A DNA stretch of 64,000 nt from Lepidodermella squamata (lineage: Eukaryota > Animalia > Gastrotricha). Shown in pieces: positions 1 to 64,000 of this stretch. Below the pieces are notes generated by a model. It did not search any database and had not been told where the DNA came from. It was given only the letters and a program-made list of their open reading frames with translations. A program made the position numbers and the translations under genes. Location of the stretch: NCBI GenBank assembly GCA_047495785.1, contig JBLDXI010000026.1, positions 372,001 through 436,000 on the forward strand, written 5' to 3'. How positions within the stretch are numbered: the first letter of the stretch is position 1; every line of letters begins with the position of its first letter.

Positions 1-2450
1 TCTCCAATGTGCTCTTCTCCATCATTTGTATCCTTTTCCTGCTCGCCATACGCATAAACCTGTAAGAATTTGGATGATTCACGCCCCCGAGTCGAATAAT
101 ATATTACTTACGATAATCTTTCCGAGTGAGCTATCACCAATGATTATATTTCCTAGCCGGTCGAATATTATTTGAGCTGGATAAGCTTTCACCATTTGAA
201 GTTCACTAACACGTCGCAGCGTGAGTCCAGAGGTTGATCGCCGATTTACCTCAAATTTAACAATCACAGAAGTGTCTCTATTAGGCAGAAGTCTTGTCGA
301 AGCTACTTCTTCATTAGCCTCTAAAATCTCAACGAATCGTTTTCCGTCATCGGGCATCAGAACTTCAATCCTTCTCTTCTTCCTATCGCAAACTGCTATG
401 TGATAGCTTTCATCCTCCGCGGTGAATATCGAACAGCTGTAGGGCGAGAATCCACACAATATTGAAGCTATATGGTGGCCGATAGGTTTCCCGCATTCAT
501 CGGATGCTATAGACCATATGGAAATGTCATTGTGTTTACTTCCATGGTAATCACAACCGAAAAGTAATCGATTCAGAGGATCGACGGATATAGTCTCCAA
601 ATGACGTCCATCTAACATTTCACTTGGAATGAGAACATCTGTCTCTGCGGAGCAAATTTCTTGAAGGTTAGCAGCCCCATTAGTTATCAAAGTCATAACC
701 GAGTCCATTCCAGAGTGTTTAGCCATGTCCGCTAGCAGATAGCAAACTTTAAGCAAGTTTGATGAGTAGTTTATTCGAAGAACTGATCCATCCGTTTGAC
801 CGCTGGGGTAATTGAAAAGATAGATGTCATCAGAAACATAGTCGTAGGTAGCATGGGCGATTTTCAGAGTTTTCATCGCCACATTTTTAGGCATGACCAG
901 GCTACAACTTCCGCTGAACTTCGAAGTTGTCCACTTTTTATCGCGATTTGGAAAATGCTGCAAAAGTAAGTAAGCTATCAAAAAAGCGATGAATGGAAAT
1001 TGAGAGCAACCTCGACTCTTCCGTTGCTTGTTAGCACTAACAAAGCTGGCTCTGGGTGCTGGCTGATTGGACTCCCAATGTATACGATTGCAGTTATATC
1101 ATCTTTCTCTTTCGTCTGGAAAATTTCCACCGGATACCTAGAAAGATTCACCCAGTACTTGGGCGATAATGCGTTAGTTCGACGTCGAGAGTCTGATAGC
1201 GTAGAAGCGAAAAATTGAGGATCAGTCGGACTAATCATGATGCCTGAATCTGTCAGTAGCTCATCAGGAACATCCAAATTATCGAGCTCTTCGCAAATAT
1301 CAAACGATTCGGCGTGGCCGCATTGGAACTGGAATTCTTTGATAGCTGCTCGGATTTTAGGGTGCTTCAACAAGTCACGCGATTTCGGTCGATTGACGGG
1401 GTTCTTCTCCAGCAACTTTTCGCAGATAAAATTACGAAGGTCTGCGCTGTAACTCTCATCAGTTATCGGCTTCGGGGATTCGCTAAAAAGCTTCAAGTTA
1501 ATGCCTATTTTCTTTTACATGGCTCATACTGTATAATTTTCCGCATCAAGGCAGCCTCGTTAATTGCAAGAAACTGGAAACGGAATAAAATTATTTCCCA
1601 TGGAAATGAAGGTTTCAAAAATAATTTACTGGTAGATCCAAAGTGGCCAACTCGTAGCAAACGATTCCCAACGTCCAAATATCGCCACGAAAGGAAAAGT
1701 GGGCATCCTGTAATGTTTCCGGGGGCCTATGAGTGATAGTTCCCCAGCCAGTCCCGGCAGAACTTATGTCTCTGAAATTCTCACAACATAACCTCATCCG
1801 TCTAAAAATTGTACGAGAAATACGTGTCGAGCTGTTTGGAAACTCCAAAGTCACCAAGTTTCAAGAAAATTCCGTAGGCAAGAAAAATGTTGTCTGATTT
1901 GATGTCCCGATGGAGGACGCGCAGTTTTGTGTGGAGATAATCAACTGCCCTGACTAGTTGGGCAGTCCAGGCCCATATTTGGCACTCGTGGTATGATCCA
2001 TTCATGCTCTTTCTGGTTTTTATGGCACTCCTGAGAGTCCCAGCCTGACAATACTCCATGGTAATGTGAATGATATCTCCGTCGGTGTAGTAGTCGTAGA
2101 CTCGCACGATATTTGGATGCTTCGCAGTTTGCATGATCTCATACTGAAAATTCTGTAATAAGGTCAAATTTTCGATGAAATGGCCTTACCTCCTTTCTTG
2201 CCATGGCACTGTAGCGTTCCCTCTGCTCCGGGCTGTCGTTGGTGAGAGGCAGGTAGTTGATGTCGATTTCCTTGACTATGATTTCTTCATTTGTGTCAGT
2301 TTTAGTTGCCCTGAATGCTCTGCCAAAAGACCCTCTTGCAACGTACGTCACATCTTTATACCGGTTTTTTGCTATGCTCAAGCTTGCCCCCGCTCTCGAC
2401 ATTGCGTATAATTCCTCAGTAATGAAGGGCGGCAATGCGTAATACACCAC
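1..2450 (-). CDS. NIMA/NEK-like Ser/Thr kinase with C-terminal NHL/beta-propeller-like region; multi-exon, 3' end probably beyond the window edge, exact start uncertain
   Basis: Spliced ORFs give GSFG loop, IIVKEI, HPNIVRVYDYY, ITMEYCQAGTL, VLHRDIKSDNIFL, KLGDFGVSKQL, GDIWTLGIVCYELATL and NRPKSRDLL, all NEK-like. Short GT-AG introns (e.g. 2144-2189) join the frames. The C-terminal ORF 79-981 has YPAQIIFDRLGNIIIGDSSLGKIIV, resembling an NHL repeat. Confidence 0.85.
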
Positions 2451-2569
2451 AGGACGGATAATACGCCATAACTTATCTGCTTGTTGAGTGCGCTCTTATC
2501 TCGTCACCGCTCACTAAAAATACTGCAGTAACTGATAAAGATAAACTATAAACTCAAAGCCGCCCCGAA

Positions 2570-2756
2570 TTATTGGGAGAAGAAGCTGATGATGCACAAT
2601 AATTTGGAATGGTTTGTTTGAATTGACTGATTTTTGTTCACCCGCGAAGCTCCAACAATAAAAAATAATCAATCTTCCAATGTAACACAGGGAGACAGTA
2701 TAGTTGAATCCATCTGGAGCAATGTATTCAACCTTGTGATCTTGTGATTCTGACGT
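2570..2756 (+). repeat. Dispersed duplication, copy A (copy B at ~10995-11310)
   Basis: TTTTTGTTCACCCGCGA...AAAAAATAATC...ACACAGGGAG.CAGTATAGTTG.ATCCATCTGG...TCAACCTTG.GATCTTGTGATT occurs at both sites, as does TTGGGAGAA.AAGCTGATGATGCA.AATAAT. Confidence 0.8.
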
Positions 2757-3939
2757 GACTATTTAGGCCCCTGATGCAGCAACAAAATCCAATCAGGGAT
2801 CCAAGATGCGATCATCGTATGGGTTTTTCGACACAAATGAACGATAATGTTGAGCCGTGGAAATAAAATAGTATCTGTTTCGTCGTTTCAATAGTTTCTG
2901 AATAGACGAGCCTTGTTAGGCTAAATAAGTTCGCGCAACCTCGTCAGACCCAAACTTGAATCTAAGGGTGAGGTTTTCTCGATGAGCCAAGCGAGTTTCA
3001 AAGTAAGCATTGCTCGAATATGGCGGGCTCATTGCTAATCACCGCGAATTGGTTCACATTGCTAAGAAAATTTAAAATCTTTCTTTGGGGTGGAGGGATA
3101 CCAGCGATGCGTGATAACTTTAAGAGAGGCTCCCCAAGTTGGCTCGTCCACCGCCCGTTTTTTAAAGGGCCCCACTCTTGACGAAGAGTCGCTCGTTTCG
3201 CAAGCCAAAAATGACGTAAGGTAATTGGTGCGGTTTTCGCGAGCAGCTTCGACGCCGCGTGGTTGTCACTCAAAAGCACTGCCTGCTTTTGAAAATATTC
3301 ATTTTTACCCAGCACAAGGCTGGTTAGTGCTAGAAAGTGCCTATTAAAAAGTGATATGCTGGACACCGACTCGAAAATCATCCATTACGAAGTCTTGTGA
3401 TACACCGCATTCATCCAGCACGGTCCTGAAAATGGACCCGAACAGGTAAAAAAAATTGGTAAAAGTCATGAGCGCGTGCTGGACAATAGTTTAAAGCAGG
3501 CAGAGTCAACATTTCTGAGAATCAGGTGTGACACTAACGTTTCGATTTGGCAAGCCAATTTGACTTACTTTGCTCGCAATTTTATCGCGAACCAAGTATC
3601 GCCGGTCATTAAATCTCATATCGTCGATAGTGCGGAAAATTAGTGCTGGAAAGGTGCTGAAAGTCGTTCTGGATATACAAGTGGAATTCAATAGTTTAAT
3701 TCCTCTTCGATTTTGCCGTCACTATTAGTGATTATACTACCCAAATATTCGAATTTCGTAACTTTTTCTAGTTTTTTCCCGTTTAATGCCGATTCGTAAT
3801 TTTGAGCATTCGAACCGTCACTATAGAATTAATCATATATTGAGTTTTTGCCGGGTTAATTTTAAAATCCCATTCGGTGCAAGCCAAGTCGAAAATATGA
3901 AGTAGTCGTGAAGTTTTGTCGCGGTTCATGCCTACATTT

Positions 3940-4058
3940 TGAAGTCAGGCATATTTCCTTACGACGCATCGTTGACCCGCGTAAAAAGGACTTCTGACAT
4001 ACCCAGGATGTGGATCCAAATATCGGATCTCGCACTCTATTTTTTGGCATTTGAAGTG
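3940..4058 (-). mobile_element. Solo end of a TTAA-type (piggyBac-like) MITE family
   Basis: Reverse-complement similarity to the left arm of the 6541-6956 element; ends in ...GAAGTG followed by TTAA. Confidence 0.6.
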
Positions 4059-4784
4059 TTAATGTGGTTTTACTAGTCCCGATTTGCATCTGTGCAAATA
4101 GTAGATGCAATTGGTTGAGGCTCGTAAAAATTAATCTAATCTATCGTACCTCGCAAGGATTGACATAATTAAAGATGTATATATGCGATCAGGGCCTTTA
4201 TCATCAACAGCAGCCTCGTTCCGTCGACTAGAGGAAAAGTCAGATGTCAGGCCGCAATTTCGCCGGATTCCGGAACCACCGTGTGGAAGTATTCCAGTCT
4301 CAAACACGCGGCCCCACCAGCTTTAAGCGGACGATGAGGAGGTGTCTCAAATCAGTTTGCAAATCAGCCGTCGATGAAAGTAATTTCTTAATGAACGGTC
4401 TTCACCAAGTACCTGGGTATAGTACTCGAACAGTATCGGCATCAACCCAGGGCCAAACCTGCCGAACAGCTCTTATCTACCAATTTTGAAATCGCCCTTT
4501 CGCTTTCCATGTCTCAAGACTTGTTGAAGCCTAAGACCTCGGAGGATTGCTACACCTATCCAAATCTGTCTTCGAATGTCTTAAGGTGGCTGAAGCCGTT
4601 TGCGTGGGAAACGTGAAAGTATGCCACAAATTCAGAATGGAACAAGTGTTCTGACTGCTGTCAACATCGCTTATTCACAAGGCGCTATCGCAGACAAATT
4701 AACTTGTGACTGTGTAGATTCTCACGATCGATTTGACCTAATATTTTTCCTGATTCATCGCTAAACAGTGGTTTTTCACTATTA

Positions 4785-4937
4785 CGCTTGAATCACGCGT
4801 TTGTGTATCTGTGCTTTGTTAATGTTGTTAATGTTAATGATGGGTAAGAATGATACCCGGTCGCATACAGGCCGGCCCGAATGCGTACGGTCCCCAATAT
4901 TAACAAAGCACAGATACACAAACGCGTGATTCATGCG
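4785..4937. mobile_element. MITE with ~40-bp TIRs flanked by TA (Tc1/mariner-like)
   Basis: CGCTTGAATCACGCGTTTGTGTATCTGTGCTTTGTTAAT ... ATTAACAAAGCACAGATACACAAACGCGTGATTCATGCG, with TA on both sides. Confidence 0.7.
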
Positions 4938-6540
4938 TATTGCAGTCCTCCGATTTTTTTTCGTGACTCGACAGTGTCTGCCACTGGAAAAAAATTGCGA
5001 AAAAGTGTACGCCAATTTGGAATTTTTGATTTTTTTTTCGTTTTTTTTCGCTAAGCTGCTGTAGAAAGTTCGCAAAATTCGCTAAACTAGTTAATACGCG
5101 ATTGAAAAATCACAGATGCTATTTCCCAAAGCTTAAAGCCTGAAGTCTTCAATGTTGTTCTAGGGGAGTAAGGAGTAAGGTCTTTTATATTGCCTTTCAT
5201 GAAATCAGGGAAACAAACGAAAAGGACTAGAATGCGAGCGAAGCGAGCCGATTTTTCGGCGATTCGCCTCGGAAAATGCGAAAAATGAGCATCTCGAAGC
5301 TGGTTTTTTTTCTATAAAAAGGAATTTTTCTCCTCCTTTTCTCCTCCTCTTCTCTTACTTCCTTCCGGACAGATTCCAGATCCCAGATCATTGAAAATTG
5401 GGTCTAATGAGAATGGGAACTGTTGGCTTAGGAGAATGGAAAACAAAAGGAAAATAGATAGTGCAGCGAGCGAAGCGAGCAAATTTTCAATATAAAAGCA
5501 CAAAATTTAATTTTTAACTCGGGAAATCCCTAAACCTGGCTGGCTTCATAAGGTCTTAAAAGTGTACGCCAATCAACTATACCCCTAACCCTTTTCTCAA
5601 CGGTTTTAATAAGGAATATTTTTTTGTGTCTGCCACTGAGCGTGGTCCAGTGGGGAAAAATCTGAACACTGGCGTATTGATGAAAAGCCACGGTTTTGTA
5701 TCATTTATATGTTCCTGCCGCGTTAATTACCGCCGGCAATTGCTTAAATTTTGCTTTTGATCCTATCGATTTCCGATTTTATTTGCAAGCTCAAAAACTT
5801 TTTAAATTTCAAAAATCAAGAATAAATGACCATCGTGTTCGCCGTACCAGGTACCATCAACAAACATCAAAGAACCAGCTCTGATTTCGAGAAATCGATC
5901 GAAGAAAAATCAACTTCTTTGTTTACTGTCGGACAGAAATTTTCAGCGCTATTCGTGATTCAGCTGAACATTTGCGACCCATGATGTTCCACTATTTTTC
6001 TGTAGTGGGCAGTCTATCTTAAATTATGTCCGCAAGCGACGTGAGACGTGACAATACTTCAGCAACCCCATCTAAGAATTTGCTCACAAGGCGTCAACAC
6101 TTTGTTGGGAAGTCGATAATATCCTCCAACAACAGGAAGCAGAAGGCAGCTTCAATGCATCGTTTGTAATTTTGATTCATGCTTGAAAGACTCTGACTGC
6201 GCAAGCATGATCAATAAATCCGCTTCAATCATTTTCTGCATGCTATGCTCACATCTCGACCTAGTAAAAAATCAGACTTGCGAACAGTCATACCGTAACG
6301 AACGAACGAACGAAGCGAATATCTTTTATTAGTCCATCACTTTCCTTCACATCAAAGCAAAAGCGACAAGCGTACCGTATCGCTTGGCCCCACAAGTGCC
6401 TTATCATTTGAAGAATTTCCAGCATCTCCTGTGAGACACTATCCACCACTTGCCTAGATAGATTCCGGTAAGTAATTCTTGCAATGCAATTGCTGACCTT
6501 GCCTGGAAAACTACAAAAACATATATTTTCATATTTTTAA

Positions 6541-6956
6541 CACTTTAACTGCCAAAAATACACAGCGAGATTGATGTTTGGATCCAAATCCTGGGTCTGT
6601 CAAAAGTCCTTTTTTCGGGCGGTCAACGATGCGTCGTAGGGCAAAATGCCTGCCCGCATAGTGTAGACCTTAATCCGACAGTTCTTTTGACACCGAAAAG
6701 TCTGAGCAGGTATTTGAAAGTGACTGTGAAATTTTCGTCGAAATTTTTGATCAGAGCCAAAAATCAGACCCAAGAATTGGACCTAATTAGACCTAATATT
6801 AGACCCAGATTATGGCGCAACATTCGAATATTTCACTGTTTTACAAGTTGATTTCTGTTGATTGACAAGTTGCTTGACCCGAAAAATAGACTATTGACAG
6901 ACCCAGGATTTGAATCCAAATATCGATCTCGCTATGTATTTTTGGCAGTTAAAGTG
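6541..6956. mobile_element. piggyBac-like MITE with TTAA TSD and ~80-bp imperfect TIRs
   Basis: TTAA|CACTTTAACTGCCAAAAATACA...TGTATTTTTGGCAGTTAAAGTG|TTAA. Confidence 0.8.
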
Positions 6957-7718
6957 TTAAGTCTTACTACAAATGCGCTTTTTGTTTACCAGCTGTAGAT
7001 TTTCTGGAGAAATTATGAATTAACACTACGCAGACCGTAGCTAATCAGCTCGATTCCTTCTAAATAACATTGCTTGCAATCTCTTTCACGGACACCTAGT
7101 TAGTTATTTTACCAAATTTTGGTAATTTTCCGGTTTTCAGCATTAGAAGTCGGCGAATTTTAATCGAGCCTGACAAGCCCACGAATTAGCAAAATTTCTG
7201 GCAAAAGGATCGGACATTGTGGTACTGGATCAAGACATGATTAAGTGCTGTCTTCTATAAGCGAAATCAGAACAGGAATGTATTAGATTACGAAATGCAG
7301 AATCTGTCGTTAATTGACCTATCAAAAGCAATCACTGTATAACACGGCGATTATGGTTCTTAAAATCGTAAAGTTATACATTTCATCAATCAAGTTGGAA
7401 CAAGAGAGCTGATCAGTTCTTTCAATCTCGGAAAACATCGCTTGTGATATAGTATAGCTTTGGATAGCCGCAACTCTGCAGCTGGGTCGCCGCGACACCA
7501 CAGCTCCGGGATAACAACAGAGAAAGGCTGGAAAAACCCTTTGGTTTCTTCGGCAGGGTCCTAGAAAACAAGCGAAAACCCATCAGCTTCAGAATCCTAC
7601 TTCGCACTTCGCACACTGCTTAAGATGCTTGTTTTGTTCAGGAGTCTAGAAATAGATTTCTTTATAGAGACGGTTATAGCTATATCCGGTTGATTGGCGA
7701 AGGAGTAATCAGCGTATT

Positions 7719-9544
7719 ATGGAAAGTACCGAGCAGAAATCCAATCAGAAGCAGAGATATACTGTCTTCTGCAACGTAATGACTTCATTCGACTTTTCGA
7801 AACCAGGTATAGGCATTTCATTCGTAGGTATGTGGCAAAGTTGTTCCGCCTAGACCGCTGTACCATCCGAAGCGCTGTAACGCTTGCCAGGTAAACATCT
7901 TCTCAACTTTTATATATGATTAACCAGGATTTATCCAGAAATTTTTCTCTCGACAAGCCAAAAGACGATACGAATTTCAATGTATTACTGGAACATTTGA
8001 CTGCAAAATACAGTGTGGAGAAACGCGAGGTTGTTGCAACCGTTGCCGGCTCGAAAGATGCTTTGCATCCCAACGGCAAACTCGTATTTACTACATTTTT
8101 GTGCATTTCAACCAAAAATTAATTTAGTATAGCTGCAGGTAAGGCTTCGGAATACAATGGTGCGATACTAAACGCTAGCTCTTATGACTCGCGCTGTTAT
8201 GATAGCAAGGAAGGTCAAGGAAGGTTCAGCGAGAAGAACGCGAGAAATAACCAGGGCTTGATCTTATCCATCCCCACCAATCCTTACGATTATTATCTGA
8301 CGCTAGCAGAAGACGCCACCAGAAATTCTATTATTGGGATCACGTTTCTGCATGACTTGAACTCGGTAATTCTACATTTAATATTTACGTATATAATATG
8401 CACTTTTCTGTCTCCTGTAGTTACCGCTACGAAGAAGGAACACTCCCTATGATAACCTCAGCACTTTGGCAACGGAATTTTCCAGGGATCAAATCAGAAT
8501 GTATAATGATGCAGGCATACGATTCGCGCGTTACATGAAAGGTGCATAGTACTTTGATTTTAATAATCAATCAAATTTTCAGATTAAAGCGCCGCTTAAT
8601 GCGCTGAAATTTAGCCATATTCTTTCATCGGTGCTACCATAAGACTACATATCGTTAGGGTCGTTGGAGAAATCGAATTTAGGCTTGTTTACTTCCATTT
8701 CAAGGTAATTAGTGACAAGTCTTTTGTTTTTTATTCTTCATTCACGTGAAAAATTTGCTTTGTGAGCCGTCACCTTGAATCAGATGTAAACAAGCCTGAA
8801 TTCGTCGCTAGCAATATATCGACGACATTTATAACGTAAAAACCGCCATTTTGCAGAAGCCTTCGCCATTTCTGACATCGAGTGGCCTGAAACAGCCACC
8901 ACCGGATGGTCCGAAACAACAATTGCTTTCGTGGCTCAACAAGCAGGCGATGAACATCTCATGAGCATAAATAAAGCTATCCTTCCGCAATTTCTGGACG
9001 CATTTCCCGAATTTGAGGTACTTTTTCGCCAAAATTTAAAGAAGCTAAAGTTTTTCCAAATGTAATAACTAACGGAAACCTTGTAATTGGGAATTAGCAC
9101 TCATGATCTCCCTGGAGTTATCAATTATAAACTCTTTACGTACCTTAATTTGCTGTCATCCTGTATTTCTGCAGCCTCTTATCATGCGAGCGAAAGATTT
9201 ATCGCACGTGATGAGCGGCTGGCAACCGACAATGCCCGAATTCGCGTTATTCCTCAGCTATCTGTTCTTCAGTGGTGTGTGCCGACAAAATTCTTAGTGA
9301 TTCTTTGCTGTAATTCTGTATTCCTCATTCAGGATCTACGTCTCCGGCACTAATTCAACTATCAATTATCTTACGAAATTCGCTGCTTTTGCAGCACGCT
9401 GCTTTGAGAAGAGAATGCCAGGACGAGAATCACGTCGCAAGAGCTATTGCTGTCATAAAGCAAGCCGTGGCTATTAGGCCGGAATTCGATTTGAAAGCCG
9501 GGGTCTGGGCGCGGAATATTAATCCATCATTTTTATCTAACTAG
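7719..9544 (+). CDS. Divergent nuclear hormone receptor, array copy 1 (8 exons, P-box CNACQK)
   Basis: Spliced: ...TVFCN|VCGKVVPPRPLYHPKRCNACQ|KFFSRQAKRRYEFQCITGTFDC...RGCCNRCRLERC (C4 zinc fingers). LBD exons FARYMK|EAF...GWSETT and PTMPEFALFLSYLFFS follow; last exon ends WARNINPSFLSN* (TAG 9542-9544). Confidence 0.85.
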
Positions 9545-10111
9545 ATGCGTACTTGATAATCTGCATTTCGCGCAATGCTTGCGTTTCACAATAGATTTCA
9601 GCTTCTCCCACCTGAAATCAGAAATCGTACACATACTTGTTTACATCGTCATTGCACTTTCTAGCCACCCCAATCAGCGAACGGTGATTAGCAGCTAATT
9701 ATAGCATGCATTTTAATACCTGAAGTTGCAAGCAATTTGGCAATGAATAGCCATTTGATATGAAATAAATAAATAATAAATAAATTGATGACTCATGAAA
9801 TTATAAATTGATGGTACCAGAGTTTGATATCAGAACTGTCATGTAACCCGACAGTAAAACGTAAATATGTCTCTCAACCGAAGTCATGTACTCGAAGCAG
9901 ATGACGGAATGTCCAAAAATTCGCATGGAAACAACATATTATTCATCGTCATCAGCTTTGGCGAAAAAAGAGGAGCCGAAAGGATTACAATTTGTTAAAT
10001 GTGTGCCACCATGAAGATTTTGCACGCAGCACAGCTCAGGTTACGGTTATGTGGGGCTTCCACGAGAGCTTTCCGTCAAGCTCGATAGGTCTTCGAACTC
10101 GTAATTTTCAG

Positions 10112-10460
10112 AAATTCTAGACTCGGCAAGCTTCACGGCGCTTTGAATTCCAGTGTCTTAGTGGCAGAAATAATTGCGAAATCCTTCCGGGAAAAACTCG
10201 CGGTTGGTGCACTCGGTGCCGTCTTGAAAAGTGCTTCTCTTTGCGCTTAAACGCAGGTACAATATTTGTTGACGATTGAAGCTTGGTAGACTTCACTTTC
10301 TACAACAGTACTGAAAAGAAGAATATAAGCATCGAATCAAAGGTCGAAACCACTTCCAATAGTTTGTCATCAACAACTATTCCAGACAGCCTAGCTTTTC
10401 GAACTCAGAATGGTTGAGGGAGCCACGAAGGCATCAATTGTTGGAATCACCTTCTAGCAC
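10112..10460 (+). pseudogene. NHR pseudogene fragment (exons 3-4 only)
   Basis: KF*TRQASRRFEFQCLSGRNNC...CTRCRLEKC with an in-frame TAG; the exon 4 homologue ends GITF*. Confidence 0.8.
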
Positions 10461-10994
10461 AAAGTCATTTTTCGCTATTCGACATTAAGAATTACCCCCA
10501 AGGGTCTCAACTTTCCAATAAGAATTTAAATTATGAAGTCGCCGATAGTTAGGTGTCGAGAATCACTCAGCTTGTTATCCGGCTTTTGTCCGGCAAGCAT
10601 CGCGGAAGGCGCTCTTTCATATTCGGCATAAATTAAGGTATGACACAGACGATAACCTACAGCAAGTGATGAAATAATAACACAGCTCTTGCATGAACTT
10701 CATATGGGCCATTTTTCCGCAATAATGTTTACGGTCCGGTTTTGGGCAGCCCTCACTGCTTCATTGCGTTTTTTGAAATATAATATTCTCGCTTGAAAGG
10801 CTCTGCGCTCTGAGCGTGCATTTACGATCAATATTTCTCATGGTTCATTAATTTTCTGCGAGTATCTATATGTTAGCTGCGAAATAACAAGAGAACAGAC
10901 TCAAACTCCTGAAAAGGATGACAGTTTGCAGAGTCAATGACTACAATTTGTTAATTCGAATGTTCAACATGAAATCTATCGTAAACAGACGATG

Positions 10995-11310
10995 TTGGGA
11001 GAATAAGCTGATGATGCAAAATAATGGCAACGTACTGCTCTTGTCTATCGATTTAGGTGAAGCTTCTTCTTCCGAGACAAAAGATGTCCAGAACATTCTG
11101 GATTCTGGTTGAGATGCCTTTTTCAGTGATCGAGAAATGAGATAATTGGTTTGATTTGACTGAATTTTTGTTCACCCGCGAGGCTCCAAAGATAAAAAAT
11201 AATCGATCTTCTAATGTCTAATATCTTAGAACACAGGGAGGCAGTATAGTTGGATCCATCTGGCATCTGGAGCGAGGTTTTCAACCTTGCGATCTTGTGA
11301 TTTTAACGTT
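10995..11310 (+). repeat. Dispersed duplication, copy B (copy A at ~2570-2756)
   Basis: Shares the blocks listed for copy A, with an insertion between them. Confidence 0.75.
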
Positions 11311-13129
11311 AATGAAGATCCTTTTCGGACGGGGAGATTTCGGACACTTGGCTTTGGGCGTCAGTTCTCCTCAAGCCTGGTAGATAGAAGCACCGGTCGA
11401 AATACAGAAGATAGCACAGGGTCTAGTCATTCAAATGGCACCTGACATGTGAGAAACACATTGGTCTTCAGTTTACGAAGAATGGTTGCACCTCCTCGCA
11501 TATATGTGCGCCGAGGTATATTATTGCCAATTTGTTCAAATAGCGGCATTTTTGCGGGAAAGAAGCGCAAAAGGCAAACCGCATCGAATTCAGTTCAGAA
11601 GTACTTCAGAAGTACAGAACAGAAGTACTTCTTTGATTCGGTTAGATAGGCAGGTTTGGAACAAGTTAAAATGTCCCCATTTGTCCTGAAATTCAGCCAG
11701 AATAAACGATATCCCCCGGCATATGAGTGAACATTTCTAAAGATAAAATCACATTATTTACTGTGATACATTTAGAAAAAAGAGATGATTCATGACTCAT
11801 TAAAATAGAGAGCGGATTTTTCGCCATTTTTTTTCTCTTTGAAATGGTTCTTTCATTTCACAGTCAGAAAATTTTAAACTTGGCAAAATTGCAAAGATCG
11901 TGATTAATTGTCGATATTCGTAAGAATTAAGTCTACATCTATCATAATGTCTTGCCCATATGGTCCGCTCGTGAACTATACCTAATTTTTAATTTTTAAC
12001 TTTTTAGCGGGCGAATGCGTAAAAATAAAAATAATTATGTACCCGGAAAACGAAGCACTAAAAACACGAAATAAGACCACGTTACAGTAGCTGTTAACTA
12101 TTGCTCTCGTAAAACAAATCATTGCGTCGAGTACTCACGCACGCCTTTGGTCTTCAGAAATTGTTGTAATGCTTGTTGGAAAATCGATTCTAAAACCTCG
12201 GACATCAGGATGCAGAAGGCAGCTTCATTGCGCCATTAGTAATTTAATATGATGCTTGAACGGCTCTGTGAATTTGCCATTGTGATCAATAATTCCGCGC
12301 TCCATTTATTTACTGCATGCAGTACTTACAGCTAAATCAAATGATCACAGTCTCGAGCAGTCATTCTCCATACTTATTGTAATGTGAGGGACCCAATTAG
12401 TGCCTTCTGAGAACATTTAATGACTTGTTCAGCATGAAGTATGCAACCGTATGCAAGGCATGTGCCACATCATGCAATTTTTGTTGTTTTTTCTCAGTGA
12501 GCACGAGGAAAAATTTAATTTCTTTCGACCAAGTATTTCGACATCCAGCAGCTTCATTTACTGCATTCATTTTCATTTTCATTTTTCTGTGAACAGACAA
12601 TTACGCAATGTTACTTCTAATCAATTTCTATCTCCGACTAGATTCAGGAAACCTTTTCCATAAATTTTGAACTATAACTGCAGAAAAACTATTCCTCCAA
12701 ATTCCTTGCAGGCAATGAGGGTCATTTTCGAAGCTTTTCCGTGCTCCTTGTTTACCACTTATGCCAAATAAATCTCCCACTGTAACTTTTCTCTAGTTGA
12801 GGTTAAGCTCTCCTGGATAGAATCGGTTGCTTCAAAACCTTTAACTATTTAGTTTTAATTATCGATCATATTTTTCTTAGTTAAAACAATCGAATCTAGA
12901 ATGGAAACTAGAAACTATTTTACTGAGGTGACATTTTACGATTGCTCCGCAGCTATAACATGCGTTTTCAGCAATCAAAGGTGTATAAACTGGGTTACAT
13001 TTTTATGAAATTCTCATCAGAAAATGTGCAAATGAAAGCGGTAGAAAAAATGCAATTACCAATTTTTGAAGACATTTCATTTTTTTGCTATTAATTAATT
13101 ACTCGAAGAATTTTGTGATCTCATTAATC

Positions 13130-15171
13130 ATGATGGAAGTGGACGCGAGACGTGTGGCATGCAAGGCATTAAACCTTCAAAAAAATTATAACCTATGTTA
13201 TCAACCTGTATGTTGTTTCAGATATGCGGGAAATCTGTTGTGAAGCGCAAAAACTATTATCCAGGGCAATGCTCGGCGTGTCAGGTAACGAGGAAACAAG
13301 ATAGAGATGGCGCTTTTAACTAATTCATTTCAGAAATTTTTCACACGGCAGTCTTCGAGGCGCTATGAATTTCAGTGTGTTACTGGCAGCAATAATTGCA
13401 AAATCCTTCCACGAAAAACACGCGGTTGTTGCACTCGATGCCGTCTTGAAAAATGCTTCGCTTTGCGTTTCCGCTCAGGTATACTATCTACTGACTATTG
13501 CGTTTGGTACATAATATATCAGTCTGATTAGGATTGAAAAAGAACGACGATAACCATTCTGGTTACGAATCAGAGACAAAAGTTGTTGGGATCACTGCGG
13601 ATAGCTGTACATCAACGATACCAGACAGTCCAGATCTTGTCCATCTCGGAATAGTTGAGAAAGCAACAAAAAACTCAATTATTGGGCTCACCTTTATGCA
13701 TGGCTTACATGCAGTAAGCTAAATGAGTATGCTTATATATTACAATTTATTCTCTTTTCGTCTCTAATTCAGTTTCCGCTGCGAAGAAGGAATGTTCCTT
13801 ATGATGATATCACAGCTTTGAAATCGGAATTTTCTAGCGATCAGCTCCGAGTCTTTAACGATTCAGGCATTATATTTGCGCAGTACATGAAAGGTAGTTG
13901 CTACATTTTGTTAGTTTCGCATCAAGAGGGGCAGGGCAGTGGGAGAATAAAGGAGCAAAGTGCAATACGAATATCAGCTCATCTGGGGTATGTTACTCGC
14001 CCGCGATTGCTTGCCAAGAGGCGAACATCGATTGAAAACTGATGACATACGCAACGATACTGCGTCAAATGATCGAGGCGTTTTCGTATTTCGTGGAAAA
14101 TTATTTCGCCAGCTGATAGTAGCGCCAGCAGATGACAATCGGTGCTTATAGTCATTTTCCAAAGTTCAGAATGATGATCCGCTGCGATTGAAGAAAACAT
14201 TATCTCTTGCAGAAGCCTTTGAAATTTCTGACCGCGAGTGGCCACAAAACGCCGCAAATGGTTGGGCTGAAACTTCAATCGCTTTCGAGTCGCAAAAAAG
14301 CGATAACAATGCGCTTTCCATCAACAAAGCCATCTATCCCCAATTTCTAGCTGCTTTCCCCGAGTTAGAGGTAAATCTATTCATCGCCCCTTTCGTTCCG
14401 CAGGGAAACATAAAAGAATGCCATTCAAAATAATAAAGATTCGTGACCAGATTGGAACACCAGAAAAAATATCACCCTAATAACTAATTTATCTGCCGAA
14501 AGCATGAAGTCAGTTTCGGTATCTGAATTCACGCTTTCAGTAAATATATGTAACTGCATTTTTGTTCATGAATTAGGGTGATTTTGGACATGAATTCAGA
14601 TAAATGTTGAAAACTCGTGAATTAGGATGCTCACAGGTCCCTAATTGAGGGGATTTCACAAGCTTAAAGTCCGATTTTTTCATCACCCAAATTAGGCTAA
14701 TTTTTCTCTGGTGAAATGATCCATTGACTTCATACGTCCTAAAACAATTATTCTGTAAATTCGATAAAACGAGTATTTGTCTGTCTCCTTTGCAGCCTTT
14801 GGTTATGTGGTCGCAGGAGCTATCGCACGTGCTAAATGGCTGGCAACCGACAATGCCCGAATTCGCTCTATTCCTGTGCTACCTGTTTTTTAGGGGTAAG
14901 CGCCAAATTAATCATCACTCCTCACTATCCTCACTAATCATCACTATACACAGCATCTAAGACTCACGCATTGGTTAGACTATCAAACGTACTGCAGAAA
15001 TCGCTGTTCATGCATTGCGCTGCCGGCCAGACAGGAAGTCAGTGGCAGGCCTACGTCGAAAGGGCAATTACTATTATGGACCAAGCCGCAGCGTATAGAA
15101 GATTAATTCATAAGAGTGCTGAGGGTCGCTCAAGTTCTTGGTTGCGAAACATTAAGCTGCCAATTTACTAA
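13130..15171 (+). CDS. Divergent NHR, copy 2 (P-box CSACQK; GC donor in intron 1)
   Basis: MMEVDARRVACK|ICGKSVVKRKNYYPGQCSACQ|KFFTRQSSRRYEFQCVTGSNNC...CCTRCRLEKC; LBD exons lie in ORFs 14188, 14724 and 14971. Confidence 0.85.
14458..14713. mobile_element. Intronic MITE with CACCAG...CTGGTG ends (CMC/CACTA-like, possible 2-bp AA TSD)
   Basis: AA|CACCAGAAAAAAT ... ATTTTTCTCTGGTG|AA; not seen in the paralogous intron of copy 4. Confidence 0.55.
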
Positions 15172-15810
15172 TTCCAGATAAGGTCTATTTTTTTGACATC
15201 CTAGTTAATAAAAGGTGGTTTATTTGAGTTCCAGTTATATCCGCTGTTACATTTACTTTGAATTTGTCGAACTAACTAACGGAGTTTTAGGAAGACAGAA
15301 GTGCAGAAGTCGATACTGACATGCTACTGGCAGAAGATATGAGAAGCTCCGCCAGTAAGGCCCAAATAATCAACATTGTTTTTTAAGGTGGTTTTACTAG
15401 CCGCGCCGCCCTATTATCATCAGAACTGGTATTTTCGACCGTTCTGGCGTTTTCGACGTGAGGATACTTCAGCTTCCATCTACGATGCTGCCGTAAGTTT
15501 CAGAAGCAATGCTTGATGTCCGTAATTCATTTGTCACTTTCACAGCGTTAAGTTCTTGTCTATGTGTATGTGCCTAGCCTATGTCTACCTCGTACCTTGT
15601 AACTTGTAACTTGCCTCAATTTTGCTGTGAAAATTATTAGAAGTTGTTGAGATTAATTCGAAAAATTGAAATTTGACGAGGAAAATTGATGCAATTGTGG
15701 TGATGGTGTAATATTATAGGCAGAATTGTCTCATTCCATTATTAGACCAAGATTTGATAAAGCTTGGACTACAACTTGGAGGTTGCCATTGGCAAGACCA
15801 TGATGTCAAA

Positions 15811-15895
15811 AGAGCTAATAATTGCTATTAAGGAGCAGGCCGCAGTGTACAGGCCAACTTATCTGAAAATTGCAGAGGATCGATTTTTTTGGTTT
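15811..15895 (+). pseudogene. NHR last-exon remnant
   Basis: Encodes IAIKEQAAVYRPTYLKIAEDR, homologous to the paralogues' C-terminal exon. Confidence 0.6.
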
Positions 15896-15958
15896 GATAC
15901 TTTTCTGCGATCATGAAATATGTAATGTAGCGGTAAGTGAACACCCTTCTGCCATCTA

Positions 15959-16031
15959 GCCGAGATAGCTTAGTTGGGAGAGCGTTAGACTGAAGATTTA
16001 AAGGTCCCTGGTTCGATCCCGGGTCTCAGCG
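15959..16031 (+). tRNA. tRNA-Phe(GAA), degenerate or possibly pseudogene
   Basis: GCCGAGATAGCTTAGTTGGGAGAGCGTTAGACTGAAGATTTAAAGGTCCCTGGTTCGATCCCGGGTCTCAGCG is close to eukaryotic tRNA-Phe but has a C3-A70 acceptor-stem mismatch and C>T changes in the D and anticodon stems. Confidence 0.8.
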
Positions 16032-16084
16032 TGCCGTTGGCCTAATCTAATTGTCATGCTAGAAGCCCACTGGGGTTTTCTATC

Positions 16085-16140
16085 GCAGGTTAGTCTAGGA
16101 GTTTGATTGTCGCTTCGGGTGCGAGAGGTCGAACGGGCCC
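16085..16140 (+). pseudogene. tRNA-Pro(CGG) pseudogene lacking the T arm
   Basis: GTTAGTCTAGGAGTTTGATTGTCGCTTCGGGTGCGAGAGGTC-GAACGGGCCC matches tRNA-Pro with the T stem-loop deleted; followed by a T-run. Confidence 0.7.
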
Positions 16141-16204
16141 ACTCTTTTTTTCTTGAAAATGTATTGAAAATGTATCACATGATCTAGGCATTTAATTTTA
16201 TATC

Positions 16205-16277
16205 TCCCTGATGGTCTAGTGGTTAGGATTCCGCGCTCTCACCGCGGCGGCCCGGGTTTTCGATTCCCGGTCAGGAC
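16205..16277 (+). tRNA. tRNA-Glu(CTC), degenerate (2-nt insertion in T loop, imperfect 3' acceptor strand)
   Basis: TCCCTGATGGTCTAGTGGTTAGGATTCCGCGCTCTCACCGCGGCGGCCCGGGTTTTCGATTCCCGGTCAGGA. Confidence 0.75.
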
Positions 16278-17148
16278 TCTTAAATGACTCGGACTCTTAA
16301 AATGATCTTCTTTAACTCTCTTCTACGTCAATCGCCTTGTCGAGCACCAACAATTTACACTGAAGCTGAATAGGAAGCTCTCGCCCGACCAGAATAGCCC
16401 CCGGACATTGAGCACGCTGACAGTAATTTTTGCAAGTGTAATTCGCATTTCGCGGACAACGATGCAAATAGAAGTTGCATTTTGAGGTTGAGGTTGTTCA
16501 TTTTTTTGCTGAACACCTTTTCACATCGATCTTGATACGCATGCGAGTTCAATCAATAATTTCACTTCATTTATAACCCGCAAGTACTGCAGCTCGCGCA
16601 ATCAAAAGAGCACGGATCTAAGCAAGCCTCGAATTTCACAGCATTACATCAACATCGTAATGCTTAACTCTTGAGGGGGCATGCGTTGCAATGCAAAAAA
16701 TGGTCGATAGCGAGCACTTGCAAGCTTGTCATTGTCGTTCATTCTTTCTGTTATAAATAAGTAAAACTATAGGTACTTATATAAGACTTATATTCATCTC
16801 AGGGAAAACACTGCGTAATACGCACCTGTCGCTTGAACTTGAAAGTATCACGAACAGAACTGCTGTTTGCTGTTTCGATTGTCATCATTGTGTGAATTTT
16901 CTTCTCTTTTCTTGAATGTTAAATCATCGGTAGTGCATGAGGAAAAATTATCGTTTTAAAACTTGAGAGCGAGGCCATAAGAAATATTTTAGAGAGGGTG
17001 TTCGGCTAGCGATTAGTTCCACTCTCACAAAAGCCAATTCCAATTAATGTCGCTATCGACTATGTAAAGATCGATTTTACTTACATACCACTTTTGCAAA
17101 CTGAACTGACAACTATACAGTAGAGATATTGCAGTTGGCTGAAAAACG

Positions 17149-18842
17149 ATGGAGATCAGCTCTAGCCCTTATTTATGCAAGGTATGCTTATTCGAACTCG
17201 AAATAATGTGATTTCATTATTCATATCTTTGAATGAATTTAAGATTTGTGGTAAAGTTGTTACGAGGCGTAAGTACTATTGTCCGAAGCGATGTGCAGCA
17301 TGCGAGGTAACAAGATAATATGCGCTGATTGATTAAAAGTCTGAAACCTAGAAATTCTTCACTCGGCAATCTCCGAGACGTTTTGAATTCGAGTGTATCA
17401 CTGGTAAGAATGACTGCAAAATTCTGCCGGGAAAAACTAGAACCTCTTGCACCCGCTGCCGTCTCGAAAAGTGTTTCGCTTTTCGCGAAAACCCAGGTAA
17501 TTTCTTTTAGCTATGTAAAAAATGTACACATAGTTATAATAACCCTGCTGACTGAGCTTCGATGACCTTGACCGCAAATAATGATGTTTCAGAATCGTTG
17601 GGCAAAAGATTAAGCAGCGATAATAGCAATGCTAGTGACGAATCCAATAACGAAATCACAGCCGATTCAACGATATCAAGCATTCCTGATCTCAAGTGCT
17701 TAGCACTGACCGAAATTGTCACAAAAAACTCAATTATTGGACTTACATTTCTGCATGACTTACATTCGGTAATTCAGGAGCATTCGTTTTATATAAATTT
17801 ACTTTAAACACATGGCTAAATTTAGTTACCACTGCGAGAACGGAATGAACCTTACGAGGACGTCGCCAAGTTGGCATCAGACTTCGCAACCGGTCAGACG
17901 TTCATGTTCATCAGGGCAAGCACAAGATTCGCTCATTACATAAAAGGTAGGTATCTTTAAATTGATCTTGCGGATAGCTTTTATATGTATTGCTCATTCA
18001 TTGCAATCAATCATTGCAATCATTGAGCAAATGAGCAAATGAGCATCGTTTCTCGATAGCTCAAGACATTAATAAAAAAGACGAGAGTAATAAATAAGTT
18101 GAACCTTGCAGAGGCTTTTGGTGTTTCGAATCGCGACTTAGTTCAGGCCTTAGCGATTGGGTGGCCTGTAACTGCACTGGCTTTTGCTGCTCAACAGGGC
18201 GACGAAAACCCAATATCTATCAACAAAGCTATACTGCCACAGTTTCTGACCGTTTTTCCTGAATTCGAGGTAAACCTCTTCATTACTAAACTTTTATAGA
18301 TGTGCACGCAAACGTTAGCACAAGGCTTGTTTGAGCTTGTTTGCACCAGTTGTACCGTTTAAAATAGGTCACAAATAGGTCAGTCAATTTCCATAAAATA
18401 TCTATTAATTGATCAGCACGATAGGACTCGGTATTAGTGCGGTATTAACGATTGTGAATATGTTTTTTCTCAGCCTGTCGCTATGTGGGCGAAAGAACTA
18501 TCGCACGTGTTTAGCGGCTGGCAACCAACTTTGCCGGAATTCGCCCTATTCCTTTGCTACTTGTTTGCTAGGGGTAAGTGACAATCTTTACGTACCACGG
18601 TATAACTTTGCTGTAACAAAGGATCTTCGACTCCGGCCATGGTTAGATTATCAGAAATCTTGCAGAAATCACTAATCATGCACCACGCTGTATTACGAAG
18701 AGGATGCAAATCGCAGGACGAGAACCACGTCGAAAGAGCAATAACTATCATGGAGCAAGCAGCGACGTACAGGCCGAAATTTTTCAAAAAGGCAGAGGCG
18801 CGCTCAAGCCAGTGGTTGCGCAACATAAGTGCATCATGTTGA
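17149..18842 (+). CDS. Divergent NHR, copy 3 (P-box CAACEK)
   Basis: MEISSSPYLCK|ICGKVVTRRKYYCPKRCAACE|KFFTRQSPRRFEFECITGKNDC...SCTRCRLEKC, with LBD exons present. The frame stays open only if a GAG acceptor at 17554-17556 is used. Confidence 0.75.
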
Positions 18843-19236
18843 TCTCAGACACTGATGTTTTTATCGTGACTTCGAAGTTGGAAAACTTGCAGTTGTTTGG
18901 ATTCATCCTGATGTTAAAACATGATCCAAAGTCATCAAACCTAAGACATTCATTCATGTCTGATGGCCGAATGTCTATTGGGATCGTTCAAAATAAGAAT
19001 TTCATTTTATTCTGAATCTATTTTCTTTGCTAACATGTAAATATTGAATCACGAAAGAGTAAAATGGCCACAAGGACAGGTTGATTATAGACTCGTCGGG
19101 GTCCAAGAACAACCGCTTGATGCATGTAAAAAATTAAAAGCGTGAAACGGTGCAGTTATATCAAATCCAGTTCCAAACTAAGATATTCTTCTATTTTTCC
19201 CACGTTCAACCTATCCAGTCCGGTTAAGCCATGCCA

Positions 19237-19390
19237 CACTGCTTCATTGCGCTGTTTGTAATTTAATATTTTCGCTTTTAGCTGGGCTTTTAGCTTTTAG
19301 CGTGCATGTACGATCAATATTAATGCTCCAATTAAATTCTGTGAGTATCTATATTCGCTGCGCAATCGAAAGAGCACGGGCTCGATAGCT
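19237..19390 (+). promoter_or_regulatory. Conserved upstream module of the NHR repeat unit (representative copy)
   Basis: GCTTCATTG...TAATTTAATA...GCGTGCA...GATCAATA recurs at ~10755, 19237, 22612 and 27980, and in partial form at ~6150, 12220, 16545 and 46520. Confidence 0.6.
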
Positions 19391-20203
19391 AACACCCTTC
19401 CTTTATACATTCTATATTATCGTACCGCTTGACTCGATGGGGTGACTCGGGTGCCTTATGCGAAAATTGGAACAAGCTTTTTCATCAGCATTTCTATCGA
19501 AGCAAGGCGCGTGCCACTATCAATTATTGTTGCTTTTCCTCAATGAAAACGAGCAGAAGAGTGCTCATGTTCACTAGACGCTAGGCCATAATTTGATTAG
19601 AACTACCCTGTGCTTATGAATGTGTTTCTGTGTCAAAAAGGCAGATAAGTTAGATATTAGATAGGTCTGGCAAGCAAGCACGGCGTGTATCAGTGTTTAG
19701 ATTGATCAGGATCTTTAGCTGTCTTCCTCGTGCGACCTGTTTGATTGCCAAACAGGTGCTTAGGTTCGATCTGTTATTGAGTAAATCCTGTATAACGCAA
19801 TTAAACCTCCTCCCTCCCTGGCCCATACCCTGAGAAAAATTATTCAGTGGATTACAGCTTTGTATTCGGGTCTGTAAAGCAGGAATAAATTGATACAACT
19901 TGAAAATATCCCACGACTTAACGCTGCGAAGATCTATGCAATTTATAAAATTATACTTTTAGATTATAATTGTATGCAATTTCAAATTTATTGACACAAC
20001 GAATTCTAGGATTGACACAACGAGGTTAGATCGGGTAGATTTAGGAATTATGAATTATTATTTTTATTACCGCTGATTATGGAAAGTGGATGTTTCAAGC
20101 TACTAAGTGATATAAAAAAATAAGGGCCTTTTTGGATTCGCCAAAGAAATGAGAAACATAGGGATACTTAAATACTAGAGATTTCGCTGACTTATTAGTA
20201 ACC

Positions 20204-22066
20204 ATGGAAGTCATCGTGAGGCATGTTGCTTGCAAGGTATTATATCACCAGCAGCGTAAATTATGTACCCACCTCCATATCTTATCGCCAGGTATGCGGA
20301 AAGTCTGTCATGAAGCGAAACAACTATTATCCAGGGCAATGCTCGGCTTGTCAGGTAAAGGAAAACGAACTTTTTCAGAATGGAGTTTTTAATCTGCCAT
20401 TTTTACAGAAATTCTTCACTCGACAAGCTTCCAGGCGCTTTGAATTTCAGTGTCTTACTGGTAGGAGTAATTGCGAAATCCTTCCAGGAAAAACCCGCGG
20501 TTGTTGTACTCGCTGCCGTCTTGAGAAGTGCTTCGCTTTGCGCTTAAGCTCATGTAGATTATTCCTAGGCGATTAACATCTCTTAAATTCGGTATTTTCC
20601 TTTAGCACTGAAAAAGAGCAATGCTAGTAACGAATCACAGGCAAAAGGTCTTGAGATCAGTACCGATAGTTGGTCATCAGCGATCCCAGACAGTCCAGAT
20701 CTTGTCCATCTCAGAATAGCGGAGAAAGCCACTAAAGCCTCAGTTATTGGGCTCACGTTCCTGCATGGCCTACACGCAGTAAGTTTACTTCGTTACTTTA
20801 TTCTAACTCATTCTTATTTTGCCTCTAATTTAGCTTCCGCTACGAGGAAGGAATGTTCCTTATGATGACGTAACAATGTTGGCATCGGAATTTTCTAACG
20901 ATCAGATCAGTAGATTGAACGATTTGGGAACAATATTTGCACAGTACATGAAAGGTATTTACGACATTCCGCTAACTTTACATCTAGCGGTGAAGTAGAA
21001 TTCACATGCTAACTAACGCCACAAGAATTCGTGGTTCTTGTCTCTTATCTTCTCGTCTCTTTTCCGATTAAAAAAGGAGAGACCAGGAGACATGAGACAT
21101 GAGCGGAGTCAGGGAAACACTGAAGGCAATAGAAAAGTGGAATGTCTCTTCATTGCAATGTCTTTCATGCTCTCGGGTCATACGCATGATTGCTTGGGAA
21201 GAGGCGGCCTCGATTGAACGCATCGAATTATAGCGGCCCTTTTGTATCCTTGGAAAAATTATGACGTCAGCTGAAATAGTTCCTCATCCTGAATAACTTT
21301 CAGCCTTTTTCCCGAATATTCAAGATTACAAAACGTTTACTCTTGCAGAGGCCTTCGGAATTCCTGACTGCGAGTGGCCACCAAACGCTGCGACTGGTTG
21401 GTCTGAAACCACAATTGCTTTCACAACGCAGCAAGGTGACAGCGGTTTGATTCCTGTCAACAAAGCAATTCTTCCTCAATTTCTAGCCGTTTTCCCCGAG
21501 TTTGAGGTAAATCTCTTCATCAACCCCTTCGATATACTGGATACGTAATAACTGGTTGAAGAATGCCTTTCAAGATCATAAAAAGTGAAATCGGATGATA
21601 CTGAAAATGAACTGGTGACTTCATTGCTAGAGTCATGAATGAACAATTATTCAGTGAATTCCATAGCTAAATTATTTATTTTGTTTCATTTGCAGCCTAT
21701 CACAATGTGGGCGCAAGAGCTATCGCACGTGCTAAATGGCTGGCAACCGACAATGCCCGAATTCGCTCTATTCCTGTGCTACTTGTTTTTTAGTCGTACG
21801 CATCTAATTGATGATAAATACTCACATGTGATTGATTTTCTTACACAGAATGTAAGACTAAGGTTTTGGTTCGATTATCAAATGTCTTGCAGAAATCGCT
21901 CTTGCTACAGTGCGCTGCTTTGAGGAAAGGATGTCAGTGGGAGGAACAAGTCGACAGAGCCATTGCTATTATGGAGCAAGTCGCAGCGTACAGGCAATCA
22001 TTTTTTAAGGAAGCCGAGGATCGATCAAATTCCTGGGTGAGCAAAGTCAAGCCATCACTTAGATAA
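20204..22066 (+). CDS. Divergent NHR, copy 4 (P-box CSACQK), ~335 aa, 8 exons
   Basis: All 8 exons splice in frame with GT-AG introns, from MEVIVRHVACK|VCGK... to ...SWVSKVKPSLR*. Confidence 0.88.
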
Positions 22067-22728
22067 TTCCAAACGCGCTGTAAAGTACTCATGTTTTTGT
22101 GAGATCATATTAAATAAAAGTTACATAATGTTGTTTTACTATTCGCGTCCATTCGCAGTCACGTTGATCCAGTTCTCAGCTGAAAACTGAACTGGCGGCT
22201 CGATGCAGAATTTCGTGACGCCACACAAGCTTCGAGTTTCGTCGCGTTGTGGCCAACCTGCGGCAAGTTGAGGCGCTACTGTATAGCTTGGGTGCGTCTG
22301 CGCAAGCTCGACCGGTCCGATGACCGACATTGTTTGGTAAATTTGTCACATTAGTTTGTCGCATTCTCACATTAGTTAAATAAACGACCAGAAGTGCAGA
22401 GCTATAGAGATAGCTGGGGTCTATAAGAGCTGCTAGCGAAGCATGAATAATTGCGATAATACCTATGGTTTAGAAAGCACATTCGAAGGAGAGATTTTAC
22501 TACTTCAAGCCTGCAAATCGAAGTGTTCCTGCAATTCTAGTCTTGAGTAATCACTTCAACCAAACTTATCAACACAAGAAACCCCTCAATTATTCAGGTC
22601 CGGTTTAGCCCCTACTGCTTTTTAACGCTCTTTGTAATTTAATACTGTCGCCTGAAAGGCTCCGAGCTGCGAGCGTGCATGAACGATCAATATTTCTTAT
22701 GCTCCATTTGTTTTCTGCGAGTATCAAT

Positions 22729-22886
22729 GAGGGTTATTTTCAAAGCTCCCTTTATCATAAAGTCGACTTTATGACGTCAAAATGACGCAGATTTGCAAAA
22801 ACTACTGTGGTTCGACTCAGAAAAACTTGTGTTATCGACGTCATAAAGTCGACTTTATGATAAAGGGAGCTTTGAAAATAACCCTC
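22729..22886. mobile_element. 158-bp MITE with perfect 50-bp TIRs and 3-bp AAT TSD (PIF/Harbinger/PHIS-like)
   Basis: AAT|GAGGGTTATTTTCAAAGCTCCCTTTATCATAAAGTCGACTTTATGACGTC ... exact reverse complement|AAT. Paralogous upstream modules show the empty site. Confidence 0.88.
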
Positions 22887-23986
22887 AATGTTGGCCGCGA
22901 TATCAAAAAGCAAAGATTTGAACGGCAATCCTCTAAAAATCTATAATACATTACCGCTTGACGGGTGCCCCGTGCGAAAATTGGAAGATTGTTTATCAAT
23001 CGCGTTGAAGCAAGGCACGTGCCACTATAAATTATGTTTTCATTTTCTCAATGAACACTTAACGAACAGTGCTCGTGTTCACAATACTGTAGGCCCTTAT
23101 CAAAAATTATAACTAGAGTTTGAAACACTGCCGCATGCTTATTAATTTATCTAAGCGTCAACGAAGGATACGTAAGATCGATGTGTCGCGCAATTACTCG
23201 ATTGACATGATTGAATGGATTGATATGATAGATCATGATTTCTAACTTGTGCTCTTGCTCGCGCGGCTGCCTGATTGCAAGTGTTTTAATCCGATCTGTT
23301 TTGAGCCAATATGTAATCAAAGCAATCAAACCTCCCGCCTCGCCGAAACATATCTATGAATTTTCTATCGTTTGTGTATTTCTGGATAATAGGTAAAAAT
23401 TCGAGTGTGCGGTGTGCGCGCCCAAATTTGTCGCTGAAAATGCGGCACGCAATACCGGTTACGCAACCAGCATTAGTGTGCGCGCTCATTATCGTAGTCA
23501 CACGCTAAATTCGAATATGCAAATTAACATAACAGTGCTGTTTAAACTGTTCCGAGAAGGTCGACTAAAGAAAATACCTATACTCATAGACTGCGGTAAG
23601 TTCTATTAAGGCTGCCGCCCCTACGGGATCAGTCATGAATCGCACGAATCAGTCATGAATTTTAGAGCTATTACTGGCTCTAAAATTCAGGGGATGACAG
23701 CTCGATTTGAGGGGATGGGTAGGGGATGGCTGGATAAATCGCTGCGAACAATTATCAAAAACTTACCTCGAATAGCCCGATGGACAAGGGTTGACATTTT
23801 CTGAAACGCTTCGCCTGAAAGGTTTTAAATGGTCTTATAATTCGGTAAATTCAATTAGAAGACTTTACTTTTTACTTGATCTTTTCGGACAACTGCGACA
23901 CTACTAATATTCTCACTTTTCGAAACGTGTTACCATCAGCGTGCGCTGGACATAGACTAGAGATTTTTTCACCATTGCTGATCACT

Positions 23987-25605
23987 ATGGAAGCCACCGT
24001 GAAGGGTGCTGCTTGTAAGGTATTTTATCCTCAAAACATGAATAACCCATTCCGTTATTTTTCTCTCCAGATATGCGGAAAGTCTGTTGTAAAACGAAAA
24101 AACTACTTTCCAGGGCAATGCTCGGCGTGTCAGGTAAAAAACTAACTTCGAGATGGTGCTTTTAACTTTTCATGTCTAGAAATTCTTCACACGACAAGCT
24201 TCGAGGCGCTTTGAATTTCAGTGTCTTACTGGTAAAAATAATTGTGAGATCCTCCCTGGAAAAACTCGCGGTTGTTGCACTCGCTGCCGTCTTGAAAAGT
24301 GCTTCACTTTGCGCTCAAGCTCAGGTAGAATATCCCGAGTTGATTAGCATTTGGTAAATTCTGCTTTTAGCATTTAAAAAGAGCAGCGAAAAGAACCATA
24401 GTAACGAATCAGAGAAAACAGGTCTCCAGACCTCTGCTGATGATTGGTGTTCAACGATACCTAGCAATCTAGATCTATACGACCTCGGAATAGCGGAGAC
24501 AGCCACGAAAAACTCAATTATTGGGCTAACGTTTCTGCATGGCTTACATTCAGCAAGTTATCTGCGTTTTCCTTTTTCTAATTTATTCTTGTGTCATCCC
24601 TAATTTAGCTTCCGCTGAGAGGAAGGAATGTTCCTTATGATGACGTCACCATTCTGAAATCGGAATTTGTCAACGACCAGATAAGAATCTTTAACGATGC
24701 AGGCCTAATATTTGCACAGTATATGAAAGGTACACAAAAGGGTCAAAGGATCAGAGGGGTTTTCCAAAAATTTAGACGATGATCCGCAGCGATACAAAAA
24801 TGTTAACTCTTGCAGAAGCCTTCGGAATTCCTGACCACGAGTGGCCACAAGCCGCCGCATCTGGTTGGGCAGAAACCACAATCGCCTTCTCAACGCATCA
24901 AGCCGATAGCAATCCGCTTGCGGTCAACCAAGCTATTCTTCCTCAATTATTCGCCGCGTACCCTGAATTAGAGGTAAATCTCTTCCCAATCCATTTGGTT
25001 ATGGATGCAAATTTAATAATTAGGGTTTCCCTTCCAAAATTAAATTCCAGACGAAATAGGATATGGGTTATCAAATAAGTTGAATAAGTTAGGTCTTTCG
25101 ACCATTCGCACTTGAGTATGCAGGCGTTTTTTCAACCCCCTCCCCGGTCTTAATCAGCTGTTTTGTAGATTATGGAACCCCTTCTAAGTACGAATATACC
25201 AACCCATTATTTATTTGTCTCATTTCCAGCCTGTCGCAACGTGGGCGCAGGAGCTATTGCACGTGCTCAATGGCTGGCAACCGACGATGCCCGAATTCGC
25301 TCTATTTCTTTGCTACCTTTGCTTTAGCAGTACGCAAATTGCTGATCACTACTGACCACTGACGAGTGATTGATTTTTCTTACACAGGATCGAAGACTCG
25401 GGTTTTGGTTCGATTATCGAATGTCTTGCAGAAATCACTGTTTATGCAGTGCGCTGCCTTGCGGAAAGGAATTCAGTGGCAGGACCACGTCGAAAGAGCC
25501 ATTGCCATCATGGAGCAAGTCGCAGCGTACAGGCTAGAATTTTTTAAGCAAGAAGAGAATCGACCAAGTTCCTGGGTGCGCAACGTCAAGTCATCATTAA
25601 GATGA
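23987..25605 (+). CDS. Divergent NHR, copy 5 (P-box CSACQK; GC donor after exon 4)
   Basis: MEATVKGAACK|ICGKSVVKRKNYFPGQCSACQ|KFFTRQ...; exon 4 ends GLHS followed by GCAAGT; last exon is in ORF 25366-25605. Confidence 0.85.
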
Positions 25606-25679
25606 ATCCAGAAACGTTGTAGAGTACGCAGATTTTGTGAAATCATAGTAAATGGAAAGCTGTACATTATAGATCCATT

Positions 25680-26236
25680 CATCGACCGCGAAGCCGAACG
25701 CGGTGGCTGTCGAGCAAACTCAGGACTTGTACGAAGACCTTATTCTCATGGAAAAGCACATCGACCTGTAAGCCTTTTTTCTTTCATTTATTTATTTTCA
25801 AATTTTGAAGCTGAAATTAATTTTGATTTTTTTCAATAAAAATTCAAAAAAATTGAATGCTAAAATTAAATTATTTTTTTTCAATTTCAGCCGCTGCGGC
25901 CAGGTCTGCTTTACTCGGTGCGACGATTCAACCTGCGTACATTGCGGACAGCATCCGCCGCCCGCCTCCGGCCTGTGGAAGTACCTGAATCAACACGGCG
26001 TCCCCGACCCCGAGTACGACGATTCTCGGCCGGGTCAATACAAGAAATTCGCCGATGTGTTTGAAGCCCGGCAACGCAGCGCTGCTGTTGAGGCAACGAA
26101 TCCGCGGCCGCCGGCTGGTCGTTGCGAAATTTGCCCATCATATAGCTTTTTCAGCGAGATCCACAAAACCAGGCACACTAATATGATGCATCCCGAAATT
26201 TTGAAAAAAGGAAATAAAAAATGTCGGAAAGATTGA
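25680..26236 (+). pseudogene. 3' fragment of a Cys-rich/C2H2 zinc-finger protein, probably transposon-derived
   Basis: Spliced ...LYEDLILMEKHIDL|RCGQVCFTRCDDSTCVHC...PDP...YKKF...CEICPSYSFFSEIHKTRHTNMMH. No room for an N-terminus after NHR copy 5; followed by a dispersed repeat. Confidence 0.5.
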
Positions 26237-26392
26237 TAATATTCGTATTTAGATTTATTTTTGAAACACGTTCGACAAATAAAGAGGCGGCATAATATTT
26301 GAAATTGTTGTTCATTTTGTTCCCCTTCGCTTTTCGAAAACAACGTGTGTTGTATACGTCCACAGTCCCTCCATTGTGTTTGTATCGCGCGA

Positions 26393-26590
26393 CGGGACTG
26401 GCACTGCGAGGCGGCGGGCCGCCCGCGGTTTTGGTTACGAACGCGAGCGGGCCTCATGCTGGGCTATAAATTTGACGACAAACAGCGTTTCACCTATTTA
26501 TATAGGAAATTTAAGGCTGCTCCCATGTGTAACAGTCTACTATGGCCTGCCGTCAACTCCGCCGCCAACCTACACCTGCACCGGCCTGCC
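26393..26590 (+). repeat. GC-rich dispersed repeat (second copy ~47772-47960)
   Basis: GGGACTGGCACTGCG...GGCGGGCCGCCC...TGGTTACG...TCATGCTG...TTTATATAG.GAAATTTA.GGCTGCT at both sites. Confidence 0.75.
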
Positions 26591-26782
26591 ACGGCCTGCC
26601 ACTGATTGCTGCGTTTCGGCATGGCCCCTTACCAAAATTACTTCGGATTTCAACCACAAATACAAGTCAGTAAAAATTTGAAAATTTTCCACTGAATCTA
26701 ATTCTAAAACCAATTTATTTTAAAATTGACAAAACAGTAGGCCAAATGTTCAAGGAAAAAAGTTAGGATAGATCGACAGTCG

Positions 26783-27696
26783 ATGTAGATGTCATTTAGA
26801 TGTGATCTTTTTTGGTGCGAGGATGCATCTTAGATGTAACTTACATGAATCGTGGATGATCGCTAAGCTTCATGTACAATTCATCCGAGCATCATCTTAA
26901 CATGAAGCCATGATGATACATGGCCTTATCTACATGATATCTACACGACAAGTAGATGCGATCATCTACATGACAAGTAGATGCGATCTACATGACAAGT
27001 AGATGCGATCTACATGACAAGTAGATGCGATCTACATGACAAGTAGATGCGATCTACATGACAAGTAGATGCGATCTACACGACATCTACATGGCATCTA
27101 CATTTCATGTAGATGTGCACTACATAATTTGACAAAATCATGTCATAAAGATGTCGTATCGATAAACACCTTAAGATTATGGGTAATTTTCAGTCGACAT
27201 GACTTCTAACCCATTGAACTCTTAATTAGTATTATTAGTATTATTATTAGTATTAAATTGAAATAATTTCATGAGAAGCCTTGGGGCGACCCTTTAGGCT
27301 CTGGGTTACAATGGCGCTCCCCTCAGCTCGCGAAGGCAGGGAGTGAACGCTTAGGTTAAACTCACCCACGCCCAGTCTCGTCAAAAACCGTCTGAATATG
27401 AATTAATTGGAAAATTTTTTAGGGTTGACCACCTCTTTGAGTGAGAATTGAAACAACAGCTAAATTGATTTGCATATGCACAATTTTGAAAATAATCAAA
27501 TAAATTGCTGTAGACTTGGTTGCATCTAAGACACATCTATACATCATGTACAATTCATCTTTCATGATTCCTAAATGATGGAGTTGACATGTAAGATGCA
27601 TCTTGTACCCATCTAGAACACTTGTTTGACATGCATCTTACATGTGTCTTACATGCAGCCGACATGTGACGGTCTCATATAGATGACATCTACATC
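26783..27696. repeat. AGATG/CATCT-rich element with terminal inverted repeats and an internal 21-bp minisatellite (~26939-27080)
   Basis: About six tandem ATCTACATGACAAGTAGATGCG-type units; outer GATGTAGATGTCAT and ATGACATCTACATC are reverse complements. Confidence 0.65.
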
Positions 27697-30072
27697 AGGC
27701 CAGGATGATCCCTTTTTTTTCCTTGGGTTGTTTCACCGGTCTGGCCGAGCTGGGGGCATGATAATCGCACACCGAATGCAGTATTATAGATATCGTTGGG
27801 GTCCAAAGGGTCATTCTTGAAGCCTCAGTAATCAAAAGCATTTGGGGCGAGCTGTCACATATCATATCATTCCACATTGTTTCATTTCAACCTCAGACAC
27901 TCTCCAATGTTCAACTCATTCCCTCTCACAAAATGCTGGACAAATTCTTGTTTAGACCTTTCCTGTTAGAGGTCAAACCACACTGCTTCATTTTGCTCTC
28001 TGCAATTCAATATGCTGCTGCAATGCTCCGAGCTCAGATGAGCGTGCAATAACGATCAATATTTGTGCTCCATTAAATTGTCTGCTAAGCTTGACTGCGT
28101 AAGCACACGTACATACAGCAATCACGCGAGCAAAGACTCGAACAGCCATCCTTTAATACTATCGCTTGACTCGGTGAGAGCACCCGGTTGTAATATGCGA
28201 AAATGTGACGATTTTTCATTATTTGCGTTATTGAAGCAAGGCTCGTGCCACACCATTTCCTTTTCCTATTTTCTCATTGAACTTGATATGAGTGTGTTCA
28301 TAGAAGCTCATCGATTATGATATACTAGACGATAGTCCTTAATGTGGCATCAAAAGATATACAAGTATTAAGAAAGAGGTGACAATGCTAGTAAAAGTAT
28401 CTGTTTTATGGGATGATTGCTCACAATATCAAGCTTTCTTTCTCGCGCGACTTCCTGATTGCACTGTACGTGTTTTGGTCCGATCTGTAATTGAGCATAT
28501 GTTTAATACAGCAATCAGGCCAATCCGAAAAAATGCATTGTGTTACCATAAAAGCTCTTATTATGGAAAAGTGGGACTTATGACGGGTCTATGAAGTCAG
28601 GAAAAACATGATTAACATGTGAATAATCAATAAGCGAATAGAAGGGTGTCGATTTCTGATGGCTGTGAAAATTTTTTAATATGTTTAAGATGTTGCTAGA
28701 TTGCAAATACCCATATAAAATCCATTATAAGTTGAACACACACCCCGAATTTATCTACTTTTATTTTCTCAACACTCTATCGGCCGAAGGTTTTCGCGTG
28801 TATCTTTCCTGCAGCGCCGGGGTTTTTTCAATGAACCTAGCAAGAAATTCGACCCCCAGATAATTATATGTTCACGATAGGGTTGTTAAACTCTTCAGTA
28901 GTAAGTGTCAGGTGTCCGGCTGGAGAGTAGATGCAGAAAATTCACAGTCATGATCTTCGCCTGAGCACCAATCAATGAATCTCGGAAGGAAACTTATAAT
29001 TTGATTGATTTATATCGATTTTACGTGCACACTTTGCTAGGACTCGTCAGGCCTCCAAGCGCCTTGAAGCGAATCTAAAAAGTATGTCCCTATCAAATTG
29101 TTTACTTGCGTTTTTGTTGGCATTGCTGATGATTATAGAAGCTATGGAGATCCATGCTGCTTGTAGGGTATTATTTGTTTATGTTATTTAGGAGCCATAA
29201 CGCCTGGAAGAGGACAGCTCAGACACGTCACATCTTCAACAGCCAAATGTTATTCAATAATGATGTTTGCTACAGGTTTTAGTGAAAATAAATTTTGTAT
29301 GGAAACAGACGTTAGGCATGTTGCTTGCAAGGTGTTATATCTTTAATATATGTGTAATCCATGTTCTCATATTTAAATTATTCCAGATATGCGGCAAGTC
29401 AGTCGTGAAGCGAAAAAACTACTTTCCAGGGCAATGCTCGGCGTGTCAGGTAAAAAACTAACTTCGACATGGAGCTTTTAATGTTTAATGTACAGAAATT
29501 CTTCACTCGGCAAGCTTCCAGGCGCTTTGAATTTCAGTGTCTTACTGGTAGCAGTAATTGCGAAATCGTTCCAGGAAAAACTCGTGGTTGTTGCACTCGC
29601 TGCCGTCTTGAAAGGTGCTTCGCTTTACGATTAAGCGCAGGTTGAATATCCACAGACGATTGAAGTTCGGTAAATTCAGTCTTTTACTTCAGCACTGAAA
29701 AAGAGCAGCGATAAGAATACTAATAACGAATCAGAGGCCAAAGGTCAGGAGAACACTGCCGATAATTGGACCCAGGCAACGATCCCAGGCAGCCCAGATC
29801 TTCTCCACCTTAGAATTGCAGAGGAAGCCACAAAAAGCTCAATTGTTGGGCTCACCTTTCTGCATGACATGAATTCAGTAAGTTGTTTGAGTTTCCTCAG
29901 TCCACATTGTTTTTATTCGTTCCTAATTTAGTTTCCGCTTCGAAGAAGAAATTTTCCTTATCATGATATCTCAATTATGGCATCGGAATTTTCTACCGAT
30001 CAAGTGAGAATCTACAACGATGTCGGCATAAGGTTCGCACAGTACATGAAGCACATTTACGGATCCGCGGTG

Positions 30073-31376
30073 GTTTCCTCCGGCCACTAAACCACTGTGA
30101 AAGGATAGTTTTCTCTTACAATTATTTGCTCGCACGCTATTGGTCGATTCAGAAATAAACGCGGGAGTCGCATTAATGCCGCTGCGAAACAAAATAACCG
30201 TCGACTAATTCATGGCTAATAATGCAGACCGGCGCAAATATAAGAGACTCATTTTCAGACGCTGTTGAAAGTGAATTTTTTTAGGATGATTGAAACATTT
30301 TTCCTAAAAAACTCCCAAATCCAGTGAAATCAATTATTGAAAAATGAGCAGAGGTTGTGAATTTTACTCTAATTTCGAATTTCAACATTATTGACGCCTT
30401 TGACTCCTTGCTGAAAATTAGAAAAAATTGGAAAAAATCACCCAACTCGATCGCCATAACATTCAACAATAATTATCAATTGGGATCGCTGAAAACTGGA
30501 CGCAAAATTCAGCTGCACTCGATAATGAAATCAACAGGCTGCTTGTTATCACTATTTACAATCCTGAACCCGGGTTTTTTCAGGCGGACTTGGAATATCA
30601 AAAAAAAAATGTTTAATAAAACCGAGATTAATTTTTTTCGTTATTCAAGGGTAAGGTTGTCATTACTGTCATTACAGTATTGCAGTTTACGTTCATTCGC
30701 GCTGCTTTCGTGGCTTAATTCGTTTTTTCTGCAGTAGCAATATCACATAGCAATAAAATTTGCTCTCACTATTTTTTGTTTTGCACCACGCAAACACTCC
30801 GCACAATAATTAATTAGGTCACTACTACACTAAATTATGAATGGGCATTACGGTTTTTTCGACAAAAATGGGCGATAAAATTGAGCTCTGAAAATTTAAA
30901 AAAATAGGATAGCATACTTTCCAACATCCAATGGAAAATTATAACTAAATTTGTGACCATCGATTTAAAAGCAGAAAATTGATAATGGGTAATTTTTTAT
31001 AGTTTTGAATTATGCCAAGGCGTGATTTTTTGAATATAAATAGTTCAAATTGCTTGCAAATCGAGGCCTTAGTTTATTTTCTCCAATAACTGATTGTTAA
31101 ATTTGAGAAATTCGTTCGAAATTTACAAATTTCTTAGTGGGATAATTTTCGCTAAAAGTCATTTTTTACAGTTTGTGAGAATGTGTTTCTTAATAATTGC
31201 GTCGGTCTTGACTATTAGCCACAAATCTGCGACAATTCTGCAAAGTCGACGGTTATTTTGTTTCACAGTGGCATTAGTGCGGTTACCGCGTTAATTTTTG
31301 AATCAGCCAATAGTGTGCAAGCAAATAATTGTTATGGAAAAATAGCCTTTCACATCGTTCTAGTGGCCGGAGGAAC
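30073..31376. mobile_element. 1.3 kb inverted-repeat module present only in the left arm of the Foldback element
   Basis: 30073-~30250 and ~31200-31376 are diverged inverted copies (TTCCTCCGGCCACTA...AAACAAAATAACCGTCGACT); absent from the right arm. Confidence 0.7.
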
Positions 31377-33841
31377 CGGGCTGAAGTGTGCGACGAACAT
31401 CACGAAGCAATGGGTTCCGCCTATCTGGGACATTGTGCCACCCGTGTGCCAGCTAGAGGACGTTATTCTGAGTAAATCAAGGTGTATTGCACCCTTATAT
31501 CACTTACCATCATGAAACTGGAGCGAAAAAACGAATTTGGGACATTTTCAGGTCATCCGCGACTGGCATTAGCGTCGCTTCATGTGGTGCGACAGCGTGT
31601 GCCAGTCGTGGAAGTAACTGGGTAAGGGTAAAATTTTACGCTGAATCAGAATTTGCAATCCTTTTTTGTACTGCTATCATGGTTTTAGAGATAAAACAGG
31701 TTTTTGACCTCAAAATGTGACAAATTGACATTTTTCGTGACCTTTGACCCCAGGTGAGCATGTGCCACCCTCAAAAATGACACCATTCGATAGAGCGCCT
31801 ATGATTACCCTACCTGGTGGTGCTTTGTCGAGGGTTTAATCATTGCTCGATTTTAAATAAATTTTGAAATGAAAAATTGTGGCAGGATCGCATAGAAGTC
31901 AATTATTTTCATCATTTGACGCACCGCCGACACATGAAAAGCTTTGTGCCACCAACCAAATGTGTTGTGCCAGTAGCAGAATTTTTCGGCAAATCCAACG
32001 CAACAAACCCCGTGTTTATAGCTATCACCCTTGTTAAGGTAGAACGATTTTTGTGAGACAAGTCTGAGCAAACATTCCCTCGGGTTGATACCGGGAAAGA
32101 AAATTCGATATCAGTGGATGCTCCGGAACGTTTGTGCCAGTAATAAAATGTAATGTGCCAGGAGCAGAAGTTTTCGGCGAATCTAACGCAGCAAACCCCG
32201 TGTTTATAGCTATCACCGTTTTTAAGATGGATTGAGTTTTGTGAATCAACTTGAGCAAGGATACGTTCAAATGAGGAAATTGATACCGACATTCTATTTT
32301 AATGGCTACTCCGAAAGGGCTGCGCCAGCCTCACTATGTGTTGTGCCAGTAGCAGAATATTGCGCTGAATCCAACGCTGCAAACCTCGTCGTCGTAGGTA
32401 TCACCGTTTTTGAGGTGGATCGCTCTTTATGATTGACATCGCAACAATAAACTCGCACAACATATTATGCGCACAGTTATGGCACCCGCAGAATTCCTAT
32501 TTCAATGCAACAGCCTCCGCCAAATTTGATAAAAATCAAAATCGAAAAGATGAAAAATATCAAATTATCAGAGAGCAGAATAATCGCAAATCGCAAACCA
32601 CACCGATCTCATTTGTTCACCGTACACGATATTTATTAATATATGCGAGACACGGCATCAGAATTCGACGCAGACATGGCGCGGCCTTGTCGGCGCGCCC
32701 ATATCAATAAAGCGAACAAATCGCCGAGAAATCAATAAAATCTGACAGGTGAGCACAAGCCCATGACCCAAATAAACGTGGTAAACAAGTTGTAAACAGG
32801 GGGTCACATGAACGCAGTAGGCCAAAGATAATGACTCTTTGCTCTAGTGGTACAGTGATCTGAGATTGATCGAATAGGCCACCAATGAACTTTTGTACTT
32901 TTGTACTGCCGATTTTTTGTAGAAACCCTCTATTTTTCTTTATTGTTATTATCTACGCGAAATAGAACTTTTTTCAGCATAATCCTTTATTTACGTTATA
33001 TTTTACATTCTAGAAAATGTTTGCCGTTTTTTCATTCAGGCTTTAAGTTTTGGCTGCGATTATAGCCCTCCTTAAATTTGTCGAATATTGACCAAATTTA
33101 ATACAATTTTTACTGCCACCAAATTTTCCTGAACCTGGATTTCGCCTGATCGGTAAAATGCGATTTCTCCCGAAAATCAGTGAGTTATTATTAAAATATA
33201 TTCGAAGGTTATAGATTTTTATTACCTGGGCCACTTGGGCGTAGACTCCTAAAAAAATGGCAGGGTGGCATTCTTAAGTATCTCACCCAAGCCGCTGATG
33301 AGTGTCACGAAGCCGTTAATTTGGTCGTTGATTTTCGCAATGTTTTTTTCCCTAATAATTCGATAAAATTTGGCCGCGCAATATGCCGATTAATTTTGGC
33401 GCAATAATTTTACTGCATGTGTAAAGTTGCGCATAATTTCCTATCAACTTTGAGTATTTTCCTGATCATGGCCTTGAGAATTGGCACAATTTTCCAAGGC
33501 ATGAGACTCAAGACATCGAAAAATTCAGAAATTTTGCAGGCGTTGCGCCTTATTTGAATTTTATAGCGTTTTTATAGCTTGCGACACATTGGCGGCTATT
33601 TGAAAACATACAAGTTGGGACTTAGGTTGACACCAAAGATAGGGTAGAAAGTTCCGAAATATCACCGAGTCTGATTTTATCTGATTATTAACGGAAGAAA
33701 AATTGTTCGCTTATTTTTAGCTGAATACTGTGAACTACAACTTGGGAACTACGTCGTAGGACTTCCCAACATTTTTCCAATTTTGCCAACATTTGATTGT
33801 TTTTCTTAAGGTGGCGAGTCTTTAAACATGGCATTCGCTTT

Positions 33842-36800
33842 ATGCCTCATCGTGAGTGTCTCCTGCTGCCTTTTCTCGATCAACGTCAATGCAGCTAAAC
33901 GGCGGGCAAAACCATTACCTGCAATTGATATCAATAAAGTTCGAGAATACTTTGCGAACAATCCTACTGCTACTGTAGATGGTTAGTTGTGGGACGAATT
34001 GATAAATCAGCATTGGGGTAATTTATTTGCTAATAATTCCATAGGTTGGCGCAGTGATCAGTGTACTGTCGGCCAAATCTCTGCCTTCCTGTTTGGGCGG
34101 AATCACGATAGTATTCGGCATAGATTGCACACCTTTATCAGGCGGCAACCAGAATTCGCGGATAGGGTGACACACCGGGACATTGACGCGGAACTTCCAA
34201 CAAGCCATTTCGCCAGCGACCCAACCGCGACCGATGCCGTACCTTCTGGTAACAACCTCGCTTTTCAACCGACCCCAAACGAACCGCTCTTTCCTCCTGT
34301 GTATTTTACGCAGGAGGAATGGGCAAAGTGTCAGCCATCGTGCAGAAACCCTGCAAAGCTGCGGTCCGGCTGGACAACCATGTTCCGCCACAGGCTGTCG
34401 GCCGAATATAATAAATGTGGTTTAATCAGTTTCTACAACTACGTCGGCGGAGACGGAATAGCTCGGGGAGGTTTCAGATGTTCTGAGAGGAAATGCCGCA
34501 GCTTCAAATTTGTAGTGGATCCCTCGAAATTGACCGAAGAAAGAAAGATCATGGCGGAAATTTCTGCATGTGGCACCTTGAATCACCCGCCAGTCAAGCT
34601 TCGTCCGGTTTACCTGCGAGGTTTTGTCAGGGAAACTGTTGCAGAAGAGCTGCGCAAAGATAACCCTGCCGTGTACCTGTGGAAGCTGATGGCTGAAATA
34701 AACAAACTGCGCAACAAAGGTCAGCTTTCAAATAATTCAGGATATTCAAAAACAGCTTCACCTGATGTTAATGGGAACTAATTGATTTTGCGACGATTGT
34801 TGAAGAATTGGATCCGAAAAATATTTTTTTTTGAGCTGGCGTTTTATTAAACTTTTCAGTGATTTTAATCGTAGACAATTTCACGCACTCAATTGTCTCC
34901 ACTATGTCCTTTGTCCTAATAGCTTTTTCCTTGATGGTACGGATTTTCATCTGTCTTCGAACGGGCATAAGAAATTGATAATTTGGAAGGGTAAAGGGAG
35001 AATATTTTTTAATGAGATTTGTGTGATATCAGCGTTGTAAGCCTTCAACTTATTAGAGAACTGAAGTTCCAAGGCCGAAATAAGCTTAGCAATTATATAG
35101 ATGCTGTAATCAGATTCAGTAGAAGCTGTTTGAAGTCAATCTGGTTACTGAACTCTTTAGGTTTTTCCGTCGGCTGAGTAAAAAATGGCTAACCAAGTTT
35201 CAAGTGTACTTTTTCTGAAAATTTTGCACGCAATTTCAGTGCTTGATCTGGCCATTGTTCGTTTCGCATCGGTAGTCCGATGTTAAATAACTTCACCTGC
35301 TGACATCGTGGCGGCGGTGGTTGGTTTAATGGCGAAGCTAAAACCGTGCAGCGGCGTTTGACTAGGATTTATCCACCTGACCCGTCTTGAAACACGGACC
35401 TAGGAATCCTAACCTGTGCGCGAGCCATTGAGAGTCAAAAGGATGACAGGAAAGAAGGCGCCTTGAAAAGCGCCGCGGGTGACTCCGGTCATTACGTTGC
35501 CGTGCGTCTCATTAACAATGAGGCTTACCTCTATGACGACTTGGTCACATCGTCTGGCGTTCCTATTTGGAAGAAGTTCGACATTTCCAATATTCCAAAA
35601 CCTTACGAAGGCTATTATCCGACTTTACTCTTCTATTGCTGTCCCCGACCTTTGCCTGAATATCCGCCTCGTGAAGCAGATCCGGTCGCGTCCAATCATC
35701 AAGTCGAGAATCAGTCAGCTTCCCAACAGCACGTCCACACTACGGCAGAACAGCCTTTTCCCAAAAGCGTTCGTTTCACTGAGGAAACTATGTGAGCTTT
35801 GCAAAATGCAGTAAATTTCAATTTGAAAAAAATGATTCCTATTAGGACGACATCGGCGAATCTCAGCGAGCCTTGCCCTGAATCTCGGAGAATTGGCCGT
35901 AAGAATAATGAGGCCCGATCTTCCAGCTCTGCGCAGTCCAAACGAGCTCAATGGAACCCTTCCACGAAAACAGATGAACCCAAAGCTTCTACCAATCAGA
36001 AATCAAAGGCGAAAAATCCGCGGAAAGGAACAAAGCCAACCAAACTGTCCAATAAACCCGTCAAAATTTCGAAAAATGCTGTCGAGCCCTCTCAATTTTC
36101 GCGATCTATTCCGAAACAGTCGAAGCTTCCGCCGCCGCAAGTGTTGTCTGGCGCATCTCCGCCGAAATATACGAAATTCCAAGAATTCTCTAGAGTTGGC
36201 AATATGCTGCGCGAAGAGCTAGAAGTTGACGAGGAAGGTTGCTGGACCCAAGCTCAACAACGTCTTTACCAGCTATCAACCAACCCGGCTCCATCTTTGG
36301 AAACAATCCCCACTGATCCAACGTTACCGTTTCATCAGCCGACTCGCCGCTCTACCATCATTGTCAGTCACGGCAACTTAGTTCAGCTGGAAAATTTCGC
36401 AGTGATTCGATCTGGAGCTTCGACAGTCACTGACACGAAATTGCTAGATACCGTCATCCAGGGTTTTTTCGACTTGAAAGATCATCTTTGCGAGGGGATG
36501 TTTACTGGTTTTCTGCGTTCTCAGCGCGGAATCCAAATCTCCGAAGCTCGCTCGAACCGTGTCATGCTACTGGAAATGCTATTTCCGGCAGATGTTTCCT
36601 TGCCATCACAGTGGAGCATGGATGACATATGCCCGGGGGAACTCTGCCAGTACTTGTTCAGCCTGAATCGGTGCATGATTACGGTGGGATTCGGTGTATG
36701 CTCCAGTGTGGATTGTCCCAAAAAAGCAGCCTATCAAATGCAGCTCTACAATCCCTTCTTGTGGCTCGAACCTGGATCGTGTGTTTTGGCGCATATTAAT

Positions 36801-37419
36801 ATTTCGTTCTATGTAATACTTCGTTTTCATTCAGATTCAAGAGTAAAGTCGACATCAGCCGCGCACTGGCCCTAAGAATGCCGAGGAGTTGCGAAACTCG
36901 TAGATGTGGGCTACCTGTCGTAAACGGTCCCCAGGAAATGTAAAAACATGAATTTGGTTATTAATTTGACAATTAATTCGCCGAGATTTCAGGTTTTGCA
37001 TGGGCGAAAGAATGACATCAACCGCCTCTCACCAAAATGGGCCCTCGCCTGTTGTTGTCATTCATATCAAAGGCGGCGAACCAGCCCCGCTTGTATTAAG
37101 GCAGCTTGAAGCATCGATCAATTTCGGCAGACACACGTGAGTTCTAAAATTACAGCGTAAAATCCTAGATTAAACATTTTTGACATGTGACAATTTCAGT
37201 TACGAGCTGGCCTTCGTCACGGTGCGAAAAACCTTTTCAGCGTTGCATCCTCCCGGTCGTGGAATTCTACGATTATCTGAAACCAACGACAGCTACATTT
37301 TCGAGATTGACGGGGAATTTCATCGAAATATGACGTGGGAGTCGAGCTACATTCGAGGGTTCCTGGTTGAGCTGATCGTGTACTGCAAACCGCAGATAAA
37401 TACCGACTTGGAAAAGTGA
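33842..37419 (+). pseudogene. NOF-like transposon protein gene: N-terminal Cys/His DNA-binding-like region, USP-like His box and a second degenerate USP-like domain; in-frame stop and no recognisable DDE core
   Basis: MPH|PKRRAK start, in-frame TAG at 33984-33986, GWT...C...F...C..C...H....R...L.G..R pattern in ORF 33987. GHYVAVR...YLYDD...YPTLLFY in ORF 35463; intron 35792-35845 joins it in frame to ORF 35799. Confidence 0.6.
35373..35470 (+). rRNA. Diverged 28S rRNA fragment (conserved core between D2 and D3), non-functional
   Basis: CCACCTGACCCGTCTTGAAACACGGACCTAGGAATCCTAACCTGTGCGCGAGCCATTG matches the eukaryotic LSU motif GACCCGTCTTGAAACACGGACCAAGGAGTCTAAC. Confidence 0.85.
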
Positions 37420-40400
37420 TAACTTGATCGATGTTCCAGATCCAAGTGTTTCGGATTTATTTTCATTTTTCGGCCCTAAATCTTTGATTTGGGATCAAAA
37501 CTCGTTGAAATCAAATCCGCGTGAACCAAAATCTTATCTTTGAAAAAATCAATTTGAACTCTTCATAATCTTTTTCTGCGTTTTTATGATGAAAAATTAT
37601 CGAAATTTCTACAACTACGAAGCTATTTTTGTTAAATTTTTACCACGCCGTAGTACCGTATATATAGCCGGACTCGAGTACAAAAAATTGTTGACAACAG
37701 AAATGTGCCATGATATATGATTTGATTTAATATTGGTCCTCTTATTTGATATCCAGATTCTCTTGTAAATAGAATGATTCGATGCTTTTAAGAAAATTAT
37801 GTAAATAATGAGTCAATTAATTAATTAATTTTTGCCTACTAATCTTGTTCCCACTTTTCGCTTTAACGACAATCAAAAATTATCGAAAATGATTATCGAA
37901 CAGAATAAAAAATAAAATCATTTAATCAAATATATATGGCTTGGATTTGCGATCGAAATCATCTATAATAACTTGCCGGTTCTATACATTCCAGTCTATG
38001 GCTTTTGCCAAAAAATATGGATTGATAAGTCGGAAATTTGAAGAAATTCGCGAAAAACCTTAAATTCAAATTTCGTTTTTTTGAATAATCGAACGCAAAC
38101 AAAATATGTCTCCCGTACATAATTGCTCCAATATGCAATATCGCCGAAGTTATAATCAATGATACTAATGGCTTATTGATTTAGCTGTAGAGAGTCTTTT
38201 CACTCTTATAGATACGGCCATTTGTTTCACCATTGAATTTGGCGTCAGAGGCGTAGTCAACGCGCATGCTATCAATTCAGTGTAAACTGCTGCGCGCAAG
38301 TTTCTTGCCTAAGTCCCCGAATAAATCGATCCAGCGTCGAATCCGTGATAGATAGAACCATGCGGTTTGCTGCATTAGAATCGCCGAAAAATTCTGCTTC
38401 TGGCACAACATATTTGCTTGCTGGCACAAACCCTCCGGTCTAGCCGTTAAACCCGAAGTTCAGCTACCGGTATCGACTTGAACGGAATACTTGCTCATGT
38501 TGATTCACAAAACTCGATCCACCTTAAAAATGGTGATAGCTACAAAAACGGGGTTTGTTGCGTTAGATTCGCCGAAAAATTCTACTACTGGCACAACACA
38601 TTTGGTTGCTGGCACAGCCCTCCTGGAGTAGCCACAAAACAGAATTTTGGTCTCTCTTACCACATTTGAATGAATCTTTGCTCAACTTGCTTCACAAAAA
38701 TGAATCCAGCTCAAAAACGGTGATAGCTATAAACCCGGGGTTTGCTGCGTTGAATTCAGGGCAAAATTCTGATACTGGCACAACACATTTGGTGGCTGGC
38801 ACAAAGCATGCCATGCCTCCGTGACACATCAAAAGATAGAAATAATCGATTTTGACGCGATTCCGTCCCATTTTTTCATTTCAAAATTTATTTAAAATCG
38901 AGCAATGATTAAACCCTCGACAAAGCACCACCAGGTAGGGTAATCATAGGCGCTCTATCGAATGGTGTCATTTTTGAGGGTGGCACATGCTCACCTGGGG
39001 TCAAAGGTCACGAAAAATGTCAATTTGTCACATTTTGAGGTCAAAAACCTGTTTTATCTCTAAAACCATGATAGCAGTACAAAAAAGGATTGCAAATTCT
39101 GATTCAGCGTAAAATTTTACCCTTACCCAGTTACTTTCACGACTGGCACACGCTGTCGCACCACATGAAGCGACGCTAATGCCAGTCGCGGATGACCTGA
39201 AAATGTCCCAAATTCGTTTTTTCGCTCCAGTTTCATGATGGTAAGTGATATGAGGGTGCAATACACCTTGATTTGCTCAGAATAATGTCCTCTAGCTGGC
39301 ACACTGGTGGCACAATGTCCCAGATGGGCGGAACCCATTGCTTCATGATCTTTGTCGCACACTTCAGCCCGGTCCGGAGGAAACCACCGCGGATCCGTAA
39401 ATATGCGTACATGAAAGGTAATCATTACTTATTCAATCTGATATTCCGATAATCCATTTCATATTACAGAGGCTTTCGCCTTATCAGATCGGGATTCGGC
39501 ACAGGCCATTGAGACAGGATGGCTTTTAACCGCGCTAGCTTTTCCAGCACAACCTGGCAATGACAATCCACTTACAATTAATGAAGCGGTATTACCACAG
39601 TTTCTGGCCGTTTTCCCGGAGTTTGAGGTATGTAGTAATTTGTTGGTTGATGTATTTTAATGATTCGAGATCCGCCTGAGGATACTTTGATGAGAAAAGC
39701 AAGTTTCCGACTAGAGCGAGAACATTTTTTTCTAATTTGGTGCCGTGCATACCGGAGAGTCACTACTATTGCGATCGTCGCGGTCTTGGGGCATTTGGGC
39801 ATCCTAAATGTTCAGCCTGAAAGTTGTTTGGGGCCTGAAGCACTGTACAGTGCAGAAGGTGCAGTATCTAACTTTGTCTATTTTGCAGCCTTTCGCTAAT
39901 TGGGGGAAGGAGCTATCGCATGTGCTGAGTTGCTGGGAACCGACAATGCCAGAATTCGCTTTATTCCTCTGCTACCTGTATTTCAGTGGTTCGCACAAAA
40001 ATTCGTGATCACTCCTCACGTATGATGCTCTTTATTTTCTTACACAGCATCCGAGACTCGGGCATTGGTTCGATTATCAAATGTACTGCAGAAATCTATG
40101 TTCATGCAATGCGCTGCTATGAGGAAAGGAAGCGAGTGGCAAGACCACGTCAAAAGAGCAATTACTATTATGGATCAAGCCGCAGCGTACAGGCGAACAT
40201 TTTATAAGAAAGCAGAGGATCGCTCAAGTTCATGGGTGCGCAACATCAAGCTGCCTTTCTAGTTTCAGATACGTAGTAAAGTGTTCAGTTGTTCGATACC
40301 TAAATAAAAATGCTTCTGATATTCGCGTTACCATTTATTTTTCAAGTCGCCTAACCCACGGTGTTATGAATACATTTCGCAGACTCAGGATTTCTCTTGT

Positions 40401-40686
40401 GGTGTCGCGCCCTATTTTCATCAATGTTACTCTTATCAAACGTTGTGCGCTTAATCAAATTGAATTAGGGTGAGCTCAAATGGAATGATCCAATCAATCG
40501 TGCTTAGCGCTAGCGATGTGGCGATACTTCATAGAGCAAGCATAACAAAAATGAACGTCATTTCATAAGCCACGCTTAATGGCTGTCATCGGAAATTAGA
40601 ATGGGTAAGCTTAATTGGTGGATTACATTAGTTACACCAAATTTACAATCGATTCATCGGTTTAAACTAGAATAATTAAAAGTATT

Positions 40687-41402
40687 ATGGCGATCAGCGG
40701 GCGGCTGGCGGGTCAAAAACAGAGGGCTACAATATTCTGCAACGTAATACTATCCCCGGATGCTCGAAATCCGATATAACCATTTCTTCCATAGGTATGC
40801 GGCAAAGTTGTTGCGCCTAGACTACGATACCAGCCGAGGCGATGTAACGCCTGTCAGGTAAACTCCGCCTCCCGTATCACCTCTAATTTATGATTTTTTG
40901 GAATCATTTTGAGAAATTTTTTGCTCGGCAATCCCAACGACGATACGAATTTCAATGTATTACTGGAAGATTCGACTGCAAGATACAGCATGGAGAAACG
41001 CGGGGTTGCTGCACCCGTTGCCGGCTCGAAACTTGCTTTCTATTAAGAGGAACAAATCGTAAGTTATGTATTTCAACCAGCAAAACATATAATGGCCCAG
41101 ATCATAGAAAGCAAGCTTCCGAGCCTTTAAGCACCGATACTAGGGAACTTAATTACCGGGCTCATTTATCATTTCTCAATGACTTGCATTCAGCATTTTA
41201 CAGTGATTTTCCAAGTGTAATCAAGTGCAGATCTCAAAAGGGTGCGCGGAAATTTTGCTTGTACCCAGATCCCCTTTCACCTCAAGCAGTTCACCTTAAA
41301 CAAGGCGATCCCATAATAACGGGGTTGACAGCAACATTTTACCGATTTGTATTGGTAAATCGTTCCTCAAATCGAATTACGCATTTCAATTTTATACGTT
41401 GA
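40687..41402 (+). CDS. NHR copy 7: DNA-binding domain only (P-box CNACQK), LBD exons missing; may be a pseudogene
   Basis: MAISGRLAGQKQRATIFCN|VCGKVVAPRLRYQPRRCNACQ|KFFARQSQRRYEFQC...CRLETC and a shortened exon 4 (LSFLNDLHS); no exon 5-8 homologues before copy 8. Confidence 0.65.
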
Positions 41403-41962
41403 TTTACAAAGGCAGAGGCATAGCGTCAGACTAACTCAAACTCAATTTTATGTAATTATAATGTTCAATAGGATAGCTGGTTTACTAAGGCGCGCGTTTC
41501 GTCTGTAGTTGTATTCGGCCGAAACACGAACTTCCCCATATGTGTGACGTTGACCAAACAGCTGTCCGCGATGTCCAGACCATCCGCTGGAGCTTAAATT
41601 ACTGACGTTGCTTTAGTACCTTTCAAGCGTCAAGCCGCAGCGCCTTTATTTTGCTTAGACTGTATGACTAATACATGGTTGCTGAAAGGTAAAATGTACT
41701 CCTTTGAAGCTTCTCATTGATAGCCGTCTCTGAATTGGATTTCATTATATTGCGAGTCATTATTTCGCTTTAATGCTGAGAGAAATTCTCAGTGTTTTGG
41801 TGCAGGCATGTTTCCTGCCTAATACATTTTACTCAATGATGCATAGGCGCGTGCAATAAAACGGAAAATCAATAAAGCTTGTAAGGTTTGCCATGCAAGG
41901 GGACGCCTTATTCGTCCGATAGTACTACATATGCACATTTTGAACGATTTTCAGGTATCAAA

Positions 41963-43588
41963 ATGGACGAACGCGATGAAGAAGTTGCTCAAGAGCGAGC
42001 TACAATCTACTGCAGGGTAAAAGCTTCGCATGTTTTTTTTTGCCTGCTCATAATCCAATCATTTTGGCTCACAGGTATGTGGCAAGGTTGTCCCACCGAG
42101 AAAGCGATATCATCCTAGGCAATGTAATGCCTGCCAGGTAGGAACATTCCTTGTCAATTTGGCTCTAAGCAATTGTCTGGTAATTATTTAGAAATTTTTC
42201 TCTCGACAAGCCGATCGAAGATACGAATTCCAATGTATCGGTGGCAAATTTGACTGCAAGATAAAGCAGGGAAGAACTCGTGGTTGTTGTACCCGATGTC
42301 GGCTTGAAAAATGCTTTGAAACACGAATCCAAATTCGTTTGTCATCTTATTCGCTGATCTACTTTAGAAAATGACTACACCATTTTCCAGATATGAAGAA
42401 GCAAGTTGCCAAAGAAGATCCTGCAAATTCAAAAATTGAGCCGAGTGGCCCTTCTGGAGTTGACAAGAATAATTTGTCCCAAATCGACCACATTGATGAC
42501 TCAAGTTTAGTCTTAGTCGAAAAGGTGACAAAAAAATCAATTTTGGGACTCACGATTCTGCATGATTTATATTCGGTAAGAGAAAGAATTGACTTTGCGA
42601 TCTTTTTCGAAAATTTTCCATTTCCATAGTTCCCTCTCCGAAAACGCGATAAACCGTATGTCGACATCAATATGTTGGCCGCTGACTTTTGCATTCATCA
42701 CATCAGCATTTTCTACAATTTGAGCTTCAAATTCGCGGAGCACATCAGAGGTTGGCTTTTATTATTCATGGATTTTGTTCGTGATTAGTTCATATTCCCT
42801 AGATGCATTTTCATTGTCTGACTCTGATTTCGACGCAACTTTGACTACAGGCTGGGCACCAACAGCTTTCACATTTGCAGCTCTGCCGAGTAACCAATGT
42901 GCCATGTCCGTCAACGATGCTATTCTTCCTCAATTTTTAACCATTTTTCCGGAGTATAAGGTTAGTATCGATAGTAGATATTGAGCAGGCCAAGGCGTAG
43001 CGCGGTAGTTTAAGGTCACCTTGAGCAAATCAAGTATAAGGCGATATGGCGTAATTTCCTCCAACGTTAACGTGAATTCGTAGAAAATGACGATAAATCA
43101 TGCACAGCCATTAGCAATTAGCCATGTGAAGAGTTGTTGGTTGTTGTATTCATCTGCTTCTACTAAAATGTTTCCACAGCCAGTGGTCGAGCTATCCAAG
43201 GAGCTTTCGCACGTGATAACATGCTGGAATCCATCGATGCCCGAATTTGCCTTACTACTCATTTTTTTGTTCCTCAGTGGTGAGACTTTTCTTGTTCAGA
43301 ATGTTCTCGAACTCGTCTCCACTTTATCCAGGAAAGAGCGTTCGAGCGACAAACCCCCGCCTGACTCAACTTTCAAGACTCGCGAAAAAGTCTCTCGCTG
43401 TTTTGAAATCATCAACCTCAAATGGCGATGAAAGCCATAGTGACAACTATCCCAATCGAATACTAACAATATTGGAAAACCTTGCTGAAATAACACCAGG
43501 TATCATTGAAACCACGGCAGCTCGCCGAGATTTCGCTTTTACAGAGCAGCAATTCAGCATGGCTATGGAGAGGCTTTCAATGTCTTAA
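41963..43588 (+). CDS. Divergent NHR, copy 8 (P-box CNACQK; most divergent LBD)
   Basis: MDERDEEVAQERATIYCR|VCGKVVPPRKRYHPRQCNACQ|KFFSRQADRRYEFQCIGGKFDC...; LBD exons in ORFs 42775, 43087 and 43247, ending FSMAMERLSMS*. Confidence 0.85.
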
Positions 43589-44410
43589 ATACGGGCAAAT
43601 CGAGAACTCTGGACAAAGAATTCTTGCTGATGCCAAACAGTGTCGACTCATTTTCCTTTCTAATTGTGGTTTCGAAGCTCGAACATCGCCCCTCTAAAGC
43701 AATAACAAAAAAATGTTACAGAAAAGTCTGAATAATACCGATGAGCGACGATTACCAATGTGAAATCATCGTCATGTTAAAGTGTGAGCATACTATAGAT
43801 AAAGAATGAAACATAACATTGAGCACAGGAAAGAAGTAATAAAATAACGCAACGCCAGAAAGGGTTTTTGTCGATTGTGGCCTTTTGAAAATACGCATGT
43901 TGTTGTAGCCTTTTGTTAACTATTGTTGTTCTTGGAAGTTCTGGATCCCTGTGTAACCTTTCTCTGATGATTAATCGTCGGCAGGAATCGGCAGGGTACC
44001 AGGCAAATCCGGGATCTAATTGCATTGTACCTTTCAGAAGACTTTTCAAAAGACGGTGAAGATCTGGAACGATTTACCATCCTATTGCTTTCCTCCTCCT
44101 TCTGAATATTATCAAATGTCGGATGAGTGCGCTAGGCCTAAGTCTAAACCTGTGGCACTCTTTGCAATTTGACATGCAAATGCTTGTTGAATAAAAATGT
44201 CATTCAAGCATTATCACTTTCTTACTTATCACTATCTAGAAGCTATGACAGATACTCTTGAGAAGCACTAATAACCTATGCTAGCGTTGTTTTCACTCAT
44301 CGATGCGTGCTACTAGAGAGCAAAAAAATCAATAAAGCGCCGTCCTGCAAAAAAATAGTTCAGTTTTTCTTATCGAACTGTAGAAAAAATTAGAATTATA
44401 AAGCATTAAC

Positions 44411-46130
44411 ATGGATACCAGCGATGAACAGTGTGTCAAGAAACATAAGTCAGTAGTCTACTGCAACGTAATTATTTCGTGACTTTTTTGACTTCACGAC
44501 CCAATTTTTTTCATATAGATTTGTGGAAAAGTTGTCCCGCCAAGAGAACGTTATCATCCTAGGCAATGTAATGCCTGCCAAGTAATTCTTTATTCTCAAC
44601 ATTTTCGGTAATAATTTCTAGCGTTCATTTAGAAATTTTTCGCTCGACAACGCGAACGAAGATTTGAATTTCAATGTATCACTGGGAAATTCAACTGCGA
44701 GATAAATCCGGGAGAAACTCGTGGTTGCTGTACCCGTTGCCGGCTTGAAAAATGCTTTACATTGAGACTCCAAAGATGTATGTCATTTGTTTTTCTATTT
44801 TTGGACAGATATATATATAAGTAGAATCCTCTAGATTTAAGGAAGAAAAGCGATGATTCTCCGGGCGATACTGAAAAGGATCCAAGTGAAGATTCTAGGT
44901 CGAAAGAAGATAACTCGGCTTCAAATGAAAATTCATGTGGCATCTGGCTTAGTGCCATTGGCGAAGAATCAGCCTCCCGCTTTGTAGCTGCTAATAGCAG
45001 GAATTCAATTATACCAAACAATCCTGTTCTAATCCACTTCAGACAGGTGGAGGAAGTCACCAAAAGCTGCATTATCGCGCTCACGTTTCTGCATGACTTG
45101 CATTCGGTAACTTTATCTAGGTTTTCTCAGTCCAATCACTCATTCCATGTCGAATTTAGCTCCCGCTGAGAAGACGGAACGTTCCTTATGATGACATCTC
45201 CCAGCTAGCATCAGAATTTTACACCGGTCAGATCAGGATCTACAACGAAGCAAGCACCAAATTCGCTAAGTACTTAAAGGGTACACATTTTTTCAATTAA
45301 TCTGATTTTGCTCATCGATTCATTTCAAGTTTAATGTTACTCTATCGCAGATGCTTTTGGAGTTTCTAATCACGAATTGACTCAAGCTGTGGCGACCGGG
45401 TGGCCCTCAACTGTGTTAGGTTTCACTGCCCAACCTGGCAGCGATAACCCAACACCAGTCAACGAAGCTCTCTTGCCAGCATTTCTGACCGCTTTTCCCG
45501 AGTTTGAGGTAAGCACTGTTAACCGCTATTTTCAATGGTACATGATACGAAACAAACAGTTGAACATGTATGATGCTATGCTATACATGCGTCTCACCTT
45601 CATGTTCAAAATAAGAATCCCAATATACCATATCTCAGGAAGCAAATGAGTTGAGCCCTGGCCCCTAGCGTGATTAACATTATTCGGTAGCTTTTCATCA
45701 GTCGAAAGGCGGAGTCTAACATTGTAAATCTATTTATTATTTTTACAGCCTGCCGTTATGTCGGCTAGGCAGCTATCCCGCGTGCTGAGTGCCTGGCAAC
45801 CAACAATGCCGGAATGCGCTTTATTTCTCTGTTACCTATTCTTCAGCGGTATATTTATCAAATCTGTATTTTCCGTTTTGGGTACATCAAATGATTCTTT
45901 GATACGCAGGATCCTCGATTCCGAAATTGGTTCGACTGTCAAATTTCTTGCTAAAATCGCTGTTCATGCATTACGTTGCTCTGAGAAGAGGGAATCAGCG
46001 GCAGGATGGAATTCACATCGAAAGAGCCATGGCTATCATGCAACAAACCACAGCAGATAGACCGACATTTTTGAAAAAAGCGGAGGCTCACTTAACTTCC
46101 TGGGTGCGAGACGTCAAGCCGTCCTTGTAG
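44411..46130 (+). CDS. Divergent NHR, copy 9 (P-box CNACQK)
   Basis: MDTSDEQCVKKHKSVVYCN|ICGKVVPPRERYHPRQCNACQ|KFFARQRERRFEFQC...; LBD exons in ORFs 45377, 45758 and 45927. Confidence 0.85.
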
Positions 46131-46789
46131 TCTGAAGTCTGAAGCGTTGTTAACCTTTTCGTGTTTTAGTGACATCTCAATTAATAAACATCGGTTCGTC
46201 GAGTCGTCTGGCGAAGAAATCGATTCTGCTTTTCCTGATAATGGGTTGTGTACTGAATTTTCCTCATCCTATCTCTTATCACATTTCAATGTCCCCACGG
46301 TCTTCGAATTCTTCAAATTTCGGTCATCGCCACTGATCACACCATATCAAGTTTAGTTACAGCGCAATTCGAAATGACTCCAGCAATAGCTTTCAATTTA
46401 TTGGCGACGAAGCGCTGAATTTTAGGTATAAAACGATGAAAATAGTAATTGCTGGTGTTTATCACCTATGAAAGTATGGAATGTCATCACTGATCACCTA
46501 CTCACGCCGCTCGGTGTCTGATGTGCGAGTTCGATCAATAATTCTGCTCTATTAAAGCCTCAGACTAGTATTACAGCTTCTGAAATTTAATATACTACGA
46601 GTTAGGCATTGAATTGGAAAGCAGCATCAATAAGCGTTTTGCCTTGCATTGCAAGAGTTGGAACGACGTTTTGAGGCGATTATCGCTGTTTTTTTCGTGA
46701 CGAACTATCACACCATAAAACCTACGAAAGCGTTATTGTTATTTCCTGAAAGCCATAGAATAGGTTACTATCCCGTCTTTCTTATGCAG

Positions 46790-46997
46790 CGAATTCGGTT
46801 CCGGCGTTGGCACGAATATCAGATATCTTGCTGAATCATGCATTACGATGCTTTAAGAAAAGGATGTCAGTCGAAGGACGAGAATCATGTTGAAAGAACT
46901 ATTGCTATCAAGCAGCAGGCTGCAGCGTATAGGCCCGGCGTTGTTCAAAAAAGCAGAGGCGCGCCCGATTTCCTGGGTTAAAAACATCAGTTCATGA
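46790..46997 (+). pseudogene. NHR last-exon pseudogene fragment
   Basis: Frameshifted homologue encoding ALARISDILL / MHYDALRKGCQSKDENHVERTIAIKQQAAAYRP / SWVKNISS*. Confidence 0.75.
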
Positions 46998-47771
46998 ATT
47001 TAAGAAGTGTTCTCTTGCTTGATAATGAAATAATACAAAATACAATAATGATTAAGGGAATATCTTTTAGCGGAACCAAATTTACAGTGAGCGGAACCAA
47101 ATTTGCTTTTTGCGGAACCAAACTCGAAAGGGTGGCTGAGCGAGCGTAGCAGAAAAGTGAGTTGCGCTGCAGAGTGAACGTAGCAGAAATCAAAACAGTG
47201 TAGCAGCAACGCGTGTTTAGTAGCACTTATACGTAATCCGTCGCGCATTCATCTAATCCGCTGCGTAAACCCGTGCTATGACGCGGCAGGTGGTGCGACG
47301 GTCGCAAAAATAAGGGTGAGCGTAGCAATTTGATCCAAACTGAATTTGGTAAAAAGTTGTTATATTGTTATATATTGTTATATAGGCAACACTATAACAT
47401 ATAGGAAGCAAACGATCTTTCTATAGTGACTTCATTCGAGCTGAATTCGCTGAAAGATGCGGCACGCGACCACTTTATGCCATCTATCGAATGAGCCCAG
47501 CTAAATTTTGCCAGTCTCATAATTAATTTTCTAGAATTTTGGGCTGTCTTTGCAGGTTTACGGCAACTTTGCCATTCTTCTGCCGCGGTTGGCTTGTCCG
47601 GAAATTTTTTGAAAATTAGTTTTTTCATGTTGAGAATTGTCTCTATCCGTCGATTTTATGGTCTATCATGAAGGAATAGAAACTTTTACTATTCTTCCAT
47701 CGTAATAGTCATTGTGCGCGGCGTGCGCGCTGGAGACTCGAGAGATCTGGAGATCTTAAGCGAAGAAGAGC

Positions 47772-47960
47772 GGGACTGGCACTGCGCGAGGAGGCGGGCC
47801 GCCCACAGTTCTGGTTACGCATGGGGGCGGGCGTCATGCTGCTGCTCAACGTAAAAACGCGCTTTACGGTTTTATATAGCGAAATTTAGGCTGCTCTCAT
47901 CTGCTATAAAATGCTGTAATGCCCTGCCGCCGCCTGCGCCGCCTACTGTCTCCTGCCAAG
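47772..47960 (+). repeat. GC-rich dispersed repeat, second copy of 26393-26590
   Basis: Direct sequence similarity to 26393-26590. Confidence 0.75.
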
Positions 47961-50078
47961 TCCGGCAGTTTTTAAGGCAGAATAGTCGAAATTCCTCGTT
48001 TTATCGTCGTTGAGGGTATCAAAATCTCCGCATTGCGATTTTTCTCCGCAAGACTAGAAGCGTCTTGTAAGGTCTTGTAAGGTCTTGTAACATTGCGTGA
48101 GATGAAAAGTCGCAAGAGTATATAAAATATTAATAATAGTAATATTTTCATTTAGTCAATGTCTATATCGATAAACGGTTTTGAAGAGGGCGAAGGCTGG
48201 CGAAAGATGGAAATCACCCACCACCTCAGTTGAAGATCCTACTTTTTCCGAGAAATTCATAATAATTAATTGTGTTAACTATCAAGTGTTAACAAAAGTC
48301 GCAAGAGTATATAAAAATACCTACTAAAAATATCTTAGTTTTTCGAGCTCTATCCGAAAAAAATGTTTTGCGATGATCTGAAAACATAGGTTGGGATGAT
48401 GGATGATCTGAAAACACGAAATTGCCCAATTCAATTTTGTTTGAATAATTAAAATAAATGTTTTGAATAATCTGTAATTATAACTTTTTCGACTTGCTAC
48501 GTTCACTCAGATTTTTGCTACGGTACTTCAGATTTGCTATATAACACCGGGTGGTGCTACACTCGCACAGATTTCTAGCGCTCGTTGCGCTTCTCCTAAT
48601 TCTGCTACGCTCACTCAGGTTTACGCAGCGCTCACCATTTAACTCAACTCGAAATCGTGCCATGCAAACTGGCTGGTGGTTAATGGATTTTATACCTAAT
48701 TTTAGCCATTTTTCATGTGTTACATGGTCGAATAAAGACGAAATAGGTGCCAAAATGACCGCGCTGCCGCGCTGAGCAAAAATTTGTGCGAATATTTGCT
48801 ACATGCCTCACCGATGTTGCGCAATAAGAAAAAAACTGTAGTGCGTAGTACATTTATGTTTGCGTGTGCCGGTTATGCAACTGGTGCGCGAGCGCGCATT
48901 GTTGGCACATGCGCGATTACGCGTTCGCATGAAAGTACTGTAGCAAAAAGCACACGCCGGCATTAATCAGTCTAATGATTTCGTTTGCGGCGTAAGCCTT
49001 CGATTAAAAAATTCCTCATAAGAGGCGTTTTCTATGGAAAACTAAAAAACACGTGCCCGTTATTTTTGAGACGCTCATCAGTCATATGTTACAGAAACAA
49101 GTTCCAAATATTGGAATTGTCCATAGGCGCTACCAATGTGGTGGCTCATGGAGGCCGAAATTTGCAGCAATGTTACATACGTGCTTCCGTATTTGTATAT
49201 GCTTTCGCTTCGTTTTGGCTGCATCGATTTTAGAGCCAGAATTCCGTAATTCTGGCCAGAATTCAGGCATTCTCATACTTGGCCAGGCCCAGTCATCGAG
49301 GTCAAGGTCTTTCGTTTTGCAAAATAAATGTACGGTTTTGCTGGTATCAGCTATGCATGCGTCAGGCCACATTTAATACAATTAATACCACATTTAATAC
49401 AAAACGTCACCCATCATGAATTGTGTAGTTTCTCATTTATCATAAAATGTACAAGTTGAAATCTGAGCGGATTTTTAAATTTTCAAAACTTTGAAATTAG
49501 ACGGGGGCTATATATCTAATACCGCGGTTCTCGCCGTCCGGAATATTTTTTTATAGTCCCAGCCGCAGTATTAAGGATCCAGCTGCGCTACTTTCGGCTA
49601 CTCATCCATGTACGCTCATTTAAGTAGGTTATTGTGGCTTTTTCGGCTGACAGGCGAAAGGAGTAGGATGAATATGAGAAACCAATATTAAATATTATTA
49701 GTTTTAGGTTAAATTCTACCGATAAATTGGACATAGCAAGCGGGAAAAGTCAAAACTGAAATGCGCTCAAAATCGGTCAGAAAACGGTCAGAATTATGAG
49801 CAGCTGTTAGGTATAAAAGCGCTGACATTAAGGTGTAAGGAGCGCTATAGGGACTACTACACAATGCAAGGGATTAAAATGTGCGCACGCAAAAAAACGT
49901 CAAAACATTTGTCAACAAGGAAAGGGCTCACAATGCATAAAAAAACAACGCGCGCACTAATTAATTTGTGTCATGTTGCTGCTCATGCAACAAATAGAGC
50001 ACGCCACGCCGTGTGCACTATTTATCGAAATGAGCGCACGCAAAAAACTCAGTCATAGTTTTTGAGTTTTGGGCATTT

Positions 50079-53000
50079 CGTTCACGTCGCGGAAGAACTC
50101 GCACTTCTGAAAAAGTCCGACAGTACATCTAGTACAGTTAGCTTATGCTGTACCGATTAGTACTGTAATATCTACCGTATAAAAAGTACTGTTTTTTCGA
50201 CCGTACTTTTTCTACGGCGGGCTAGCCGTATGATTTAGTACAGCGGAATGAAACTGTAGTCATAGTACTGTCGATGGCAGCTGTATATGATTGTACGGTA
50301 TCCAGCCGTAGTTGATAGTACGGCTTGCTGTATTTGAAAGTACGGCACAGAACTGTAGAAAAAGTACTGTCGGACTTTTCGAAATTCTGCAACGCACGAC
50401 CTTATGAATTATAACAGCCTGAAACCACACTGTTTATGACGACGCAGCTGTGTTGTTTTTTTTGTCTTGATATGCCGAGCAGTCGATAATTAGTAGGTAA
50501 CGCACTTCGAGGGAAAGATTGACGCGACTGGCACCATTTCATGAATAGATATTGACGACACATTCGAATCGCCAAGCGAAAAGCCTAACCCATGTCATGG
50601 TAATAAAAGTATGCAATCAATCAGAGCATCTCATGATACTTATATATGCATGCCCGAACGGTTCTATAATAAAAATAAAGAATATTTGCTTGACTACTTG
50701 AGACCATTGCTTTATTTTCTGGTTGGCCATACGATATTAATTAAAATACTTCCATTTCTTTCAAAATAATTTATTGCATTTCTGCCTAAGAACCGGTTTT
50801 CTCGAAATTATTTTAGATTTTTTCAGTCTCGAAATTTTTCAGAACCACAAGAAAATGCCTGATTTTATTGTCAAAGTGACATTGTTTTCGGCGAAATGGG
50901 CTCGCTACGTCAAAATTAGCGAAGAATGTCAAAACGCGCTCATAGTGATAAAAGGCAAAGTTTATGCTGTCTACCGCAATTTGTTTAAAGCCGACGATTA
51001 TTCCATGTTTTGGAGCGATGAAGAGCATCTGATAATCATCGAGGATGAGGATGATTTGCGACTAGCTTTCGAGTTGAACACCGGCGTTTTGAGCATCACC
51101 GTAGTTTTTGGCGAGGAACTTCAAGAAATGATGGCGGTCAAGCGCCCAACATTGTCTAATCAGGTTGATCAACTTACGAGAATGATCTCAGGTCAGCTGT
51201 TAAAAATCTTAGAAAACTAGTCGAAAATAATTGGCGTTGGTGCGACCTTTGGCCCATTTAGCCTGAGGCCTTCCTTGCTAAAATGATTAAATTTTTCTTT
51301 TTTTCATTGCTATTTCATCATTTCATTATTATACAGAACTGCAAACCGATCCGAGCAAGCAAACACCCTTTAATTCGGCTGGGAGTCTCGGCACTTTAAA
51401 CCAGTTGCTACCAGCTGGCGCTGCTACGGGCCTGGAGACTGTAGTTGACCGGAAAGGGGCCCCTTACGATAAGGTGAATGAGATTCCTCTGCTGAAGCAA
51501 ATAGCGGTCATAATGGACGACCGCAAGGACAAGGGTGAACTGGGATACACCCGATCGACTGCGAACTATCATTTCAAGAAAATGACCACGTGGAATTGCG
51601 GTAATATTATTTCCCTGGACATTTCTTAAAATCTGTTTATTCTAAATACCTATTCTAGTCATATACGAGATGGTATCGAAAGAAGCTTACTGTTTTTTCT
51701 CCGAAGAAACTGACTTGGAGCATCCAAACGGCAGCTCAGCAGGGTCCGCACTATTCATCTACATAACGAGATATCTTTCGGTCAGTCATCCGCGCTGCAA
51801 GACGCTGATAGTTTACTCCGATAATGGGACTGGAAATCATAGTCAATATTTCGCCAATGCCATCATGTTTGCGTTGCAAAATGGGCTAACTTCGCTGAAA
51901 TCGATTCATCATAAATTCTTTCAGCCAAATCACACAATGATGGTGGTTGACTGCTGCCACTCGTAAGAATTTTTTATACTACTTAGTTTTTGCAAGAATT
52001 TTAGTAACATAGGCTGATTGAAAGGAGGGCAAGCCGGCATCAGGTATTTGTACCAGAAGATTGGCGTGAAATAGCCCGTTTATGTCGACCCTCTCAGCCA
52101 TTCATAATTCACAACTTGACCTGGGATCAAATGCTCAATTTTCACGGTGAGCCGAACTTCACCGCAAAACTCAGAAAGCCAAAGAATTGGAAGTCGACTA
52201 ACAATTCGAATCGCGACTTCTTCGGCATTGGTGAGCGTCCATCCACCCAGAGTGACTATCTACCCTGGTCTGAAGGGGTTTGGTTTTGGTACGAAAAGGG
52301 GCACCCATCCACCCTTCGCGTTCGTGACGGATACGAATCCTTATGGCCATGGAAGACTTACTCCCTATCAACGCAAGCCAAAAAGAGCATTCCGGCTGGT
52401 GCACCTACTCTGGCAATGACCAGCCCCCTGGCGATATCTTATAGCTTAAAGGCTGATCTGTTGCAAATTTTAAGGGCCGAAATTATTCCGCTGCGACACT
52501 CTGATTACATTCTTAACTTGCCCTATAAAATGTGGAGTGGAAAGCCGAATGAGTACCGAGCAATATTTAATAATTTCGGAAAGCTCCAAAATAGAATGGA
52601 ATATGATTCTGATTTTGATTGATCTTCAATTTGACGTGATTATTCCAAAATAAAAGAAATTTCTGTACGCTAAAATAATGATGTGCGTCTAATTTGTCAC
52701 TAGCTCATTTGTCGCCGCCATGAAGTATAGCCGGCTTCCCGAACAAAAATACTAGCCTCTGAAATGAGTCAAAACCGAGCATGAGTTGCAATATACAAAC
52801 GCGTTCATCACACTATCGATTATAGCCGCCATTTATCAGTAGCCATTCATACTTTGATATATTATGATATATATTCAACGATTTTAACTGTACAGCCTCT
52901 ATACTGTAATTAACCGTAGATTGCGGTACAGCAGCCCCAGCTGTACATGTTTAATACAGTCATTTGCCGTACATCTATGTACAGTACACCCGACAGTACT

Positions 53001-53215
53001 AATAACTACGGCATTTGGCAGTACTTATCAGTACAGTGTGATTACAGTATGCTAATGTACGGCCGGGATTTACTGTACAAATACTACAGCTGTAATACCG
53101 TACAAAAAATACTGTCGAGATGCGCTGTACGAAAAATACAGTCAACGAAGCTGTACACGGCAGTACTGTAATCAGAAAAAAAAACCGAAGTGCGAGTTCT
53201 TCCGCGACGTGAACG
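50079..53215 (+). mobile_element. Sola1-like DNA transposon, 3137 bp
   Basis: Perfect 29-bp TIR CGTTCACGTCGCGGAAGAACTCGCACTTC; 4-bp TSD ATTT (50075-50078 and 53216-53219, fitting AWWT); GTAC/CTGTA-rich subterminal blocks at both ends. Confidence 0.9.
50855..52622 (+). CDS. PB1 domain-Sola1-type transposase fusion protein, ~504 aa, 4 exons
   Basis: Exons 50855-51191, 51337-51600, 51659-51962 and 52013-52622 splice (GT-AG) into one open frame of 1515 nt. N-terminus FIVKVT...YSMFWSDEEHLIIIEDEDDLRLAFEL...LSITV is PB1-like. Core VIMD...LIVYSDNGTGN...IHHKFFQPNHTMMVVDCCHSLIE...FVPEDW...PFII is Sola1-like. Confidence 0.8.
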
Positions 53216-53240
53216 ATTTTTTGTATCATGTTTGAAAATC

Positions 53241-53720
53241 ATGGCTGGTACTCGCCCCGCGAAATTTGCCCCTGCCACTACGGAGGCTGTCGATGCTGAA
53301 GCGCCCGGAATCAGCGCCGCCGCGCCGCCGCGAGGTCACACGAGAACGGCGTCTGCCAAAGACGACTCCCCATCGCCGCTAATCGGGGTCGCGCCGGCTT
53401 CGCCCCGCCAATTTACCTGCGCCAGCGCCGCCAGATCAAGACGCGTTAACGGAACTGCAAATCGAAGATGAGCGCACGCAATTTCGCCGAGTTCTCAAGC
53501 GCAGTCGGTTGCGTCACTCGGTTCATCAACACCTGTTTTCGAGCCTGTTTCTCAACTCCTTGCCCTAGACGAAGTTGAAGCCAAAATCGCCGGCTTTCGC
53601 GCAGGGCAAAAAGTCGAAGAAACCTTGATGCAGAAGTGCGCGGTCATCAAGGCTGAGCTGGCCGATTTCGTCGAAAATTTCGCCAGCTTTAACATCTCAT
53701 CTACAGTGCTCCCTCGATAA
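53241..53720 (+). pseudogene. Small unknown ORF (~159 codons) with one in-frame TGA
   Basis: MAGTRPAKF...GTANRR*AHAISPSS...LALDEVEAKIAGFRAGQKVEETLMQKCAVIKAELADFVENF...LPR* reads in a single frame. Confidence 0.45.
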
Positions 53721-56089
53721 AAGCACTGGGTCGGGAGCCAGACCCGGTCTTTAAACAAGGGAAAGCTATAACGAGGGCTGTTATTGGATGCAGGAGCTAA
53801 AAATAGACCGTTGCCAAGTCTTAAGACAGTTGCCATTGCAACGTGCTGAAAGAGACGGACACGGATTATGTGTAATCGCAAATTTTGCTCGCTGAAGGCT
53901 ATTAAACGCTAACGCGATGAATTCAAATTGCGTTTTTTAAATTAACTTGAATTAAAATAGTAAAATAATTCCATTTATAATCACAGCTTAAAATTTTAAT
54001 AATCTTGGTCATCCCAAGCCTTTACCCGGTTAATGGGGCTTCAAATTAGGATGGTGTCACAAATGGCTCCTCCTTTTACCGTGAATTTTCAGTGAGCGGA
54101 ACAAAATTTTGAATCAGCCAATTTTCCAGTGGCCTGAAATCACTTTTCGGATATTTCTCTGAAACAAATCACAAGCAAAGCGTAACATTCTCTATAACGC
54201 GAAGCGTTGAATTCAGAACTCATGCTTCGCCCAAAATTCGTGAAATTGTTCAAAAAATGACTAATATTAAATGTGAAAAAATTAGGACGAATTATATATT
54301 TTCGATTATTTTTACGCAGTTACTCTTTCAATTTCATCGAATTACTGGCATTGAGCGATAACGGATCCCGTAACTTCAAAGCATAAGACGTGCGGTTCCG
54401 CCAAGAGGAAACACCGATTCGATGGGTATTTCGAGCGAATCGAATTAATTAATCTGATTTCGATTAATTCTGAGCGAATCTGATTTCCATTTGACTGGCC
54501 AATTAAGACCAGAGTCAGTTACAAAAATCGGGCAGAAGCTCCCGCCGCCCCTCCTCGGGATGTTTCGGTTTTTAAAGTCAAAATCTAATTATTAAAAGTT
54601 GTGAAAACACCGAGAAAATTGCCAGGGCGCTGATTAATGAAATCGTAAAGTAGTGGCATCCATTTTCATGTTAGTAGATCAGGCCCATCAACCATCGATC
54701 AAATAATAATTCCAGTAACTCGAACTCGAGCGAATGAAATCGGTGTAATGATGAATTAGCGAATGCGAATAAATTCATGTATCAAAATTTAATTAGATCT
54801 GAAAACAAGGACTTGATTTTTCGTGATTACGCAACACGGCTGGGAAACAAATTTGAAAAACTGAAAAAGTCATCTTTTAGATTGAAACAGTAGTCAGGAA
54901 TTTTCGACCAGGAAAACCTGAATTTTATTAGTGATTTCCAATTAGGCTCACGGTTTATTCCAGCGGGATTCATTCAAAGATTGAGAAATAACTTCAGAAG
55001 TTAAACAAAATACCACGAAGTTTCAGTTTTTCCTAAGAAAAAGTCACGATTGTAATCCTGATTCATGCTAATAATGCTGCAACATTCAAAGAGATTTCTT
55101 GGCCGGGAAAACTTCTAAAAAATGAAAAATCAGGGCAATTCAATGGGTCTACTGGTTGATCAGCAATTGACCTCATGAAAAATCCGCAAATAAAGAAGGT
55201 TAAATAAAGATAGAAGGGCATTTTTATAGTTTTGTTGAAACGAATTACTAATTGTTTTCAGATGATTTGGCGTAATTTCAGATGGAATTTTAACTGAAAA
55301 ATCAGGACCACTCGCAGCACGACTTGAGTAGCAGCTAATCCACGCACTCTGTTGCATAATCAAACTCATTTCAAATCCATAAGAACAACTAAATGCACTG
55401 ATGATCTGTTTCCACTTGTTTCCACTAAGCTTGAAAAAGCTGGATCTCTCTAAACCACGGCAACGCGCCGCTGGGTTTCTAAGAACGCAAATTTTTCACA
55501 CTTAATTTTTTTAATTGATCAGATAATTATTTTTTGTTTAATTAAAAATGTACAACTAATTTATTTAGCAGGGTCCAAAATTACGGTCTACAAACGAGGG
55601 AGTTCTTTTAAGGAGGGTGCCACTAACGAGGGAGCACTGTACTACTTGCACAATAACTCATTTTTAGCCATTAATTTCAGAGCTGATAATATTGAATAAA
55701 ATAATTTTCAATAAAATACCAAGGAGATGGCTCTACAGAGGAACGCAGTTCAGAATAAAAAATTCAGTTCTTGAAAATAAATTTCCATGCGTGCGCGAAA
55801 TTAAAAAGCAATTTTGATACGTTTCAAGGCCTTTCCAGAAAAAATGATTTTAAACGTTTTAAGGCTTTGTTTTCAAGGCCTTGCGTTTCGATTGTTGCAT
55901 TGTGTAGTAGTCCCGCGCTATATCGTCGTGACAGAAGGGCGCCGGGCGAGAGGGCGACGAATGGAATTCATATAAAACTGTGCTTTCTATCAGCATTTTC
56001 AAACACATTTTTTTAGTCGAAAATTTTTGAACCCTTTTCAATAAAATCCAATAATTCGATAATTCCAATGATTACTCGACTACAATCAA

Positions 56090-57356
56090 TCTATAATACT
56101 AAAGAGAGAAGGTTTTCGGGAAAGGAGGTTTGTACGGATTTATTTCATAACGCTTAGGAATAACGGAAAACTAAAAACATGGTTAGATAGATATTCAAAT
56201 TTTAGATATCAGAAAACTATCAGCTCATCCAATGGCCTCGGTTAGGGTCGACTTTTAAGCAAAAAACACATTTTCCGGAAGCAGTACCGGAAGCACACCA
56301 AGTTGCGTGACGCGCGCGCGCGCACAGCTAAAATTTTGGAGTGCGCGTAAAACTTTTTTATTTTGATTTTTTCACGCGAGAACCCTATATTCATTTGAAA
56401 GAGAATTGTCTGAAGTTTATTTTGGTATAAAAACCGCCACGAAACTCTAATGTAGCCCTTTGACATCAGCGCGCGCGGCCTAATTTCGTTAAAAATTTTG
56501 ATTTCGTGTTTCGCGCAAATAATACGGAATTAGGTAGCGCTACCGCGCGCACACACACACACAACAGGAGGTTGCTACTATTACACCTACTACTACTACT
56601 ACTACACCTCGGTTCTACGATAACTGAGACCCGACAACCAAGAAAACGACAACTGAGACCAAATAATTATAATAAATTAAATGTTTAATAAAAGCCTAAA
56701 TTGGAGCCGAATATTGAGCATATTCAGCATATTGAGACACCAACCCAACCCAACCCTAACCCTAACCCCAACCCTAACCATAACTATAAAACGTAAAGTA
56801 GTACCATAAGAGTAAGCCATTCCCTTTAATTTAATTTATTAGAATTATTTGGTCTCGGTTGTCGGTGTCTTGGTTGTCCGAGATTTAATTAATTATTAAA
56901 TCGAATTATTTGGTCTCGGTTGTCGGTGTCTCGGTTGTCGGTGTCTCGGTTAGCGAAAATAAAATTATTTATTTATATTTTATTTTATTTTATTTTATTT
57001 ATTTTATTTTGGTCTCGGTTGTCCGGTCTCAGTTGTCGGATCTGAGTTGTCGTGATCTCAGTTGTCGGAGTAAGGGCTACTTTCCTCAAATAAATTCGCT
57101 TATTTTTTAATTTTATGATATTGAGCGATTGAGCGCAAGGTGTTAGGAAACAATTACATATCAGCTTGATTTTTCGCGTTATAGCTCCCTATTAGCTCCC
57201 CAATTTTCCTCACAAACTATTACCCATATTTACCTAAAATGCATGCATTACACGGTGTCCACGAGCAGATAAATTTACAGGATCTTATCTGAAATTTTGA
57301 TGGTTTCTCTATAGTTTGGATGGCCGGACCGAAGGGCCGGCCCCTGCTATTGCTAG
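56090..57356 (+). mobile_element. Non-autonomous Helitron
   Basis: 5' A|TCTATAATACTAAAGAGAG; 3' GC-rich hairpin GGCCGGACCGAAGGGCCGGCC (57322-57342) then CTAG|T; no TSD. Confidence 0.7.
56610..57078. repeat. Foldback-like repeat (GAGACC..GACAAC / GTTGTC..GGTCTC arrays) with internal CCCTAA repeats, nested in the Helitron
   Basis: Motif arrays in opposite orientation on each side; CCCTAA-like run at ~56744-56780. Confidence 0.6.
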
Positions 57357-57454
57357 TTAATTAATTAATGTGAAATAAAAAAGAGCATGCCTAAATTGGC
57401 AAATTAGACCGCACTTATGTCATATGTGCGTATATTACATACCACAGCACTGGG

Positions 57455-57633
57455 GCACAAACCATCTAAATTACGCGCAATCTGGCTACGTAGTGCGCAG
57501 ACCGTCTATAAACAGTCATAAACTGTCTACACACACTGTAGCCAGTTTGCGCTATGTGTAGACAATTTATGACTGGTTATAGACGGTCTGCGCACTACGT
57601 AGCCAGCTTGCGCGTAATTTAGATGGTTTGCGC
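57455..57633. mobile_element. Palindromic MITE with ~80-bp arms
   Basis: CAAACCATCTAAATTACGCGCAA.CTGGCTACGTAGTGCGCAGACCGTCTATAA...CTACACA and its reverse complement. Confidence 0.8.
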
Positions 57634-58082
57634 ACCCTCTATGTAATGAAATATACGCGCATATCGCTTAATTCTAACCGATAACCGATAAAATAAAGTG
57701 ATGTTCATATAGTTTCAATTTCGCCAACTGTTAATTCTGGATACCTAGGTACTAGCTCTGCAGCAGTTTTTTTGGCTGAAGTTGAAAAATTTACACAGAT
57801 TACCGAATTCCAAAATGTTTGTTCCAATTTGGAAATGAATTATTTATGCATTATTCAATTATGCCGAGGAAAATGAATTATTAGGGTGCGTTCCCATCTC
57901 CCCGAAAACGGATTAGCCGAAATAATTTCCCCGAAATTGCTGTGTGACCGAAAACACGTTTCCCCGAAAAACAAGTTTCCCCGAAAACGCACCTGAGCTA
58001 GCCAAAAACTCACTTCTTTGCGCAAAATGAACAGACAAAGGTGTTTACATCAATTTTCGTTATATGTTATTTACCCACGTGA

Positions 58083-58505
58083 TGGAAGTTGGCGAACCCT
58101 TTTTGAAAAAACCTTAGCGAACCATAGCTAACTCGGTCCAAAAGTTTGTGTCACTCGATATTGTTCTTGTGTTAGACTCAACACATCTAATGAGATAGGC
58201 CGCAAGATGGTCGGCCATACCCAGACCTGGTCGGCTGGGGGTGGTCGGCCAACTTCCATTTTCAGGCCAAAAATGGAAGTTGGCCGACCACATTTAGCTT
58301 ACAATTTATTAAAACTTCAGCGAACCATAGTAAAACGGGGCCAATTGTTTGTGTCACTCGATATTCCTCATATACAAGTCCTGACACATTTAATGGTATC
58401 AAGTATAGATTGGTCGGCCACACCCAGACCTGGTCGGCTGAAGTTGGTCGGCTAACTTCCATTTTCAGGGCCAAAATGGAAGTTAGCCGACCAATTTTAG
58501 CCGAC
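58083..58505. repeat. ~203-bp tandem repeat (just over two units), each with a hairpin
   Basis: GGTCGGCCA.ACCCAGACCTGGTCGGCTG...GGTCGGC.AACTTCCATTTT...AAAATGGAAGTT.GCCGACC at ~58209 and ~58412. Confidence 0.8.
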
Positions 58506-58693
58506 AGCTGTGTCAATGAATTCTTTGGATGTGTCAAGTCACCACCTTTCAGAAAATATATTGTGTCAGGGTTGAATTGGGATAAGATCCATTAAACATT
58601 TATTCGATTGTAAGCCAACTCCTCGGCAACGTATTTCACACTCTTCCAACGACGCTATAATCACAATCGACACTTGTGGACACTTTTGGAAAA

Positions 58694-59953
58694 TTATTTT
58701 TTCATTGATACGACCGGCTCGTAGTGATTTCCACTAAGACGTAGGTAGATGGAGCGGCCATCGTTAGCTGCCGATGCAGCGGATATACCATCAAGCCAGT
58801 TGGGCTGGCTCGAGGGACCAAGGCGCTTCCACGCCCACAGTTCGTTGGAAGTGGAGGCAGCGGTTTCATTGCCATAGATAAATATTGGCACCGCGAAAAT
58901 GTCGGAGATGGCCTGGAGCTCGATGTACCGGCCGTACGTTGTCGGAAGCCGCATCTCCTTCTGCTCCACCCATAGACCGCCGTTGTTGGCATATTTAGGC
59001 TTAAGTAGCGGCGAACCTTCGCGAACAACGTGGTCGCAAACAAAGTTACGAAGCTGGAAAAAATTGAAACTCTATAAAATGAGAAGCATGTGAAACAAAA
59101 TACCAATATGTTGAAGTAGCGGTCTTTGAACGGATCACAGCCGAACAAGAAGAAGGCAACCGCCTGAAAAAGGCAAGAGCCTGTGGCCTGGGTTCGCAGG
59201 AAACGGACAGGTTCCTGAAGAATAGGGTGACTGGTCGGCTCCATTTTCTCGAGGTCAGCGTTGATAGTAATTTTTCGCTTGACCGCCATCAGCTTTACCG
59301 CGAGTTCCTGCAGCAACCGACCGGCTGGCCAAAAGGTGAAGCATGCGCGAAGAGTGTAGTCGCTTCTCGTCGGAGAAATCGGAGATACCACCCGCATTGA
59401 TTTTGCAGTCTTCCGACCTATTGGGCTGTCTTCTCGCTCCGGCGTTTTAATGTTCGACGAGCTGCTAGCCGTTGACTCGGACTTCTCCCTTTTACGAGAT
59501 TTTCTAGCAGTTGCATTCTTCAACTTTGGTAGAGGTCTAGTCGTTGTCTAGTTGTTTAGCCTTGTGCTAAAAGACAGCGAGCATCGGGTTCAACGCTCAC
59601 GTCACAAAAACAAAAAAATTTGGAATTAATTTTCCAAGTTCAAGTTCTGGGTATATGGCATATCCTAGCTAAATGGCTAGGCCCATATAAGAGTGGTCCA
59701 CAGCGAGCACACGTATATGTCAGAAACTGCCGAGATACATCGGACGAAAAGCATTAGGATATGAGCAACAGTGGTATAAAATAATAAGCTAAATTAATAA
59801 ACTCATTAAATAGCTACAATTACCGGGCAAATGCGGCGTAATAGGTTGAGTAGCAGCCACATGCTTCTTAGCCTTCGCAGGCTTGCGCCCTTTGGGTTGT
59901 AGCAAGGTAAGGCTCACAAAAGGAGACTGATTTTTCGACCTTTTCGTCTTCAT
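58694..59953 (-). CDS. OTU-family cysteine protease (deubiquitinase-like); 5' exons uncertain
   Basis: Cys box RTQATGSCLFQAVAFFLFG; intron 59054-59103 joins to LRNFVCDHV...M....TYGRYIELQAISDIFAVPIFIY...IYLRLSGNHYEPV (His box). Confidence 0.8.
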
Positions 59954-60039
59954 GTTAGTCAAAAACTTGCATAGTATCAAATTATTATCACCCCTCTGAA
60001 ATTATTTATGCCTTGGTCCTAAAATCAGTCGGCCACTGT

Positions 60040-60127
60040 GTTGACCATTGTTCGGATTAAAATCAGACCGGCGGATTTTATGAGCGAGCCGCCGGTCTGA
60101 TTTGTCTTAACTCGAACGAAGGTCAAC
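60040..60127. repeat. Imperfect hairpin or small MITE
   Basis: GTTGACC.TTGTTCG...AAATCAGACCGGCGG ... CCGCCGGTCTGATTT...CGAACGAAGGTCAAC. Confidence 0.65.
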
Positions 60128-60973
60128 TCAGTAGTCGTCAGATGGCAGAGCAAAAATTAAGACAACCCAAAAAGAGACAGGACAAAAAAATAGGTTAAGG
60201 AGAAAATGGCGAAAATAGAGCATGCTCCAACAAATTCCTGGCTTAGGTAAAGGTAAAAGGCCACGTTGAAAATAGTAAAAAATTAACTAAAATGGCTTGA
60301 CTAATGGAATAGAGCTCAATATTGAATCGAGACAATAATTCGTTCTAATTTGACTAGAGCAATTCACCCCGTTTTCTACGCAGAGATTCAGAATAATTCC
60401 AGAATTCAAGAGATTAGAACAGGTTTGAGGAAAAGACACCGTTCTCATTAATTTTAGATTAATTTGTTCAACGTGATCAAAATTTTTGGATTTGCCAATT
60501 GCCAATTTTCGATCAGCTGGTGCTTTAATTTGAAATCAATAGCAATGCCATGAATATCGAATTGCAGGCCGGAAAGAGTAATAGGGTTAGATCCCTCTAT
60601 AAATTTTAGGGGCAGTTTGATGGCAACTGAAATTTATCGCCTAAAACTGTATTTAAACAAAAAACGGAATTGTTTTTACAGTAGATAATATAGAGCTAGG
60701 TCTGACAATCTACATCACCTGAAAGCTAAATAATTACTGAAAATACCTGAAATTGAGCCGTTCTTGTCACCTTCGGTTAAAAAGAATCTATTCAAACCTC
60801 CAAAACTCAGCTTAAAACATGCTAGTAGCTTTCGAATCAAAATTCGGAAAAATGAAGCCCGACTAATGTTTACGAAGTCCTTGTGTCTTAGTCCAAAGGA
60901 AAAAAAAATCAGTCTCTTTTCCGTCGTGACGCGGATTACTACTAGGACAAGTCGCAGATGGGTGATAATAAGT

Positions 60974-61080
60974 ATATTGCCTTATTTGCAATTTTAGTCA
61001 GCTGGCGGATTTTGGTCTCCGGCCTGGCGGCCTCCGACCAAAAATCCGCCCGCTGACTAAAATTACAACTAAGGCAATAT
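60974..61080. mobile_element. Palindromic MITE, ~105 bp
   Basis: ATATTGCCTTA.TTG.AATTTTAGTCAGC.GGCGGATTTT ... AAAATCCGCC.GCTGACTAAAATT.CAA.TAAGGCAATAT. Confidence 0.7.
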
Positions 61081-64000
61081 ATTATAATTAACTGATCTCA
61101 AATGGCGATGTAGTAGTACGTGGCGAGATGAAGTGCGCCGCGCCTTCTGTTAACATTTAAGATTTAAACCGATAGTCTGTAAGGACAAGCCATGTGTCAT
61201 CGCTGTTTCCGGAAAAGCTACTGAACCGCTGTTTCAACACAACTCAGTCGCGCTAACTGTTTTCGGGGAAACTGTTTCGGGTTAACTCATTTCGGGGAAA
61301 ATTTTTCAGCTAATCCGCTTTCGGGGAAAATTTTTCAGCTAATCCGTTTTCGGGGAAAATTTTTCGGGGGCATGGGAATAAATCATTATTAGCATAACAA
61401 ATGTCTGAAATAAAATCGCCTTCGAACAATTTCGCCAATAGACAATACCGTGGGCTCATTTTAGCTGTTTTCAAATCCAAAACAAAAAACAACTGAAAAA
61501 AGCTAAATAAGGCCCAGCACTTCATGTTTCAAAAAGTAGCAGCTGACATTCCTACTAGGAATTTGCTCGCTCCGCTCATTAGTCTCAAGTATCAGCTGCT
61601 ATACAATTTATTTTACCATTGCTACTCGTACTCTATTTCATCTTCTTGATCTATTTTGAATAAGCATACCATCATTAAGGTGGTTTGAGTTACAAATGAA
61701 TCGTTTCTTCCGGATTCGCTACCGATTATGCAAAAGGGGCGAATGGTCTTGCAAAGCACGACGTACAGCAACTACTATCCGTCTGCTATATAAAACCAGA
61801 TCTGAGGCGTTGTACCTAATTCAACATTTCTTGACAAATTTAGGAAAAATATTCGCGCGAGGTGTAAAAGGATGCCGAAGCTCGTCGTATGCGCAGCAGT
61901 TTTTGTTGTTATTCGCTGCCCGCCCTCAGCAGTGATCAACTAATTTTTCCCTGATGAAAATACTGATTCGGGCGCTTGTGATATTGAAGTTTCGAAATTG
62001 TTTAAATTCACTAATTTTTCACCTTTTGCACTCTCACACTCTCACAGATAATCCCATTGCTATCCGCACTTTTTTACTCTGAATGAGATTATCCAAAATG
62101 TGGTAAACCGTGTTATCATCGTATATTGAGCGCTCGTCACAAGCGCATGTGACAGCATACACCTGATATCGCTGATCGTGAAATGAAAAAAATGAAATAA
62201 CTGGAATATAACTTCATACGCAAAAGATGGCGTTTTCGAAAAGTCGCGTTCCTACTCGAAACCGTGCGGGCGCAAGTTTGGCACCGGATCCTGTTGACCA
62301 AAGCCAACATTTTATGCAATTTCTGAATGATTTAGACACATTAGTACATACATGCTAAGAATGAAATCGGCAGCAGACGCCAGTCACGCGCACGCTGGCT
62401 GACCTTTATACATGAGATGTACTGCCTCATACATCCGCGTACATTCATGTTTGCGCGTGTGTATGTAAACTCTATCCGCGATAGCGCGGCCTGCCTCAGT
62501 CTACGCATTTCTATAGGAGAGTCAGAATGAGTTTAGGTTATTTGGAAAATCTTCCGCCACATCTTTACATTGGTAAATTTGGGACAGTTATAACTCACTA
62601 AAACTTTGTCGTATTTCTATCAGAGAAAATTGTTCAAACCCATCTTCAAATTTGCTGTCGAGTGGTGTTTAAAATTCGTCTATATATTCAGTATGAGACA
62701 TGCAGTGATTCGGCATGTTTTTCAAGCCTACAATGAGCCATCGCTGATTATTTTTAGATTTTAACATCAGTGGCATGAGTAATTTGACCGGGCTGCATAG
62801 CCTGCTGTTTAGCAACTATGTTCCGCTTCAAAGCTACACAATACGCAAGGTGACCTTGCCACATTAAAATCGAATTCCTTCAAATTAACAAGCGATATTA
62901 GTATCGGCGTCCTATAGGCTGAAATCATTCTCAGGGTGGCTGCTAATGTCACTCTAAGATCTGCGAAGTGAATCATGGCTGCGCCTTAATAGTAGTTATG
63001 AGATGCGCGTGGTTCCATGGTTCCAACTTGTGATTTCGATCATCGGTTTTCGCCAGCGATCGGAAAGAATTGGCTGCAGAAGCCTGGAAATCCTAGAAAG
63101 GAGCCGATAAACATCATCAGGGCCATCTTCACCCAGAACACCTGTCGTGAAATTCTCTTCAAAGCAATGTGCGCAAGCCCAACATTTCTTGTCGGAATCA
63201 AGGTAAAGCGCCTGAATGAGCTAGATGAGGATCTGGACGCACTTCCTTCCTGACACTATATGATCAACGCTTGGCAGTAAAAACTATGGTCGAATCGAAA
63301 CTGCTGTCTGCAGATCATCGGTATCATTTCCCCGCCAAAATTATATCCAACGATTACCGAGGCAGGACTGCTGTTTGTCATCATCAAGAGAAGATGTTCT
63401 TCGGACTTCCTGCGCTTCCTGCGTGCTGACGCTTTGCTTCGAAAAGCTCTGCAGAAGTCTATTCACTTTTCAAGGTGCAATTATTAGCCGTTAAAAATGG
63501 CAAAAAATGCACTCTGCAGCAGTCCTCAATTTTAGCGCAGACCATGTGGCAGCTAAATCTTGAGCTGGGTCAATGGACGTGAAACCTTCTTTCAGAGCTT
63601 GAATATGAGCCTTGCAGGTGAGTAATACAATTTATTCTACTGCTAGCTTCTCTCGCATGACTCGCCCATTGTATATTTTAGTTTGAAAAATATTAGAAAA
63701 ATCTGCCTATAGCGCGCAATCTTGTTAATACTAGCAGGTTATAAATGTGTAGACGTTTCTGGGAGATGAATTTCAAGGACCACTTTAAAGGAGATGAGTT
63801 TTGCGAAAGTTTTGACGTATAATCATTACTGCGACACTAGTCGAAGACTTGCCTTGCGTAGCCATTATTGCGTGGCCAAGGGAAATAAAAATAATTTACC
63901 TAGGTATAGTTTTGCGGCTAGTTGCATCCATACTTGTTTTGTGGCCTTACACTGTGGAATACTTACACTCAGTTATTGTGGCCTCAGTTATTGTATTATT

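Follow-up and report, generated by a model that had tools for sequence, protein, structure and literature searches.

The 64,000-nt window that we analysed, from the gastrotrich Lepidodermella squamata, contains a Sola1-type element of 3,137 bp (50079-53215) with perfect terminal inverted repeats (TIRs), inside which four exons separated by GT-AG introns give one open frame of 504 aa (Table 1). The original prediction of 29-bp perfect TIRs and an ATTT target site duplication (TSD) holds: the two arms are fully complementary, and ATTT stands directly outside both ends of the element. The TIRs lengthen to 30 nt if the T50078/A53216 pair is included (50078-50107 and 53187-53216), and the window holds two TIR matches, compared with none expected from shuffles. 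Neither the TIR, the protein, nor the flanks recur elsewhere in the window. The ATTT duplication matches Sola1 because AWWT is the Sola1 target, and a TSD of this form is a hallmark of the superfamily (PMC3845634). Next to the TIRs are two subterminal arrays, with 27 oriented W-GTAC-N-G-Y repeats in total, and GTAC is enriched in the two ends compared with the remainder of the window (Poisson p 2e-25). These repeats are probably binding sites for a protein, and such dense, oriented GTACNG arrays offer a direct handle for binding assays.

Table 1. Coordinates of the Sola1-type element, its repeats, and its predicted gene within the window
Feature	Position	Strand	Description
Left TSD copy, putative	50075-50078	.	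ATTT, read from sequence
Left TIR	50079-50107	+	29 nt, 100% complementary to right arm
Left subterminal array	50108-50400	+	12 x W-GTAC-N-G-Y, all inward (motif count)
Exon 1	50855-51191	+	Start codon + 112 codons; likely PB1-like domain at ~residues 2-88, helical tail
Intron 1 (predicted)	51192-51336	+	145 nt, GT..AG, pyrimidine-rich 3' end
Exon 2	51337-51600	+	Variable linker, ~residues 113-165; predicted first catalytic Asp, D173/D174 in IAVIMDD
Exon 3	51659-51962	+	Sola1 core; predicted second Asp D254 (YSDNGTGN) and third Asp D297 (NHTMMVVD)
Exon 4	52013-52622	+	C-terminal half of Sola1 transposase, basic insertion KLRKPKNWK..., stop codon
Right subterminal array	52880-53186	-	15 x W-GTAC-N-G-Y, inward (motif count)
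Right TIR	53187-53215	-	29 nt, 100% complementary to left arm
Right TSD copy, putative	53216-53219	.	ATTT, read from sequence

The predicted four-exon gene was reproduced as an uninterrupted 504-aa frame with the first junction at 51191/51337, and the residues named in the prediction are all present: IVK (5-7), WSDEE..IIIEDEDDL..A (53-70), VIMD(D) (170-174), YSD (252-254), and VVD (295-297). Introns 2 and 3 are backed by a continuous profile alignment that runs across both, and the position of intron 3 is common to the relatives L002 and L003 (i.e., the exon 3/4 junction is conserved). Intron 1, which would link the PB1-like exon to the remainder of the gene, is predicted only from the open reading frame, from its splice signals, and from there being no other start codon; searches of sequencing runs found no RNA run covering the gene. 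Exon 1 ends with a phase-1 donor (GT at 51192). If intron 1 is retained, the sequence and the list of open reading frames give a stop codon (TAG, 51218-51220) and a 121-aa protein with the PB1-like domain only. This closed frame, together with the lack of RNA evidence for the 51191/51337 junction, fits an alternative in which the locus comprises two units, a stand-alone 121-aa gene (exon 1 into intron 1) and a start-less transposase remnant, with no fusion by splicing. We consider this quite improbable, since the donor (CAG/GTCAGC) and the pyrimidine-rich acceptor preserve the open frame, changes in exons 2-4 are mostly silent, and exons 2-4 lack a plausible independent start: the first in-frame Met downstream of exon 1 is M172, right at the first catalytic Asp.

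The core of the protein was compared with a Sola1/DUF7869 transposase profile of 21 DUF7869 proteins. Residues 189-474 match this profile with 102 bits (E 1.5e-33), and the match spans two of the exon junctions and stays in register with Repbase Sola1-1_AP, a fragment of which (reference sequence from Majorek et al. 2014) matches the same profile positions with 65 bits. Exon 3 alone scores 26 bits (E 6e-08) and exon 4 alone 51 bits. D254 and D297 sit in aligned conserved motifs, while D174 lies 15 residues ahead of the start of the match, a spacing equal to that of the Sola1 consensus, and is placed by this spacing rather than by alignment. Pfam DUF7869 itself gives no score for the protein because the core is so divergent, and Pfam matches to MULE, MuDR, or SWIM were not found. 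Altogether, these comparisons show the predicted catalytic half to be a divergent yet clear Sola1 DDD core (D174, D254, D297) followed by the Sola1 C-terminal region, as had been proposed. The usual Sola1 N-terminal region had been described as absent; indeed, this Cys-rich region (profile positions 1-333) matches neither the protein nor any reading frame between 46000 and 57000. It is typical of Sola1 but lies outside the family definition. Its place is taken by a ~90-aa domain that has a 5' exon to itself and precedes the variable linker.

A contig from run X1 contains a paralogous, non-allelic empty site that joins 50076 to 53217. ATTT fits a TSD of AWWT type, as was claimed, and the T-run of the empty site has one T more than a 4-bp TSD predicts. 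A TIR of 30 nt flanked by a duplication of 1 or 2 bp would also formally fit this contig, but it matches no superfamily property and was rejected. In the same run, sequencing depth is ~195 in the element interior vs 41 in the single-copy flank and rises to 800-2,400 at the element ends. There are ~5 full-length copies, end-only copies outnumber the full ones, and deletion joints are present. The element is young and low-copy, and the claim of apparently recent mobility gains support from the paralogous empty site, the raised depth of the interior and ends, and the deletion joints.

Close relatives are few. An exhaustive search with exon 4 gave 13 matches among 1.84 billion representatives, with P0001 (60% identity), P0002, and P0003 as relatives, and a word-indexed search returned P0001 only; this Sola1 sub-lineage is very rare in databases. 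The three close relatives sit on contigs of 1.0-1.6 kb that end short of any N-terminal exon. These data bear on whether the element could be a defective, N-terminally truncated Sola1, moved in trans by a canonical Sola1 enzyme of the same genome, with a functionless frame and front exon. The entire conserved N-terminal region is missing and end-only copies exceed full copies, both as expected of such a derivative, but the frame is intact across four exons, and the coding changes listed (9 synonymous, 8 non-synonymous) show an excess of silent ones (dN/dS about 0.24, binomial p 0.004). Furthermore, relatives from other samples at 43-60% identity retain an open C-terminal half, and exon 1 occurs at 97% identity in a second organism. 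We therefore give this explanation little credence.

The original prediction identified exon 1 as a PB1 domain at ~aa 2-88. PB1 (PF00564) is the top Pfam match of exon 1, but the match covers residues 43-76 only, and its score (13.1 bits, E 0.093) is far under the gathering score of 23.6, with noise matches of similar E-value alongside. Comparison with language-model neighbors in the ESM Atlas, which we treat as a lead-level test, agrees with the family assignment: PB1 clusters make up 36 of the 60 best neighbors (score 0.92), with 174-182 shared features and recognition 3291. Residues 1-45 alone, nearly all outside the Pfam-matched segment, return PB1 and TFG clusters (score 0.84). The predicted order of hydrophobic strands and helices and the length of the domain also agree with the description of PB1, which spans 80-100 aa (PMC7051960). 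In PB1 domains, the type 2/B face carries a conserved Lys in strand 1, and the OPCA motif, with the core D-x-D/E-x-D/E, forms the type 1/A face (PMC7051960). K7 in FIVKV is a candidate for the strand-1 Lys, in the N-terminal half, no part of which is covered by an alignment. The segment FWSDEEHLIIIEDEDDL has the length and the acidity of an OPCA motif, but only one of the three core positions is acidic in a gap-free register. AlphaFold2 models built without an alignment did not form a beta-grasp (pLDDT 47.9 for residues 1-112, 47.3 for residues 1-88), and Foldseek against the PDB and a shape search of the ESM Atlas gave nothing meaningful with the low-confidence model. A PDB sequence search with exon 1 gave no PB1, only a chance match to PDE5A, and no homologs of exon 1 were found among 5.8 billion proteins of 62-196 aa. 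Thus, the family assignment stands as a likely PB1-like beta-grasp domain encoded by exon 1, while a full-length, above-threshold match and a modeled beta-grasp were not obtained. Because the Pfam match is sub-threshold, the OPCA core is only partly acidic, and modeling gave no confident fold, we infer, rather than assign, type I/II status and head-to-tail polymerization.

The same observations could instead mean that exon 1 encodes an orphan N-terminal domain other than PB1, e.g., a lineage-specific DNA-binding domain or another small alpha/beta fold that itself recognises the GTACNG repeats. Its likeness to PB1 would then come from its acidic segment and from a widespread order of strands and helices. 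The sub-threshold Pfam score amid noise, the PDB search without PB1, and the models without a beta-grasp are all compatible with this, and the subterminal repeats need a reader while no other DNA-binding domain is evident. However, two different methods agree on one family out of about 25,000, residues 1-45 return PB1/TFG clusters without the acidic stretch, and the overall acidity of the domain makes DNA binding a poor fit. An orphan domain is therefore unlikely in our view.

On balance, we favor as reasonably probable a young, low-copy Sola1 with one spliced 504-aa transposase, in which a PB1-like 5' exon for protein assembly replaces the N-terminal region. The PB1-like domain would then serve protein-protein assembly in one of two ways. 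It may gather transposase subunits at the repeat-rich ends, or it may tether the catalytic subunit to a DNA-binding protein, the product of a separate gene, that recognises the GTACNG repeats; this second option would resemble the two-protein arrangement of PIF/Harbinger. An unspliced transcript would yield the PB1-like-only protein, which could modulate assembly. The original prediction also put forward possible links to host p62/aPKC pathways and a possible dominant-negative role. No partner gene was found within the element, and the transposase, in which no DNA-binding domain was recognised, may be inactive. A broader and more speculative proposal, to which we assign a low probability, is that PB1 is a docking module shared across unrelated transposon superfamilies in this animal: in such a two-component system, the catalytic subunits would each begin with PB1 and recruit, through front-to-back PB1-PB1 contacts, PB1 + Myb-like DNA-binding proteins that read subterminal repeats of the GTACNG type, and the element would be the catalytic-only half, mobile only where a matching partner is expressed.

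Few cut-and-paste superfamilies have been studied as little as Sola1: we are aware of neither a structure nor biochemical work on it, nor of an account of how its enzyme finds its ends. This compact copy is apparently live, and its 504-aa enzyme has the whole conserved N-terminal region exchanged for a small domain of interaction type; it would therefore be a convenient test case for the role of that region. If the PB1 reading is true, a transposase would have captured PB1 for a second time, independently of the capture in plant MULEs, where, as far as we know, the role of PB1 is still unexplained. A second capture would suggest that oligomerization or partner docking through PB1 is a recurrent route to transpososome assembly.

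Three known systems are informative for comparison. In PIF/Harbinger, transposition takes two proteins, a transposase and a Myb-like DNA-binding partner. The possible analogy is a catalytic subunit that does not recognise the ends itself and is brought to subterminal sites by a second protein. This element, however, contains no partner gene, and docking through PB1 is hypothetical here.

The original prediction took fusions of PB1 to a transposase to be undescribed, but this does not hold: such fusions are documented in plants, in PB1-MULEs and in the MUSTANG-B (MUGB) genes domesticated from transposons (PMC3435246, PMC4948706). In these, an additional short 5' exon supplies a PB1 domain to the N-terminal end of a DDE-type transposase, an arrangement that the predicted protein here likely shares. 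They differ in being Mutator-like and from plants, whereas the element here is Sola1 and from an animal. In addition, MULE enzymes retain the MuDR DNA-binding and SWIM domains alongside the added PB1, while the PB1-like domain here appears to replace the N-terminal region. The PB1 of PB1-MULEs also passes domain searches, of which exon 1 falls short.

The closest comparison is with Sola1 itself (Bao et al. 2009; Repbase Sola1-1_AP; DUF7869 proteins of insects and fish), in which the DDD core and C-terminal region are homologous to those of the element, and TIRs and a 4-bp AWWT-type target duplication are common to both. Some autonomous Sola1 elements are as compact as 2.3-2.8 kb and encode enzymes of ~600 aa (PMC3845634). 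Ordinary Sola1 elements carry the Cys-rich N-terminal region, where this one has the PB1-like exon and linker instead, and none of the 120 DUF7869 proteins listed has a Pfam PB1. Judged by its sequence, the element is thus a variant of a known Sola1 kind, with the N-terminal region exchanged for a PB1-like exon.

The element lies where the original prediction had placed it, at 50079-53215, with terminal inverted repeats (TIRs), ATTT flanks and an open four-exon frame all found there (see table). The 29-mer TIR has exactly two matches in the 64-kb window and none in 100 shuffles. ATTT stands directly outside both ends, which is compatible with the AWWT target site duplications (TSDs) that are a hallmark of Sola1 (PMC3845634). 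Each end carries, over its inner 300-330 bp, a dense array of the motif W-GTAC-N-G-Y (12 copies on the left, 15 on the right), all facing inward and usually spaced 25-27 bp apart. The 2.5-kb middle of the element holds only four GTAC sites, and GTAC enrichment in the ends relative to the remainder of the window is pronounced (Poisson p 2e-25).

Coordinates of the element's repeat arms and predicted exons, and of host exons in the window
Feature	Position	Strand	Details
Inverted repeat arms	50078-50107 and 53187-53216		30 nt, 100% complementary (29 nt if the outer T/A pair is left out)
Predicted transposase exons 1-4	50855-51191, 51337-51600, 51659-51962, 52013-52622		GT-AG, open 504-aa frame
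Host protein kinase exons	1805-2185; probable neighbouring exons at 981-2495	(-)	Pfam Pkinase E 2e-27

The exon structure is the one model with an open 504-aa frame from a scripted search over all GT-AG combinations, and its predicted introns measure 145, 58, and 50 nt. A search for sequencing runs containing the gene turned up no RNA run. Two of the splices, exon 2/3 and exon 3/4, are supported, as the DUF7869 profile match described below runs unbroken across both junctions; in relatives on two other contigs, L002 and L003, the break falls at the identical exon 3/4 point. If intron 1 is kept, the exon 1 frame reads on through 51192-51220 and closes at a TAG (51218-51220), giving a 121-aa protein with only the PB1-like domain and a helical tail, which could conceivably serve as a regulator.

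A Pfam search with exons 2-4 gave no match, and when exon 4 was compared exhaustively by HMMER with 1.84 billion representatives, only 13 matches came back. These include close fragments (P0001 at 60% identity, P0002 and P0003 at 43%) and several longer proteins that carry Pfam DUF7869. We built a profile from 21 collected DUF7869 proteins, and the spliced protein matches it with 102 bits (E 1.5e-33, one target), residues 189-474 aligning to profile positions 334-588. A fragment of Repbase Sola1-1_AP, whose RNase H-like core appears in the Majorek et al. 2014 supplement (PMC3985635), matches positions 332-383 with 65 bits in the same register as the element's protein. This shared register indicates that DUF7869 is the Sola1 core and that the element's protein is a divergent member. 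Two of the three catalytic Asp residues originally proposed were recovered in the alignment, the second as D254 (YSDNGTGN) and the third as D297 (NHTMMVVD); the first is predicted to be D174 (IAVIMDD), which precedes the aligned block by exactly the consensus spacing. With its core, DDD residues, TIRs, and AWWT-type duplication, the element is a member of the Sola1 superfamily with an unusual architecture. The relative P0003 (L003 319-894) has a Cys-rich C-terminal tail with several CxxC pairs that the element lacks, and it seems that members of this rare Sola1 sub-lineage differ in their accessory domains.

In the DUF7869 profile, the first ~330 positions represent an N-terminal region that ordinary Sola1 enzymes conserve, including several invariant Cys, His, and Arg residues. 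As originally noted, this region is absent here: it has no match in the spliced protein or in any reading frame of 46000-57000. In its place is exon 1, predicted to encode a PB1 domain. An HMMER check was expected to recover both parts of the protein; it recovered the Sola1 core by the DUF7869 profile, but PB1, although the best Pfam match to exon 1 (residues 43-76 against profile positions 34-70), stayed below threshold (E 0.093, 13 bits vs 23.6), with unrelated matches of similar E-value alongside. In the ESM Atlas language-model search, PB1 clusters made up 36 of the 60 best matches to exon 1 (score 0.92, 174-182 shared features, recognition 3291), all three measures exceeding the tool's guide values. 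Residues 1-45 alone, which exclude the acidic stretch and lie nearly all outside the Pfam-matched part, also retrieved PB1 clusters, as well as TFG (score 0.84). Exon 1 is further compatible with a published PB1 description (PMC7051960) in its ~88-aa length, hydrophobic strands alternating with amphipathic helices, first-strand Lys (FIVKV), and aromatic-acidic-hydrophobic-acidic stretch FWSDEEHLIIIEDEDDL. A PDB sequence search with exon 1 gave no PB1 match, no homologues were found among the short proteins searched (62-196 aa), and two AlphaFold runs without alignment gave low-confidence models (pLDDT only 47-48) with no beta-grasp. When exon 1 is set without gaps against the canonical pattern Y-x-D-E-D-G-D...S-D-E-E-L, only one of the three OPCA core positions is acidic, and the type I/II label is premature. 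Altogether, it is fairly likely that the exon 1 domain is PB1-like.

The original prediction also considered the element recently mobile, which agrees with contigs of X1, a public run from this or a very closely related organism, placed on 49000-54500 (flank identity 99%). A 367-nt X1 contig joins 50076 straight to 53217, skipping the element. Its depth is 236 vs 41 in the adjoining single-copy flank (49007-49849), so the host sequence is itself a repeat of about six copies and the empty site is paralogous. At the empty site there are seven T, one more than the six predicted by a 4-bp ATTT duplication; we read the extra T as homopolymer variation between paralogues, although proof of the exact TSD length then still lacks one base. 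The same ~six-fold depth applies to both flanks (49850-50076 and 53217-53356), and thus the Sola1 copy sits inside another repeat family, with no second copy of that family within the 64-kb window. Just downstream, at 53600-54335, is a very high-copy repeat (summed X1 contig depth up to 10,369) with numerous loose ends and short joints. X2, a run of a second organism (organism B), contains this repeat as well.

X1 depth is ~195 within the element, suggesting roughly five full-length copies, and 800-2,400 at its ends. Several X1 joints connect left end to right end (e.g., 50967 to 53076), a pattern that internally deleted derivatives would produce; with short sides of 27-47 nt, these joints are no more than suggestive. 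Among the listed coding differences between window and X1 (at least 17), 9 are synonymous and 8 non-synonymous, an indication rather than a measurement of constraint (dN/dS ~0.24, binomial p 0.004). Likewise as an indication, listed changes number 7 in 253 nt of introns vs 17 in 1,515 nt of exons (p 0.07). A 76-nt stretch (51377-51452) in exon 2, in the linker between PB1-like domain and core, holds 7 of the 17 listed coding differences, 5 of them silent. X2 contains exon 1 (50869-51151, 97% identity) and the right subterminal region (52962-53179) at ~96-97% identity and no further element part, at a depth of only 3-4 where gaps prove nothing. The Sola1 transposon is real and probably active.

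The Sola1 core with three acidic residues, the absence of the canonical N-terminal region, the small domain on its own 5' exon, and the repeat arrays at both ends suggest how the element may work. The small domain would mediate protein-protein assembly. It may let transposase molecules associate with one another at the repeat-rich ends, or it may dock onto a DNA-binding protein that is encoded separately and recognises the GTACNG repeats. Such a partner would act in trans, since a second gene would not fit into the element. Interest would be greater if the PB1 module were a shared docking device among this genome's transposons.

Pfam PB1 occurs in 0 of 120 DUF7869 proteins among those listed, and the front end of this transposase is probably non-canonical and PB1-like. 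The claim that no PB1-transposase fusion had been described is wrong, as PB1-MULEs are known from nine plant genomes (PMC4948706). Compared with these, what would be new, if exon 1 is PB1, is the Sola1 superfamily and the animal host; moreover, PB1 here seems to be a substitute for the N-terminal region, not an addition to it.
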